Source: Longimicrobiales bacterium (GTDB lineage Bacteria > Gemmatimonadota > Gemmatimonadetes > Longimicrobiales > Gaopeijiaceae). From it: 64,000 nucleotides of DNA. The translations under genes were made by a program, and so were the position numbers. The notes under the pieces were generated by a model that was not told where the DNA came from, made no database searches, and saw only the letters and a list, made by a program, of their open reading frames with translations. Positions within the stretch are counted from its first letter, which is position 1; each line of letters begins with the position of its first letter. Of this stretch, positions 1 to 64,000 are shown piece by piece. Location: contig CBDAON010000004.1 of NCBI GenBank assembly GCA_965198065.1, positions 1,120,001-1,184,000 of the forward strand, given 5' to 3'.

Positions 1-1882
1 ACTCGCCCACGCCGATGTCCCCGATCGAGTACTCGCGCGCGTCGTGCCAGTCGACGTAGAAGGTCGGATCGGTCTCGTAGGCCGGCACGGCGAGGAGATC
101 CCCGAGCCTCCCCTTGATCTCCTTCTTCCCCACCCGCACGACCCACGAGCGGAACGTCTCGTCCGACTCACGCTCGGTCGTGTAAAGGTCGAGGAGCCGA
201 TCCACCGTCTCCGGGATCCGCTTGGACGGAACGGCACCCATGGCCAGCCCGTAGCTCCCCGCGTTCTCCTCGAGCGATCCGCCGAGAAGCAGCTGGAAGT
301 GGGGCACCTTGTAGGCGCCCACGTTCCGGCTCGAGCCGTAGAAGCCGATGTCGGCGATGTGATGCATCCCGCACGAGTTCGGGCACCCGCTCACCTTGAT
401 GTGCACGTCCTTGAGGACCGGATCCAAATGGAGCTCTCGCTCGTGCAGGCGCTCCCTGAGCTCGGCGCCAAGCCCGCGCGAGCTGGCGATCCCGAGCTTG
501 CAGGTGTCCGTGCCCGGGCATGCGGTCACGTCGGTGATCGTCGCCGCGCCCGTAGACACGAGCTTCGCCTCGTGGAGCTCGTTGTAGATAGCGACCAAGT
601 CCTTCTCGTGGATCCAGCGGAGGAAGAAGTTCTGGTCCACGTTCGTGCGGAGCGCGCCGGGAGCGTACTTCCGGACGAGGTCCGCGAGCCTGCGCGTCTG
701 ACGGGACGTGATGTCGCCCAGGGGAAGGTTGATCGTGACCGCCACGGACCCCTCTTGGCGCTGCCGGTAGACGTTCGTCTTCGACCACTCCTCGAACCCG
801 TCCGCCGGCACGGTCGACTCGTCGGTGACCGGCTCCGAGCGCCCCTCGATCTGGGGCAGGCGCGCCTCCTCGAGCCAGGCGTCCCAGCGCGGATCGGGCT
901 CAAGCGCAGACAGCTCCTCCTCCACCACGCACTTGAACTCGTCGATCCCGAGCTTGGCCACGAGGAACTTGATCCGGGCCTTGTTCCGGTTCCGCTTCTC
1001 GCCCAGCCGGGCGAAGACGCGGGCGATCGCCTGTGAGAGCGGGAGCATCTGGGCTTCCGGCATAAACTCGTAGAGCACCTTGGCCACGTGCGGGACGGGC
1101 CCAAGCCCACCGCCCACCACCACCGTGAAGCCCCGCTCCTCCACGCCGTCCACCTCCCGGGTCGCCGCGACGAACCCGAGGTCATGCATCATGACGCGGG
1201 AGCAGCCCTCATGTCCGCATCCGGAGTATGCGATCTTGAACTTCCGCCCGAAGTCCTGGACGTCCGGATGACCGAGGAGGAAGGAGGCCTCGGCCTTCGC
1301 GTAGGGAGAGATGTCGAAGCGCTCGTCCGTGCAGATCCCCGCCTTGGGGCAACCGGTGACGTTCCGGACCGAGTTCCCGCACGCCTCCCGTGTCGTGATC
1401 CCAACAGCGGCCAGGCGCCGGTGCAGATCCGGCGTGTCCTCGATATCGACGAAGTGCAGCTGGACATCCTGTCGGGTCGTGATGTGGAGGACCGCGTTCG
1501 AGTACTCCTCCGCGCAGTCCGCGAGGACCTCGAGCTGCTCGGCCGTGACCTGCCCGTACGGGATCTTGATCCGCTGCATTCCCGGCGCGTCCCATTCGGT
1601 CTCGGGCCCCTTCGTAAGCCCGAGGCGCCGGAAGGGGAGCTCCTGGGTCTTGGTCCCATCGTAGCGCTGACCGTTGTCGTAGCGCTGGCCGTAGGCGCCC
1701 CGCCGGAGGCGAAGCTCGGCGAAGACCTTGTCCTCGATCTTTCCCTGTTTCCGGAGCTCCATCTGCGCCTCGTAGGAGTCGATCTCCTCCGTCACGTGGG
1801 GAGGAATGCTATCCGCGAGCCGCACCTTCCAGCTCCACTGCCCCGGACTAGTCGCGCCGGTGTTCGTCTCGCCTGGGCTCAT
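1..1882 (-). CDS. sir: Ferredoxin-dependent nitrite/sulfite reductase (siroheme, 4Fe-4S); 3' end runs off the window
   Basis: Absent from the ORF track because it is open at the edge. Hand translation from ATG 1882 gives MSPGETN...ELRLRRGAYGQRYDNG...MQRIKIPYG...HITTRQDVQLH...REACGNSVRNVTGC...GRKFKIAYSGC...TACPGTDTCKLG...KVSGCPNSCGMHHIADIG. It lies directly downstream of cysH. Confidence 0.9.
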   Translation of the reverse strand, partial: MSPGETNTGATSPGQWSWKVRLADSIPPHVTEEIDSYEAQMELRKQGKIEDKVFAELRLRRGAYGQRYDNGQRYDGTKTQELPFRRLGLTKGPETEWDAPGMQRIKIPYGQVTAEQLEVLADCAEEYSNAVLHITTRQDVQLHFVDIEDTPDLHRRLAAVGITTREACGNSVRNVTGCPKAGICTDERFDISPYAKAEASFLLGHPDVQDFGRKFKIAYSGCGHEGCSRVMMHDLGFVAATREVDGVEERGFTVVVGGGLGPVPHVAKVLYEFMPEAQMLPLSQAIARVFARLGEKRNRNKARIKFLVAKLGIDEFKCVVEEELSALEPDPRWDAWLEEARLPQIEGRSEPVTDESTVPADGFEEWSKTNVYRQRQEGSVAVTINLPLGDITSRQTRRLADLVRKYAPGALRTNVDQNFFLRWIHEKDLVAIYNELHEAKLVSTGAATITDVTACPGTDTCKLGIASSRGLGAELRERLHERELHLDPVLKDVHIKVSGCPNSCGMHHIADIGFYGSSRNVGAYKVPHFQLLLGGSLEENAGSYGLAMGAVPSKRIPETVDRLLDLYTTERESDETFRSWVVRVGKKEIKGRLGDLLAVPAYETDPTFYVDWHDAREYSIGDIGVGE

Positions 1883-1946
1883 CGTTTGCCGTCCTGACTC
1901 GTCCCGCCGATTCACGTCGAGGTACGGGCTGGGTACCGTACCCTCG

Positions 1947-2732
1947 TCACAAGTTATGGAGCCCGCACTCTGTCCGGGTGCCCCCGCGCCACCGCCCCGC
2001 CCGCTCGTGCTCCCCCGGGAGCGTGGGCGTCGTGAGGGGCTCGTCCCCGATGCTCGCGTAGCCCTCGTCGTGGAGGGGATGATAGAGCACCCGGTTCACC
2101 ATGATGAACTCCCACACTTGGTCCAGGGTCCAGAGCGCGAGAGGGTTCACTTTCGTGCGGCCATTCTTCTCGACGATCGGAATCCCGGCTCGCGACTCCG
2201 ATTGGTCCCGTCGCCGGCCGCTGATCCACCCCTCGAAGCCGTCCAGCGCCCTCCGCATCGGCTCGACCTTCGTGAGCTGGTGGAACAGCTCCTCGTCCCG
2301 TTCCCAGAGGCGCTCCCCGTGCTGGGCCTCTAACGCCTCCCTCGACTTGGCGGCGGGGAACGTGCGGAGGTCGATCCCGTAGTGCTCGCGCACCCGCTCC
2401 GCATGCTCGAGGGTCTCCGGGAAGTGGTAGAGCGTATCCACGAAAAGCACGGGAGTGCGAATCCCCTCCTCCGCCAGCATGTGGATGAGGATCATCCCGC
2501 TGGGACCGAACGTGGACGACATCGCGACCCGGCCCTCGGGGAAGGCGGATGCGGCCCAGCGGAGCACCTCCCTCGGATCGGCTCCCTCGAAGTGGCGGCT
2601 GAGATCCGCGGCTTCCTCGGCGGTGAGAGAAGCCGATACGAACGGAGCCGGCGCCACCACCGGGTCCACCGCCCTGCCGTCCGCAGAGATGCCCATCGTC
2701 TCGACTCCGGCCCCCAGAATGTCCTCTCTCAC
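1947..2732 (-). CDS. cysH: Phosphoadenylyl-sulfate (PAPS) reductase
   Basis: Motifs SSTFG, DTLYHFPET, SGRRRDQ, KVNPLA, GYASIGD, ERAGRW and C-terminal ECGLH. The start may be GTG 2732 or ATG 2696. Confidence 0.93.
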   Translation of the reverse strand: MREDILGAGVETMGISADGRAVDPVVAPAPFVSASLTAEEAADLSRHFEGADPREVLRWAASAFPEGRVAMSSTFGPSGMILIHMLAEEGIRTPVLFVDTLYHFPETLEHAERVREHYGIDLRTFPAAKSREALEAQHGERLWERDEELFHQLTKVEPMRRALDGFEGWISGRRRDQSESRAGIPIVEKNGRTKVNPLALWTLDQVWEFIMVNRVLYHPLHDEGYASIGDEPLTTPTLPGEHERAGRWRGGTRTECGLHNL

Positions 2733-2845
2733 CGCCGCCTCGTCCTTCCAAGCTCCGTTCGCCAGACCTTCGTCCGCCCCCAGCTGCCGCTCCTGTCCAC
2801 CGGCACCGGTCCGCGCTCCACCTTCCGTCCTAGTCCCGCCCCGGC

Positions 2846-2880
2846 CAAATCAAAAGCCCCGACCTCTTGGAGGTCGGGGC
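2846..2880 (-). terminator. Intrinsic terminator of the putative cysH-sir attenuator
   Basis: Minus strand reads GCCCCGACCTC-CAA-GAGGTCGGGGC then TTTTGATTT, located between the leader ORF and cysH. Confidence 0.8.
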
Positions 2881-2905
2881 CGAAGTCCTCTGCGCGATCG
2901 GGCGG

Positions 2906-2989
2906 CTACGCGAAGTGTCTCCGGGACCCACCCCCAGCGGGGGAGGCCGGACAAGAACACATCGCGCAACACATCGCGGTCATAGCCAT
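2906..2989 (-). CDS. Putative Cys/Met-rich leader peptide, 27 aa (MAMTAMCCAMCSCPASPAGGGSRRHFA)
   Basis: ATG 2989 to TAG 2906. It has 4 Met and 4 Cys in the first 13 codons and sits between a promoter and a terminator upstream of cysH. Confidence 0.75.
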   Translation of the reverse strand: MAMTAMCCAMCSCPASPAGGGSRRHFA

Positions 2990-2998
2990 AGCGAGAAG

Positions 2999-3027
2999 AC
3001 TTTAGGCCGAAGGGCGGGGGACGTCAA
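2999..3027 (-). promoter_or_regulatory. sigma70-type promoter TTGACG-17bp-TAAAGT for leader/cysH/sir
   Basis: -35 at 3027-3022, -10 at 3004-2999, exact 17-nt spacer. The leader ATG is only 9 nt after the -10. Confidence 0.7.
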
Positions 3028-4700
3028 GGCCCTCCGGAGCCTTCCGGAGCCCCGTGGCCGACCTTCCCCGTCCCCGTCCGCCGGCTCCCGCGGGCAGCTT
3101 CGAGCTCGGTCCTGGCCATGGACATGAACACGGAGCACGGCTCCGGGCAGGGGATCTGGCCCCCGGGACCTGCCTTCTCGCCCGCGGGGTCACCGCCCGC
3201 CCAAGTGGGACGGCGGAGGCACCGCCCCGGGGCACAGCACCGGGAAACGACCCGCTCCACCCCCTTCTCGTCGAGCTCCGCGACGCCCGCATAGATCCCG
3301 GTCTGGCGAGGCGCCGCCCGGGCAAACGGGGTGAGCGCGAGCCGGCCCCGTAGGGCCAGGTGCCGGTGGACGAGCGCGGTCGGGTAGAGATGCGCGTAGG
3401 CCTCCCAGACCTGGTCGGGCGAGAGGTCGGTGAGGCGCCACCCACCGGCCAGGTCCGGCGCGGTCTTGAGTGGCCGATGGACTCCGTTCCCTGAGCGGGC
3501 CGCGACCTCGAGCGCGTCCTCCGGATCGAGGAGTTGCCGGAGCTCGGCCCCGTCCCGACCGCGGTCGTCCACGTGCCGGATTTCGTAACGCCGCTCGTGG
3601 GCGGGGGTCGCCCCGGCACCCCCCGGCTGCGGTGCGAGCGGACGGACTACCGCCTGGAGCACGTCCCACCCATCGGGACCCGCTTCCCCAAGCCAGGCGG
3701 CGAAGGCCTCCCTCGCCTCGCGAACGTCGGAGGGCGTGGGCGGCGACCGGCCTCCGGGACTCTTCTCGTCAGTCTCCCGGCCGGGCGTCCGATCGTCGGG
3801 CCCATCGGTGCGTCCCTCCCCTCCTTCCTCCTCCCGAACGATCCGGTGGACGAGGTCGACCAGCGACGGATGCGTGCCCACCGGCTGCGCGTACCAGATC
3901 GTCGCGCCGCCCCTCTCCGTCCGACCTCCCGAGATGGCCAGCGTCGCCGGAACGGTCGAGCCCGCGTGCCATCCCTCTGACATGAAGAAGGGGACGAGGA
4001 TCACGTTCCCGTCCGCGAGCTGGGGAAGGAGCTGCTCGACGCGGGGATCTTGGTCCAGGAACGCCGCGAGCACGCGGCGGTAGGGGCCACGCGCGCGGAT
4101 GCGCTCGACGACAGCAAGAGTCGTGTCTCCCGAGCGGGAATGGGCGTCCGTCCCGTGCCCGATCACGACGAGCGTCGCGCCGGCCTCGTCCCCCGCATCG
4201 AGCGGGGCCACCTCTCTGGCCCGCTCGCGTACGATCGCCTCCATGTGCGGATGCGCGCCCACCGGCGGACAGAGGCGGAGGACCCGGCCGGAGCGGCGGG
4301 TCACCCGTCCCGCGAGGCCGAGCTCTCGGGGGACGACCGTCTCCGTGAAGTAACCAGTGCTCGTAAACAGGGGAACGACGAGCACCTCGCGACTCTCGAC
4401 CAGGTCGAGCGCGGTGTGGAGGTGCGGGTCCTCCTTCCAGAACCCCACCCGGACCTCGGCGAACGCACGGTCCTCCCTCAGCCGGCAGGCCAGGAGGTGG
4501 ACGGGACGGGCGGAGTCCGAGCTGTGGTGGGAGCCGTGCCCCACGAGAAGCACTCCCGCGGCCGACCCACCGCCCCCGGACGGGCTCCGGCCGGCCCACT
4601 CGGGGCCCTGACTCCCGCCTTCCCGCGTCCTTGACAAGGTTCGAACGCCTCCCCTACGTAAGGCTCCAGCGCCGGAGGCGCGCCGCTCCGAAGGTTCCAC
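3024..4700 (-). CDS. CbiX/SirB sirohydrochlorin chelatase fused to a DR2241-family C-terminal domain
   Basis: Two CbiX repeats (LLVGHGS...FWKEDP; VIGHGT...FLDQDP...EGWH), then RPLKTAPDL, RQTGIY, CC-x4-CL, IPCPEPCS. The true start is uncertain and may be up to ~150 nt downstream. Confidence 0.8.
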   Translation of the reverse strand: MEPSERRASGAGALRRGGVRTLSRTREGGSQGPEWAGRSPSGGGGSAAGVLLVGHGSHHSSDSARPVHLLACRLREDRAFAEVRVGFWKEDPHLHTALDLVESREVLVVPLFTSTGYFTETVVPRELGLAGRVTRRSGRVLRLCPPVGAHPHMEAIVRERAREVAPLDAGDEAGATLVVIGHGTDAHSRSGDTTLAVVERIRARGPYRRVLAAFLDQDPRVEQLLPQLADGNVILVPFFMSEGWHAGSTVPATLAISGGRTERGGATIWYAQPVGTHPSLVDLVHRIVREEEGGEGRTDGPDDRTPGRETDEKSPGGRSPPTPSDVREAREAFAAWLGEAGPDGWDVLQAVVRPLAPQPGGAGATPAHERRYEIRHVDDRGRDGAELRQLLDPEDALEVAARSGNGVHRPLKTAPDLAGGWRLTDLSPDQVWEAYAHLYPTALVHRHLALRGRLALTPFARAAPRQTGIYAGVAELDEKGVERVVSRCCAPGRCLRRPTWAGGDPAGEKAGPGGQIPCPEPCSVFMSMARTELEAARGSRRTGTGKVGHGAPEGSGGP

Positions 4701-4898
4701 GCGCGCGGCCCCGGAGTCGCGCGAGCGCCATCCGCCTCAACCTAACGAAGCCCTTCCGCGACGCCGAAGGAACCGGAGGGCGGGCGAGTACCGGCGATGA
4801 CCCGACGAGCCCCCGACCGCTCTCCAGGCCGGGGGCTCGCGCCCTTTCGGGCGGGAAGCGTCGCCAGGGCGTGGAGGGGAACGCCAGAAGGTGGACCG

Positions 4899-5726
4899 AT
4901 GACCCGAAAGCGACCGGGAACCGTATACCTCGTCGGGGCCGGCCCCGGCGACCCGGATCTTCTCACCCGAAAGGGCGCGCGGCTCCTGGCCGTGGCGGGT
5001 GCGGTCGTGCACGACGCCCTCATTGACTCCAGGCTTTTTACGGAGGTCGCGCCCGGCGCCGAGCTGTACGACGTGGGGCGGCGAGCGGGGACGAAGCGAC
5101 TGGACCAACCCCAAGTGAACGAGCTCCTGATCAAGCTCGCGGGGGTCCATGAGATCGTGGTTCGACTGAAGGGGGGAGACCCGTTTGTCTTCGGTCGTGG
5201 GGGAGAGGAGGCAATCGCGCTCAAGGCCGCCGGCATACCGTTCGAGGTGGTTCCTGGAGTCACGTCAGGGGGTGCGGTCCCCGCGTACGCGGGGATCCCC
5301 CTGACCCACCGGGGAGTGGCCTCGTCGGTGACGTTCCTCACCGGGCACCAAGTCACGTCTGCCCCGGAGGGGGCGGAAGCCTCGAGCCCCATCACCCGGG
5401 AGGGGACGCTCGTGATCTTCATGGGCCTCCTCAGGGTCGAGGAGATCGCGCGGGGACTGATCGAGCGAGGTCTATCGCCGGACACGCCGACGGCGGTGAT
5501 CCAGTCGGGGACCTACGCGTCCCAGCGGACCGTCACGGGAGTGCTGGCGGACATCGGGGAGCGGGCGCGGGCGGGTCGCATTTCGCGCCCCGCGCTCATC
5601 GTGGTCGGGGACGTCGTGGCGCTTCGCGAGGGGATCCGCTGGTTCCCCGAGGCGGGAGTCGAAACAGCGACCGGCAAAGGCCCCCCCGAGCGGGGAGTGG
5701 CTCAGGGCGCGGACAAAGCGAAGTGA
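4899..5726 (+). CDS. cobA: Uroporphyrinogen-III C-methyltransferase (SUMT)
   Basis: VYLVGAGPGDPDLLT, VRLKGGDPFVFGRGGEE, VPGVTS, AGIPLTHRG. ATG 4899 was preferred over the ORF-track start. Confidence 0.93.
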   Translation: MTRKRPGTVYLVGAGPGDPDLLTRKGARLLAVAGAVVHDALIDSRLFTEVAPGAELYDVGRRAGTKRLDQPQVNELLIKLAGVHEIVVRLKGGDPFVFGRGGEEAIALKAAGIPFEVVPGVTSGGAVPAYAGIPLTHRGVASSVTFLTGHQVTSAPEGAEASSPITREGTLVIFMGLLRVEEIARGLIERGLSPDTPTAVIQSGTYASQRTVTGVLADIGERARAGRISRPALIVVGDVVALREGIRWFPEAGVETATGKGPPERGVAQGADKAK

Positions 5727-5947
5727 GTGTAGTTCTTCTCGATGTAGGCCGTCCACTCCGGGGGCACGTCGGTATCCGGAAAGATCGCCTGAACCGGGCA
5801 CTCGGGCTCGCAGGCCCCGCAGTCGATGCACTCTTCGGGCTGGATGTAGTACTGGTCGTCCGCGTCGTAAATGCAGTCCACGGGGCAGACGTCCACGCAG
5901 CTCGCGTCCTTCGTGCCGATGCAGGGCTCGGCGATGATGTAGGTCAT
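5702..5947 (-). CDS. 7Fe-type ferredoxin ([3Fe-4S]+[4Fe-4S], FdxA-like), 81 aa
   Basis: MTYIIAEPCIGTKDASCVDVCPVDCI...CIDCGACEPECPVQAI. Its ATG overlaps the stop of the JAB gene (ATGA). Confidence 0.92.
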   Translation of the reverse strand: MTYIIAEPCIGTKDASCVDVCPVDCIYDADDQYYIQPEECIDCGACEPECPVQAIFPDTDVPPEWTAYIEKNYTHFALSAP

Positions 5948-6471
5948 AGACCGTCGGCTGAGGTAGTTCTTGCGCTTGAGTACCTCTCCTCCCCCCGACT
6001 CCGTTCTGCCGGAAGCTCCGACACGGGGACCCGCAGGGGCGACCCGGGCGCCGCCGGATTCCAGCGCCACGCCCCCATGGCCGCCCAGTCGTCCGAGGCG
6101 TCCTCCCCCACGATGAGCCAAAGCACTTCGGGCCACAGCTCCATGTATCCCCGATCGATCGAGGACGGAACCGGCCGCCCCACCGGGTGGGAGTGGTAGA
6201 ATCCCACGATCTCGTGCCCCGTTCCCCGGAGCGAGCGTTCCTCCTCGATCACCCGTCGAGGATCGATCGTGAACCGCGTTCGCCTTCGACCCGCCGGAGC
6301 CTCGTTGGGGCACGGGATCGCGCGCGTGACCCAGATGTCCCCGTCCTGGATCCGCCCCACCAAGAGCCCACACGCCTCGTCGGGAGACGCCCGTCTCGCG
6401 TCCTCCACCACGGTCCGCGAGACGTCCGGGGAGAGGTAGGCGCCCTCGGTCCACCCCTCCCCACCGCTCAC
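5944..6471 (-). CDS. JAB/MPN+ (M67) metallopeptidase, Mec/HcyD-like
   Basis: PDEACGLL and GFYHSHP-x4-PSSID JAMM motif. GTGA overlap with the upstream sulfur-carrier gene. Confidence 0.9.
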   Translation of the reverse strand: MSGGEGWTEGAYLSPDVSRTVVEDARRASPDEACGLLVGRIQDGDIWVTRAIPCPNEAPAGRRRTRFTIDPRRVIEEERSLRGTGHEIVGFYHSHPVGRPVPSSIDRGYMELWPEVLWLIVGEDASDDWAAMGAWRWNPAAPGSPLRVPVSELPAERSRGEERYSSARTTSADGL

Positions 6472-6758
6472 CAGTCGGGCCCCACACCCCCCGCGATGGA
6501 GGGAACGATGGATACCTCGTCGCCTTCCTTCACGGGCGTGTCCAGATCCTTCTCGTAACGGACGTCGGTGCCGTTCACGAACACGTTCAGGAACTGTCGC
6601 ACCTCGCCCTGCTCTCCGAGGATCCGGCCGAGGAGATCGGGGTGCGTACTCCCGAGGTCGTCGAACAGCTCCCGCACGGTAGCCCCTTCCGCCTGGAGCT
6701 CCGCCTGTCCGTTCGTGAGCTTACGAAGCGCGCTCGGCACTCGGACGGTAACGCTCAT
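6468..6758 (-). CDS. MoaD/ThiS/CysO-family ubiquitin-like sulfur carrier with a C-terminal extension
   Basis: MSVTVRVPSALRKLT...FLNVFVNGTDVR...VSIVPSIAGG-VGPDW. Confidence 0.92.
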   Translation of the reverse strand: MSVTVRVPSALRKLTNGQAELQAEGATVRELFDDLGSTHPDLLGRILGEQGEVRQFLNVFVNGTDVRYEKDLDTPVKEGDEVSIVPSIAGGVGPDW

Positions 6759-8032
6759 CCCTCTACCTCCTCGCTCGCGGCCAGTCGCTCCACCTCGGCG
6801 AGCCTCGGCTGGATGGGATCCTCCAGCCGGAACGTGCCGCGCGCGGCATCCGGAGTCTTGAGCCCGTTCCCCGTGATGCAGAGAACGGTGGGTCCGTCAC
6901 GCCGGAGCCGACCGTCCCGGACCAGGCGCGCCGCAGCGGAAACCGTAACGCCTCCGGCCGTTTCCGTGAAGACGCCATCCAAGGTCGCCAGCAGGCCGAT
7001 CCCGTCAACGATCTCCGGGTCGGACACCGCCTCCCCCCAGCCTCCGGTCTCCTGGATCGTCTCCACCGCAAACAGACCGTCCGCCGGATTTCCGATCGCG
7101 AGCGAGCGTGCGATGGTGTTGGGTTTCTGAATCGGCCGCACCTGCCGCTCTCCGGCCTGCACCGCGTTCACGATGGGTGCGCAGCCCGACGCCTGTGCGC
7201 CGAACATCCGGGGCTCCGGACCCTCCTCGACGAGGCCGGTCTTCATGAGCTCGCGGAAGCTCTTCCGAACCTTCGTGATGAGCGACCCGCCCGCCATGGG
7301 GACGACGACGTTCGCGGGCAGCGTCCAGCCGAGCTGCTCGGCGATCTCGTACCCCATGGACTTCGAGCCCTCGCTGTAGTAGGCCCTGAGATTGACGTTC
7401 ACGATTCCCCATCCGAACCGGTCCGCCACCTCCGCACAAAGCCGATTCACATCGTCGTACACCCCCCGTACGCGGACCACCCTCGCCCCGTGCACGCCCG
7501 TCGCAACGATCTTTTCCACCTCCAGGTCCTCGGGAATGAAGATCCAGGCGCGGAGGCCCGCGGTCGCGGCCTGTGCGGCCACCGCGTTCGCTAGGTTGCC
7601 TGTCGACGCGCATCCGACCACGTCCATGCCGAACTCCCCCGCACGTTGGAGAGCGACCGCAACGACTCGGTCCTTGAACGACTGCGTCGGATGGTTCGAC
7701 GAGTCTACCTTGATCCAGAGATCATCGATGCCCAGCGCGGCTCCCAGCCTCGGAGCTCGGAGGAGCGGCGTCCACCCGACCCCGAGCCCGCGGGTCGGCT
7801 CCTCGGCAACGGGCAGGAGCTCGCGGTACCGCCACAGGTCGGTAGGTCGCGATGCGATCCTCTCCCGCGTGAGCCGACCGCGGAGCCGCTCAAGATCGTA
7901 GACGACCTCTAGAGGACCAAAGCACTCCTCGCAGACGTGATGCGGGCCGGCTTCCGTCTCCGTCCCACAAATTCGACATCGAAGCGTGCTCAGCGCCGCG
8001 GGGGCGAGGGGTGCCAAGTTCGTCTCGCTCAT
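6755..8032 (-). CDS. thrC: Threonine synthase-like PLP enzyme with an N-terminal Zn ribbon
   Basis: CRIC...CEEC, LWRYRELLP, PTQSFKDR (PLP lysine), CASTGNLANA, EGSKS, ITGNGLKT. Start at ATG 8032 with a GAGG RBS. Its real substrate may not be threonine-related. Confidence 0.88.
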   Translation of the reverse strand: MSETNLAPLAPAALSTLRCRICGTETEAGPHHVCEECFGPLEVVYDLERLRGRLTRERIASRPTDLWRYRELLPVAEEPTRGLGVGWTPLLRAPRLGAALGIDDLWIKVDSSNHPTQSFKDRVVAVALQRAGEFGMDVVGCASTGNLANAVAAQAATAGLRAWIFIPEDLEVEKIVATGVHGARVVRVRGVYDDVNRLCAEVADRFGWGIVNVNLRAYYSEGSKSMGYEIAEQLGWTLPANVVVPMAGGSLITKVRKSFRELMKTGLVEEGPEPRMFGAQASGCAPIVNAVQAGERQVRPIQKPNTIARSLAIGNPADGLFAVETIQETGGWGEAVSDPEIVDGIGLLATLDGVFTETAGGVTVSAAARLVRDGRLRRDGPTVLCITGNGLKTPDAARGTFRLEDPIQPRLAEVERLAASEEVEG

Positions 8033-8150
8033 CGCCTCTATCGTCTCCTGCGCGGTCTGGCCCAAGGGCGGCCCACCCGCGCCGTGTCCACCGCCCGGAG
8101 GCGCCGAAAGATCGCGAGAAACGCGTTCCCGGCAACCCGCCGGCCTCCTT

Positions 8151-8197
8151 AGAAAAAGGAAAGAGCCCCGACCTCTCTGGAAGAAGGCCGGGGCTCT
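8151..8197 (-). terminator. Intrinsic terminator of the putative thrC-like operon attenuator
   Basis: Minus strand reads AGAGCCCCGGCCT-loop-AGGTCGGGGCTCT (13 bp with one G-U) then TTCCTTTTTCT. Confidence 0.8.
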
Positions 8198-8220
8198 CTC
8201 GCTCCGTCGGGTCCGCTTGC

Positions 8221-8328
8221 CTAGCGCCTGGCGCCTCCGGACACGACCGTCCCCGATGCGCCTTCCTCCATGGAGGAAGCCGACATCGAACAACGGCACA
8301 TGCACATGTAGCCGCGAGCGACCCGCAT
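8221..8328 (-). CDS. Putative Cys/Met-rich leader peptide, 35 aa (MRVARGYMCMCRCSMSASSMEEGASGTVVSGGARR)
   Basis: ATG 8328 to TAG 8221, with SD GAGGAG at 8344-8339 and an MCMCRCSM control-codon cluster, followed by a terminator. Confidence 0.75.
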   Translation of the reverse strand: MRVARGYMCMCRCSMSASSMEEGASGTVVSGGARR

Positions 8329-8375
8329 TATCGTCCGACTCCTCTGCTTCGGATGAGCGGCCCCGACGAGCGCAA

Positions 8376-8404
8376 ACGGTACCGAAGCAGGCCAGAGGCG
8401 TCAA
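8376..8404 (-). promoter_or_regulatory. sigma70-type promoter TTGACG-17bp-TACCGT for leader/thrC-like operon
   Basis: -35 at 8404-8399, -10 at 8381-8376, 17-nt spacer. The -35 hexamer matches the cysH leader promoter. Confidence 0.65.
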
Positions 8405-8610
8405 GTCTCTGACCCACACCTCGGACCGCGTCCAGTTGACCTCGCTGTGTGCCGCGTCTAGTCTCGTCAGGCGCGAACGCCGGGCTCGTCCTCTCCGCCG
8501 AACGAAAGGTACGTGCCGGCCCGACGGACGTGTCCTGTGAGGACATCTCCCATGACCATGTCGCTCTCTCGGTACCCCGCCCACGCCCTGGCGCCGCTCG
8601 AGGAGCGCCC

Positions 8611-9519
8611 GTGAGCGAGCCACTGCCCCCCGTCGGCTTCCTCGGCCTCGGAATTATGGGCGAGGGGATGGCCCGAAACCTCCTCGGGGCCGGCTTCCCG
8701 CTCACCGTGTGGAACCGCACGGCGCCGAAATCCGCCGCCCTGGCGAAGGAGGGGGCGACGCTCGGACGGGGTCCGGCCGACGTGGCCGAGCGCTCCGACA
8801 TCGTCTTCGTCTGTGTGAGCGATACGCCCGATGTCGAGGAGGTCGTGCTCGGGCCGGGCGGTGTACTCGTTGGCGCGCGTGCCGGCAGCCTGGTCGTGGA
8901 CATGAGCACCATCAGCCCGGCGACGACGCGGGAGATCTCGAGGCGGCTCGGTGAGGGCTCTGTCCACATGCTGGACGCTCCGGTGAGCGGAGGGAGCGAG
9001 GGGGCCCGAAAGGGCACGCTGAGCATCATGGTGGGGGGCGATGCCGATCAGGTCGAGCGCGCCATGCCGGCTTTCCGGGCGATGGGAAAGACGATCACGC
9101 ACGTGGGCCCAGTCGGAGCAGGGCAGACCGTGAAACTCGTGAACCAGATCGTGGTCGTCGTGAACATGCTGGCCGCCGCGGAGGGACTGCTCTTCGCGGA
9201 GGCCTCCGGGGTCGACCTGACCAAGACGCTCGAGGCGATCACGGAGGGCGCCGCGGGGAGCTGGATGCTCCAGAACCGTGGCCCGCAGGTCGTCGCGCGG
9301 GACTGGCGCCCCGGGTTCATGGTGGACCTGCAGCAGAAGGATCTCCGACTCGCACTCGAGGCCGCGGACGAGTTGGGAGTCCCCCTGCTCGGCACCGGGC
9401 TGGTGTTCCAACTCTACCGTACGCTCCAGCAAGCCGGGCTCGGGCGCGAGGGGAACCACGCCCTGGCCAAGGCGCTCGAACGACTGGCAGGATTCGAGAT
9501 CGGCACCGGCGGCGTCTGA
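8611..9519 (+). CDS. NAD(P)-dependent beta-hydroxyacid dehydrogenase (tartronate semialdehyde reductase / 3-hydroxyisobutyrate dehydrogenase family)
   Basis: GFLGLGIMG, DAPVSGG, GTLSIMVGG, KLVNQ, KDL. GTG start at 8611. Confidence 0.9.
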   Translation: MSEPLPPVGFLGLGIMGEGMARNLLGAGFPLTVWNRTAPKSAALAKEGATLGRGPADVAERSDIVFVCVSDTPDVEEVVLGPGGVLVGARAGSLVVDMSTISPATTREISRRLGEGSVHMLDAPVSGGSEGARKGTLSIMVGGDADQVERAMPAFRAMGKTITHVGPVGAGQTVKLVNQIVVVVNMLAAAEGLLFAEASGVDLTKTLEAITEGAAGSWMLQNRGPQVVARDWRPGFMVDLQQKDLRLALEAADELGVPLLGTGLVFQLYRTLQQAGLGREGNHALAKALERLAGFEIGTGGV

Positions 9520-9618
9520 CGGCTCGATTGCCGGACGGTTTTCGCGCTTGGCGCCGCGCTAGCTCTCTCGCGGACTCGAACGGAGGAGGGCCGTCCCTGG
9601 CTCGAACTGCGCCGCGTC

Positions 9619-10995
9619 TTACGGGTTCGGCGGGGGCGCCGCCGGCCGCTCCCGGAGCCGGACCATGAACGTCAGCTCCTCTCCGTCCCGCACGACAGTG
9701 GCCTCCACCTCGGCCCCCGCCTCGAGCTGGTCGAGCGCGTCCGTCATCACGTAGAGGTCCTCGATCTCGAACGGCCCGAGACGGATCAGGACATCCCCCG
9801 CCCGAAGCCCACCCTCGTCCGCCGGCGAGCCGTCGGTGACTCCGCTCAAGCGGACGCCGAAGTCCACCGGCGCGAAGTCGGGGATCGTTCCCAGGTAAGC
9901 CCGGTTCCCCGAAGACGCCATCGTCTGCGGCGCGCCCGCGCCCGCCACGTGCGTCAGGCGCTCGGGGCGGTCGGCTACCGCGCGGATGGTCGCTTCGACC
10001 AGTGAGGTCACGCGCTCGAGGCCGGCCCGGTCGATCAGCTCCCAGTCGTCCTCCGGTCGGTGGTACTGCCCGTGTACGTTCGTGAAGTAGTGGAGGACCG
10101 GGACGTCCCGGGCGTAGAACGACGTGTGGTCGCTCGGGCCGTACCCTTCGGGGGAGCGAGCGAGCGGGACCCCCTCCGCGCGCTCCACGTTGTCGAGGAT
10201 CTCGTTCCACTCCTCGGCCGTGCCCGTTCCGTTCACGATGAGCGGCTGGCCCGCCAGGCGACCGACCATGTCCAGGTTCACCATCCCCACCGTCCGCTCT
10301 ACCGGCACGGACGGATCCTGGACGTACCGGCTCGACCCGAGGAGACCCGCTTCCTCACCCGAAAACGTCACGAAGACCACGGTCCGCGCCGGCGGGCTCG
10401 CCGCGAGGGCCTCGGCCACCGCGAGGAGCGCACCCACGCCCGAGGCGTTGTCGTCCGCCCCGTTGTGCACCTCTCCAGGCGCGTCGGCCAGCGACCCGAA
10501 CATCTCACCCAGGCCCAGATGGTCGTGATGGGCCCCCAGGACCACTGCCTCCGAGCGGCGCGCTGGATTGGAGCCCTCGAGGATCCCGATCACGTTCGTC
10601 CCGGTGCCCTCCGGCGCGTGGGGGCTCACGGCGCTCTGGAGCTCGACCGTCTGGAAATACCCGCCCCCGGCTCCCTCCGGGGTCACGGGCTCGAGCCCGA
10701 TCCGCGCGAACTCGCGGGCGATGTACTCGGCCGTGCAACGCTCGCCCTCGGTGCCGGCCAGGCGCCCCTGGAGCTGATCGTCCGAGAGATAGCGGACCGC
10801 CGCCAAGGGGTGCTCGAGGTCTCTTACGAGCCCGGCCGGAGCTGGGCAGGTGGTCGTGCCCTGGGCGGAGGGCGGCTGAGGCGGTGCCTGTCCGGAGGCA
10901 GCCGCCGTGAGGACGAGGAAGAGCCCCACCCGGCCCGCCGATGCGATGGCGAGCTCCCTCGGGCCCCGGAGCGGCGAAAGGCGCCCGCTCCTCAT
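9619..10995 (-). CDS. Secreted M28-family peptidase with a C-terminal PDZ domain
   Basis: GAHHDHLG, NGADDNASG, FSGEEAGLLGS, NLDMVG, SDH, YHRPED, then YLGTIPDF (PDZ). ATGA coupling to the upstream gene. Confidence 0.88.
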   Translation of the reverse strand: MRSGRLSPLRGPRELAIASAGRVGLFLVLTAAASGQAPPQPPSAQGTTTCPAPAGLVRDLEHPLAAVRYLSDDQLQGRLAGTEGERCTAEYIAREFARIGLEPVTPEGAGGGYFQTVELQSAVSPHAPEGTGTNVIGILEGSNPARRSEAVVLGAHHDHLGLGEMFGSLADAPGEVHNGADDNASGVGALLAVAEALAASPPARTVVFVTFSGEEAGLLGSSRYVQDPSVPVERTVGMVNLDMVGRLAGQPLIVNGTGTAEEWNEILDNVERAEGVPLARSPEGYGPSDHTSFYARDVPVLHYFTNVHGQYHRPEDDWELIDRAGLERVTSLVEATIRAVADRPERLTHVAGAGAPQTMASSGNRAYLGTIPDFAPVDFGVRLSGVTDGSPADEGGLRAGDVLIRLGPFEIEDLYVMTDALDQLEAGAEVEATVVRDGEELTFMVRLRERPAAPPPNP

Positions 10996-12197
10996 GGGGC
11001 ACCGGCAGGCAGGGGATCCACCCACTCCGCCAGGAATACGTTGATCTCGCCGGGACCCGCGGCTCCCCGATCGGACGAGAACGCGAGGTAGCGCCCGTCC
11101 GGGCTCAGCATCGGGAAGCTGTTGAAGGTGGGCGCCTCCGACGTGGTCACCCGCTCTTCCCCGGTCCCGTCCTCGTTGATCAGATAGAGGGCGAACGTGC
11201 GCCCCGACGGGTCGCCCTGATTCGAGCTGTAGATGATCCGCCTCCCGTCCGGAAGGAACGCCGGTGCGAAGTTTGCGGCCCCGTTCGAGGTCACCTGCCG
11301 CTTGTTCGACCCGTCCACGTCCATCACGAAGATCTCGAGCGCGCTCCCCGCCACAAGGTCCTCGGCCAGGAGGGCCTGGTAGCTCGCGATCTCCTCGGGT
11401 GTCTCGGGGCGGGAGGCCCGATAGACGATCTTGGCGCCGTCCCAGGAGAAGACCGGTCCCCCCTCGTATCCGACGTCGCTCGTAAGCTGTCGGGGATTCG
11501 AGCCGTCCGCGTTCATCAGCCAGATGTCCAAGTCACCGCTTCTGGTCGAGGTGAACACGATCTGGCTTCCGTTGGGAGAGAGCGTCCCCTCCGCGTCGTA
11601 TCCGGGGCTATTCGTCAGCTGCTGGACCTCCCCGGTGCGGACGTCCCGGGTAAAGATGTCGTACTCGAACAGGCCCCAAAGGTAGCCGCGGCTCCGGTCG
11701 GGCGCGGGGGGACAAGCCGGACCGCTCAGATGCGTGGAGCTGAAAAGGAGGATGTCCTGATCCGGGAAGTAGAAGCCGCATGTGGTGCGCCCCTCGCCCG
11801 TCGAGACGCGCTGGAGGTCGGAGCCGTCCAATGCCATCGTGTACATCTGATCGCACTCGCTCACCCCCGGCCACGTTGCCTGGAAGACGAGCCGATCGCC
11901 TTCCGTAGAGAAGTACGCCTCGGCGTTCGTCCCCGCATTCGTGAGCTTCGTGAGGCGGCGAAACCGCGGCTCGTCCGGAAAGGCCTGGACATCGGTCGCC
12001 CCAGTCCAGTCCCCGGCCGGCGCGGGGCCCACCCAGCTCGCCAGCTGAGCCGCCGCGTCCTCCTCCTCCCCGGCGTCGGACCCGGACGTACAGCCAACCG
12101 CGGCCAGCCCGACCGCGAAGGGAAGCGCGAGCGCCACCCCACGCCACCGCGGGTCACGGGTCTCCGGTCCCGCCGGTCGTCGCGTCATCGCCTTCAC
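10992..12197 (-). CDS. TolB-like PD40 beta-propeller lipoprotein
   Basis: Lipobox AVGC, NAEAYFS, GRTTCGFY, GYDAEGTLSP, and repeated FTSTRSGDLDIW-type blades. Confidence 0.85.
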   Translation of the reverse strand: MKAMTRRPAGPETRDPRWRGVALALPFAVGLAAVGCTSGSDAGEEEDAAAQLASWVGPAPAGDWTGATDVQAFPDEPRFRRLTKLTNAGTNAEAYFSTEGDRLVFQATWPGVSECDQMYTMALDGSDLQRVSTGEGRTTCGFYFPDQDILLFSSTHLSGPACPPAPDRSRGYLWGLFEYDIFTRDVRTGEVQQLTNSPGYDAEGTLSPNGSQIVFTSTRSGDLDIWLMNADGSNPRQLTSDVGYEGGPVFSWDGAKIVYRASRPETPEEIASYQALLAEDLVAGSALEIFVMDVDGSNKRQVTSNGAANFAPAFLPDGRRIIYSSNQGDPSGRTFALYLINEDGTGEERVTTSEAPTFNSFPMLSPDGRYLAFSSDRGAAGPGEINVFLAEWVDPLPAGAP

Positions 12198-12491
12198 TTC
12201 CCCTCCGTCCGCATGTCGTGGGTGACCGAAACATTAACGTCGTCCTGGCAATGCGGCGAGGCAATACCGCCGCTCTGGCGCGGCGCCTCCGTCGGGCGGG
12301 CGGTCTATACGCCGGCGCGCGATCCCAACCCCGGGGTGCGGCTTTTCTCTCGGGGTACGGTCCTCGTCACGGTGCGGTCACGGCGGGCAGTCTCTGTCAC
12401 GGCGTGCCGTCTTCCTTGCCCCGGCGGCATCGGGGGTCGCACCTTGGGTGGGAGACCCTCTCGAAAACGCCACCTCAGCTGGAGGCCGGAT

Positions 12492-13157
12492 ATGTGTCGT
12501 AGCTCTGGAACACTCATGTTACTCCTGCTCGTCCTGGGCTTCATGGTCGCCCCCAGCGACGTCGCCGCTCAAGCCAATCCCGCCAATCCCGCGCACACGC
12601 ACATCGGGCACGTGCACGCCGGCTTTCCGGCGACGCCCGACGGGCAGGGGCTCCTCCCGACCGCGATCGCGGAAGCCGGGGTCGTAGCCCAGCACATCCG
12701 GCTCGCGGCCAACGACTTGACGAACCTTCAGGGCATGCAGAACCACGCGGGGCACGTGCTCCACGCGCTCGACCCGAGCATCCAGGCCAATGGGCCGGGC
12801 CTCGGGTTCGGGCTCAAGCGGGCCGCCGACGGGATCGCCCAGCACATCGGCCTCGCCGCGGGCTCGGAGGGCGCGTCGCAGGCCGTCCAGACGCACGCCG
12901 GGCACGTGGGGGCGTCCGCGCGCACCGTATCCCAGCGTGCCGACCAGCTCATCGAGATGGCCCAGCGGGTCCGGTCGGCTCCCGATTACACGACGGCGGG
13001 GAACATCATCGAGCAGATGCAGGCTCTGGCCGGGCAAGTCACCACGGGACAGGACGCGGACGGGAACGGCTCGGTGGGATGGCAGGAGGGTGAAGGCGGG
13101 CTCGATCAGATCACCACGCACATGGGTCTCATGACCCGGGCCGAGGGGATCGACTGA
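12492..13157 (+). CDS. Secreted His-rich helical hypothetical protein
   Basis: GGAGG RBS at 12481, signal peptide, HIGHV/HAGHV repeats, DADGNG motif. The upstream part of the 738-aa track ORF is a shadow frame. Confidence 0.75.
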   Translation: MCRSSGTLMLLLLVLGFMVAPSDVAAQANPANPAHTHIGHVHAGFPATPDGQGLLPTAIAEAGVVAQHIRLAANDLTNLQGMQNHAGHVLHALDPSIQANGPGLGFGLKRAADGIAQHIGLAAGSEGASQAVQTHAGHVGASARTVSQRADQLIEMAQRVRSAPDYTTAGNIIEQMQALAGQVTTGQDADGNGSVGWQEGEGGLDQITTHMGLMTRAEGID

Positions 13158-13359
13158 GTCACCCTCTCGGGCCGAAGGCCCGGGGGATCTTTCGGACAGG
13201 TCGCTGAAGGACGGGTCGGGCTGCGAGCCCCCCGGTCTCAGCGGCCTGTTCGTTTTCGGTCCTAGGCCCCACGTATGCTAGACCCCACGCATCTAACGCA
13301 CGGCCCCGTACGCCGAAACCCCGCGCACCGAACCGGCCGCTCCGGGGTACGAGCGCGCC

Positions 13360-15245
13360 ATGTCGGACGACGATCCGTCGGCCACCGCCGGGAAGAAGAA
13401 GCCGCGGCTCCAACTCGCGTCAGTGAGAAGGGACGCGCGCGAGCTCCTTTGGCGTCACCGCAGGACGCTGGCCCTCGGCTTCTCCCTCATGCTGGTGAAT
13501 CGGGCTGCGGGGTTCGTCCTCCCCGCCTCGTCCAAGTTCCTCATCGACGACGTCCTCGGGCAGGGTAACGCGGCGCTTCTCCTCCCCATCGCCCTCGCGG
13601 TAGGCGCCGCGACGCTCCTTCAGGCCCTGAGCTCGTTCGGCCTCAGCCAGGTCGTGAGCGTGACTGGGCAGCGGGCAATCGCGGACATGCGACGGCGCGT
13701 CCACGCGCACGTGCTTCGCATGCCCACCTCCTACTTCGATCGCACCAAGAGCGGGGTCCTCATTTCTCGTGTCATGGAGGACGCGGGGGGGATCCGAAAT
13801 CTCGTCGGTACCGGGATCATCCAGCTCGTCGGTGGCTTTCTCACGGCCGGGGCCGCGCTCGCCGTGCTCCTCTGCTCAACTGGAGGATGACCGCGGCGGC
13901 CATCGCCCTCCTCACGATCTTCTCGGGGATCCTCGTCTACTCGTTCCGAACGCTCCGCCCGATCTTTCGGCGCCGGTACGAGCTCTCCGCGGCCGTCACC
14001 GGACGACTGGGGGAGGCACTCGGCGGGGTGCGGACCCTCAAGGTCTATACGGCGGAGCGCCGCGAAGACCTAGTGTTCACGAAGGGTGCGTTCGCGCTGT
14101 TCCGAAACATCGCGAGCACGATCACGGGGACGAGCGCCGTTACCGCCGCCTCTACCGTCATCGTGGGCGGCATCGGCATCCTGATCTTGGTGGTGGGGGG
14201 GCGCGCGGTGCTCTCGGGCGAGATGACCCTCGGCGATCTCGTCATGTACATCTTCTTCGTGGGGCTCATGGCCGCGCCTCTCGTCCAGATGGCGGGGATC
14301 GGAACCCAGATCACGGATGCGTTCGCGGGGCTCGATCGAATTCGCGAGCTCCTAGAGCTTCCCACGGAGCGCGATCGAGACGCCGCGCGGGAGCCGGTGG
14401 GTCCGCTCCGCGGGTCGATCGCCTTCGAGGACGTCTGGTTCGAGTACGAGACGGGCGTGCCCGTCCTGAAGGGGGTGTCGTTCGAGGCACCGGCGGGTAC
14501 GACCACGGCGCTCGTGGGGCCCTCGGGGTCGGGCAAATCCACCCTCGTCTCCCTCGTCCTGGCGTTCGGAGACCCCGGACGGGGGCAGGTCCTGGCGGAC
14601 GATCGGGACCTCTCCACGCTCGCGCTCGAGGATTATCGCTCCCAGCTCGGCGTGGTCCTCCAGGACAACTTTCTCTTCGATGGGACGATCCGGGAGAACA
14701 TGGGCTACTCGAAGCCGGGCGCCACGGACGACGAGATCCGGAGAGCCGCGGCCGTGGCAAACGCGGACGAGTTCATCGACCGCTTTGACGACACGTACGC
14801 CACGGTGGTCGGGGAGCGGGGCGTTAAGCTCTCAGGAGGGCAGCGGCAGAGGATCGCGATCGCGCGCGCGATCCTCGCGGATCCGCGGATCCTCGTCCTG
14901 GACGAGGCCACGTCCTCTCTCGACTCGGAGTCGGAGGCCCTCATCCGGGACGGTCTCAAGGCGCTGCGACAGGGGCGCACGACCTTCGTCATCGCCCACC
15001 GCCTCTCGACCATCGTCTCGGCGGATCAGATCCTCGTGATGGACCGGGGCCAGATCGTCGAGCGGGGCACGCACGCCGAGCTCCGCTGGGCGGGCGGGCT
15101 GTACCAGCGGCTCTACGAGATGCAGCACCGCGTCGAGATGGACGCGTTCGTGAATCCGGGAGAGGAGCTCCGGGACGTGGACGACGCCCCGCCGGAGGAG
15201 GCCGCACCCGTGCGCGTGCGGGTTCCGAACGCGCGACGACTGTAA
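13360..15245 (+). pseudogene. ABC exporter (fused TMD+NBD, MsbA/Sav1866-like), frameshifted at ~13874; probably a sequencing error
   Basis: Two in-line ORFs, 13360-13890 and 13887-15245. Adding one base at CTC-TG-CTC-AAC-TGG restores an L-x-LNWRMT transmembrane helix. [16 protein letters not shown] and ILVLDEATS are intact. Confidence 0.85.
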
Positions 15246-15358
15246 CGGACGAGCGACGGTTGGGACGGGCTGGCCGCCCTTGGTGCCGTCGCACCGGGCT
15301 GGTGATACCTTTCGATCTGGTCGATCTGGACGATTCCCATCCACGGAGGCTTAACCGA

Positions 15359-16564
15359 ATGAGCGCGATGCGAGTCCTCACGTCGGTCACGGGCAGCCTG
15401 GCAGCCCTGGCCCTCCTTAGCGCGGTGCCCCCGGCGGTGGAGTCCCAAACCAACCAGTCGCAGCACCACTCCTTTCGGGTCGTGACCGTCGCGGACAACC
15501 TCGCCAATCCCTGGGCCATGGCATTCCTCCCGAACGGCGACATGCTCTTCACGGAGAGGCCGGGCCGGCTCCGGGTGATCCGGAACGGTCGGCTGCTCCC
15601 CGACCCCGTGCCTGGTGTGCCCGAGGTCCGCGCGCAGGGTCAGGGAGGCCTCCTCGACATCATGCTCCACCCCGACTTCGAGACGAACCGGCTGATCTAC
15701 CTGAGTTACTCGAAGCCCAACAGCGACGAGAGCGTTTCCGGCGCGGCCGGTTCAAGCCAGGCCACGACGGCGATCGCTCGCGCGCGCTTCGAGAACGACC
15801 AGCTCACGAACTTCGAGGAGATCTTCGAGGCACAGGCCTGGGCTACGGGGAACGCCCACTTCGGGTCCCGGATTCAGTTCGACGCCGACGGGTATCTCTT
15901 CTTCACGGTCGGGGACCGGGGTGCGAGCCCGGTCGATGGCCCCAGGGAGGCGCATCCGGCCCAGGACCTCTCGAACCACCGAGGGACGGTGATCCGCCTG
16001 CACGACGACGGGCGGGTCCCGTCCGATAACCCGTTCGTGGGCCGCGCCGAAGCCCGTCCGGAGATCTGGAGTTACGGACACCGGAGCCCCCAGGGCCTGT
16101 TCATCCATCCGATCACGGGGGACATCTGGCAGGGAGAGCACGGACCCCAGGGGGGCGACGAAGTGAACCTCATCGTGAGGGGGGCGAACTTCGGATGGCC
16201 GGTGATCGGGGAAGGCGTCAATTACGGCGGCGGACGGATCCACGACTCGAACCGCAGGCCGGGGATGGAGGCGCCTCGGCACTTCTGGGTGCCTTCCATC
16301 GCCACCTCGGGCATGCTGATCTACCTGGGCGACGTGTTCCCCGAGTGGCGGGGTAGCATGTTCGTGGGGGGGCTCTCCGGCCAGCAACTCGCCCGGCTCG
16401 AAATGGAAGGCCAGCGGATCGTGTCCGAAGAGACGCTCCTCGAGGGCTTGGGACGGGTCCGGGACATCCGTCAGGGCCCGGACGGCTTCATCTACGTCGC
16501 CATCGACGGGCAGGGCGGCGCGCTGACTCCGATCCTGCGCCTCGAGCCGGTCGCGGAAGACTGA
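15359..16564 (+). CDS. PQQ-dependent aldose sugar dehydrogenase (YliI/GSDH family)
   Basis: Signal peptide, PWAMAFLP, TERPGRLR, GQGGLLD, HFGSRI, YGHRSPQG, EHGPQGGDEVN, RVRDIRQGPDG. Confidence 0.9.
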   Translation: MSAMRVLTSVTGSLAALALLSAVPPAVESQTNQSQHHSFRVVTVADNLANPWAMAFLPNGDMLFTERPGRLRVIRNGRLLPDPVPGVPEVRAQGQGGLLDIMLHPDFETNRLIYLSYSKPNSDESVSGAAGSSQATTAIARARFENDQLTNFEEIFEAQAWATGNAHFGSRIQFDADGYLFFTVGDRGASPVDGPREAHPAQDLSNHRGTVIRLHDDGRVPSDNPFVGRAEARPEIWSYGHRSPQGLFIHPITGDIWQGEHGPQGGDEVNLIVRGANFGWPVIGEGVNYGGGRIHDSNRRPGMEAPRHFWVPSIATSGMLIYLGDVFPEWRGSMFVGGLSGQQLARLEMEGQRIVSEETLLEGLGRVRDIRQGPDGFIYVAIDGQGGALTPILRLEPVAED

Positions 16565-16681
16565 TTCGCGGCCGGGGCGCCCCACCCCGTCGGCTCCCTT
16601 CCCGGCCGGCGACCCCCGGGGAAGAGCGTCGCCCGGGAGGCGCGGGCCCGGCCGCGGAGCGCACCTCCGGGGGAAGAACTC

Positions 16682-17269
16682 GTGGGCACTTACGTAACGC
16701 TGGGGTTCACGCTGGCCATGCTCGCCCTCGGCGTGTCCTTGTACAACCGCCTCGTGACGCTCCGTGAGCGGTATCGGAACGCCTTCGCCCAGATCGACGT
16801 CCAGCTCAAGCGGCGCTACGACCTGATCCCGAACCTGGTCGAGGTGGCCAAGGGGTACCTCCAGCACGAGCGCGAGACGTTGGACGCCGTCATCCGGGCT
16901 CGGAACGAGGCGCTGACCGCCGAAGGCGCGGCGGCGGCAGACCCCGGGAACGCGGCCGCGATGAGAGGCCTCGCCGGGGCGGAGCTTGCCCTCGGTCAGC
17001 TCCTGGGCCGGTTCTTCGGGCTCGTCGAGTCCTACCCGGCCCTCAAGGCAAGTGAAAACATGCTCCGGCTCCAGGAGGAGCTGGCCTCCACCGAAAATCG
17101 AATCGCCTTCGCGCGGCAGGCGTACAACGACTCCGTGATGAGGTACAACGCGGCGCGTGCCTCCGCCCCGACAAACCTCGTGGCGAGCGCGTTCCGCTTC
17201 CTACCCGCCGAGTTCTTCGAGATCGAGGAGCCCGGAGAGCGCGAGACCCCCGGGGTCTCCTTCGCCTGA
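16682..17269 (+). CDS. lemA: LemA family protein
   Basis: N-terminal TM segment, QIDVQLKRRYDLIPNLVE, ENRIAFARQAYND. Confidence 0.93.
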   Translation: MGTYVTLGFTLAMLALGVSLYNRLVTLRERYRNAFAQIDVQLKRRYDLIPNLVEVAKGYLQHERETLDAVIRARNEALTAEGAAAADPGNAAAMRGLAGAELALGQLLGRFFGLVESYPALKASENMLRLQEELASTENRIAFARQAYNDSVMRYNAARASAPTNLVASAFRFLPAEFFEIEEPGERETPGVSFA

Positions 17270-17276
17270 GCGGGCC

Positions 17277-19157
17277 TTGGACTTCTTCGAGGCGCAGGAC
17301 CACGCGGTTACGCGAAGCCGAACGCTCGTCCTGTTCTTCCTCGCCGCCGTGCTCTCCATGATTGCCGTGGTCTACGGTGCGGTCCTCGTCCTCCTCGGGC
17401 TCTGGGGGACGGGAGGCACCGGAGCCACTTGGATCCACCCCGAGCTCCTCGCGGCCGTCGCGGGCGGGATGACGTTCGTGATCGGGACGGGTGCTGTCGT
17501 TCGAACCGCGCAGCTCCGAAAGGGTGGCTCCGCCGTGGCCTCGCTCCTCGGTGGCGTGCGGGTGCGGCCGGACACGCGGGACCTGGCGGAGCGTCAGCTC
17601 CTGAATGTGGTCGAGGAGATGTCCATCGCTTCGGGCGTGCCCGTGCCCGCCGTGTTCGTGCTGGGTGACGAGACGGGCATCAACGCATTCGCCGCGGGGC
17701 ACACAATCCACGACGCGGCCATCGCAGTGACACGGGGTACGCTCGAGTCCTTGACCCGGGACGAGCTCCAGGGGGTCGTAGCCCACGAGTTCAGCCACAT
17801 CCTGAACGGAGACATGAGGCTGAACCTGCGTCTGATGGGCCTCCTTTACGGGATCCTGCTTCTCACGATCATCGGACGGGTTCTCGCCCGAAGCGGCGGA
17901 GGCCGACGCGGCCGCAACCGGGGTGCCCAGGTCGCGCTCCTCGGGCTCTTCTTCATCCTGCTCGGATATCTGGGGGTCTTCTTCGGACGGCTGATCCAGG
18001 CGGCCGTCTCCCGCCAGCGAGAGTATCTGGCGGACGCTTCGGCCGTGCAGTTTACCCGGAATCGGGACGGGATCGGAGGAGCACTGAAGAAGATCGGGGG
18101 ATGGCGCGGGAGCCGGATTCGGGACGCTCACGCGGCCGAGGTGGGGCACTTCTTCTTCGCGTCGGGGGTGCGGGGGGCCTTCCTCGGCGCGTTCGCCACC
18201 CATCCCCCGCTCGAGGACCGGATCCGCCGGATCGACCCCACGTGGGACGGCCAGCTTCTCGACATCGAGCGAGGAGCCGAGGCACCGTCCGGCGCCCTCC
18301 GAGCCGGGCTCACGGCCGCGGCGCCCCAGGCGCCCGCTCCCCCGGCCGCCCAGGGCGGTCAGGCAGAGATCGCTCCCACCCCGGCGGCCGTCCTCGCCAG
18401 CGTCGGGACCCTCGCGCCCGCGCATCTCGCGTACGCGAAAGGCGTCGTCGACCGGCTGCCCCCGGAGGTCCTAGCCGCGATCCACACTCCCGCCGGGGCG
18501 TCGGACGTGGTCTCGGCGCTCCTCCTCTCCGGCGACGCGGAGCTCAGGGCTCGACAGCTCGAGATCGTGCGAGCGACGAGGGGACCTGAAGAGGCCGAGG
18601 ACGTCCGCCGGATGTGGGAGGGCATCCATTCGCTCGGGCGCGACGTTCGACTCCCGATACTCGAGCTCACACTCCCCGCGCTACGCGAGCTCTCCCCGGG
18701 AGAGGCGGCGGCCCTCCAGGTCGCGGTGCCCCGGCTCATCCGGGCCGACGGCCGAGTCCTTCCGTTCGAGTTCGCGCTCTTTCACGTCCTCCAGCGTCAC
18801 CTGCCGGGACCGGGCAGCACCACGCCGGGGGCACGGAGGGGGCACCTCGGGCTCGACCAGGTCCGGAGTGAGGCAAAGGTCGTGCTCGCGGCCGTCGCAG
18901 AGGCCGGCTCGTTTCCAGAAGCCACGTCGGACGAGGTCGGCACGCTCGACCTGGAGCGGGTGGACGCGGCCCTCGAGCGGTTGGCGCTCGCCGCGCCCGG
19001 CGTTCGGAGGGGGATCCTCAAGGCCGCCATAGAATCCGCCCTCGGAGACGGCCGCCTCCGGCCCGCCGAGGTGGCGGTGGTCCGAGCCATTGCCGAAGCC
19101 CTGGACGTGCCGCTTCCGCCCCTGACCGGAGCCGCCTTCGTCACTTCCCGTCCGTGA
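17277..19157 (+). CDS. M48 (HtpX-like) membrane metallopeptidase with a long C-terminal domain
   Basis: TTG start (DFFEAQD), INAFAAG, AHEFSH, SRQREYLADA, THPPLEDRI. This is the typical partner of lemA. Confidence 0.88.
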   Translation: MDFFEAQDHAVTRSRTLVLFFLAAVLSMIAVVYGAVLVLLGLWGTGGTGATWIHPELLAAVAGGMTFVIGTGAVVRTAQLRKGGSAVASLLGGVRVRPDTRDLAERQLLNVVEEMSIASGVPVPAVFVLGDETGINAFAAGHTIHDAAIAVTRGTLESLTRDELQGVVAHEFSHILNGDMRLNLRLMGLLYGILLLTIIGRVLARSGGGRRGRNRGAQVALLGLFFILLGYLGVFFGRLIQAAVSRQREYLADASAVQFTRNRDGIGGALKKIGGWRGSRIRDAHAAEVGHFFFASGVRGAFLGAFATHPPLEDRIRRIDPTWDGQLLDIERGAEAPSGALRAGLTAAAPQAPAPPAAQGGQAEIAPTPAAVLASVGTLAPAHLAYAKGVVDRLPPEVLAAIHTPAGASDVVSALLLSGDAELRARQLEIVRATRGPEEAEDVRRMWEGIHSLGRDVRLPILELTLPALRELSPGEAAALQVAVPRLIRADGRVLPFEFALFHVLQRHLPGPGSTTPGARRGHLGLDQVRSEAKVVLAAVAEAGSFPEATSDEVGTLDLERVDAALERLALAAPGVRRGILKAAIESALGDGRLRPAEVAVVRAIAEALDVPLPPLTGAAFVTSRP

Positions 19158-19746
19158 ACGGCGAGAGTAGGTCCACTCGCTCCCCCCGCTTCGACACCTC
19201 GATCAGGCGATCGAGCCGCCTGAGCTGGGTGTCCTCTCGTTTCGCCGACATCACCCAGCGCCTCGTGGTCTTCTGATAGCCGGGTGGTTGAGAGGTAAAA
19301 TGCCGCCAGGCTGTGCGGCTCGCCCTGAACCTCCTCTCCAGCTCCGGAGCGAAGGAAGCGATCTCGTCCCGTTCAAGGGCATAGGCCCCGGATCGCTCTG
19401 CCGCGCGCTCCTCGAAGGCTCTAAGCCCAGGAGGCATCATGCGGCCCTCCGCGATGAGGCGCTCGACGCTATTGATGTTCTTCAGGCTCCAGACGCTCGT
19501 CGCCCGCCTCGGGGTGAAGCGTATCTTGTAGCTCTCGGGGTCGATGCCCTTCCGCACGCCGTCGATCCACCCGAAGCAGAGCGCTTCGTCCACGGACTGG
19601 TCCCAAGTCATCGAGGGCTTGCCGGTGGCTACCTTGTAGAAGCCGACCCAGAGCTCGCTGCGGTCGGCGTGGTGCCTGGCGAGCCAGCTTCGGAAGGCCG
19701 CTGGCGTGAGGAAAGAGACAGGTTTTTCCGCTGGACGCCCCAACAT
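19141..19746 (-). CDS. YdeI/OmpD-associated (bacteriocin-protection) family protein
   Basis: WVGFYK, DEALCFGWIDG, RFTPRR, WS-x-KN, SAKREDT. Confidence 0.88.
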   Translation of the reverse strand: MLGRPAEKPVSFLTPAAFRSWLARHHADRSELWVGFYKVATGKPSMTWDQSVDEALCFGWIDGVRKGIDPESYKIRFTPRRATSVWSLKNINSVERLIAEGRMMPPGLRAFEERAAERSGAYALERDEIASFAPELERRFRASRTAWRHFTSQPPGYQKTTRRWVMSAKREDTQLRRLDRLIEVSKRGERVDLLSPFTDGK

Positions 19747-19916
19747 AGATCTACTGATGTCCGATAAACTCGAAGGGCAGCCCGAGCGAACGTGAAGCCC
19801 AAGCCGCCACCAGTTGCTAGCCGGCGTTGAGCTCGCCGTTTCCGACGAGCACCTTGGCGCTCCTCTCGCTACAGCGAGGGAGCCTCACGCGCCTTAGCAC
19901 ATCCGCCCACTCGGGC

Positions 19917-20636
19917 TCAGGCGGGAGGCGCCGGCGGCGAAGGCGTCCCAAACACGATGTCCGTTATCGCCTTGAGGCTCCGACGACCGTAACGGAACGG
20001 AATAATCAACCGGAGTGGCGCACCGTGGTCGGCGGGGATCGGCTCGTCATTCATCATCCACGCGAGCATCACCTGGCGATGCCGAAGCGTCGCTATGTCC
20101 TCGACGACATCGGCCCCGTCGGCAGCGGTCAAGCGGACGTAGTGCGCGCCTGGAATCAACCCCAGCATGTCCGCGAAGTCGCTGAAGCGCACGCCTGTCC
20201 ACTTGACTATACCGCTGGGAAGAGGGGCTCCGCACTGCATGAGGTAGGTGCCCGAGACCCGAGGCAGCCGCTCGAGGTCGGAAAACCGAAGCGTCCCGCG
20301 AAGCCGACCGAGTCCTCTCGTGTCCACACGTATCGCCATGTTTCGGTAGTCATACTCCCCGGGGGGAGGCGTGCGATCTGGTGTTCGCCACATCAACCGA
20401 CCTTCGATCGGGCCCGCCGCGCTCTCGGGATGTTCGGGCGCGGACCCGTCTGGATTGATCGGAAGGGGCGCCGGAAAACCCTCGCGGAGCGCGGTTTCCT
20501 CTAACGTGGCGGGCCATTCCTGCGCTTGCTGGGGCGTAGCCTGCCCGACCACTTGCTCTGCATTGATCATGCGCAGGGACAAAGCCGCCAGGGTGGAGCT
20601 CGACAGAACGAGAGCGTCACGGCGTGTGATGTTCAT
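19917..20636 (-). CDS. Tat-exported molybdopterin-dependent oxidoreductase (sulfite oxidase/MsrP family)
   Basis: TRRDAL Tat motif, MQC (Mo-ligand Cys), WTGVRF, HGAPLRLIIPFRYG-x2-SLK. Confidence 0.8.
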   Translation of the reverse strand: MNITRRDALVLSSSTLAALSLRMINAEQVVGQATPQQAQEWPATLEETALREGFPAPLPINPDGSAPEHPESAAGPIEGRLMWRTPDRTPPPGEYDYRNMAIRVDTRGLGRLRGTLRFSDLERLPRVSGTYLMQCGAPLPSGIVKWTGVRFSDFADMLGLIPGAHYVRLTAADGADVVEDIATLRHRQVMLAWMMNDEPIPADHGAPLRLIIPFRYGRRSLKAITDIVFGTPSPPAPPA

Positions 20637-20691
20637 TGGGTGCGTCCGGCTGGAGGGGTGACAAAAGACGCGTCGCGATTACGGAGCTTCC

Positions 20692-21471
20692 CTACTGCGG
20701 CACTCGGCGCTCGGCGATGTTCAGATCCGAGAGGATCTTGACCCGGGAGGTGAGGGCCGCCTTCATCTTCATGGGCGGCTTCATGATCTCGCGGAGCGCG
20801 CCGTCGATCCGGTAGCGGACCCGGATTTCCTTCTCGTACGGCTCGATGTGGATGTCGGAGACACCCTTCATCACCGCGTCCGTCAGGAGGCCGTTGATGA
20901 ACTTTACGACGGGGGCTGCGTCCACCTCCGCCTGGAGGGTGGCGACCGAGACCTCCTCCTCCTTCTCCTCGACGAACTCGACCTCCTCGTCGTCCTCGAC
21001 GACCGAGAGGAGCTCGGCCATGCGGTCGTCCACGACCTCGTAGTAGTTCTCGAGGTGCTTCCGGAGCGTGTACTCCCCTACGATGACGGGCTCGATGTCG
21101 TAGCGCGTCATGAACTTCAGGTCGTCGATGGCCCCGAGGTCCGTGGGATTGGCCATCGCGACGGTCAGCGTCCGCCCCACCCTCCGGAGCGGGAGGACGA
21201 GGTGCTTTAGCGCCACCTCGCTGGGAATGACCTTCAGAATCTTCGCGTCGACGGTGATCTTCTCGAGGTCAACGGCGGGCACCCGGTACTGCTTGGCGAG
21301 CATCCGGGTGAGCTCTTCCTCCTCCACGAACCCTAGCTTCACGAGCGCGTAGCCCACGCGCATCTTGGACTCCTTCGCTTCCACGAGGGCGTCCTTGAGC
21401 TGCTGCTCGGTGACGAGCCCCTCGCGTACGAAGAGGTCCCCGAGGCGGTCCTGGGCTACGTTTGTGGCCAT
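20692..21471 (-). pseudogene. pilB: Truncated type IV pilus assembly ATPase PilB (MshEN plus start of the ATPase region only)
   Basis: RLGDLFVREGLV MshEN motif, APVVKFIN, SDIHIEP, RYRIDG, NIAERRVPQ then TAG where DGR is expected. No Walker A follows. Confidence 0.85.
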
Positions 21472-21730
21472 TCCTTGGCTTGGAATCCTTTTCCAACTGA
21501 TAAGCGCGTGAGCCGGCGCGGCGGGACCCCCTGGGGCACGGGCGTGCCCGTACCCGGAGAGTCGCCGACCGTGGGCGTCGTGTCCTCCGTGACCGGGCGC
21601 TCAAACCGTGGAGAAAGGTAGGTTTCGCCGGGTGCGGTGGTCAAGCGAACGCCCGCAGGGGGGAACGCTTGATACGAAAAGAGCGGCAGGTTGGTTGAGG
21701 GCGTGTTGCGGGGGCGCCCGATGGGGCGCC

Positions 21731-22429
21731 TCAGGGTCCGGCGCGGACGAGTGGACGCAGGCGCTCGAGGGTGACGGGACCGATCCCGGACACGTCGAGC
21801 AGATCGTCGACGCTTCGAAGCCGCCCGGCGCGTGCCCTGTGCTCGACGATGCGGCCGGCCAGCGCGGGCCCGATGCCCGGGAGGGCCTGGAGCTCCGCCG
21901 CGCTTGCTCGGTTCAGGTCGAGCCGCTCGGAGACGGGGGCGGCCGTTGGGACCCGGGTGGAGGAGCCCAAGGCGCCGGACGGGCGCGACGCGGAAACGGA
22001 CGACGCACGAGACGCGGCCGCACCCGAGCCAATCGGAGGGTTCGAGAGGTCCAGGACGGACTCGAACCGGGCGAGGGTCGCGGGGCCGATCCCCGACATG
22101 CGCAGGAGATCCGAGGGACTCCGAAAGGGTCCGTCCTGCTCACGGCTCTCCACGATCCTCTGCGCCAGGGCCGGCCCGATGCTGGGCAAGCGAGCGAGCT
22201 CCACGTCCGGGTCCCGGTTCGGATCCACGCGCTCACCTGGCGCGAGAGGGGTCGCCATCCGCTCCTCCCGCTCAATGGCTGCCCGCGTCTCCTCGACCAG
22301 CTCCACAGGCACGGGGGTGGGCGGGAGGATGGGTGGACCGGGGCGCGCCTCCCACGCCAAGCGGAGGAAGCTCGCGGCCAGGAGGAGGACGCTGGTGACG
22401 ACGACGGTGCGGCGCTCTTCGTCGGACAC
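21731..22429 (-). CDS. comEA: ComEA-family helix-hairpin-helix DNA-binding protein (two HhH modules)
   Basis: N-terminal TM segment and two L-x2-LP-x-IGPALA-x-RIV...GIGP-x-TL modules. Confidence 0.85.
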   Translation of the reverse strand: MSDEERRTVVVTSVLLLAASFLRLAWEARPGPPILPPTPVPVELVEETRAAIEREERMATPLAPGERVDPNRDPDVELARLPSIGPALAQRIVESREQDGPFRSPSDLLRMSGIGPATLARFESVLDLSNPPIGSGAAASRASSVSASRPSGALGSSTRVPTAAPVSERLDLNRASAAELQALPGIGPALAGRIVEHRARAGRLRSVDDLLDVSGIGPVTLERLRPLVRAGP

Positions 22430-22545
22430 GTCGTGAGGTTCAGCGCCGCCGTGGGGAGCCGGAATAGCCGGGTGAGTCGCCGGTGTTACAGCCGCGCCGG
22501 CCGCGGGCGTTTACGGGAGCGGCATGGCCGCGCGCCGAGCGCCGC

Positions 22546-25500
22546 TCAGAAGGGATCGGGCGTGCCCTGGAGCTGTCCCACCGGCCCGGCCTCGATCACC
22601 AGCCGTCCCCAGAGTCCCATATGGAGCTGCGTGAACCCAGTCCGAAGCCCCACGAAAGATCGTCGATCGACCAGGCTCACCTGCCCGCCCACCTCCACTC
22701 CCTGGAGCACCGTCTCGAGGGCGAGCTGCACCCCGCGGTTCACCTGATCGATGAATCCGACGCAGCCCGCTCCCGCCACCGCGACCCGGCACTCGAGCAC
22801 CTCGCTGTAGTCCACGGAAAGCGAGATCCGCGGCGCGGTGGCGGCCTGGGCAAGCAGCCTCGCCGCCTGGGGAAGGCGGCTCTCCACGGAGAACCGGTGC
22901 TCGACCTGGGCCCGATCCGTGGTCCCGGTGGGATCCCTAACCTGCCCCCAAACGAGCTGACTCCGGTATCGCGTGACCACGCCCCCCACCCACTCGAGAG
23001 CGACTTCGACCGGGACCCTTCGGTCCACGCGCATCCTCCTCTGGAGGAGCCCGCCCACGTAGCTCGATTCGTCCCGGGTGCGCTGGAACCCCACGCTCGC
23101 CGAAGCCCCCGCGAGCATCCCCTCCCAGGCCGCCGGGAACGGAAGGTCCCCGACCCCGACCCTGAGATCCGGCCAAATCCGCCCCCGACCTTCTCGATCG
23201 GACCTGCGGTCCAGCGACTCCGTGCGCGTCGTCTGGTAGTTCACGTTCACGAAGAACGAGCCGGGTAGCTGGAGCCCAGACCCGGCCGAGAGCCCCCGCC
23301 GGGCGGCCAGCGTCGTGGCCGTGACTTGATCGAGCGCCTCGAAGCTCCCCGTGCTGCCCCATCCGAGCTGGAAGGCGGCCCCCGGGTCCACCCCCTCCCG
23401 GTGGAAGCGGGACGTGATCCCGTCCTGCCAGCTCACCGTGAGGGGGCTCACTGCCCCGGCCACGATGCGCACGATCCCGGCGAGCGTGGACTCCTCGGGG
23501 CCGGGGGTGCCGGCCACCCCGCCCGGCGCAGCGACGCCACCATCCGGTCCCCCACCGCCCGAGCCCGCGGGAGCGGGCCCCAGCAGCTCCACCAAGAACC
23601 CGTCCGGATCCACTGTCAGCGTGGCTCGAAGTTCCCGCTCGCCGCGGGCGTTTCGAAGAAGTCGGGGAATGGAGTCCGGAAGGGTCTCAAAGCGCACGAA
23701 GCCCGGATCCTGCTCCCCCAGATATCTCGTCTGAATCCCGAGGTCCGCACGGAGCCAGGGCGGGAGATCCGGCTGGAAGGTGAGACGCCCTACCACCTCG
23801 CGCCTCGTCTCCCATCCCACGTCGGCGCCTAGGAGCCTCCGGCGCTCGGCCTCCACCGCGGGGCGGACCCGCGGATCCCGGACTCCATCGACGGGATCGA
23901 GCAGGTCCCTCGCCGTGATCAAGTCGACCGAGAGCCCCATCCCCACGAAGGGGCGGAACGCGAGCCGCGCGCTCGTCTCGAGGCGCGCCTCGGGGGCCGA
24001 AGTGCTTCGCGCAGCGGGGCCCTCGGCGTCCACAACGATCTCCTCGAAGCGGTCGAGCGTGAGGCTCCGCCTGTAGAGGCCGCTCCGCACCCCGATCTCC
24101 TCCGGCATCCACCGAAGGTCGGCCTCGAGGAAGCGATCGAGGAGGAAGCCGGGGACAAGGATCCTCACCACGGGCTCGAGGAGGTCCGGCACGAGCGGGA
24201 TCGTGCGACTCTCGGGGCGCCACGTGTACCCCGCGCCTCCGTCCACCTGGGACGAGCGCGTCTCGCCGGTCGGCGTGGTGCCGGACAGCCCCGTGACCGT
24301 GAGTCCTAGGTCGAGCCCCCCGAGGGCACGGTCCACCCACGTCCGACCCGTCGCTCCCTCGGAGCGAAAGGCGAGCGAGACCCGCGTCTCGGTCACCCCC
24401 GGGGTGCGCAGCCCCGGGAGCTCGTCGGCCCGGAGGTCCGTCTGGCTCAGGAACAGCGGGTCCCCGGCCGACTTGAGGTGCGCCACGGAGAACGGGAGGT
24501 CCCACCCCCACTCGGCGGGGACCAGAGCGCCCAGCTGGAGGGTCCCCGACAGGGAGACCGCGCTCTCCGACTGGTACGTTGGGTTCTCCTCCAGCTGGCG
24601 GAAGAAGGGGCCCGTCCCCGTATACCCGAAGCGGGCCTGGAGGAGCTCGCCTCCGTCCAGCTCCATGGTCAGATACCGGGCCGTGCCGGTCGTCCGGATC
24701 CCGCGCCCGAGCCGGAGATCGTTCACCCACACCTCGCCGCTCACGGGTAGGATCGAACGGTTCCACACGCCGATGGAGATCTCCCGCACGGCCGCGAGGT
24801 TCGGGGCTCGTGCACGATCCTTCAGGACGACCGCATACGTCGAGTCCGCGCTCCACTCGATCACGGGCGGGTCGCCAGGACCGGGGGGGTCGTCTAGCAG
24901 CCGCTGCTCGGCTCGCCGACGGAGGCTCGTCCACTCGTGAAAGTGTAGGACCCGCTCCGGCAGCCAGTCCTCCGGGACCACCGCGACCGCGCTCGCAGCC
25001 GGGACCATCCGGGAGCGGTACAGATAGAAGTTCTCGGCGTCCGTCCCCACCTTCACGAAGAAGTCGCTGGGAACGGACTCTCCCCAGGTGCCGGCTCGCG
25101 CGACGGCCCACAGCCGGAGCTCCCCGTAGGCCAGGAAGTTCTGAGGCCTCTGGAGAAACCGGAAGTAGACCTCCGCCCGGTCTCCCGGCGCTACGTCCTC
25201 GTAGCGGAGCGCGAGCGACTTCTCGTTGAACTCGACGCCCCGCCCCGACACGACGGCGGTGGGGTCGTCCAGGAGCTCCAGCACCCCGGGCGGGGCCTGG
25301 TAGGCCGCTTCGGAGACGACGCTCACCGGGGTCACCTCGAGGCGGCCTCCGAGCGCGAGCGTGTCGCCCCCGATCCCGCGGAGCACTCCTCCGACGCTGC
25401 GCTTCACCCACCGGGACCCCACGAGCCGCATGCGCGCAAGCGTGAGGGTCGAGGCGCGCCTTCCCACGACCGTCACCCGCATGACCTGGATGGACCGCCA

Positions 25501-28395
25501 GTCCGCTTCGGTGAAGTCCCCCGCCGACGCGATCGTGTGGGGCCCGCGGAGCGGGATGCGGTACAGGCGGAACCCGGTCCCGGTCGCGGGCCGGTCCCGG
25601 GCCAGGAAGGGCGAGCTTCCATCGAGCCGCACCACGTAGCGCGCGTAGCGCTCCGTCGTGTCCAGAACCCCGCTCCGGTTCAGGTCCTCCGTGTCGAGGC
25701 GACCATTCGCCGCCGTGCAATTCGCGACCGGCAAGCCGGGGGGATGCACCCGACCCGGTATGGCCCTGCAGGTCTCGGCCCAGACCCCCGTCTCGTCGGC
25801 GGTCGGCCCCCAGATCTCGCCCGCCAGGGGGTCGGCCTCCTGGTCCAGAACCCCAATGCCCCAGGGTCGCCCGGTGTCGAGATGGACGCCGCCCGCCTGC
25901 CCGTCGGAGTCCAAAAAGAGGGCGTCCTCGCTCGCGAGGCCCAGGTCCACCACGAGGACGAGCGAATCGCCCCCCGACACGTAGAAGTCCAGGAACTCTG
26001 TGTAGGTGAGGTCCGCCCCCGAGGGCGAGAGGAGCGTCGTGATCGAGCGCGCGAGCGGCGTAAGATAGGGGCCCGGACCGGGGCCACCGAACGTCACCCG
26101 GAGCCCGGCCTCCCGGGTCTGGGTCCCGGTCACGCGGATCTGCCGGTCGATCTCCCCCGGGAAGTAGCCCTCGAAGACGCCGATCGAGTCTCCCGCGGGG
26201 CCCCGCTCCACCCATGTGTGCTGCCAGACGAGAGGCGCGGCGTACGCCTCGTCCAGGGCGGGCGGAAAGATGGTCTCCGCACCCGTCCTGAAGGCCGGAC
26301 TACTCCCCAGGTTCCACGCATTCGTGAGGACGGACACCACGCGCTCGTCCCCCGTGTCGAAGTCGTCCAGGTAAGCGTCGCCGGATCGGTTTGGATCCGG
26401 AACCGAGACCGCGATCTCTCCCTCGACCCGTAGCTCCGCCTCGGTACCGAGCGCGTCGCCCGTGAGCCCTTCCAGCGCCCGCGTCAGCGCCGGGAGCGGG
26501 ACGGCAAGCCTGGAGGTCGCGCCGAAGAGGCCGAGGGTCCCCGGCTCAACGCCGAACCGGGGGCGGTTCACGAGCTCCCGCTCGACCTGGTAGAGCCCGA
26601 TCAGGTCCAGCTCGCCCCACGTCGTCATGGGAACCCGGGCGCTCATCCCCACAACGGACGTAGGCGCAATCTGGAACACCGCCGGCTCCTCCCAGCTCAC
26701 GCGGAGCACGTCGGACGTGCTCCTCGCAAGGAGCGCCCCGGGCTGGAGGAGCGTCACGACGCCCGCCTGGTAGTCGATCACGTAGTCGGTGAGGGGCCGG
26801 AGGACCCGGTCCCCCAGATAGATGCGCTCGCTCCCCGGCCGGAGCCCGAAAGCGCCCAGCGAGAACACGGACGTGACCCCCGAACTCCGGATCTCCGCGG
26901 AGAGGTTCACGCGGTAGAGCCCGCCCGCCTCGCGCTCGAAGGGATCGTCCGCCTCGTAGATCCTGGGGTTCCGGTCCGGTCCCAAGATCACGGCCACCTC
27001 GGCGGCCGAGAGGCCCTCCGAAGGAATCGGGGGCGGATCCAGGAACGGTCGGAGCGTCGGGAACACCACGAACGTTCCCTGGAGGCCGCCACCCCCCACG
27101 AGCTCCTCCGCCGGCTGGAAGACGGCGGCCGGATCGACCGCCTCGAGCGGGGCCTGTTCGTCCACTCCGAAGAGCCGGAGGAAGGGCACGGTCCGCCCGT
27201 CCGGGAGGATCCGGAACGTCCGGCCCCAGCTCTCCTCGCCGAGCGAGATCGAGACCTGGAGCGAGCGCCGATCCACGTCATCCGACCCCGACACACGGTA
27301 GACCTGTTTGATCTCGAGGTCCCACGTTGGGCGGCCGGGCTGATGCTGGGGCCGGGTGGCCCGGACGAGCCTCAGGGTCGGGATCCTCCCGGCGTTGTGG
27401 ATGGCCTCGGGGTTGTAATGCCCGATCACGTCTCCGTTCTGGGCCACATAGGTGACGGCGAGCGCCTCGTCGGGGGCGAGCGGAGCCCGGAGCGCCACCC
27501 AGAGCCCCGACGGGTGCAGGTAGTAGTCCTCCCCCGGACGCAAGTAGCGGAACCACCCGGATTCCCGGACCACACCGGCGCCCGAGGGGAGCGTCGCGTC
27601 CGCCTGGATGTACCCCTCCACCTGCTGGCGGAGGACCGGGTTCCGCTCCATGCGATAGAGCTGGATGGGAGGGGCTCCCGGGGCGAGCCCGGGCGGCGCA
27701 TCTCCCGGTCGGAGCGAGAGGATGTCCAAGTGCGGGGCTTCTGCGATCTGGGCAGGGTCCACGAGGAAGAAGAACTGGCCCTTCACGTAATCGGCGTCGT
27801 CCAGCTCGAGGGTGTCCCGGTAGATGACGCCCGCTTCTGCGCCGAGACCCTCCAGGCGGAACTCCCGCGTGCGGCGGGCGCCGCGCTGTTGGGCGAACAC
27901 GGTCTGGAGCTCGACCCCGCTCACGTTCCCTCGCGCGAGCATCCCGAAGTTCCCCACCGGGATCCCCCGGGTGAGGAAGCGCGTCTCGGGCAAGGCGAAG
28001 CTCACGTCCCCGATCTCGAGGCGCTGGAGCGGCTCCCCGGCCTGACCTTGGTAGTAGACCTGAAAGCGGTTCGACCCGGAGAACTCGCGGGTCTGGTCGT
28101 AGTCCACGTCCATGAAGAGCCGGTCGGAGACCGACCCCAGGGCGAGGAGCCCGAACTGGAGCTCGGGCTGGAGCTCTGGCACAAGCCCGGGTCGGCAGGT
28201 GAGCTGGAAGGACGCGTCGCAGGGGCGGAACACCGTCCAGTCCCCGTCGAAATCTCCCCGGACCCCGAAGCGGACCGCCAGGTCCGACAGGGGAGAGGGT
28301 GCCTGGGCTACCTCGACCGTGTCCGGCGCGGCCCCCGGCGCGCCGACCTGGAGCGCCGTGACGGCCAATCCAAGGAGGACCGGGACCGGGGTCAC
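22546..28395 (-). CDS. sprA: SprA/Sov-like very large outer-membrane protein (~1,949 aa)
   Basis: GTG start with signal peptide. SprA-like segments VDYDQTREF, YVIDYQAGVVT, YLDDFD, LDTEDLNRSGVLD, FRLYRIPL, NEKSL, GEVWVNDLRL, and a beta-strand-rich C-terminus. Recognised from motif memory, not by search. Confidence 0.7.
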   Translation of the reverse strand: MTPVPVLLGLAVTALQVGAPGAAPDTVEVAQAPSPLSDLAVRFGVRGDFDGDWTVFRPCDASFQLTCRPGLVPELQPELQFGLLALGSVSDRLFMDVDYDQTREFSGSNRFQVYYQGQAGEPLQRLEIGDVSFALPETRFLTRGIPVGNFGMLARGNVSGVELQTVFAQQRGARRTREFRLEGLGAEAGVIYRDTLELDDADYVKGQFFFLVDPAQIAEAPHLDILSLRPGDAPPGLAPGAPPIQLYRMERNPVLRQQVEGYIQADATLPSGAGVVRESGWFRYLRPGEDYYLHPSGLWVALRAPLAPDEALAVTYVAQNGDVIGHYNPEAIHNAGRIPTLRLVRATRPQHQPGRPTWDLEIKQVYRVSGSDDVDRRSLQVSISLGEESWGRTFRILPDGRTVPFLRLFGVDEQAPLEAVDPAAVFQPAEELVGGGGLQGTFVVFPTLRPFLDPPPIPSEGLSAAEVAVILGPDRNPRIYEADDPFEREAGGLYRVNLSAEIRSSGVTSVFSLGAFGLRPGSERIYLGDRVLRPLTDYVIDYQAGVVTLLQPGALLARSTSDVLRVSWEEPAVFQIAPTSVVGMSARVPMTTWGELDLIGLYQVERELVNRPRFGVEPGTLGLFGATSRLAVPLPALTRALEGLTGDALGTEAELRVEGEIAVSVPDPNRSGDAYLDDFDTGDERVVSVLTNAWNLGSSPAFRTGAETIFPPALDEAYAAPLVWQHTWVERGPAGDSIGVFEGYFPGEIDRQIRVTGTQTREAGLRVTFGGPGPGPYLTPLARSITTLLSPSGADLTYTEFLDFYVSGGDSLVLVVDLGLASEDALFLDSDGQAGGVHLDTGRPWGIGVLDQEADPLAGEIWGPTADETGVWAETCRAIPGRVHPPGLPVANCTAANGRLDTEDLNRSGVLDTTERYARYVVRLDGSSPFLARDRPATGTGFRLYRIPLRGPHTIASAGDFTEADWRSIQVMRVTVVGRRASTLTLARMRLVGSRWVKRSVGGVLRGIGGDTLALGGRLEVTPVSVVSEAAYQAPPGVLELLDDPTAVVSGRGVEFNEKSLALRYEDVAPGDRAEVYFRFLQRPQNFLAYGELRLWAVARAGTWGESVPSDFFVKVGTDAENFYLYRSRMVPAASAVAVVPEDWLPERVLHFHEWTSLRRRAEQRLLDDPPGPGDPPVIEWSADSTYAVVLKDRARAPNLAAVREISIGVWNRSILPVSGEVWVNDLRLGRGIRTTGTARYLTMELDGGELLQARFGYTGTGPFFRQLEENPTYQSESAVSLSGTLQLGALVPAEWGWDLPFSVAHLKSAGDPLFLSQTDLRADELPGLRTPGVTETRVSLAFRSEGATGRTWVDRALGGLDLGLTVTGLSGTTPTGETRSSQVDGGAGYTWRPESRTIPLVPDLLEPVVRILVPGFLLDRFLEADLRWMPEEIGVRSGLYRRSLTLDRFEEIVVDAEGPAARSTSAPEARLETSARLAFRPFVGMGLSVDLITARDLLDPVDGVRDPRVRPAVEAERRRLLGADVGWETRREVVGRLTFQPDLPPWLRADLGIQTRYLGEQDPGFVRFETLPDSIPRLLRNARGERELRATLTVDPDGFLVELLGPAPAGSGGGGPDGGVAAPGGVAGTPGPEESTLAGIVRIVAGAVSPLTVSWQDGITSRFHREGVDPGAAFQLGWGSTGSFEALDQVTATTLAARRGLSAGSGLQLPGSFFVNVNYQTTRTESLDRRSDREGRGRIWPDLRVGVGDLPFPAAWEGMLAGASASVGFQRTRDESSYVGGLLQRRMRVDRRVPVEVALEWVGGVVTRYRSQLVWGQVRDPTGTTDRAQVEHRFSVESRLPQAARLLAQAATAPRISLSVDYSEVLECRVAVAGAGCVGFIDQVNRGVQLALETVLQGVEVGGQVSLVDRRSFVGLRTGFTQLHMGLWGRLVIEAGPVGQLQGTPDPF

Positions 28396-28509
28396 GAGCT
28401 GCGCCGACCCCGGGCGGGGACCGCACGCGGCGCGAGCGGGTAGGAGACCCGACCGTTCGAGCGGGGCCTCCCCGCCTTGGCGCACCGTTTCCGCCAGCCC
28501 ATTCGGCGC

Positions 28510-29946
28510 ATGACGATCCTCACGCGTTACGTGATCCGGGCCCACATCGGCCCGTTTCTCTTCGCGTTCACGGCGGTGACGGGGCTCCTGTTCCTGAACG
28601 CCGTGGCGCAGCGCGTCGAGGACCTCGCGGGCCGTGGGCTCGAGCTCGCCGTGATCGGCGAGTTCATGCTCCTCTCGCTCCCCCACATCGTGGCCCTCAC
28701 CCTCCCGATGTCGCTGCTCGTGGCCGCTCTCTACGCGTTCTCCGAGCTCACGGTGCACAACGAACTCGCCGCCATGGCGGCCGGCGGCATCCATCCGGCT
28801 CGCTTCATGGCTCCGGTCGCGGTCGTGGGCCTCCTCTTCTCGGGCGTCATGTTCGTGTTCAACGACCGGATCCTGCCCGAGGCGAACCACCGCCTAAGTT
28901 CCCTGCTGGCCGACGTGGGAAGCAAGAGTCCCACGCTCCAGCTGCGCGAGGACATCATCAACACGGTCCACACCGGGGACGATTCGCGTTACTTCCTGAG
29001 GGCGCGCTCGATCAATACTCAGGAGAACGTCCTGGAGGAAGTCACGATCTACGACCTGACGGACGTGATGGGGAGACGCACGATCGTCGCGGACCGCGGG
29101 CAGATGAGCTTCACGCCCGATGGACGCGACCTCTATCTCACGCTCTACGACGGGATGGTCTTCGAGGTCACGGACGAGCGTCCCGGAGCCTTCCAGCGGG
29201 TCGCCTACGATACGCAGATCCTCCCCTTCCGGGGCGTCGGAGACGAGCTGGAACGGCAAGGGGCGGGCGCGCCGAGCGACCGCGAGATGGACATTGCGGC
29301 GCTCAAGGACCGGGTGGCGATCAACCTCGCCGACATGGAGCGGATGGAATCTGAGGGCGAGCGACGGTCCCTCGAAGCTCTCGACGTGGCGCTGGGCTCC
29401 GTGCTTCCCCCCGGAGGTCCCGGGCCCGAGCGCAATCCGTCCATCTCGGAGGCGGATCGGCGGGCCTCGTTCACCGACGACGACATGACCGCCGGCGTAG
29501 CGAACGCATACCGCGCCAACGTGACCCGGTGGGAGGTCCGACTCGAGCAGAACTTCCGGTACATGGTCGAGATCCACAAGAAGTACGCGATCGCGTTCGC
29601 GTGCCTCATCTTCGTCCTCCTCGGCCCCCCGCTCGCCATCCGCTTCCCCCAGGGAGGCGCCGGCATGGCGATCGCCGCCTCCGTCACGATCTTCTTCTTC
29701 TACTGGATGGGGCTCATCGGGGGTGAGCGGTTCGCCGACCGGGGGCAGATCGACCCCTTCGTCGCCATGTGGGCGCCGAACGTGATCCTCCTCGTTCCGG
29801 CGCTCTACCTCCTCTTCAAGATGCCCCGGCAGATCTCTACGAACCGGGGAAGCACGTGGGAAGACCTCCGGCTTCGCGTCGGGTGGCTGGCAGGCGGGGT
29901 CGCCGAACGGATCCGCGGACGCCGCGGGGAGGCCCACGGGACATGA
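28510..29946 (+). CDS. lptF: LPS export permease LptF
   Basis: MTILTRYVIR, LTLPMSLLVA, NELAAMAAGG, EIHKKYAI, AMWAPN. Confidence 0.88.
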   Translation: MTILTRYVIRAHIGPFLFAFTAVTGLLFLNAVAQRVEDLAGRGLELAVIGEFMLLSLPHIVALTLPMSLLVAALYAFSELTVHNELAAMAAGGIHPARFMAPVAVVGLLFSGVMFVFNDRILPEANHRLSSLLADVGSKSPTLQLREDIINTVHTGDDSRYFLRARSINTQENVLEEVTIYDLTDVMGRRTIVADRGQMSFTPDGRDLYLTLYDGMVFEVTDERPGAFQRVAYDTQILPFRGVGDELERQGAGAPSDREMDIAALKDRVAINLADMERMESEGERRSLEALDVALGSVLPPGGPGPERNPSISEADRRASFTDDDMTAGVANAYRANVTRWEVRLEQNFRYMVEIHKKYAIAFACLIFVLLGPPLAIRFPQGGAGMAIAASVTIFFFYWMGLIGGERFADRGQIDPFVAMWAPNVILLVPALYLLFKMPRQISTNRGSTWEDLRLRVGWLAGGVAERIRGRRGEAHGT

Positions 29947-31019
29947 GACTCGGGACGCTGGACCGGTCCGTGCTCTCGAGCTTCCTCCGCCTGTTTGCAA
30001 TCTTTGTGCTCGGGGCGCCCCTCCTCTTCGTCCTGGGCGACGTAACCGAGAACCTCGACCGCTACCTCGAGCAGGGAGTCCCCTTCGAGAGCGTGGCGCT
30101 CTCGTACGTGTTCACGTACCCGCAGTTCATCTTCTGGTGCTTCCCCATCGCGGGGCTGCTCGCGACGATCTTCACGATCCACCCGATGACGATCCACAGC
30201 GAGATCATGGCCGCGAAGGCAGGAGGGATCTCGTTCCGCCGGCTCGTCATGCCCCTTCTTGTGGCGGGCGCGATCCTCTCGGGGGTGGGCATCGTGCTGG
30301 CGGACATTGCCCCGAGATCGATGGAGATCGCCTCGGAGCTCCGCGGGGAGAGGGAGCGGCGGCAGGCGTGGCGGAACAACTTCGTGTACGTGACGGACGC
30401 CGGCGAATCCCTCACCGCTCGCCGACTCACCGTGAACGACGGCGTGATCCTGGGAGCGGCTCTCCAACGCTTCCCACAGGAGCCAGACGAGCCCGTGCGT
30501 TACATCTTGGCGGACGAAGTCCGCTGGGTGGAAGGGACTGGGTGGTTCTTCGAGGACGGATACCGGCGGGAGCTCCACCCGGATGGGCGAGAGGTGACGG
30601 TCCGGTTCGAGAGCTCGCTCGTGCGGAACCTGGAGGAGAGTCCTGAGGAGCTCCTCGCGACGTTTCGGGAACCGGACGAGATGACCTACGCCGAGCTGTC
30701 GCGGTTCGCGGATCGGCTGCTGCGCTCTGGAAGCGAGGTCGGGGAGATCCTTACCAAGCGTGGGCAGCGCATCGCGATCCCGGCGGCCACGCTCGTGATC
30801 GTGCTCTTCGGCGCGCCTCTAGCCACATCCTCCAAGCGCGGCGGCGCGGCCTACGGGATCGGGATCTCGCTCGCCACTACGATCCTCTACCTTCTGCTCT
30901 TCCGGGTTTCCGGCGCGTTCGGGTACGCGGGGACCCTCGATCCCACCGCGGCGGCGTGGATTCCGAACGTCGTCTTCCTGGGCGCCGGCCTCGTCCTTTT
31001 GGGCAGGGTACGCACGTAG
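29943..31019 (+). CDS. lptG: LPS export permease LptG
   Basis: LDRSVL, SEIMAAKAGGIS, PDEMTYAEL, AAWIPN. ATGA overlap with lptF. Confidence 0.88.
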   Translation: MRLGTLDRSVLSSFLRLFAIFVLGAPLLFVLGDVTENLDRYLEQGVPFESVALSYVFTYPQFIFWCFPIAGLLATIFTIHPMTIHSEIMAAKAGGISFRRLVMPLLVAGAILSGVGIVLADIAPRSMEIASELRGERERRQAWRNNFVYVTDAGESLTARRLTVNDGVILGAALQRFPQEPDEPVRYILADEVRWVEGTGWFFEDGYRRELHPDGREVTVRFESSLVRNLEESPEELLATFREPDEMTYAELSRFADRLLRSGSEVGEILTKRGQRIAIPAATLVIVLFGAPLATSSKRGGAAYGIGISLATTILYLLLFRVSGAFGYAGTLDPTAAAWIPNVVFLGAGLVLLGRVRT

Positions 31020-31141
31020 GGGGCGGGCTGCCCGGGCGCGACGGGTACGCACGGTCGGCCCCGGCCGCGCTCCGTCAGCTCAGCTGTGCGGCCGGTTCGG
31101 CCCTCGGCCGACAGTACGCCGGGCCGCCGAGGCGACCTCCT

Positions 31142-32044
31142 TCAGGTAATCGATTCCAGGAACCCCGGGGCGAGCCGACCGCGGGCCACCTCCTCGACCG
31201 GCCCCCGGAGCGTGATCTCCAGCCCGTCCGAAACCGACACCTCTAGGGTGCCTCCCTCCATCTCGACCGCGATAGACCCCTGGGAGAGCCGGCCCGTAGC
31301 CACTGCGGCGGCGGCGGCCGCGCAGGAGCTCGTCCCCGAGGCGCTCGTGCGCCCGACCCCGCGTTCCCAGATCCGGATCCGGAGGCGCCCCGGGGAGAGC
31401 TCGTCTACCAGCTGGACGTTGGTCCCGTCCGGAAACGCGGGGTGCGTGGCCAGGAACGGACCGAGCTCCTCCAGCGCGCGGGAGCGGTCCCCGTCGAGCA
31501 CGACTGCGTGCGGGTTTCCAACCGAGACGGGAACGAACTCCACCGGGCCGAGCGCTGGGTGGAGGGCCCGCCCCTCCGGATCGAGCTCGGAGGCGACGAG
31601 GCGGACGGCGCCCCTCCCCACGACGGCCTTCCCCATTTCCACGGACACATCGAAGCAGCCGTGGCGCGGACCTCCGTGCACGGTCATCGGAATCACGCTC
31701 CCGCTGCTCGTCACCTCGAAGCTCTCCCCCGTGTCGACCAGCCCCTCGCCGTGGAGGTACGACGCCAGGACGCGGAGCCCGTTTCCGCTCCGCTCGAACT
31801 CAGATCCGTCGGGGTTGAACATCCGGAGTGGAAAGACCCGGTCTGCGGGGGTCCGGTCGAGGAGGACGACGACTCCGTCCGAGCCTACGCCTCGCCAGCG
31901 GTCGCAGACCCTCCGGATGGCCGCCGGCCCGACCGACCACCCCGGCACCATGGGAGGAACAGCCTCGAACACCAGGTAGTCGTTTCCGAGGCCGTGCGCG
32001 CGGTAGAACTCGGCGCCGGCCCGGAGCGCCGCCGGCCCGCTCAC
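31142..32044 (-). CDS. dapF: Diaminopimelate epimerase-like protein with Ser in place of both catalytic Cys
   Basis: HGLGNDY, GVGSDG, FNPDGSEFERSGNG, SVGNPH, FPDGTNV, WERGVGRTSASGT. GTGA overlap with pepP. Confidence 0.85.
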   Translation of the reverse strand: MSGPAALRAGAEFYRAHGLGNDYLVFEAVPPMVPGWSVGPAAIRRVCDRWRGVGSDGVVVLLDRTPADRVFPLRMFNPDGSEFERSGNGLRVLASYLHGEGLVDTGESFEVTSSGSVIPMTVHGGPRHGCFDVSVEMGKAVVGRGAVRLVASELDPEGRALHPALGPVEFVPVSVGNPHAVVLDGDRSRALEELGPFLATHPAFPDGTNVQLVDELSPGRLRIRIWERGVGRTSASGTSSCAAAAAAVATGRLSQGSIAVEMEGGTLEVSVSDGLEITLRGPVEEVARGRLAPGFLESIT

Positions 32045-33393
32045 CGCGGGCGCCTCTCTTCGGCCCGCTCGCCGCCAACCAGGGCCTGGACCTCCTCGGG
32101 GCCCGTCGGGAGGCCGGCCGTGAGAACCTCCCGGCCCTCCTCGGTGACGAGCACATCGTCCTCCACCCGGATCCCGATTCCCCGAAACGCGCTCCCGTTG
32201 TCCGACGACGCGAAGTAGAGCCCCGGCTCCACCGTGAGGACCATGCCCGGCTCCAGCTCGCGGGAGACTCCGTTCCTCGCGTAATCGCCCACGTCGTGCG
32301 TGTCGAGGCCCAGCCAGTGGGAGGTCCGATGGGGAAAGTAGGGCTCCTGGGCCTTCTCCTCGATCAGCGCCTCCGCGTCGCCGTCCAGTACGCCCAGATC
32401 CACGAGCCCCTCCACCAGAGCGACGAGCGACGCGCGGTGGACGTCCTCGATTGCCGCGCCAGGACGGGTCGCCTCGACCGCCCGGACCCGGGCCCGCTCG
32501 ACCACCGCGTAGACGTCCGCCTGCTCGGCCGAGAAGTGCCCTGAGACCGGAACGGTCCGCGTGAGGTCGGCGGGGTACATCCGCCGCTCCGCTCCGGCGT
32601 CGATCAGGAGGAGATCGCCCTCCTCCATCCGGCGGCCGTTCTCCACGTAATGGAGGGTACAGGCGTTCGGGCCGGAGGCCACGATCGTGGGAAAGGCCGG
32701 GCCGGAGGCACCCCGGCGGCGGAAGCCCGCCTCGACCTCGGCTTCGATCTCCCACTCGCCCACGCCGGGGGCCACCCCGTCGATCGCCTCCCGGACGGCT
32801 CCCACGGTCAGGGTGGCCGACTCTCGTATGGCCTGGACCTCGAGTGGGTCCTTTCTGAGCCGGAGCTCGTCCAGGATCTCGCCCGGATCCACCACCCCCC
32901 GCGGTCCCTTCCCCTCACGCTGCCCCTTCGTGCGTGACCTGGCGAGCGCCTCGACGACGCCGCGCTCGATGGCGGCGGCGCACCCCAGCCGCGAGAAGAC
33001 GCGATCCGCGCCCTGGAGGAGCTGGGGGAGAGCCTCGCCCAAGGCCGCGAGCGGCCGCGCGTTGTCCACCTCCACGAGCGAGCGCGCTCGAGCCGGCCCG
33101 ACCCTGGGACCCGTCCAGCGCTCCGCCGCCTCGTCCCTGGAGCGGACGAAGAGGATGGTCCGCTCCTCGTCGACGAAGCCCCGGAGCACGAGGACCGCCT
33201 CGGGCTCGGTGAAGCCCGTCAGGTAGAAGAGCTCGGAGTCGGGGCGGTACCGGAGCTCGGAGTCGCCGGTCCGGTAGAGGATCGGGGCCGCGGGCAGCAC
33301 CATGGCACCCCGACCCAGCTCGGCCAGCACGCGCCGGCGCCGATCGGCGAAGAGCTCTCCCGGAAACCCCTCGAACGCCCCGCTTCTTTCCAT
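32041..33393 (-). CDS. pepP: Xaa-Pro aminopeptidase (aminopeptidase P)
   Basis: YLTGFTEP, NACTLHY, IDAGAE, ADLTRT, HWLGLDTHD, TVEPGLY, GIRVEDD. GGAGG RBS before ATG 33393. Confidence 0.9.
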   Translation of the reverse strand: MERSGAFEGFPGELFADRRRRVLAELGRGAMVLPAAPILYRTGDSELRYRPDSELFYLTGFTEPEAVLVLRGFVDEERTILFVRSRDEAAERWTGPRVGPARARSLVEVDNARPLAALGEALPQLLQGADRVFSRLGCAAAIERGVVEALARSRTKGQREGKGPRGVVDPGEILDELRLRKDPLEVQAIRESATLTVGAVREAIDGVAPGVGEWEIEAEVEAGFRRRGASGPAFPTIVASGPNACTLHYVENGRRMEEGDLLLIDAGAERRMYPADLTRTVPVSGHFSAEQADVYAVVERARVRAVEATRPGAAIEDVHRASLVALVEGLVDLGVLDGDAEALIEEKAQEPYFPHRTSHWLGLDTHDVGDYARNGVSRELEPGMVLTVEPGLYFASSDNGSAFRGIGIRVEDDVLVTEEGREVLTAGLPTGPEEVQALVGGERAEERRPR

Positions 33394-33504
33394 GTCCTCC
33401 CTTCCTTCCACGTCCTCCCTCCGCGTCAGTGGAGCGAGCCTCCGAGGCGCCGGCCTTCCGGCGTGAGCCGACCGGGGGAGCGAGCCCGCCGCGGGGCCGC
33501 CTAA

Positions 33505-34425
33505 TCACGAACAGTAGAGGGAGTCCTCCCTGAGAACGAGCGCGTTCACGACCGCGCGCTCTCCGGTCGGGTCGGACGCGCGGCTCACCGGCTCCCGCCG
33601 GATCACCATGACGGACGAGCCCCCGCCGTCGAGGTTGATCGCTTCCGAGACGCCGAGCGCCTGGAAGAGGCCGGCGAGCTCGGGCAAGGTCATACCTTCG
33701 GCGCCCTCGCGCCGACCCTCTGCGACCACGAGCCAGACCCGCCCGCGGCGGCGGTCCATGCCCACCGCGGTGCGGGGGTCCCGCACGGCCGCGAAGCCGG
33801 GACGCTCCCGCTGCTCGAGGTCGCCCACAACGCGCCCGCCTTCGAGGAGAGGGGGGAACCCGGCCACGACCTCGAGCTCCCGGTCGGGCGCCGTCGCCGA
33901 CACGCTCCAGAGCCCGATAGTCACGGCATCGTCCCGCCACTCGACGGGACCCACCCAGGGAGGCTCTCCGGGGCGCCACGCGAACACGGAACGGGAGGTC
34001 CGACTGCGGAGCTGACCCTCGGAGATCTCAAGGCCGGCGGGAAGGTTCTCGGGCGTGAAGAAGCCGCCGTTCACGGCCGCCACGACCCCGGGCTCGCTCC
34101 GCTGTGCCAGCTGGGAGACCGGCGCGAGCCCCTCGTCCTCCCCGGCCCTCACGACCCGGAAGCCGAGCTGGCATCGGGTCGCGTCCACCTCGACCAGGTG
34201 GATGGTCCAGGGGCGAGCGCCGCTCCTCACGGCGTAGTAGGTCACCCCTTCCGCCAGCGGGAAAGTCGAGACCCGGTCGGGCTGCACGTACTGGACTGCC
34301 GTCGCCGGCAGGCCCGCCGTGAGCACGGGGGGCCGGTCCGGGGGCTCGCACGCAACCGCCGCGACGAGCGGAACGAGGGCTCCGAGCGCGCGCTCGAGCC
34401 TCCGCTTCACCCTCTCTCTCTTCAT
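33505..34425 (-). CDS. Phosphodiester glycosidase (NAGPA/DUF2233) family lipoprotein
   Basis: Lipobox VAC, AVNGGFF, PRTAVG, AINLDGGGSS. Confidence 0.85.
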   Translation of the reverse strand: MKRERVKRRLERALGALVPLVAAVACEPPDRPPVLTAGLPATAVQYVQPDRVSTFPLAEGVTYYAVRSGARPWTIHLVEVDATRCQLGFRVVRAGEDEGLAPVSQLAQRSEPGVVAAVNGGFFTPENLPAGLEISEGQLRSRTSRSVFAWRPGEPPWVGPVEWRDDAVTIGLWSVSATAPDRELEVVAGFPPLLEGGRVVGDLEQRERPGFAAVRDPRTAVGMDRRRGRVWLVVAEGRREGAEGMTLPELAGLFQALGVSEAINLDGGGSSVMVIRREPVSRASDPTGERAVVNALVLREDSLYCS

Positions 34426-34553
34426 CGTCCTCCCCGTGGCGCGTGGAGACACCGGGAGGTCGCCCCCGCGGCCGGGACGGCTCGTCGCCCCCAGCCGACA
34501 GGCTGCCGGCATACCCCGATGTACCGCCTGGATCCCCGTGTTACCTTCCCGAA

Positions 34554-35120
34554 ATGCCGTCCCACCGTCCCCCCCGCAAGCCCCTACTCCTCCGGCCGAA
34601 CCTCTTGCCCACCCTGCTCGTCGTACTCGCGGCAGGGGCCGGGCCATTCGCCGGCCCCCTCCGAGCACAGGACGAGGATCCGGGCGCTGTGGGCACGCTG
34701 TCGAACGATCGGATCCGCGTCGGAGTGAGCTTCGGAGGCACCGGCTTTCTCGGGCTCATCACCGAGTATCAGCGCGGGGACTGGTCCGGAGAGCTCGTGC
34801 TCGGAACCGTGACCTTCCGGGAAGTCTCGGTCGTCCTGTCCGGGAAACGCTACTTCTCGACGGGGCGCCTCCGGCCCGCCGTCGGCGCGGGACTCTGGAG
34901 CCTCTCCGCCTGGACCGAGGACGGCAGCGGATCCGTCCTCATCCTGCGAGTGCCGGTCGCCGTGGACTGGTCGATCTCGGGTCCACACGCCATGGGTGTG
35001 GAGGTCGGGCTCAACCGGGCTCTCGCGGTGAACCGGCTGGACCCGGAGGACGACACGCCGCCCAGCTCGGCCATCGTCCCCTTCCCCGGACTCTATTACC
35101 GCCACGGCTGGAATCCGTAG
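34554..35120 (+). CDS. Hypothetical exported protein, probable small outer-membrane beta-barrel
   Basis: Signal peptide (PLRA-Q), alternating aromatic/Gly strands, C-terminal LYYRHGW. Confidence 0.6.
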   Translation: MPSHRPPRKPLLLRPNLLPTLLVVLAAGAGPFAGPLRAQDEDPGAVGTLSNDRIRVGVSFGGTGFLGLITEYQRGDWSGELVLGTVTFREVSVVLSGKRYFSTGRLRPAVGAGLWSLSAWTEDGSGSVLILRVPVAVDWSISGPHAMGVEVGLNRALAVNRLDPEDDTPPSSAIVPFPGLYYRHGWNP

Positions 35121-35345
35121 CGGACTGTCGCCCTGAGCGGTGAACACAGAGACGGGTGATGAGCCGCGTCCGGAAAGGCGCGACGACGAGGCAAAGAGGC
35201 GCTATTCCGAGGAGTAGCAACGCCGCCGGAGCGAGTCCAGCTCCCGTCGCATGTCATCGATTCATCGGTTGCAGTCCACTGGGGCCGGCCGCACCCCGTG
35301 GACGCTCGGGACCGGATACGTGGGATCCCGGCCGACCCTGCATTC

Positions 35346-36209
35346 CTACGGGTCTGGAGCGGCCGAGAGCTCGGCACTAGTCGGGCGCTGAGCTCGCCGC
35401 TCCCTCAGGAGGATCCGAACACCCCAGACTGAAAGGAGCAGGGCCAGTGGAAGGATCACCAGGGGCGGCTCGGCCTGGGCTTCCCCGATCCGATCCCTGC
35501 TCACGGGGGCCGATGTGACGGCGAGGATGAGCGCGTTGTTCACGCCGTGGAGCAGCATCGAGAGGGGGAGGGAGCCGGTGGCGACAACGATCCCCCCGAG
35601 GACCACCCCGAGCCACGCCGTGGGAACGAAACGGAACGCGGTCTCCGGGGAGAGGTGGAAAGCTCCGAAGAGGATCCCCGCGCCCAGGACTGCCCACATC
35701 GTGGGAAGCGCCGCCCGAAACCCCGAAAGGACGATCCCCCGGAACACGACCTCTTCCACCACCGCCGGCACGAGCGCGGCCACCAAGAGAATCCAGAGGA
35801 AGCGGCCGAGCGAGTCCGCGCGAAGCGCGGTCGCCATCGTCTCCAGGTACTCCACGGGAACCGGGACCACGAGGCTTTGGGCCCAGGCGAGGAACCAGGC
35901 AAGCTGGACCCCACCGACCAGCACGATGACGCCTCCGGCGACCTGACCGCGGGTCGGCCATCGGAGGGACAGGGTGCGCACTGGGTCGAAGCGGCCCAGC
36001 CGGATGAACAGGAGGCTCGGGAGGAGAAGGAGCAGAAGCTGAGCCAACAGGAGGGCCGTCTCCCCGAGAAGCATCTGGAGCGGGATGCCGCCGAGCGTGA
36101 AGAGCCCGGCCAGCACCAGGACGAACGCGAGCGTGGGTCCCAGCCCGGGAACCGCAGGGCGGCTCGGCGGAGGACCCCGGGGGCCGTCCGGGACAGCCGG
36201 CTCCGTCAC
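35346..36209 (-). CDS. CPBP/Abi (CAAX-like) intramembrane glutamic endopeptidase
   Basis: EEVVFRG, FGAFH and HGVNN motifs with multiple TM segments. Confidence 0.88.
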   Translation of the reverse strand: MTEPAVPDGPRGPPPSRPAVPGLGPTLAFVLVLAGLFTLGGIPLQMLLGETALLLAQLLLLLLPSLLFIRLGRFDPVRTLSLRWPTRGQVAGGVIVLVGGVQLAWFLAWAQSLVVPVPVEYLETMATALRADSLGRFLWILLVAALVPAVVEEVVFRGIVLSGFRAALPTMWAVLGAGILFGAFHLSPETAFRFVPTAWLGVVLGGIVVATGSLPLSMLLHGVNNALILAVTSAPVSRDRIGEAQAEPPLVILPLALLLSVWGVRILLRERRAQRPTSAELSAAPDP

Positions 36210-37438
36210 TCGTACCGGAGAGCCGCGATCGGATCGAGCCGGGCCGCCCGCTGCGCAGGCCAGATCCCGAAGAAGAGACCGATCCCCGCCGAGAAGGCGA
36301 GAGCGACGACCACCGCCGTAAGCGACACGATCGAGCCGCCGCGCGCGAACGCCTCGAGCTGTGGCGCGCTCGCGACCAGATGGGCGCCCCCAGCCCCGGC
36401 CAGGACACCCAGCGCGCCGCCCAGGATGCAGAGCACGAGCGCCTCTGCCATGAACTGGAAGAGGATGTTCGTCCGGGTCGCCCCGAGCGCCTTCCGGATC
36501 CCGATCTCGCGGGTCCGCTCCGTGACACTCACGAGCATGATGTTCATGATCCCGATGCCGCCCACCAGGAGCGACACCGCGGCGATGCCCGCGAGGAGGT
36601 AGGTGAAGGTCTGGCTCGTCTCCTGGAGGGAAGTGAGCAGGTCGGTCGGATTACGGATTTCGAAGTCGGCGGCGGCCCCGGCCACCACCCTGTGCTCACG
36701 CCGGAGGATGAGGTCGATCATCGCGAACGCCTCGTCCATACCGCTCGGCCCCGCGTCCACCTTCGCGAGAATCGTACGGAGCCGGTCGCGCCCCCCGAAG
36801 AGCCGGTACGTCGCCGTGTTCAAGGGGATGTACACCGTCTCGTCGGGCCGGGAGAAGCCCATGTCTCCCTTTTCGGCCATCACCCCGATGACCTCGAACT
36901 GCTCGCCGGCGATCCGGATGGAGCGGCCCACGAGCAACGGCGCCGGCGTCCCCAGGCGCTCAGGCAACGCGTGTCCCAGGACGGCCACCCTCCGGCGACC
37001 CTGGTCCTCCGATTCCGTGAAGAAGCGGCCGAACTCGACCTCCAGGTGATACACGTCCAGGTACGACGGCCACGTTCCCATGACCTCGTGGGAGCTGTTC
37101 CAGCGCTGGTTGACGATCTGCTGCCGGTTCGCGATCTCGGGCGCGATCGTCACGATGCCCGCGAGCTCATCCTGAAGCGCGATGGCATCGCCCGTGTAGA
37201 GCCGGCTGTCCCCCTGGGCCACACCGTCCCGGCGCGCCTGGGACGGGCGGATCGTGAGCACGTCGGTCCCCATGCGCTGGATCCGCTCCTCGACCTGGCG
37301 CTGGGCACCCTCCCCGAGCGCCACCATCGTGATGACGGCGGCCACGCCGATGATGATCCCCAGACAGGTTAGGAACGAACGGAGCAGGTTCGCCCGGATG
37401 GCTGAGAGTGAGACGAGGAAGAGCTCCTTGATCAGCAT
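36206..37438 (-). CDS. MacB/FtsX-type ABC transporter permease
   Basis: LRSFLTCLGIIIG, GGIGIMNIMLVSVTERTREIGIRKALGA, DPIAALRYE. Confidence 0.92.
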   Translation of the reverse strand: MLIKELFLVSLSAIRANLLRSFLTCLGIIIGVAAVITMVALGEGAQRQVEERIQRMGTDVLTIRPSQARRDGVAQGDSRLYTGDAIALQDELAGIVTIAPEIANRQQIVNQRWNSSHEVMGTWPSYLDVYHLEVEFGRFFTESEDQGRRRVAVLGHALPERLGTPAPLLVGRSIRIAGEQFEVIGVMAEKGDMGFSRPDETVYIPLNTATYRLFGGRDRLRTILAKVDAGPSGMDEAFAMIDLILRREHRVVAGAAADFEIRNPTDLLTSLQETSQTFTYLLAGIAAVSLLVGGIGIMNIMLVSVTERTREIGIRKALGATRTNILFQFMAEALVLCILGGALGVLAGAGGAHLVASAPQLEAFARGGSIVSLTAVVVALAFSAGIGLFFGIWPAQRAARLDPIAALRYE

Positions 37439-37496
37439 GGCCTCACCTGGGATCGGCGCGTTTCAGGGGCTGGGCGCGTTCGTCGGGGGCCGGAGC

Positions 37497-39017
37497 CTAG
37501 AACCGAAAATTTATGCGCCCGCCGAACCTGCTGTCCTGCTGCGATTGCTGGGAGACACCCCCGAGGAGCGCGACGGTCTCGCCCTCCTCGACGCCGGCCA
37601 TGATCTCGGAGTTGCTCCAGTCGGTCACACCCACGAGAACCGCTCTCGCGGTGAAAGCACCGCTCTGGTCCTGGACGAACACGACCCCGGGGCGCGCGTC
37701 GTCCGGTTGGGTCGATCGGCTCGTCGTGGACGCGCCACCCCCACGCCCCCCACGCCCGCCGCCGCCCCGAAGCGCGAACCCTCCGCCGCCCCCGAACTGC
37801 TGGACGAGCGCCCGCATCTGGGCTGGATCCACCTGGCCCCGCCCCGCCTGAATCTGCGCCCGGAGCTCCTCCAGGCTCGCGGGACCCTGCCCGTCACCCG
37901 CCGTCCCTGGCCGGCCCCGGCCCGAGGCGTCGCCGGGAGCACCTTGTCCCGCGGCCGGGCCGCCCGCCAGCTGGGCCCTGAGCTCCTGAAAGCCGGACTG
38001 ATCGGCGAGCAGCCGGTCGTCGGGAACGCCCAGCACCTCGGCCGCAGCCAGCATCTCGGTAAACGCCACGATCGCGTGGTTCGGGAGCGCGAGCGCGTCC
38101 GCGCGCTCCGCGATCAGGATCGTCACGTTCGCGCTCATGCCCGGCTTGAGTAGCCCGTCCGAGTTATCCAGCGTCACGATCACGGGGAAGCTCACGACTC
38201 CCTGCTGGACGGTCGCCTGGGCCTCGATCTTCTCCACCTGGCCCTGGAAGGTCCGCTCCGGAAACGCGTCCACGTAGACCGTAGCCGCCATCCCCGGCTG
38301 GAGGCGCCCCACGTCGCCCTCGTTCACCATGCTGCGGACCTGCATGAGGCTCAGGTCGGCGATCGTGAAGAGCACCGTCCCCCCCGACACGTTCCCGGAC
38401 GGAGAAGAGATGACCTGGCCCTGCTCCACGCTGCGGGTCAGCACCGTGCCCGGGAGCGGCGCCCGGATCGTCACGTCCTCGAGCCTGAGGCGCTGGAGAT
38501 CGAGGGTCGTCTGGGCGCGGATGAGCGATGCCTGCGAGTTCGCGAAGTCGAGGTTCCGGCTCTCGTGATCTTGCGCGGTGATCACGTTGGCGGCGAGCAG
38601 GTCCGCAGAGCGCTCGAGCTGCGCCCTCGAGATCTCAAGGCGCTCACGAGCCACCTGGTAATCCGCCTCGGCCTGATCGAAGGCGTTCTGCACGTCCCGC
38701 GGATCGATCTCCGCCATGAGCGCACTTTCCTCGATCCGGTCTCCCGTATCGACGAGTACGGACACGACCTCGCCCGAGGCCTTGGACATGACCTCCACGC
38801 TCCGGACCGGCGCGAGTGATCCCGCGGCCTCCGCCACGATCTCGAGGTTCATGCGAGCGACCTCGGTCGCACTGATCACATCGGTCTCGTCCGCCTCACC
38901 GGCCGCGCACCCGGCAACCGCTACGGCGAGGAGGAGCGACCAGCTCCTCCGGTGGGCTCCGCTCACGTGCTCGGATCTGTTCATGGTGACCCTCTGGAAA
39001 AGTCGCTTATTCCTCAA
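37497..39017 (-). CDS. MacA-like efflux periplasmic adaptor lipoprotein
   Basis: Lipobox [32 protein letters not shown], and a Gly-rich insert. Alternative start ATG 38984. Confidence 0.88.
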
Positions 39018-39805
39018 AAGCCGCTCGTTCCTCGTTCCGTCGTCGCCGCACCGGCCAGGCCGGCCGCCCGCTGGTCCTGGCTCAGGAAGTCGCGCTCGAC
39101 GATCCCGTCCCTGAGATGCACCTGCCGCTTCGCGTAATCCGCGATATAGCGCTCGTGGGTCACGAGGATGATCGTCTGACCCGCATCGTTCAGCCCAGCG
39201 AAGATCCCCATCACTTCATCGCCGGTCTTCGAGTCCAGGTTTCCCGTCGGCTCGTCCGCGAGGAGGATAGCCGGATCGTTCACGAGCGCGCGCGCGATGG
39301 CCACGCGCTGCCTCTGTCCCCCCGAGAGCTCGGGTGGCTTGTGATTCATCCGGTCGCCCAGCCCCACGAGGTCGAGCTTCTCCACCGCCCGCCTCCTTCG
39401 CTCGCCCCCCTGGACTCCGGCATAGATCAGGGGAAGCTCCACGTTCTGGAGCGCGTTGGCCCGCGGGAGCAGGTTGAACGTCTGGAAGACGAACCCGATC
39501 TCCTTGTTCCGGATGCGGGCGAGACGGCGCTCCGAGAGTTGCCCCGCCTCCTGTCCGTTCAGCCAGTACTCGCCGGCCGTCGGTGTGTCGAGACAGCCGA
39601 GGAGATTCATGAGCGTGGTCTTGCCCGAGCCGGACGGCCCCATGAGGGCGACGAACTCGCCTTCGCGGATCTCCAGGTCCACGTCCCTCACGGCGCGCAC
39701 GGTCTCGACGCCCAGGACGTAGTCCTTGCCAAGACCTCGGGTCCGGATGATCGCTTCCACCGGCTCCGCGTCGGATACAAAGTGCGCGTCGGATGCTGTG
39801 CTCAT
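39014..39805 (-). CDS. MacB/LolD-type ABC ATP-binding protein
   Basis: [36 protein letters not shown]. Confidence 0.93.
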
Positions 39806-39910
39806 CGATGCCGCGATTCCCGTCCACGGGGGCAGAGGGAGACGGGTAAAGCTCTCGGCCCCTCGGATCTGAGGGACGTCGTCGCTCGAAGAAATGTTAA
39901 CACGAGAAGG

Positions 39911-40327
39911 TCAGCGCCGCCCCTCGGAGCTCCTGCGCTCCCGCCGGGACTCCGCGGCCGCGTCGATCGAGTCGTAGCGAATCCGCTGTTCCTCCGTGAG
40001 AATCTCCATGAGCGCGCGGTTGGCGGATTCCATCATCTGCCGGAAGGAAGGGCGGTACTCGCGCTGCAGGTCGCTCATCCGTCGCCGGTACTCGACCACG
40101 ACCGAGTCCACCCCCGCTCTCTGATCGGAAGTGAGATCCAGCCGGTCGATGATCCATCCCCTCGGCGGGGAGCTGTCCCGATCGGCCTGGGGAACCTCCT
40201 CCCCCGCGGGGGAGGCCGGCTCGCCGCGGCTGGCGACGAAGCCGACGGCCACGCCCGCCCCGAACATCCCCGCGAACACCGACGCCGCCCCGAACCGCAC
40301 TCTCCGATCGTGCGTCAGGATCATCAT
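39911..40327 (-). CDS. Hypothetical periplasmic helical protein (Spy/CpxP/ZraP-like)
   Basis: N-terminal TM segment with LDLTSDQ and ILTEEQ (LTxxQ-like) repeats. Confidence 0.6.
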   Translation of the reverse strand: MMILTHDRRVRFGAASVFAGMFGAGVAVGFVASRGEPASPAGEEVPQADRDSSPPRGWIIDRLDLTSDQRAGVDSVVVEYRRRMSDLQREYRPSFRQMMESANRALMEILTEEQRIRYDSIDAAAESRRERRSSEGRR

Positions 40328-40722
40328 CTTCCCACCCTGAACACCCGCTGCCCCTCGACCGCGAAGAGCACGTCGTCACGGTCCACGACCTGATCCGAGT
40401 GCAGGAACTCAGGCAGGGGTGCCTCTCCGTCCGACGGAACCGAGAGCACCTCCTCCAGCCCGACGACGGACAGGAGCTCCTCTTCCGAATCGCGTTGGAC
40501 AAAGAGGAGGGCCGCGAAAGCAGCTGCGGCCACGGCCATCGGAACGACCAGCCTTCCCCAGGACAGGACCACGTCCCCGAGCGTGAGAACGGCGCGGCGT
40601 CGGGCGGCCAGCTCCGAGGCCACCGCGTTCAGGACCCGCTCCCGAAAGCGAAGCCAGTAGCCGGGATCACGACGGCCGGGATCCAGCTCGGCGAGCAATA
40701 GCTCGGGGTCGATCCGATTCAT
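40324..40722 (-). CDS. Probable membrane anti-sigma factor
   Basis: Coupled (ATGA) to the ECF sigma gene. Cytoplasmic DPGYW-x2-F region followed by a single TM segment. Confidence 0.6.
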   Translation of the reverse strand: MNRIDPELLLAELDPGRRDPGYWLRFRERVLNAVASELAARRRAVLTLGDVVLSWGRLVVPMAVAAAAFAALLFVQRDSEEELLSVVGLEEVLSVPSDGEAPLPEFLHSDQVVDRDDVLFAVEGQRVFRVGR

Positions 40723-41294
40723 CCCTGTCGCTCCTCCGCCTCGGGATCCCTGAGCCCGCTCAGGCATTCCCTGAGCCGCTGCCGCGCGAAGTGCAGGTGG
40801 GACCTCACCGTCCCGGCCGGCATGTCCAGCTTTCGCGCGATCTCCCGGTGCTTCCACCCCTCCAGGTCGTGCAGAATGACAACCGCACGCTGCGCGTCCG
40901 TAAGCTCCGTAAGGGCCCGGATCAGCTCGGCTTCGAGCTCCCTTCGCTCGGTGACCCGGTCGGGCCCCGGTGCCGGCGACTTGAGGTCGAAGGGGAGCGC
41001 CTCCCCTTGCCTGAGCGCTTCTCGCCGCACGAGGTTTCGCGCTCGATTCCTGACAATCGCGAGAAACCAGCCGGCGAACTTCTCCGGGTTCCTACACTCG
41101 TCGATTCGCTCGAGCGCGACGACGAACGCCTCCTGTGCGGCGTCCTCCGCATCCTCGTGTCTTCGAGTGACCGACAGCGCGAGCCCGTACGCGGCTCTAG
41201 CGTACCGCGACACGAGCTCTCCATATGCCTCTCCTTCTCCGAGCCCGGCCCGAGCGACCAGCTCCGCATCGCTGAGCTCGGAGTGTGCTCCCAT
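40719..41294 (-). CDS. ECF (sigma-70 family) RNA polymerase sigma factor
   Basis: SDAELV, DAEDAAQEAF, WFLAIVRN, HDLEGWKHREIA, GTVRSHLHFAR. Confidence 0.9.
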   Translation of the reverse strand: MGAHSELSDAELVARAGLGEGEAYGELVSRYARAAYGLALSVTRRHEDAEDAAQEAFVVALERIDECRNPEKFAGWFLAIVRNRARNLVRREALRQGEALPFDLKSPAPGPDRVTERRELEAELIRALTELTDAQRAVVILHDLEGWKHREIARKLDMPAGTVRSHLHFARQRLRECLSGLRDPEAEERQG

Positions 41295-41493
41295 GAGAAC
41301 GACACCGGGAAGTGAGTACCTGTTGAAGGCGACCCGGGGCGCGCGCCGACCCTTCTTCCCACGGGGCGCTCTCCGCACGGGAGCCAGCGGAAAGAAATTG
41401 GCACTCCGGGGGACGGAGCGCCGCACCCATTTACGAGAAGAGGGGCAGAAAGGTTCCTGCCCCGCGTAAGGACTTTCGTAAGGAACTTGTAGC

Positions 41494-41709
41494 CTACGAG
41501 GCCTGCTTCCAGCGCCCGAACGGAAGGGTGGGCGAGGCGGGCAGCTCCTCCCCGTACACAAACGCGACGACGCGGGGGTGTTGCCGATCCGTGCGGGTCC
41601 CGAGCCCGCCGTCGGTGACGACGATGCCGGGGGCATCGGTTGCCCGTGCCTCTGCGGTCTGAGGATCCGGGGTGTAGAGGTTGGGGATGTCCATGGTCCG
41701 TGTCTTCAT
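41494..41709 (-). CDS. Possible small hypothetical protein (71 aa)
   Basis: GGGAGA RBS before ATG 41709, MKTRTMDIPNLYTP...WKQAS. No recognisable family. Confidence 0.4.
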   Translation of the reverse strand: MKTRTMDIPNLYTPDPQTAEARATDAPGIVVTDGGLGTRTDRQHPRVVAFVYGEELPASPTLPFGRWKQAS

Positions 41710-41876
41710 CAGTCTCCCGATGGGGTCATGGTCCGGCCTTCCCGTCGTTCGTCGCGCTTCGGGCTTGCGAGGCATCAAGCGTGCCAGCCAGGAGCCGTAG
41801 CGGAAAGCGTTGCGGCGAGCGGGGTTCCGCAAATCAGGAGCGGGGCACAGCATCCACGGCGTATCGGTTTGACGAC

Positions 41877-41905
41877 AGCATCCGTGTCGTAACGACACGG
41901 ATGCT
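41877..41905. repeat. Perfect 14-bp inverted repeat AGCATCCGTGTCGT-A-ACGACACGGATGCT
   Basis: Read directly. It is intergenic, with an extra ACAGCATCC copy at 41847-41855. Confidence 0.85.
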
Positions 41906-42007
41906 CCAGAGCACGGACCGTGCCTTTGGTCGTGGGGAGCCTCTTGGCCCAAGCGTGGCCCCAGGAAGGAGCGCGGCCTGGAAGGGAGAACGACGCCGGG
42001 CTCCCGC

Positions 42008-42397
42008 TCAGGGTGGGGGAGCCGGTGCTCTGGCGCGCCGGTGGAGATCGGCGAGATCCTCGTCGGACAGCGCATCCAGCGACGTCCCCACCGCCAGAAC
42101 CTGGCGCTGGTCCGGCGCGCCCTCCCCCTCCAGGGTGAACGTAACCATGAGGAGCGGGGCGCCCGCGTCGCTGCCGCACCCGGTCCGCGTCGCCCCGTCG
42201 ACCCGGACGGCCCACCTCCCTTCGGGTGTATCGACGCATCGGAGCCCCGCGGGCTCGAGGGCTCCCCCGGTCCCGGACGGCGAAGCGGGTTTGGCGTACC
42301 CGTCCCCGGGTTCGGCAGCCGAATCCGCCGCCCGCTCGGACTCGGATGACCCGAGACTCTCGCGTACGGGCGTGGGGCGGTGCAACGGGTCACCCAC
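42008..42397 (-). CDS. Hypothetical protein
   Basis: ORF overlapping the PTPS-like stop by 8 nt. The C-terminal WAVRVDG...GAPLLMVTF...LSDEDL region looks like a folded domain. Confidence 0.55.
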   Translation of the reverse strand: MGDPLHRPTPVRESLGSSESERAADSAAEPGDGYAKPASPSGTGGALEPAGLRCVDTPEGRWAVRVDGATRTGCGSDAGAPLLMVTFTLEGEGAPDQRQVLAVGTSLDALSDEDLADLHRRARAPAPPP

Positions 42398-42824
42398 GGC
42401 TCACGCCCCCGCCGGACACTTCCGCTCCCAGCCCGTCCGCCTCCCAGATCCGCACCCGACGAAGCGAGGCGCGCCCCGGGATCCGGTCCTCAAGGTTACG
42501 CCACAGCCAGATCGCCAGCTCCTCGGTGGACGGGAGGATCTCCCCACGCCGAACCTCGGGAATGGCTTCGTTCAGGTCCGCGCCGCGGAGCGGCCCCAAC
42601 ACGTCGTCCAGGAGACGGTCCAGCTCGGACAGGTCGGCGACCCATCCGGTCTCCGGGTCGATCGGCCCGCTCACGACGGCCTCGGCCCGGAAGTCGTGCC
42701 GATGAGGCTCGGCCTGGGCACCGAAGACGATCCGGTTCCGCTCCGCGGTCCACTCCTGCCGCCAGTAACGGTGCACGGCCGAGAAGCCGAACACCCGGAT
42801 CAGGGAAACGTCATTCATCGACAC
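42390..42824 (-). CDS. 6-pyruvoyl/6-carboxy-tetrahydropterin synthase (PTPS/QueD) family
   Basis: FSAVHRY, N-x2-VFG, HRHDF, GPIDPETG, PSTEEL, VRIWE. Confidence 0.82.
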   Translation of the reverse strand: MSMNDVSLIRVFGFSAVHRYWRQEWTAERNRIVFGAQAEPHRHDFRAEAVVSGPIDPETGWVADLSELDRLLDDVLGPLRGADLNEAIPEVRRGEILPSTEELAIWLWRNLEDRIPGRASLRRVRIWEADGLGAEVSGGGVSRG

Positions 42825-42942
42825 CCTCGCGCCGTATGTTTACTCCCGGTCGGCCTGGCGGCCTCGCCATGGCACTCTAACGCCTCCCGTACCAGATTAC
42901 CTGTACGGTAGCCCGAGGTCGATCCTCACCCGGCCGTAAGCC

Positions 42943-43305
42943 ATGGGAAAGTACGACGACATATCCCCGGATCGCCTGCGCGCCGATCTCGTCGCGTTCG
43001 CGCAGCTCATCGTTCGGCTCGAGGGCGAGGACGGGCTTCTCGAGTCGCCCGCAGAGTTCCAACGCTTGCTGGGAGATCTGCGCCAGAAGCTCTTCGCATA
43101 CGAGGTGCGCTCGAGTCGTTTCGGAACGGACGGGACGGCTGCGTCCGGCGAGCCGAGCTCGGTGTCTCGGAGAACCTCGGGAGAACTTGACGACCGGGTT
43201 CTCCGGCAGTCCTTGAGAGTTGTCCGCGAGGCCATCCGGCGCAGGGAGGAGATGGAACAGGAGTGGATGGGCGCGGCCCCGGACGATGACGAAGATCACG
43301 ACTGA
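42943..43305 (+). CDS. Hypothetical protein
   Basis: 120-aa helical ORF (LGDLRQKLFAYEVR) with coding-like codon usage. Confidence 0.65.
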   Translation: MGKYDDISPDRLRADLVAFAQLIVRLEGEDGLLESPAEFQRLLGDLRQKLFAYEVRSSRFGTDGTAASGEPSSVSRRTSGELDDRVLRQSLRVVREAIRRREEMEQEWMGAAPDDDEDHD

Positions 43306-43771
43306 GGACGACGCCTCGCCGGAGAGGACGAGAATCTGCTCCCAGCTCCAGAGGCATCAGGAGCGGGCGCTCCAGATCCTCAACGAAGCGAAGGCCGAGC
43401 TCGGTTCCCCGCTCACCAAGACGCTCCTTCAGCGCCTGCAGAACGACGGGGCCGCGGAGGTGGTGGACTGCGTCCGGCAGGTAGTGGCCAGGCTCGAAGA
43501 CGCGATTCGAGCGACTGAGTACTCCCAGTCCGAGATCCACCGCGAGCTACTCACGACCCGGGGCACGGTCGAGGCGGCGGGAGTCTCGAACCTGCCCCAG
43601 GGGCTGGCGCGCTTCCTCGCGGAGCGAAAGGACACCCCCGGCTTCACCTACGAGGTGCGGCAGGATGCGGTCCGCGGATGGATCATCGAGTGGAAGGAAT
43701 ACACCCACCGGGGCACGGTCCGCGGGTCGGGACAGTTTTACGAGCGGCCCTACGCTTGGATCGATCAGTGA
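43286..43771 (+). CDS. Hypothetical protein
   Basis: Overlaps the previous gene. The C-terminus is distinctive: QDAVRGWIIEWKEYT-x-RGTVRGSGQFYERPYAW. Confidence 0.7.
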   Translation: MTKITTEDDASPERTRICSQLQRHQERALQILNEAKAELGSPLTKTLLQRLQNDGAAEVVDCVRQVVARLEDAIRATEYSQSEIHRELLTTRGTVEAAGVSNLPQGLARFLAERKDTPGFTYEVRQDAVRGWIIEWKEYTHRGTVRGSGQFYERPYAWIDQ

Positions 43772-43784
43772 GGGTCGTGGGGCC

Positions 43785-44414
43785 TCACGGTTCGACCGGC
43801 GCCCCCAGGATCCAACCAGCGAGCTCCGGCGACGCCAGCGCGGACTCCACGGTCTCGGCGGGAATCGTCTCCCGCACCAGCGAGAGCGCATCTTCGCCGT
43901 AGAACATCGCGATCCAGCGCGCCTGGGTCGGCGTCACCCGCCTCACCGCCCAGACGAGGTGCACGTAGTTCGGCTCCCGCGGCTCCCTCCGGAGCGGCAT
44001 CCCCGCCCGAGCGGGCGCCCGGTTCCCCTTCCGGTTGTTGCACCGAGAGCAGGCGGTCACGACGTTCTCCCAGCCGTTCCCTCCTCCGAACGAGATCGGG
44101 ATCACGTGGTCCCGCGTGAGGAACTGGCGTCCCTTGAGCTCCTTCCGGTGGCGGCCACAGTACTGGCACGTGTAGTCGTCACGGGCAAACAGGAAGGTGT
44201 TCGTGACCTGGCGCCGGAACCTCCGGGGGACGCGCACGAAACGCACGAGGCGGATGACCGTCGGGCAGGGCAGGTCGTCCCGCTCCGAGCGGAAACGCTT
44301 CGCCTCGTCCACCTCGAGGATCTCGGCCTTTCGGTCGAGGACGAGTCGGATGGCTCTTCGAGCCGGAACCAGCGTGAGTGGCTCGAAGGACGCGTTCAGG
44401 GCCAGGCACCCCAT
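43785..44414 (-). CDS. HNH endonuclease (McrA-like, chromosomal type)
   Basis: LALNASFEPL, LFARDDYTCQYCG, LTRDHVIP-x3-GG, WENVVTACSRCNNRKG. Confidence 0.9.
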   Translation of the reverse strand: MGCLALNASFEPLTLVPARRAIRLVLDRKAEILEVDEAKRFRSERDDLPCPTVIRLVRFVRVPRRFRRQVTNTFLFARDDYTCQYCGRHRKELKGRQFLTRDHVIPISFGGGNGWENVVTACSRCNNRKGNRAPARAGMPLRREPREPNYVHLVWAVRRVTPTQARWIAMFYGEDALSLVRETIPAETVESALASPELAGWILGAPVEP

Positions 44415-44556
44415 CGAAAGGACGCGCTCCCGGAGTAGCAAAAGTGGCACCCCACCGAGCAGGACCCCAGTACGCAGGCGACCTGCTAAGTGACCGTCGT
44501 ACGGTAATGTAGCGGGCATTCCAAGGCAAAGGGGGCCCCAAGGGCCGCGGCGGCAG

Positions 44557-47043
44557 CTAAAGAAGGGCGACCGGATCGCGGTCGATGGCGACCCGCACAT
44601 CCCCCGAGGGAGGCCGAAACTCCTCGTCGAAGCGCCGGAGGAAGCGGCTCACGTCCGCCACACCACCGCCCCGGAGGAAGAAGTGCCACCGCCACCTCCG
44701 GTGCAGCCGCTCTATCGGCGACGGAGCGGGGCCCACGAGCTCGATCCCACGTGTGTCCTCCCTCCCCAGCCGCCTCCGGACCCAGGTCGCGGCCGCCTCG
44801 ACGGCGTCGGCCACGAGGGCTCGGTCGGGGGAGCTCACGATCACGTTCACGAGGCGGACGTGGGGGGGGTAGGACGGGCGGCGTCGCTCCTGGAGCTCCC
44901 GGGCGAGGAACCCCTCGACGTCGTGTTCGACGGCCGCTCGAATGGCGTAGTGCTCGGGGAGCGAGCTCTGGATGACGACCTCGCCTCCCAGCTCCCCCCG
45001 TCCCGTGCGCCCGGCCACCTGGCTCAGGAGCTGGAACGCCCGCTCGGTCGCCCGAAAGTCGGGCAGATGGATCCCTACGTCGGCGTTCACGACCCCTACA
45101 AGCGTGACGCGCGGGAAGTCGAGCCCCTTCGCGATCATCTGAGTCCCGAGGAGGAGGTCTACCTCGCCCCGCTCGACCCGTCCGAGGATCTCGTGGTGGG
45201 ACCAGCGCCCCGACGTGGTGTCGAGATCCATCCGCGCGATCCTCGCCCCCGGAAAGGTCTCCGCGACCACGCGCTCCACCTGCTCCGTCCCGAGCCCTCG
45301 GAGCGCCAGATCCCCGGCGCCGCAGACCGAGCAACGCTCGGGGCGCGCCTCCTCGTGCCGGCAATGATGGCAGAGGAGCCGCCCTCGGGACCGGTGGAAT
45401 GTGAGGGAGACGGAGCAGCTCGGGCATTCCCGGACGGACCCGCACGCCAGGCACTGAACGAACGACGAGTAGCCACGCCGGTTCAGGAGAAGGATCGACT
45501 GCTCCCCCCGCTCGAGCCGCTCCCGGACGGCCGAGACGAGCCGCTCCGAGAGGACGCCCCCTCCCCGCGTCGCGCTGCCGGATCCGATGGAGGATGTCTT
45601 GTCGTCGGACCGCCGCCCCCGGAGGTCCACGACCTCGACAGGTGGAAGCCGGCGCCCACCAACCCGCTCCGGGAGCCGGAGCAGGCGAAACTTCCCCCTC
45701 TTCACGTTCGCCCAACTCTCTAGCGACGGGGTCGCGGTCCCCAGCACGCAAACGGCCCCAGCGAGCGCGGCGCGGTAGACCGCGATGTCCCGGCCGTGGT
45801 AGCGGGGCGACTCGGACTGCTTGTACGAGGCGTCGTGCTCCTCGTCTACGACCACGGCGCCCAGGTCGGGCACGGGCGCGAAGACGGCCGAGCGCGCCCC
45901 CACCACCACGCGGCGCTCGCCCCGCCGAATCAGCCGCCACTGGTCGAAGCGCTCTCCCTGGGAGAGTCCTGAGTGGAGGACGGCCACCTGATCCCCGAAC
46001 CAGGTGCGGAAGCGACCCACGGTCATCGGAGTGAGCGAGATCTCGGGAACGAGGACGATCGCCGATCGACCGAGCCCGTTCACGACCTTCTCGAGGAGCC
46101 GGGTGTAGACGAGCGTTTTCCCCGAGCCCGTGACCCCGTGGAGGAGGAACGGCTTTTCGGGCTCGTCCGCCTGCCCTACGGCGCGCACGGTTTCGACGAG
46201 GCTCCGGAGCGCCGCCTCCTGCGCGTCCGTGAGGCGCTGGTCCACACGCGGAGCCGGCAGGGCCCGCGCAAACGGGTCCCTCGGAACCTCCTCCTCTTCC
46301 ACTCGCGCGAGCCCTTTTCCGACGAGCCCGTGGACGACTGCGCGGGAGAATCCGTGCGTCCGCTCCAAGACGGTCAGCTCCTCGGACCCTCCCGCCACCT
46401 CGAGCGCCTCGTAGCATGCGCGCTGTCGGCTCGCGCGGCCGAAGCGGTCGTCCCGGGCCGAGAGATCGGGAAGCCACTCGACGAGCCGCACCACTTTCCG
46501 CTTCCGGACAGGCGGCTCGGGGGGCGGGCGGGTCTCGTGCTCGAGGAGCCCCTCCCCCGCTAGGGCCCGGATCTCGGGCCAGATCGAGCGCGCGCCGACG
46601 ATCCGGCGGACGGCGGCGACCCGGACCTCACCCCCCTGAGCGCCCACCGCATCGAGCACGTCGGAGGCCCGGCCGGTGACCTGCCCGAGTCGCCTTCGTC
46701 CCTTGTCAGTGAGACGGAGGATCTCCGCCGCTCCGTCCGAGAGGACGGGTGGAAGCATGGCTCGGATCACGATCCCGGGAGGCACCACGTAGTACTCCGA
46801 GATCCAGAGGGCGAGCCGGAGGAGATCTTCCGGCACGGAAGGCGTGGTCTCGAGCACGTCCAGGACGGATCGGATTCCCTGGATCCCGGAGGGATCGCCC
46901 TCCCCGAGCACCCAGCCGACCTGAAGGCCCCGCTTGAACGGGACGAGGACGCGAGTGCCCGACGGAGGCGTCGGACCGTCGTGCGCGTAGACGAAGAGCT
47001 GAAGGAGCGGAAGGGGGAGAGCGACCCGGACGAACGCGCTCAC
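44557..47043 (-). CDS. priA: Primosomal protein N' (replication restart helicase)
   Basis: HGVTGSGKT, LVPEISLT, VDEEHD, LNRRGY, four CxxC pairs, GTQMIAKGLDFP, QVAGRTGRG. Confidence 0.96.
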   Translation of the reverse strand: MSAFVRVALPLPLLQLFVYAHDGPTPPSGTRVLVPFKRGLQVGWVLGEGDPSGIQGIRSVLDVLETTPSVPEDLLRLALWISEYYVVPPGIVIRAMLPPVLSDGAAEILRLTDKGRRRLGQVTGRASDVLDAVGAQGGEVRVAAVRRIVGARSIWPEIRALAGEGLLEHETRPPPEPPVRKRKVVRLVEWLPDLSARDDRFGRASRQRACYEALEVAGGSEELTVLERTHGFSRAVVHGLVGKGLARVEEEEVPRDPFARALPAPRVDQRLTDAQEAALRSLVETVRAVGQADEPEKPFLLHGVTGSGKTLVYTRLLEKVVNGLGRSAIVLVPEISLTPMTVGRFRTWFGDQVAVLHSGLSQGERFDQWRLIRRGERRVVVGARSAVFAPVPDLGAVVVDEEHDASYKQSESPRYHGRDIAVYRAALAGAVCVLGTATPSLESWANVKRGKFRLLRLPERVGGRRLPPVEVVDLRGRRSDDKTSSIGSGSATRGGGVLSERLVSAVRERLERGEQSILLLNRRGYSSFVQCLACGSVRECPSCSVSLTFHRSRGRLLCHHCRHEEARPERCSVCGAGDLALRGLGTEQVERVVAETFPGARIARMDLDTTSGRWSHHEILGRVERGEVDLLLGTQMIAKGLDFPRVTLVGVVNADVGIHLPDFRATERAFQLLSQVAGRTGRGELGGEVVIQSSLPEHYAIRAAVEHDVEGFLARELQERRRPSYPPHVRLVNVIVSSPDRALVADAVEAAATWVRRRLGREDTRGIELVGPAPSPIERLHRRWRWHFFLRGGGVADVSRFLRRFDEEFRPPSGDVRVAIDRDPVALL

Positions 47044-48242
47044 GGCTCCGACCCGTCCAGGAGAAGCAGGTCGCGCTGGATCTCCGGAGGGGTCACCTCA
47101 GGCCCGCTTTCCCCCCAATACACGTTCACCTCGCTCCGGACGCCGAAGCGGCCCGGAAGGTACACGCCCGGCTCGACCGAAAACCCCACGCCGGGAAGGA
47201 GCCGCCGCTCGTCCCGCGTCTCGAAATCGTCCAGGTTAGGCCCGGAGCCGTGGAGTCGCGTATCGATGGAGTGGCCGAGCCGGTGAACGAACGCGTCGTA
47301 GAAGCCCGCGCTCCGGAGAGATGCGCGCGCGACCGCGTCTACTTCGTACCCCCGGACGTCCCGCCTCCCGGCGGCCCGCTCCTCGAGAAACGCGAGCGCC
47401 CGGTCCCGGGCGTCTCGGACGGCGCCCCAGACCTCGCGGACGTCGTCCGGGGGCGCGGCCCCGAGGTAGCCCATCCACGTCTGGTCCGCGGGGACGCCTC
47501 CGGGGAACGCTCCCCAGAGGTCGACGATAACCAGGGTGTCGGCAAGGATCGGCGCGCCCGCCCCCTCCGGCTCGTAGTGCGGATCCGCGGAGGACGGGCC
47601 GACCGCAACGATCGCGTCCTCCTGCTCGGTGAGCCCCTCTTCTCGGAGGCGGGCCCGAATCCAGTCGCGCAGCTCGGCTTCCGCGAACGGAGCGGGCTCT
47701 CGGGCCGACCGGGCGGCGCGGCGGAGCGCCTCGTGCGCAACCGAGCCGACGACGCGGGCCGCGGCGCGGTGGAGGTCGAGCCCATGCTCGGACCACCGGG
47801 CGTGGAACGCTGTGACGAGGTCTCCGGACGAGACGACTCGCACCCCTAGACCCTCAAGCACGCCGACGATCCCTGCCGGAACCAGGTCGAGCGTGGGGAC
47901 GGCGCTCCCCGGAGAGACCTCCATCGCGACGATCCGGGCTCCGCCGAGCAGAGCTAGGAGGCCGGCCTCGAGCTCGTGCCGCCGGGTGTAGCGTCGAAGC
48001 TCCCAGGGCCAGGGGGCCCAGGCCGTCAGGTCCACGGGATGGCACAGCGCGACGGGCGGTCCCTCGGCCGGAAAGAGCGCGAACCCCCGGCGCGTCGTGT
48101 GACCCAGCCCCAGAAGCGCGTGGGCGACCGGGCTCCGGTCCTGGAAGTCGTAGAGGAGCCAGGCGTCGGCACCCAACTCAGCGAGGAGCCCCGGTAGAGC
48201 GGTGATCCTGCCGGCGTCGAGGAGGGGGCCGGCGGCGCTCAC
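47040..48242 (-). CDS. M24-family (Xaa-Pro-type) metallopeptidase
   Basis: ADPHY, VDLW, ADQTW, HRLGHSID, SVEPGVY, GVRSEVN. Confidence 0.87.
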   Translation of the reverse strand: MSAAGPLLDAGRITALPGLLAELGADAWLLYDFQDRSPVAHALLGLGHTTRRGFALFPAEGPPVALCHPVDLTAWAPWPWELRRYTRRHELEAGLLALLGGARIVAMEVSPGSAVPTLDLVPAGIVGVLEGLGVRVVSSGDLVTAFHARWSEHGLDLHRAAARVVGSVAHEALRRAARSAREPAPFAEAELRDWIRARLREEGLTEQEDAIVAVGPSSADPHYEPEGAGAPILADTLVIVDLWGAFPGGVPADQTWMGYLGAAPPDDVREVWGAVRDARDRALAFLEERAAGRRDVRGYEVDAVARASLRSAGFYDAFVHRLGHSIDTRLHGSGPNLDDFETRDERRLLPGVGFSVEPGVYLPGRFGVRSEVNVYWGESGPEVTPPEIQRDLLLLDGSEP

Positions 48243-48302
48243 CGCGGCCCGCGGGATCGCCTGGCCAACGTCAACCGAGCCCCGGGCGTCGGCCCGCCGG
48301 CG

Positions 48303-49214
48303 TCAACGCCGCTCGCCCTGGACGAAGAGCGGAAGGTCCACCACTTCTCCAACCGCATCCACCTCCCCACCGGCATCGATCGTTCCGGTGCCGACGGCCC
48401 TCCAACCCGCGATCAGCGTGAGGCCCAGGATCCGCTCCCGGGTCATGAGCCGATGGGCCTCCCTCTCCCTGGCGAGGGCGGCGACGACCCCCCGCCAACC
48501 CCAGCGGCCCAGCGCGCGACGCAGGATGCCGATCCGCTCGGGAATGGAGAAGAGCTCCGCGAGGTCCGGGAGACCGCCCGCTACCGGGGAGTCGAGGCCG
48601 CCCCGCTCGTCGGACCATCCCTCCGTCCGGAGCGGCTCGATTCCTGCCTCCCGAAGGAGCCGCTTGAGCTCGACCAGCATGAGCGGCTTCACCCCCAAAT
48701 GGCTCGACAGCACCTCGCGCCTGGCCGCCTCCACGGGCGCCTTCCAGACAAGCTGCACGAGCGCGACCCGGCCCCCCGGCTTCAGCACGCGTGCGATCTC
48801 CAGGACGGCCGGCTCGGCCTCCGCGCGCCGGGTGAGGCCCAGCTCTCCGATGACGACGTCGAAGACGCCGTCCCGGTACGGGAGCTCCGCCACGGAGCCC
48901 GCCTGGAAGTGCGCCCGCTCGTGAATTCCCTCTTCCCGGGCGCGAGCCTCCGCCTCGTCGAGCAGGGCCTCGTCGTCGTCCACCCCGCACCCGACGGCTC
49001 CGAACTCCCGCACGAAGTACTCGAGCGTGGTGCCCCGGCCGGAGGGGACGACCAGAACCTCCTGCCCCTCCCGGAGATCGGTGAGGAGCCCGATCCGATG
49101 GTAGAGGACCTTCCCGCCCGGCCCGAAGAGAGGTCGGCGGGCAAGGCGAACGAGGTCCAGGGTGGAGGGAATGGCCTCGCTCCCGGGGAGCGAGCCGGGC
49201 AGGTTGGCGTTCAT
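48303..49214 (-). CDS. Class I SAM-dependent methyltransferase-like protein
   Basis: GPGG, degenerate motif I (VVPSGRG), LPYRDGVFDVVIGE, ARVLKPGG. Confidence 0.8.
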   Translation of the reverse strand: MNANLPGSLPGSEAIPSTLDLVRLARRPLFGPGGKVLYHRIGLLTDLREGQEVLVVPSGRGTTLEYFVREFGAVGCGVDDDEALLDEAEARAREEGIHERAHFQAGSVAELPYRDGVFDVVIGELGLTRRAEAEPAVLEIARVLKPGGRVALVQLVWKAPVEAARREVLSSHLGVKPLMLVELKRLLREAGIEPLRTEGWSDERGGLDSPVAGGLPDLAELFSIPERIGILRRALGRWGWRGVVAALAREREAHRLMTRERILGLTLIAGWRAVGTGTIDAGGEVDAVGEVVDLPLFVQGERR

Positions 49215-49224
49215 GGGTCGAACG

Positions 49225-49734
49225 TCAGAACGACGGGTCCTCGCTGATCTCGATGTCACGGATCGCCGACCGGAGGAGCGCCTCCTGGTCGTCCGTGAGC
49301 GGCTGCCTGGATCCCGGCGCCGCGGTGGCGGTGCCCCCCGAGCGGACGGAGCGGCGGAGCACGAAGGTGACGAGCCCCACGCCGGCCAGAAGCGCCGCGG
49401 GGGGGAAGATCCACGCCAGGAGGCCCCGCCCCCGTCCTTCCGGCTCCGCCAGGTACTCCTCCCCGTGGTTCGCGAGCATCCAGTCTACGAGCTCATCGGA
49501 GGCCCACCCCTCGTAGGCTAGCGCGTGGATGGAGTCCCTGAGCACGGCCGACTGCTGGGCCGTGCACACCTCGAGCATAAATCCCGGACAGTAGGGCGAA
49601 TAGAGCCGCGAGATCGCCTCGGTCCCTTCCGGATGGGGCTGGAACGGCCCCTCCATTCCCTCCGGGATCTGCCCGACCGCTGGGACGGCGAGGAGGAAGA
49701 GGATGGAGACGGAAAGGAAAGCGGGGATGCGCAT
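49225..49734 (-). CDS. ccmH: Cytochrome c biogenesis CcmH-like protein
   Basis: Signal peptide, SPYCPGFMLEVC, HGEEYLAEP, LAWIFP TM segment. Confidence 0.72.
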   Translation of the reverse strand: MRIPAFLSVSILFLLAVPAVGQIPEGMEGPFQPHPEGTEAISRLYSPYCPGFMLEVCTAQQSAVLRDSIHALAYEGWASDELVDWMLANHGEEYLAEPEGRGRGLLAWIFPPAALLAGVGLVTFVLRRSVRSGGTATAAPGSRQPLTDDQEALLRSAIRDIEISEDPSF

Positions 49735-49805
49735 AACGGGATCCCAGTTCGGGATGGGAGTCACGAGTCGCCGAACGGTAAAAATGCCGAAAGCCGGCCG
49801 CTGGC

Positions 49806-50717
49806 TCAAGCCGGCCCGTCTAGGGGGGGGCCGTCCAGCCCCGCCAGGGCCGCCAGCGTTGCGACCGCCGCGAGGCCGGTTCTGGCCGGGTGGTATCCGC
49901 CCTCGAGAAGGGCCACGACCCTCCCGGAGCAGGCCCGCGCCGCCCACTCCAGGACCGCCCTCGTGAGCCGGAAGAAATGGGCCGGCTCGAGAAGCATGCC
50001 GCCGATGGGGTCTCCGGCTAGCGCGTCGTAGCCCGCGGAAACCAGGATGAAGTCGGGCTCGAAGGCCGCCTCGGCCCGACCCAGAGCCCCGGCAAGCGCG
50101 CGCTCGTGAGCGTCTCCCGTGGTGCGGGCTGGAAGTGGAACGTTCAGGGTGGCTCCGGCGCCCGCGCCCTCCCCCCGCTCGTCCGAACCCCCCGTCCCGG
50201 GATAGAACGGAAACTGGTGGAGGGAGAGGAAGAAGACCGTCGCCTGGAGGTGCCGCGCGGCCACGGCGACATGGTTCACAGCACAGAACCCCATGGCCTG
50301 CTCCGCCGACGCGTGGTGACCAGGGGGACGGGTGGCGACGAAGGCGTTCCCGAGCGCGCCGCTCCACACGCCCTCCACCGCGACGAGCGCGGCCCCGCTG
50401 GATCCCCGAATCGCATCCCAGGATCCGCTGGAGACAGGGACCTCCGCCCCGACCTCGACCCTCGCGTCGATCTCTCCCGCCCGGCGGGACGCGGCCTGGA
50501 CGCGTTCGAGGTAAGGAAGCGGATGGACCCGCCGGAGCTCGTCCAGGGTGGCGAAGCGGACCTCGACCGGCTCTACCTTCCCGTGGAGCACCGGAAGGGC
50601 CTGCTCGACGGCGGCGGCAATGGCCGGAAGGCGCCCCTGATGCTCGGGGTGCCCCCACCCGGGATCGTGGAGGGGGGCGGAGGGGTGGAGGAGGAATCCG
50701 GTCGGCGGCGGCGTCAC
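49806..50717 (-). pseudogene. Histone deacetylase-family protein with an in-frame loss of the Zn-binding DxH segment
   Basis: HPE, RPPGHH, MGFC, SLHQFPFYPGTG, SAGYD and LEGGY are present. The usual DxDVHHGNGT segment is absent at the HLQAT/VFFLSLHQ join. Confidence 0.75.
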
Positions 50718-50756
50718 GCGGGGCCGCGCCGTGGACGCATCGTCACCGCACGGCGC

Positions 50757-53700
50757 TCAGTCCACACCCTGGAGGGCATGGGCCGGCGCCCCCTTCCCCT
50801 TCGCCATCCACTCTTGGAGCGACCGCACCTGTGGCTTCACAGAGCGGAGCGCGATGATCGCGTCGCACGCCGCGTTCGTGGCGGACATCGTCGTGAGGTA
50901 CGGGATGCCGTACGTGATCGCCGCCCGCCGCATCGCGTAGTCGTCGTACTGCGACTTCTTTCCGAGCGGCGTGTTGATGAGGAGGTCCACGTCCCCGCTC
51001 ACGATCACGTCCACGATGTGCGGCCGCCCCTCGCCCACCTTGAAGATGAACTCGGCCGGGATCCCGAGGCGGGAGATGTACTCGTGTGTCCCCCCCGTCG
51101 CGACGATCCGGAAGCCGAGGTCGTGGAAACGCCGCAGGATCGGGGTCACCGTCGCCTTGTCCCGATCGTTCACGGTCACGACGATCGTTCCCCCGTCCTT
51201 CGGAAGCAGGTTCATCCCCGCCGCCTGCGCCTTTGCGTACGCCATTCCGAGCGAGTCGTCGAATCCCATCACTTCGCCCGTGGAGCGCATTTCGGGGCCG
51301 AGCAGGATGTCCACGTCGAAGCGGGTGAAGGGGAGCACCGCCTCCTTCACGGCAATCCCCGGGAGGGGCGGCTCCTCGGGAACGCCGAGGTCCCGGAGCT
51401 TCTCCCCCGCAATGAGCCGGGCCGCAAGCCGCGCGAGCGGCACGCCCGTCGCCTTGCTCACGAACGGGACGGTCCGGGACGCGCGGGGGTTCACCTCGAG
51501 CACGTAGACGTTCCCGTCCCGGATCGCGTACTGGACGTTCAGGAGCCCCACGACTCCGAGCTCGAGGGCGAACGCCCTTGTGAGCTCGCGGATCCGCTCC
51601 AACTCCTCGGGCCCCAGGCGGTAGGGGGGGAGCACGCAGGCCGAGTCGCCGGAGTGGACGCCCGCATCCTCGATGTGCTGCATGATCCCGCCGATCACGA
51701 CGTCCTCTCCGTCCGAGAGCGCGTCCACGTCGGCCTCAAACGCATCTTCGATGAAGCGGTCGATGAGAACCGGATGATCGGGAGACACTCGCACGGCACG
51801 CTCGAAGTACGCCTCGAGAGAGGCGTCGTCGTAGACAATCTCCATCCCCCGCCCGCCGAGCACGTACGACGGTCTCACCAGGACCGGGTACTTGACCTCG
51901 CGGGCTACCTCTAGGGCCTCGCCGAGCGTGACGGCCGTGCCGTTCGCGGGGACGCGCGCGCCGACTTTCCGGCACACCTTCTCGAAGCGCTCGCGGTCCT
52001 CGGCGCGGTCGATCGCATCCACGGACGTTCCCAGGATCGTGGCGCCTGCGGCGGCCAGCCCCTCGGACAGGTTCAGGGGCGTCTGCCCGCCGAGCTGCAC
52101 GATGACGCCCATCGGCCTCTCCCGATGGATGATCTCGAGCACGTCCTCGAGGGTGAGCGGCTCGAAGTAGAGCGTATCCGATACGTCGAAGTCGGTGGAG
52201 ACCGTCTCGGGGTTCGAGTTCACCATGATGGCATGGAAGCCCCTCTTCCGGAGCTCCAGCACCGCCTGGACGCAGCAGTAATCGAACTCGATCCCCTGAC
52301 CGATCCGGTTGGGCCCACTCCCCAGGATCAGGACCTTCTTCTTCTCCGAAGGGCGAACCTCGTCCTCGGTCTCGTAGGACGAGTAGTAATAGGGCGTCTC
52401 CGCGGGAAGCTCTCCCGCGCAGGTGTCCACGACGTTGAAGCTCGGCCGGATCCCCTCCTTCCACCGCCGCGCCCGGACGTCCCCTTCCTTCTCTCCGCGG
52501 AGCCGGGCGAGCTGCGCGTCCGAGAAGCCGTTCCGTTTCACTCGGAGGATCGCCTCCGGCCCCACCTCGGGGAGGTCCCGGTACCACGCCTCCATCTCGA
52601 CCAGCTCGAGGAGCTGGTCCAGGAACCACGGGTCGATGGCCGTCGCCTCGTGGAGCTCGTCCAGGGTCGCGGGCTCTTCGCCGGGGTCGGGGGTCTTGGC
52701 TGTACCGGAGGCACCGCTCGCACCGGCCCCGCCGGCCACCCCAGTCTCCGCCTCGGAGGACGGGGAGCGGCTGCGGGAGGCGGCCTCCCACTTCACGATG
52801 GCCTGGAGGGCGCGCTTGAGCTGGAACGGGCGCTCCGCCGTGGGCCTGCGGAGCGCGGCGAGGAGGGACTGCCTATCGTCCGCCACGAGCCCGTCGTCCT
52901 CGAGCGACTCCCCCGTCACCCAGCCGGTGCGCCCGATCTCGAGGCCCCGGACCCCCTTCTGCCACGCCGCCTTGAACGTGCGGCCGATCGCCATGGTCTC
53001 ACCCACCGCCTTCATTTGGATTCCGAGCACGGGGTCGACCTCTCGGAACTTCTCGAAGGCGAAGCGAGGGAACTTGACGACGACATAGTCGAGGGTCGGC
53101 TCGAAGGAGGCGGGCGTCGTCTTGGTGATGTCGTTCGGGAGCTCGTAGAGGCGGTAGCCCACGGCGAGTTTCGCGCCCACGCGCGCGATGGGGAACCCGG
53201 TGGCCTTCGACGCCAGCGCTGACGATCGGGAGACCCGCGGGTTCATCTCGATCACGAGGAGATCACCGTCCTCCGGGTTAACGGCAAACTGGATGTTGCA
53301 CCCGCCGGCCTCGACTCCGATCTCCCGGATCGTCGCGATCGCCGCATCCCGCATCCGCTGGTACTCGCGATCGGTGAGCGTCTGGGCGGGAGCCACGGTG
53401 ATCGAGTCCCCCGTGTGCACCCCCATGGGATCGAAGTTCTCGATCGAGCAGACGACGATCACGTTGTCCTCGCCGTCCCGGACCACCTCGAGCTCGTACT
53501 CCTTCCACCCGATCACTGACCGGTCGATCAGCACCTCCCCAATGGGGGAGGCGTCGATGCCTCGGCGCACCGCGCTCTCGACCTCTTCCCGGTTGTACGC
53601 GATCCCGCCTCCCGTGCCCCCCAGCGTGAAGGAGGGTCGGATGATGGCCGGATAACCGGTCTCCTCCACGACGCGGAGCGCGTCTTCCTGCGACTTCGCG

Positions 53701-54143
53701 AACCCGCCGTGGGGAACCTCGAGCCCGATCCGCTCCATCGCCTCGGCGAACTCCTCCCGGTCCTCTGCCATGCGGATGGACCGCTCGTTCGCACCGATGA
53801 GCTCGACCCCATGCTCGGCGAGGACGCCTTCCTCGTGGAGCTCCATCGCGATGGTGAGGGCGGTCTGCCCACCCATGGTCGGGAGGACCGCGTCGGGACG
53901 CTCCTTCTCGATGATGCGCCGGACCCACTCCGTCGTTAGCGGCTCCACGTACGTCCGATCCGCGAGGTGCGGATCCGTCATGATCGTGGCAGGGTTCGAG
54001 TTCACGAGCACGACCCGATACCCCTCCTCCTTCAGCGCCCGCACGGCTTGCGTTCCCGAGTAGTCGAACTCGCAGCCCTGGCCGATCACGATCGGACCCG
54101 AACCCAGGATCAGGATCGTTTCCAGGTCATCGCGTCTGGGCAA
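50757..54143 (-). CDS. carB: Carbamoyl-phosphate synthase large subunit
   Basis: TTG start [46 protein letters not shown], and an MGS domain. Confidence 0.97.
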
Positions 54144-54549
54144 GAGGCGGTATCCGACGGGCGTCGTGGAAGGGAATCGGTGCGGCGGGCCGACGCGCCC
54201 GGGCCGACGCGCCCGGGCCGGGCGCACGGAGCCTCGTACGTGCACCTCGGGGGGCCGCTGGACCGGTGTGAAACTCGTCCGTCCACCAGGCGAAATCAAG
54301 GCAGCGCCCCCGTCCCTCGAGGAGGCGCCGGGCCGTGTCGGGTGCGGACCGAGGTCGGGGGCTCCATCCGGTTTCGGTTGCGGCGTGCCCGGTCGCCACC
54401 CTATATGGACTTTCGGCCTGAGGTGCAGGATCGGCTCCCGAAGTTGCCGCCGATCCGAGCGCGCCAGGTGCGAAGCTCGACGGACGGGCTCGCAGTGACG
54501 CGCGACCGATTGCAGAACCGACAGTCACGTGGAACCAAGGAGACTCGAC

Positions 54550-55227
54550 ATGAGAGGAAAGGTTGCAGCTCTGACCGTGCTCGTGATCGCGACGCTCGGT
54601 GTGGGACCGACAGAGGTCAGCGCTCAAGATCCCCCGATGGGATTCTTCATCACGAGCGTGGGTCCGGGGAACGGCGGCGATCTCGGTGGGCTGGCGGGAG
54701 CCGATGCGCACTGTGAGGCCCTCGCGGCGGCGGTGGGAGCGGGCGGCCGCGAGTGGAGAGCGTACGTGAGCCAGAACGCCGGCGGGGGGCTCCCACAGGT
54801 GAACGCCAGGGACCGCATCGGAAACGGCCCCTGGTACAACGCGAACGGCCAGCGCATCGCGTGGGACGTCGGGAACCTGCATGGGGACAACCAGAGGGAC
54901 TCGAACAACATCCGGAAGCCGACGGCCGTCAACGAGCGGGGCGACCCGGTGAACGGCGCGGGCGATCAGCCGAACCAGCACGATATCCTGACCGGATCAG
55001 ATTCGCACGGACGGGCCCTGCCGGGCTCCTCGGCGGTCAACACGTGCAGCAACTGGACGAGCTCGGATCCGGCCAACCGGGCGATGGTCGGCCACCACGA
55101 TCGGTTGGGTGGAGCCAACGCGTCGTGGAACGCGGTGCATCACTCGTCCGGGTGTGGCCAGCAGAACCTCGTCCAGACCGGCGGCAACGGGCTCTTCTAC
55201 TGCTTCGCCGCCGACGACCCGATGTAG
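54550..55227 (+). CDS. Secreted endostatin/collagenase-NC10-like (C-type-lectin-like) protein
   Basis: AAGGAG RBS, signal peptide, FFITS, GDLGGLAGADAHC, ARDRIG-x-GPW, HDILTGS, GHHDR, GLFYCFA. Confidence 0.78.
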   Translation: MRGKVAALTVLVIATLGVGPTEVSAQDPPMGFFITSVGPGNGGDLGGLAGADAHCEALAAAVGAGGREWRAYVSQNAGGGLPQVNARDRIGNGPWYNANGQRIAWDVGNLHGDNQRDSNNIRKPTAVNERGDPVNGAGDQPNQHDILTGSDSHGRALPGSSAVNTCSNWTSSDPANRAMVGHHDRLGGANASWNAVHHSSGCGQQNLVQTGGNGLFYCFAADDPM

Positions 55228-55344
55228 TGATGGTCTGACAGAGCGGGCCAGCGATCGAACGGGGTCCCTCCAGGCCCGATGTAGGGAACTATCCGATGTA
55301 GAGGCCCCGCGCTTCGACGACGGGCTCGCTTAGTTGCGCGAGTG

Positions 55345-55758
55345 TTATCGAAGCGTCAAGCGCACCTGAACGTCCGACGGGTTCGGACGGAGGGCGTTGT
55401 CCCGGTCCGCCGCTTCGAGCACGGTCACGGAAGGCGGCCCCAGGGACACGTCATCCACCTCCACCCGGAAGGTGAGGGCGCCCGACGGCTCGGGGTCCAG
55501 GAGGAGGACGCGAAGCTCGTGGGTGGCCTCGGGACCGGGGGCAGGCGCGGTCCAGCTGCGCGTTCCCCCCTCCCCGACCACGTCCCGCACGCCTTGTCCC
55601 GCCACGAGCAGGAGCGTGGTGCCGGGGGCCCCGCCTGGAGCCTCGACCGAGCCCCCGAACTCGCCCGGTCCCGACCGGCGTTCGTCCGCGCATCCCGCGG
55701 CGACGAGCCCAACCACGGCGGTCAGGGCTACCGCACGGAGCCGGACGTTCTCAGCCAT
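55345..55758 (-). CDS. Hypothetical lipoprotein (beta-sandwich, possibly cohesin-like)
   Basis: Lipobox AAGC, beta-rich mature part, overlapping the stop of the M6 protease. Confidence 0.65.
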   Translation of the reverse strand: MAENVRLRAVALTAVVGLVAAGCADERRSGPGEFGGSVEAPGGAPGTTLLLVAGQGVRDVVGEGGTRSWTAPAPGPEATHELRVLLLDPEPSGALTFRVEVDDVSLGPPSVTVLEAADRDNALRPNPSDVQVRLTLR

Positions 55759-58321
55759 CGTCATCCTCCGCCGGCTCGAGGGGTCCCAGCGGCACCAGGG
55801 TCCGTACCAGCTGGGCCTCGGGCACGGACTCGGGGAGCTCCGGGTGCGCCAGGAGAAACGCCCGGAAGTCCCCGATGTCGTACGCGCCGCTCGCGTTTCC
55901 CCAGCGGTCGAGGAACCACTGTTGTAGCGGGGTCGGGCCCACGCCCGATTCGATGAACGGGCCCACGAGGGTGGAGGCCCCGAGGCGGGGAGGGCCGACG
56001 TCGAGAACGATCGTTCCCCTCGCCTCGAGCCCGATGGCGTCTTGAGCGAGGATCTGGAGTGGAAAGGCCCCTGTCTCCATGGCGCCGCCCAAGATCCTCC
56101 CGCTGGCCCCATCCAAGATGAGACCGTCGGGGAGCGTCCCCTCTTCGAGCGTCCACGTCACGGGAACATTGGCGTTCAAGACCTGGAAGGCGATCTCGCC
56201 GGGCGTCGCGGCCTCGAGCGACACCCGCTCCGCCGTCTCAGCGAGGGCGTACGTCACGTCGAACCGCGCCTCGACGTCCACCGCGGTCCCCACGGTGAGC
56301 GTTGCCGGGTTCAGGCTTCCGGCCACGGCGCCCATCCACTCAAGGAAGGAGAAGCCCGTCCGCGGGGTGGCCTCGAGGAAGACCTCCGTCCCCTCCGCGA
56401 ACCAGAACCCTTCCGAAGCGGGAACGGACACGACGCTCCCGGGCGAGATCCCCGCCACGGGTGCAGTCACGGTCACCCCGATCTGGACCTCCCGACCGGC
56501 GTAGCGGGCCACGAGCTCGGCATCCTGGAGGGGGGTCACGAACAGCCGCGTCCTCGGGCCTCCATCCGACCAGGCCTGGAACGGCGCGCGCGTGCCCGGC
56601 CCGAGCGGGATCCCCGGAGGCGCCGAGATCTCATGCACCTCGAAGGGGGCGGCAACGAAGGTGGTCTCTCCTCCCTCGCCCTCGGCTCCATCCACGTGGA
56701 AGCGGGGCGGGGCGAGCGGGGCTTCCTCCCACTCCGCCGCGAGAGACACTGTGGTGAATCCCGTGTGCGCCCGGAAACGCACGTCGCCCGGGGCCGGCCC
56801 GACGGCTTCGATCTCGGTCAGGGTGATCCCCATGGCCGACCCCACGTGGGTGCGGGAGAACGGGGGGTTCCCCGCGTGGAACTCCCGGTTCACCTCGCAC
56901 GCTTCTTCGGGATCGAAGTAATCCTCCTTTATGCAGCCGGGAAACGGATCGCCCCGGTCGCCCCGGTTCCCGCCCGGCAGCGCGAGATGGTTCCGCCCGT
57001 CCGCCTGCCGGAGCCACACCCCCAGCCGGGAGGCCTCCGCGTTCACGTTGTTCGACGCCCAGCGCGCGTCGAGGACCGCGGGGGCCACGTGCCACACCAG
57101 GAGGCCGGGCTCGGGGAGGTGGACGTCGGACCCCAGCGGCTGCCGGTTCTCGAGGAGGATGTACTCTCCCGAACCGTCCTGCGAGGGAATCCGAAGCGCC
57201 CGGCGGGACGACTCCACCGGCGGAAGGGTCACTACCTCGTCTGTTCCGGGCTTGATCTCCTCGACCTCCACCCACCCGAGCGCCGCCTTGCTCCATGCCC
57301 CCATGTGGCAGGGGCGGGACGGGTCCGTGCCCCGACACCCCCAGCTCCCCGTTCCCATCAGGTCCCAGTTCCCGCTTCCCCGGTGACTCTGGTCCCCCGT
57401 CGGGTACAGGTCGGGGAGACCGAAGCCGTGACCCAGCTCGTGAGCGAACGTCCCGATCTGGTTGAAGCTCTCCCCGTCGCACGCGAGAACAGGCTGCACG
57501 GTGTAGTCGTTCACGTAGATGACCCCGGGCCCGGCCGGCCGGGGGGTCGAGGTGGGGAGTCCGGGATCCAACCGGCCCTCGGTCGCGCGCTCCAGGCTCC
57601 ATCGGTGGGACCAGATCTGGTTCGTCCCCCCTCCAGCGCATTCGGCCCCGGGAACGGGGTGGATCACGGTGAGGAGGTCCACGAACCCGTCCCGATCCGC
57701 GTCGTAAACGCTCCAGTCCAGACCCGTCGCGTCCGCAGACCGCACCACGGCCTCGACGAAGGCCCCGATACCCTCCGTGCGGTGGGACACGAGCGCGCTC
57801 TGGTTCTGCGTGACTTGGGCACGGGTGAGGCCGCTCTGGACCCAGTCGAAGGTGGTGCCCTCTAGCTGGACCAACCCCCCGGAGAGCTCGGCATAGAACT
57901 CGGGAATCGTCTGGAAGTACGAGTTCGGTCCGTCGATCAGCTCCCGCTGGACCTCCACGCGGGAAAACGGGGGCGCCGGTCCGTCGGAAAAGAGCCCGAG
58001 TACGAGCGGAAAGCGGAACGCGCCCACGATCGGCTCCGCTCTGGGGCCGAGCGCCCGTGCGCTTCCTGGTGGGGCGGGCGGCACGCTCCCGTAGAGCCCT
58101 TCCCGGAGGCGCTCCAGGCGCTCGATCCCCTCGGACGAGAACCGGAACGACTCAGGGTCCGCCTCGAGCTGGCGGTAGTACCCCTCCGGCGGCCGGGTGC
58201 CGTAAATCTCTCCGAGGAGGACCACGTCCTGCCCGAGGGCGGGGCCCGCCCAAAGAACCGCGAGGGCGGCAGCCAACACGGCCCCCCGGACGGCCGCGGG
58301 AACACTGTCGAGTCGGCGCAT
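55751..58321 (-). CDS. M6-family (immune inhibitor A-like) secreted metalloprotease with Ig-like domains
   Basis: IWSHRW, AHELGHGFGLPDLY, WDLMGTGSW, LLENRQ, GLLVWH, and a He_PIG-like GTLPDGL repeat. Confidence 0.87.
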   Translation of the reverse strand: MRRLDSVPAAVRGAVLAAALAVLWAGPALGQDVVLLGEIYGTRPPEGYYRQLEADPESFRFSSEGIERLERLREGLYGSVPPAPPGSARALGPRAEPIVGAFRFPLVLGLFSDGPAPPFSRVEVQRELIDGPNSYFQTIPEFYAELSGGLVQLEGTTFDWVQSGLTRAQVTQNQSALVSHRTEGIGAFVEAVVRSADATGLDWSVYDADRDGFVDLLTVIHPVPGAECAGGGTNQIWSHRWSLERATEGRLDPGLPTSTPRPAGPGVIYVNDYTVQPVLACDGESFNQIGTFAHELGHGFGLPDLYPTGDQSHRGSGNWDLMGTGSWGCRGTDPSRPCHMGAWSKAALGWVEVEEIKPGTDEVVTLPPVESSRRALRIPSQDGSGEYILLENRQPLGSDVHLPEPGLLVWHVAPAVLDARWASNNVNAEASRLGVWLRQADGRNHLALPGGNRGDRGDPFPGCIKEDYFDPEEACEVNREFHAGNPPFSRTHVGSAMGITLTEIEAVGPAPGDVRFRAHTGFTTVSLAAEWEEAPLAPPRFHVDGAEGEGGETTFVAAPFEVHEISAPPGIPLGPGTRAPFQAWSDGGPRTRLFVTPLQDAELVARYAGREVQIGVTVTAPVAGISPGSVVSVPASEGFWFAEGTEVFLEATPRTGFSFLEWMGAVAGSLNPATLTVGTAVDVEARFDVTYALAETAERVSLEAATPGEIAFQVLNANVPVTWTLEEGTLPDGLILDGASGRILGGAMETGAFPLQILAQDAIGLEARGTIVLDVGPPRLGASTLVGPFIESGVGPTPLQQWFLDRWGNASGAYDIGDFRAFLLAHPELPESVPEAQLVRTLVPLGPLEPAEDDDG

Positions 58322-58329
58322 CGTGGGTT

Positions 58330-58920
58330 CTACCCCGACCCCCCGCCGGAACGCCCCCTTCGGTCCTCGCCCCGGATCCCGAGATCCGCCGCCTGTGCCC
58401 GAAGCCCGTCGATCACGTTCTGGATGTGGGCGGAGAGCTCGAGCCCCAGGAGCTCGGCGCCCCTCCTCACCTCGTCCCGATCCACGCCCGCCGCGAATGC
58501 CCTGTCCTTGAGCTTCTTCACAACGGACTTCGGGGTCAGGTCGTCGATCCCGTTGGGGCGCACCAGGCAGGCGGCCACGACGAGCCCGGAGACCTCGTCA
58601 CACGCGAGGAGGACCCGATCCAGCTCGGTCTCCGGCTCGACCCCCGTGAAATCCGAGCGATGGGCGAGGATCGCGTGCAGGATCCCTTCGGGGTATCCGG
58701 CCTCGCGGAGCGCATCCACGGCGCGGAGCGGGTGCTCGTCCGGGTGGCGCTCCCAGTCCAGGTCGTGGAGGAGACCAGCGAGACCCCACGTCTCCTCGTC
58801 AGCCCCTTTCAGGCGAGCGTAATGCCGGACCGCGGCCTCGACGGCCCGCATGTGAGAGCGGAGACCCTCGTTCTCGACCCACTCCCCGAGGAGCGCGAGC
58901 GCATGGTTCCGGTCGGGCAC
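58330..58920 (-). CDS. HD-domain metal-dependent phosphohydrolase
   Basis: HMRAVE, GLLHDLDWE, AILAH, ACDE, KDRAFAAGVDR. Confidence 0.88.
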   Translation of the reverse strand: MPDRNHALALLGEWVENEGLRSHMRAVEAAVRHYARLKGADEETWGLAGLLHDLDWERHPDEHPLRAVDALREAGYPEGILHAILAHRSDFTGVEPETELDRVLLACDEVSGLVVAACLVRPNGIDDLTPKSVVKKLKDRAFAAGVDRDEVRRGAELLGLELSAHIQNVIDGLRAQAADLGIRGEDRRGRSGGGSG

Positions 58921-58959
58921 TTCGATCTCCTCCGGGTGGAACGAGGCGGTCCGGACGGC

Positions 58960-59610
58960 CTACGCGGTCGAAGACGGGCAGAGCGCGGAGACAGGACAGG
59001 ACTGGCAACGCGGCTTCCGGGCCACGCACGTCCGCCGACCATGAAAGATGAGGAGGTGGGACAGGAGGGTCCACCGCTCGCGGGGGAACAGGGCCATGAG
59101 ATCTCGCTCGATCTTCACGGGGTCCCGCTCGCGCGTGAACCCCAGACGGTTCGAGAGCCGGCTCACGTGGGTGTCCACGACGACCCCCTCGTCCAGCCCG
59201 AACGCGTTCCCCAGGATCACGTTCGCGGTCTTCCGACCCACCCCCAACAGGGCTGTGAGCGCCTCCATCGTATTGGGGATCTCTCCCCCGTGGCGCTCGA
59301 CCACGGCGCCGGCCATCCCGAGAAGGCTCTTCGTCTTGTTCCGAAAGAAGCCCGTCGGGTGGATCATCTCCTCCAGCTCGGACGGGCTCGCCTCCGCGAG
59401 GGACGCCGCGTCGGGAAAGCGGCGGAAGAGATCAGGGGTGACCCGGTTCACCCGCTCGTCCGTGCACTGTGCCGAGAGGATCGTCGCAACCGTGAGCTCG
59501 TAGGCATTCCGGTGGTGGAGCGCCGTGTGCGCGTCTGGGTGCTCCTTCCTGAGGAGATCGAAGACCCGCGCCGCGCGCTCCGCGTTCCTAGCCCTGGACT
59601 CGCGGGGCAT
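58960..59610 (-). CDS. nth: Endonuclease III
   Basis: LSAQCTDERVN, GVGRKTANV, VDTHV, and the C-x6-C-x2-C-x5-C Fe-S motif. Confidence 0.95.
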   Translation of the reverse strand: MPRESRARNAERAARVFDLLRKEHPDAHTALHHRNAYELTVATILSAQCTDERVNRVTPDLFRRFPDAASLAEASPSELEEMIHPTGFFRNKTKSLLGMAGAVVERHGGEIPNTMEALTALLGVGRKTANVILGNAFGLDEGVVVDTHVSRLSNRLGFTRERDPVKIERDLMALFPRERWTLLSHLLIFHGRRTCVARKPRCQSCPVSALCPSSTA

Positions 59611-60431
59611 CAGGGCTCTTCCCGGACACGAACCCGCCGGAACGGGAGGGAGCTCGGCCGGGGGAGCCCTGGCTCCGCGGGAACCTCGGAGGCCCGGGGG
59701 CCGCGCTCTAGCTCCCCGACGAGGGCGGGCTCGCCGGCCATGTAGGCGAAAGCGCGGGCAGCGAGCTTCAGGGCCTCCCCGAACGTGACTACCGAGTAGA
59801 GAGCGTCGAGCTCTCCTCCCGGCAGGGTGGTAGCGAAGTCGTCTCCCCCCTCGCGCGCCGGCTCGTGGGGCCAGCGCGCCGCGTCCGCGAGTGGGACCGG
59901 CGGAAGCTCCACGACCGAGACGCCCGGGCGATCCGCCCGCACGCCCAGCGCGACCAGGAGGGAGAGGGTCTCCCCGGAGGAGCGGCACCAGAAGATTCCG
60001 TCGAGGGGCTCGGCGGGACCGTCCTCCTGCGGATGGGACCAGAAGAGGTTCCTGGGAAGCTGGAGGTAGCCCGCCGGGTGGATAAGCGCGCCCTCCCAGC
60101 CACGGAAGGCCTCGGGCCCGCTCCCGAGCAGCTGGCGGGCCGCTGGAGCCTCGAGCAGGTAGAGGGGCTCCCCGGCCATTCGGAAGTGATACGCCTGGAA
60201 CAGGAACGCTCCGTACCTCTGGAGCGCCTGGCCGCCCCGCTCCTCGCCCTGGATCCCACGGACGGCGAGGCCCACTTCCCCGAGAAGCACGAACGCCCCC
60301 GGGTCCAGCGCGTCTACCGAACGGCTCTCCGCCTCCTCCGCAATCCGGCGAAAAGTGTCCTCCGCGAATTGCCGGCCCGGGATTCCCACCTCGTAGGGGG
60401 TGAGCCGGGCCCACTCGTCCCCTCCGCTCAT
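59610..60431 (-). CDS. Hypothetical protein
   Basis: 273-aa ORF coupled to nth (GYLQLPRNLFW, EPLDGIF, LPGGEL). Confidence 0.75.
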   Translation of the reverse strand: MSGGDEWARLTPYEVGIPGRQFAEDTFRRIAEEAESRSVDALDPGAFVLLGEVGLAVRGIQGEERGGQALQRYGAFLFQAYHFRMAGEPLYLLEAPAARQLLGSGPEAFRGWEGALIHPAGYLQLPRNLFWSHPQEDGPAEPLDGIFWCRSSGETLSLLVALGVRADRPGVSVVELPPVPLADAARWPHEPAREGGDDFATTLPGGELDALYSVVTFGEALKLAARAFAYMAGEPALVGELERGPRASEVPAEPGLPRPSSLPFRRVRVREEP

Positions 60432-60527
60432 TGCGCTCGCCCCATCCGGTCCTTGGGGGCACTCGGTGGGCGCCTCGCTCGTCGTCGTGTCGCCGCTCGC
60501 CGTCGTCTCATCACGGCCGCCGGGCGC

Positions 60528-61286
60528 TCATCCGTCGTCAGGCCCGGGCGACCCCGGCGCGCTCCCGACTTCCCGGGGTTTCGCCTCGGACTCGAGAACC
60601 TCCGGAGATTGACGGCGCCAGACGCGCCACAGCCGCTCCCATCCCCCCACGCTCCGAAGGAGCACGAGCTGGAGCCAGCCGCCACCGGCGTCCAGATCGT
60701 GGATCCGAATGTAGTGGACGTCGCCCAACTCTTCCGGGCGATCGATCGCCCAGCACCGTCCGTCCCACTCGAACTCGATCGCCCTCGCGCGCTCAAAGTC
60801 GTCGGGCCGCCACGGCCGCTCGATGTATACGTCGCGTTCCACCCGGTAGACCGAGCGGGCGACGGGGAGCCCGGACTGGAAGTACCACGGGTCGAAGTCG
60901 AGCCTCTGCTCCCGCTTGTAGCTTTCCTCGAGTGCGTAATCGACTCCCTCAAGGGCATCGTCCTCCGCGAGGAACTCGAGGTGGTGCCGCAACTCGTGCG
61001 TGATCGTCTCCCAGAGCTCCTCCTCCCAGGAGAGGTCGGGGTCGCCATCCGCGACCTGGGCGAACGATCCGTAATAAAGGGCGAGGAACGAGCGGGTGCT
61101 GTCCGGACCTCCGTATCCCGAAGGATACGGCTCCGTGAAGCACATCCCCATCGTGTAGTAGTCCTCGTGATCGGGATGCGCCTCGGCCTCCCGGCGCACG
61201 ACGATCCCGTCGATCCCCTCCTTGTACTCCGCGGGGATCTTCTCCCACATCCGGTGGGCCTCGGCCTCGAATTCCTCGAACGTCAT
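60528..61286 (-). CDS. Zincin-like metallopeptidase family protein
   Basis: MTFEEF, LYYGSF, ETITHELRHHLE (HExxH). Confidence 0.78.
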   Translation of the reverse strand: MTFEEFEAEAHRMWEKIPAEYKEGIDGIVVRREAEAHPDHEDYYTMGMCFTEPYPSGYGGPDSTRSFLALYYGSFAQVADGDPDLSWEEELWETITHELRHHLEFLAEDDALEGVDYALEESYKREQRLDFDPWYFQSGLPVARSVYRVERDVYIERPWRPDDFERARAIEFEWDGRCWAIDRPEELGDVHYIRIHDLDAGGGWLQLVLLRSVGGWERLWRVWRRQSPEVLESEAKPREVGSAPGSPGPDDG

Positions 61287-61358
61287 CGATGCCGGGCTCC
61301 GGCTCGGGACCCCGTCACGCCCACGACCGGCTACGCTCCGTGCCTCTTCAGCGAGCTG

Positions 61359-62702
61359 TCAGCTCTGGCGATCTGCCAGGCTCTCTAGGACCCACTCCCG
61401 AACCCTGGTCTTGTCCACGCGGAGCTGCTCGAGCGAGTCCCGGTCCCGGATCGTGACGGTGCCGTCCTCCGACGTTCGGCCGTCCACCGTGATGCACCAC
61501 GGCGTCCCCGCCTCGTCCTGCCTCCGGTAACGCCGTCCGATGGAGCCGGCCTCGTCGTAGAACACCGGGATCACCGCCCTCCGGAGCCCGTCCACGATCT
61601 CCCGGGCGATCTCCGGGAGGCCGTCCTTCTTCACGAGCGGAAAGATCGCCGCCTTTACCGGTGCCATACGGGGCGAGAGGGAGAGCACGACCCGGGTCTC
61701 TCCCCCCACCTCCTCCTCGCTGTAGGCGTCGCAGAGGATCATGAGGACCGTGCGATCCACCCCAACGGCCGTCTCCACCACGTAGGGCACGAACCGCTTC
61801 CCGCCACCCGAGTCCACGTACTCGAGCCGCTTTCCGGAGTACTCCTCGTGCCGGCCCAGGTCGAAGTCGGTGCGGTTGTGGACGCCCTCCAGCTCCTTCC
61901 ACCCGAACGGGAAATGGTACTGGATGTCCACGGCCTTCTTGGCATAGTGCGCCAGCTCGTCCGGCCCGTGCTCGTGGAGGCGGAGGTTCTCGGGGCGAAC
62001 GCCGAGCGAACGGTGCCACGTCTGGCGCTCCTCCAGCCACCGCTCGAACCACTCCTCGTCCGTCCCGGGTTCCACGAAGAACTGCATCTCGGCCTGCTCG
62101 AACTCCCGGGTGCGGAAGATGAAATTCCCGGGAGTGATCTCGTTTCGGAACGCCTTCCCGATCTGGGCAATCCCGAACGGCACCTTCTGACGGGCCGCGG
62201 TCTGGACGTTCAGGAAGTTCACGTACGAGCCCTGAGCCGTCTCGGGCCGGAGATACACGACGGAGCTTTCGGTCTCCACGGGCCCCATGAACGTCTTGAA
62301 CATGAGGTTGAAGAGCCGGGCCGGAAGGAGGTCGCACTCCACGTGCGTGCCCGGCGCGAGCGACGGCTTCTTCCCGCACTCGCTCGTCTCGAGCGCATCC
62401 TCCCGGAAGCGCTTCTTGCAGACCCTGCACTCGACCAGCGGATCCGTGAAGCCCGCCACGTGCCCCGAGGCCTCCCAGACCCTCGGGTGCATGAGGATGG
62501 CGGCATCCACGCCCTCCACGTCCTCCCTCTGGTGGACCATCGCGCTCCACCAGGCTTCCTTCACGTTTCTTTTGAGCTCGATGCCGAGAGGCCCGTAGTC
62601 CCACACGGAGCCCGTACCTCCGTAGATTTCCGAAGATTGGAAGATGAACCCGCGGCGCTTGGCGAGCGACACGAGCTTATCCATCACGTCGGCTTCTGCC
62701 AT
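61359..62702 (-). CDS. glyS: Glycine--tRNA ligase (homodimeric alpha2 type)
   Basis: [51 protein letters not shown]. Confidence 0.96.
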
Positions 62703-62908
62703 GGTTCCTGTCGGGGGTGGGGCCTGGGAGCTCGGCGCCGGCCTCCGCCCCGGGGAGCCGAACGCAGGACGGGAAGGAGGCCCGCTTGGCTCATGAAGCG
62801 GATCGGGCCATGGATCGGGCCATGATGATAGGCGGGCGGTCCACCCCGAGCAACCGAACTCGGGACGGGGACCGCGGGTAGGATCGGACCTCGCCAATAG
62901 GAGCGAGG

Positions 62909-62947
62909 AGCGCTGTTCCAGAGCGATGTTCCCAAGCGATGTTCCCA
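62909..62947 (+). repeat. Three tandem 13-bp units directly upstream of the nfuA RBS
   Basis: AGCGCTGTTCCAG, AGCGATGTTCCCA, AGCGATGTTCCCA, followed by AAGGAG. Confidence 0.75.
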
Positions 62948-62960
62948 AAGGAGCGGTTGG

Positions 62961-63542
62961 ATGCTGACCTTCACGGATAAGGCGCGGGAGATGGTGCTGG
63001 AGTTCATGGACCAGAGCGGCGACGATATGCGCGCCCTGAGGCTACTAGCGAACGGAGGAAGCCCGCTCGCGCCGTCGTTCGAGCTGACGCTAGTCGAGAG
63101 CTCGGACCGGACGGAGGGAGACGTGGCGGTGGACGCCGGAGGCTTCACCGTCTTCGTGGATCCCACGAGCGCGGAGCGGTTGGGCGAGGCGCGGGTGGAC
63201 TTCGTAGAGCGGGTGAGCGAGAGCGGCTTCGAGATCGTTCCGCTCAAAGGACCGCTCGTGCCGAAGGAGCCGGGCGGGCCCATCGCGGACCGCGTGAAGA
63301 CGATCCTCGAGGAGCAGGTGAATCCGGCGATCGCCGCGCACGGGGGCCAGATCGACCTGGTGGACGTGCAGGGTACCGAGGTCTACATGGTCATGTCGGG
63401 CGGCTGCCAGGGGTGCGCCATGTCCAGGATGACGCTCCGGCAGGGCGTCGAGCGGCAGATCCGTCAGGCCGTTCCCGAGGTGACCGCCATTCACGACGTC
63501 ACGGACCACGACGCGGGGGAGACCCCCTTCTACGAGCGCTGA
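62961..63542 (+). CDS. nfuA: Fe-S biogenesis protein NfuA (degenerate A-type domain plus NifU-C)
   Basis: MLTFTDKA N-terminal domain without Cys, then [21 protein letters not shown]. Confidence 0.88.
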
Positions 63543-63615
63543 GGCGCGCCAGGGCCGAAGCGCGGATGCCTTCCTTCGCCCGGCTCCGCCTGGACGGCGC
63601 GTCGCCAGAGGTTCG

Positions 63616-64000
63616 CTAGGACGCGCCGCGGCCCGGCTGGGGGGGCTGTCCATGAGCCCCTCCAGGATCGGGGCCATCTCGCGCAGGATCTGTGCGGGAA
63701 GCGCGCTCGTAAACGTGAAGGCGTCCGCCGCCTCTCCGGGGACGTACGCCGTGATCACGCCGTAGTATCGGTCGTCGATGAAGAAGACGAGGGTGGAGGT
63801 GCGGTTCACGCTCCGCGACTCGACCTCCCTTCCTCCCGGGGCAAAGACCCGGTAGCGGTTGTCTCCGGTCCCCGTCTTTCCCCCCACCGTGAGAAGCGAG
63901 CCGTCCGGGCCGTGGAGCGCTCCGCTCATCCGCCTCCCCGTGTCGTTCTCGATCACGTCGATCATCGCGTCCCGGAGGACGGCGGCCACCTCTGCCGGCA
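63616..64000 (-). CDS. C-terminus of a penicillin-binding protein/transglycosylase; 5' part outside the window
   Basis: GGKTGTGDNR (KTG motif), NRTSTLVFF, FTSALP. As sequenced the frame runs to 63090 across nfuA; one extra base in the G7 run at 63639-63645 gives TAG at 63616. Confidence 0.75.
   Translation of the reverse strand, partial: AGRGGRRPPGRDDRRDRERHGEADERSAPRPGRLASHGGGKDGDRRQPLPGLCPGRKGGRVAEREPHLHPRLLHRRPILRRDHGVRPRRGGGRLHVYERASRTDPARDGPDPGGAHGQPPQPGRGAS

Follow-up and report, generated by a model that had tools for sequence, protein, structure and literature searches.

The window, that is, the whole stretch of 64,000 nucleotides analysed here, carries on its minus strand a short run of genes headed by a thrC-like gene. 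A preliminary description had placed upstream of this gene a Shine-Dalgarno motif GAGGAG, a leader peptide, a long internal hairpin around a perfect palindrome (8262-8279) and a terminator, and had proposed that the leader senses Met and Cys, not Thr and Ile. All of these elements were found (GAGGAG at 8344-8339, the ORF at 8328-8221, the terminator stem at 8200-8159), the internal hairpin corresponding to the 1:2 hairpin at 8296-8247. From upstream to downstream, the features are as follows.

8399..8404, minus strand: putative -35 box, sigma-70-like, recognised by eye, with a 17-nt spacer to the -10-like box
8376..8381, minus strand: putative -10 box, recognised by eye; transcription would start near 8369
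8339..8344, minus strand: Shine-Dalgarno-like GAGGAG, 10 nt before the ATG at 8328, predicted to lie mostly in a hairpin loop
8221..8328, minus strand: leader ORF of 35 codons with four internal Met and three Cys codons
8284..8307, minus strand: control-codon cluster (codons 8-15), with Met10, Cys11, Cys13 and Met15 inside or bordering the modelled switching window
8247..8296, minus strand: 1:2 hairpin (anti-antiterminator), -29.0 kcal/mol, with the palindrome 8279-8262 as its top
8179..8269, minus strand: predicted 2:3 antiterminator, -45.1 kcal/mol by folding
8151..8200, minus strand: intrinsic terminator (3:4 hairpin) with T run, -32.1 kcal/mol
6755..8032, minus strand: thrC-like PLP enzyme of 425 amino acids, over the cut-offs of NCBIfam PRK08197 and TIGR00260; probable MetM (homocysteine synthase) by context and tree
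6468..6758, minus strand: MoaD/ThiS-type sulfur carrier with Gly-Gly followed by a five-residue tail, probable MetO
5944..6471, minus strand: JAMM/Prok-JAB protease, probable Mec
5702..5896, minus strand: 4Fe-4S ferredoxin, last gene of the run

The leader ORF lies ahead of the terminator and has Met at codons 8, 10, 15 and 20, Cys at codons 9, 11 and 13, a single Thr at codon 27 and no Ile, in agreement with the earlier observation of one Thr near the end of the peptide and no Ile. It is a short upstream ORF with a start, a stop and control codons clustered beyond chance, and it is conserved; it is not the Thr/Ile-rich leader that precedes thrABC in a thr attenuator. Its count of seven Met and Cys codons was reached by none of 3000 dinucleotide shuffles of 8369-8201 (best count, six). 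A scan of the genome returned 261 terminator-like sites, 112 of them with a short upstream ORF, and the two ORFs richest in Met and Cys among these 112, with seven such codons each, were this one and the ORF at window position 2989. The leader RNA folds better than 200 of 200 shuffles (z -3.58). An Rfam search of the leader, SAM aptamer models included, gave no meaningful match (best E 2.3), and a reading of the leader as a SAM riboswitch was rejected for lack of Rfam support. The promoter-like boxes (8404-8399 and 8381-8376), the first of which coincides with the end point 8404 of the region described earlier, score below the cut-off of the promoter scan; the -10-like hexamer recurs upstream in most homologues of the family. 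Only small shares of two RNA runs are present as contigs; one of these contigs spans 8202-8530 and, because it extends past the predicted promoter, is uninformative on transcription and termination.

Alternative hairpins and the predicted switch

The terminator consists of a stem of 17 pairs (8200-8159) followed by the T run, and is the sole terminator-like site in 7900-8800, shuffled sequences giving 0.3 +/- 0.6. The top of the 1:2 hairpin is the perfect palindrome of 18 nt, and the 3' arm of this hairpin (8269-8260) can alternatively pair with 8188-8179, which corresponds to the upper 5' arm and the loop of the terminator. In the predicted antiterminator this pairing is extended by three further helices, among them 8255-8251 with 8193-8189 and 8247-8239 with 8214-8206. 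According to the folding model, antiterminator and terminator are mutually exclusive, and a ribosome stalled at the control codons frees the antiterminator.

The switch was modelled on a transcript cut before the 3' arm of the terminator, with ribosome footprints of 6-12 nt and with equilibrium, not co-transcriptional, folding. The modelled probability of the antiterminator is about 0.8 only with a ribosome stalled from codons 10-12 through codons 17-19, and about 0 when no ribosome is present or the ribosome is past codon 23. Whichever of the three footprints is used, the switching window includes Met15 and Cys13; it takes in Met10 and Cys11 with the longer footprints. On this model, translation through to the leader stop would leave the ribosome covering region 2 and let the terminator form, and a ribosome stalled at about codons 10-18 would open the 1:2 hairpin, so that region 2 could pair with the 5' arm and loop of the terminator and permit read-through. 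Shortage of charged Met-tRNA, and to a lesser degree of Cys-tRNA, would in this way let RNA polymerase read into metM-metO-mec-fdx.

In an alignment of 14 homologues, 93.9% pairing and compensatory changes are seen in the top helix of the 1:2 hairpin, and the complete 1:2 structure scores above 500 of 500 shuffles in both pairing and covariation, a result that related sequences can give even without a structure. The antiterminator (86% paired) and the terminator (84%) both beat slid controls in the same 14 homologues, where their covariation does not rise above that of shuffles. When the model was applied to the 23 Gemmatimonadota-type leaders, a default-off state combining the 1:2 and 3:4 hairpins in the absence of translation was predicted for the window leader and four others. 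In 16 of the 23, the antiterminator was predicted at a probability of at least 0.7 even without a ribosome, so the clean switch of the window leader is not general in equilibrium models; L066, L067 and L072 are examples of leaders predicted to be on by default. In this comparison the zero value at the stop codon is a consequence of the measure used.

Conservation of the leader and SAM riboswitches in relatives

Orthologues were sought in 61 relatives, 401 genomes of the phylum, 401 genomes of the order and two contig collections, and conservation was assessed on 24 non-redundant orthologues with at least 64% identity and upstream DNA, four duplicate and three partial loci being left out; the related genomes counted are kin and not independent. 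The closest named relatives are Gemmatimonadota (76-77% identity). A leader followed by a terminator precedes 22 of the 24 genes, and the remaining two directly follow an upstream ORF. The upstream ORF, on whose conservation among orthologues the preliminary description had made its reading depend, is therefore conserved. The 24 orthologues form one clade (support 98 in a quick tree of 97 rows), and two further leaders, L053 and L091, stand outside it. The latter (L091:3763-3901, plus strand) is a candidate Met/Cys leader of 21 codons with a terminator, before a Verrucomicrobiota orthologue; it did not fit the fold model and possibly has an independent origin.

Codon make-up was determined on the 23 Gemmatimonadota-type leaders, L091 being left out. 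In frame, these contain 9.6% Met, 6.5% Cys, 7.0% Thr and 2.2% Ile, against 1.2, 3.4, 4.7 and 2.1% expected from base composition, the Met and Cys shares being somewhat inflated because leaders were selected by the highest Met plus Cys. As Met drops to 0.1-0.3% in the other reading frames and Cys reaches 8.2% in frame +1, Met is the clean signal and Cys the weaker one; of the two control codons claimed earlier, Met is thus robust. All 23 leaders have internal Met, and 69 of 73 Met and 43 of 49 Cys codons lie 15-29 codons before the stop, with Thr evenly spread. Met outnumbers Cys in 15 leaders, equals it in three and is outnumbered in five; three leaders are devoid of Cys and one has nine Met. 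The near-absence of Thr holds for the window leader and does not extend to the homologous leaders in general, as seven of the 23 leaders have four to six Thr codons and Thr is not depleted. The sole Thr codon of the window leader reads Met in a relative at 94% (one contig, depth 4). When the ORF starts of 14 homologues are aligned, the indels inside the ORF keep the frame.

More distant orthologues, devoid of the leader, carry SAM-I (RF00162) or SAM-II (RF00521) riboswitches. SAM-II occurs near the metM-like gene in 11 of 20 loci (about 1 kb upstream in three of them), and 17 loci chosen partly on a motif screen yielded SAM-I in 13 and SAM-II in three. At five loci (L008, L009, L053, L071 and L074) SAM-II and the leader stand in tandem before the same gene. 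A search for SAM-II in the genome under study gave no match, as did its control. Upstream of metH (G000:C4:1952470-1952580, plus strand; L322) we noticed by eye a SAM-II-like motif with a terminator-like hairpin, which had no Rfam match up to E 1 and is possibly a divergent SAM-II variant. Other leaders were seen back to back with the metM leader, on the divergent strand: a Thr/Ile-rich one before an aspartokinase gene in L007 (L318), and a Phe-rich one with a terminator in L009.

The sulfur-carrier operon, its pathway and a second leader

Beyond the ferredoxin gene lie cobA/cysG, a chelatase-like gene, cysH, a sulfite reductase-like gene and, just outside the window, a moeZ-like gene. The arrangement is the one expected for MetM and MetO, a thrC-like PLP enzyme adjoining a Gly-Gly carrier, together with Mec and MoeZ. 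A quick tree places the enzyme with actinobacterial proteins whose genes are led by SAM-I, separating them from 16 paralogues with a support of 100. A PDB search with the enzyme returned no solved MetM, the best matches being threonine synthases (E 1e-55); the active-site differences from threonine synthases seen in this alignment were not used as evidence. The predicted complex of the enzyme with the sulfur carrier scores 0.49 against 0.02 for the best control, with at least 77% of contacts shared between runs and a partner pLDDT of at least 84; scores of 0.60 or less that reach the mark were obtained for 18 of 157 solved complexes and for both mismatches that passed, so the model lends weak support to the pairing. 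By a rough count, 20 of the 22 loci with a JAMM gene have a sulfur carrier with a tail after Gly-Gly, and 46 of 48 tail-less carriers are in loci without a JAMM gene, a few tails being mis-parsed and the loci short.

The preliminary description had suggested looking for a second, canonical thrC. A separate thrA-thrB-thrC set is indeed present in the genome, behind a leader with seven Thr and one Ile codons and a similar terminator (G000:C4:2472857, minus strand), and its thrC (G000:C4:2467900-2469210, minus strand) reads as frameshifted in the assembly in a three-frame reading. Another PLP gene (C4:1569350-1570211, minus strand) also reads as frameshifted, and a third thrC-like gene (G000:C3:41867-45473) lies beside a group II intron with a reverse transcriptase-like ORF. 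Among the carrier genomes of the family, 15 of 16 have the N-terminal domain of E. coli-type thrC, mostly in open frames of at least 440 amino acids. Since the leader is conserved, a real thrABC stands elsewhere and orthologues are under SAM riboswitches, the leader probably senses sulfur amino acids and the thrC-like gene is probably not the threonine synthase, as had been proposed.

No metX, metA or cysE was detected in the genome, which is 87.6% complete. It encodes metH, a CBS-like gene, cysK, thrA and thrB, and only two PLP enzymes of Cys/Met metabolism, both most like cystathionine gamma-lyase. The cysK gene (G000:C4:2017268-2018377, plus strand) scores over its cut-off, and neither cysE nor a metX-like acetyltransferase gene was detected alongside it in the genome. 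In one order sample, MetX-like matches, none of them over the curated cut-off, occurred in two of 27 carrier genomes and in 128 of 374 non-carriers, the genomes being kin and not independent; cysE was found in none of 24 carrier genomes searched. Both a supply of O-phosphohomoserine (thrA, thrB) and methionine-type regulation in orthologues are thus present. We infer a pathway in which ThrA and ThrB would supply O-phosphohomoserine, CysH, sulfite reductase and MoeZ would load sulfur onto the Mec-trimmed carrier, and MetM would make homocysteine, to be converted into Met by MetH and possibly into Cys by CBS and cystathionine gamma-lyase. As homocysteine could feed both amino acids, this would account for the reading of both Met and Cys codons. 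The earlier assignment of the enzyme to cysteine or homocysteine synthesis is therefore upheld as to the sulfur route, homocysteine being the more likely product, and the MetM type of enzyme has already been published.

A second leader of similar make-up lies further along the same strand.

2906..2989, minus strand: second leader ORF of 27 codons with three internal Met and four Cys codons
2852..2880, minus strand: terminator behind the second leader
1947..2732, minus strand: cysH (APS/PAPS reductase)
2..1915, minus strand: sulfite/nitrite reductase-like gene, running off the window; the moeZ-like gene follows at G000:C4:1118827-1117598

This leader has -35- and -10-like boxes at 3027-3022 and 3004-2999, its start codon lies 9 nt past the -10 box, and its modelled switch works too. 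Among 19 loci compared, 13 have a leader of this kind ahead of cysH (10 recognised by pattern, three by eye), and Cys outnumbers Met in 12 of the 13 (by eye). A Met/Cys ORF before cysH in L297 was dropped, being the antisense of the L053 leader. With a second, Cys-biased leader before cysH, two sister attenuators that differ in bias appear to control the sulfur pathway. The genome also has a His-rich leader and terminator before hisG (G000:C4:1280962, minus strand), and Thr leaders (Thr 15.5%, Ile 5.5%) were found in 13 of 23 aspartokinase loci from the carrier genomes, so leader-peptide attenuation looks common in the lineage. A similar stem in the met, cys and thr terminators hints at a common scaffold. 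A short ORF at G000:C4:1740393 (plus strand), which has a run of three Met codons and one Cys codon and is accompanied by a terminator, is separated by several hundred bases from an amino-acid/dicarboxylate symporter-like gene downstream (labelled by eye) and is a possible third member of the Met/Cys leaders.

Alternative readings and known attenuators

Taken together, sequence comparison and fold modelling make it probable that the region is a ribosome-mediated transcription attenuator reading Met and Cys codons, with Met dominant, on a MetM/MetO homocysteine operon in Gemmatimonadota. Mycobacteria make cysteine from O-phosphoserine and a sulfur carrier by the CysM/CysO/Mec route, and an attenuator that mainly senses Cys, before an enzyme of this kind, would agree with the lack of cysE in the 24 carrier genomes, with the Cys majority in five of 23 leaders and with the operon lying beside sulfate-assimilation genes. 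This alternative is unlikely in view of the three leaders lacking Cys, the one with nine Met, the SAM riboswitches of orthologues and a gene content in which CBS-like, cystathionine gamma-lyase-like and cysK genes are present and no other homocysteine route was found. Still less probable is an enzyme that is, or doubles as, a threonine synthase, with Thr codons contributing to control in part of the family. Such an enzyme would pass the NCBIfam threonine-synthase cut-offs as this one does, the genome's own E. coli-type thrC reads as frameshifted, seven leaders have four to six Thr, and a cyanobacterial homologue 51.6% identical to MetM showed threonine synthase activity in vitro (PMC12172450). 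Against it speak the even, unclustered distribution of the Thr codons, the Met codon that the 94% relative has in place of the single Thr (one contig, depth 4), the further thrC-like gene on contig C3 and the E. coli-type thrC domain in 15 of the 16 genomes.

Two other readings concern the mechanism. TnaC is a nascent peptide that arrests the ribosome in response to Trp, and we give very little credence to an arrest of this type on a metabolite, with tRNA charging secondary: the 14 homologues of the family have similar peptides in the C-terminal half, but this similarity maps onto the antiterminator helices and is lost in another family, and the model predicts termination to be favoured when the ribosome is arrested close to the stop. 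It is just as improbable that the ORF is untranslated and the leader an undescribed riboswitch or protein-binding RNA responding to SAM or a sulfur compound, the Met and Cys codons being a by-product of RNA conservation. In favour of this reading, pairing keeps the base sequence of the ORF's 3' half conserved, naked RNA can be in equilibrium between alternative folds, and the Shine-Dalgarno-like motif is weak or missing in four of 24 leaders. On the other side, leaders of another family that are unlike in DNA (by eye) keep the start, the stop, the length and the Met/Cys cluster, both Cys codons are used (30 and 19 times), the same design occurs with Thr and His codons in the same genome, and Rfam offers no match.

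The attenuator reading places the leader beside the classical leader-peptide transcription attenuators trpL, thrL and hisL of E. coli. It shares with them a control-codon ORF, the 1:2, 2:3 and 3:4 hairpins and an intrinsic terminator before a biosynthetic operon, a design also found at the genome's own thr and his operons. It differs from them in its Met and Cys control codons, its longer ORF, the position of the stop codon in the antiterminator loop and its phylum, Gemmatimonadota. A thr leader of Pasteurellales with Met codons is reportedly mentioned by Vitreschak and co-workers (2004). The E. coli attenuators are described in PMC4007540, and table S9 of the same source lists Deide_09379 of Deinococcus deserti as a predicted Met leader before the Met-tRNA ligase gene. 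Another predicted Met leader, metL of Streptomyces lividans, precedes metNIQ without a typical intrinsic terminator (PMC8079986). Both resemble the window leader in having Met (and Cys) codons in a short leader ORF, and differ in their targets, an importer and a synthetase in place of biosynthesis; at the window leader all hairpins of the set are present and conserved. Cys-sensing leaders include the mycobacterial polycysteine sORFs (bioRxiv 10.1101/834739; PMC1262725) and uORFC-8-2 before cysS (PMC8632094). In them, as would be the case here, ribosomes stall at Cys codons, and a single signal is common to several loci; the cysH leader of the window is similar to them, but the mycobacterial ones act on access to the ribosome-binding site without an intrinsic terminator, and none of these published leaders is Met-dominant in the passages at hand. 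SAM-I and SAM-II riboswitches occupy the same place before orthologous genes but sense SAM directly, without translation, and the window leader matches neither. Swaps between sensor types are covered in PMC2965389, with no Met leader among them in the excerpt used. The literature search, which left subscription literature outside its scope, turned up no case of Met/Cys attenuation acting on methionine-biosynthesis operons or occurring in Gemmatimonadota, and the only Met leaders it returned were the predicted ones before metG and metNIQ.

As to the enzymes, the window resembles the MetM/MetO/Mec/MoeZ route from O-phosphohomoserine that Hasebe and co-workers reportedly described in Streptomyces albulus in 2024, since a thrC-like enzyme, a MoaD-type carrier, Mec and MoeZ all lie within 11 kb, the likeness being one of context and tree. 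GapMind 2026 includes the conversion of O-phosphohomoserine into homocysteine by MetM, MetO, Mec and MoeZ among tested routes, and points out that annotations frequently call MetM a threonine synthase (PMC13759103). In S. albulus a SAM riboswitch precedes metM (PMC12172450), whose product has the UniProt accession A0A059WBP2; here a leader peptide takes the place of the riboswitch. The surprise is limited, because both the enzyme route and the mechanism class are known: the type of mechanism is classic, and what is unusual is its use on a pathway whose relatives have SAM riboswitches. To classical attenuation the locus adds Met/Cys specificity with a complete terminator and antiterminator design on a biosynthetic operon.

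We tentatively suggest, while considering it less probable than its contrary, that one Gemmatimonadota lineage swapped a SAM riboswitch for a Met-sensing ribosome attenuator by way of tandem SAM-II-plus-leader states, that sulfur control was split over a Met-biased leader for metM-metO-mec and a Cys-biased one for cysH, sulfite reductase and moeZ, and that failure of initiation also leads to read-through. As the antiterminator wins without a ribosome in most homologues, failed initiation under Met scarcity would give read-through as well, which would solve the problem that Met starvation strikes the leader's own start codon. At this locus it can be tested directly whether attenuation can be driven by elongator Met codons; its leader would correct the thrC misannotation independently of protein similarity, and the orthologues appear to display a riboswitch-to-attenuator swap with intermediates.
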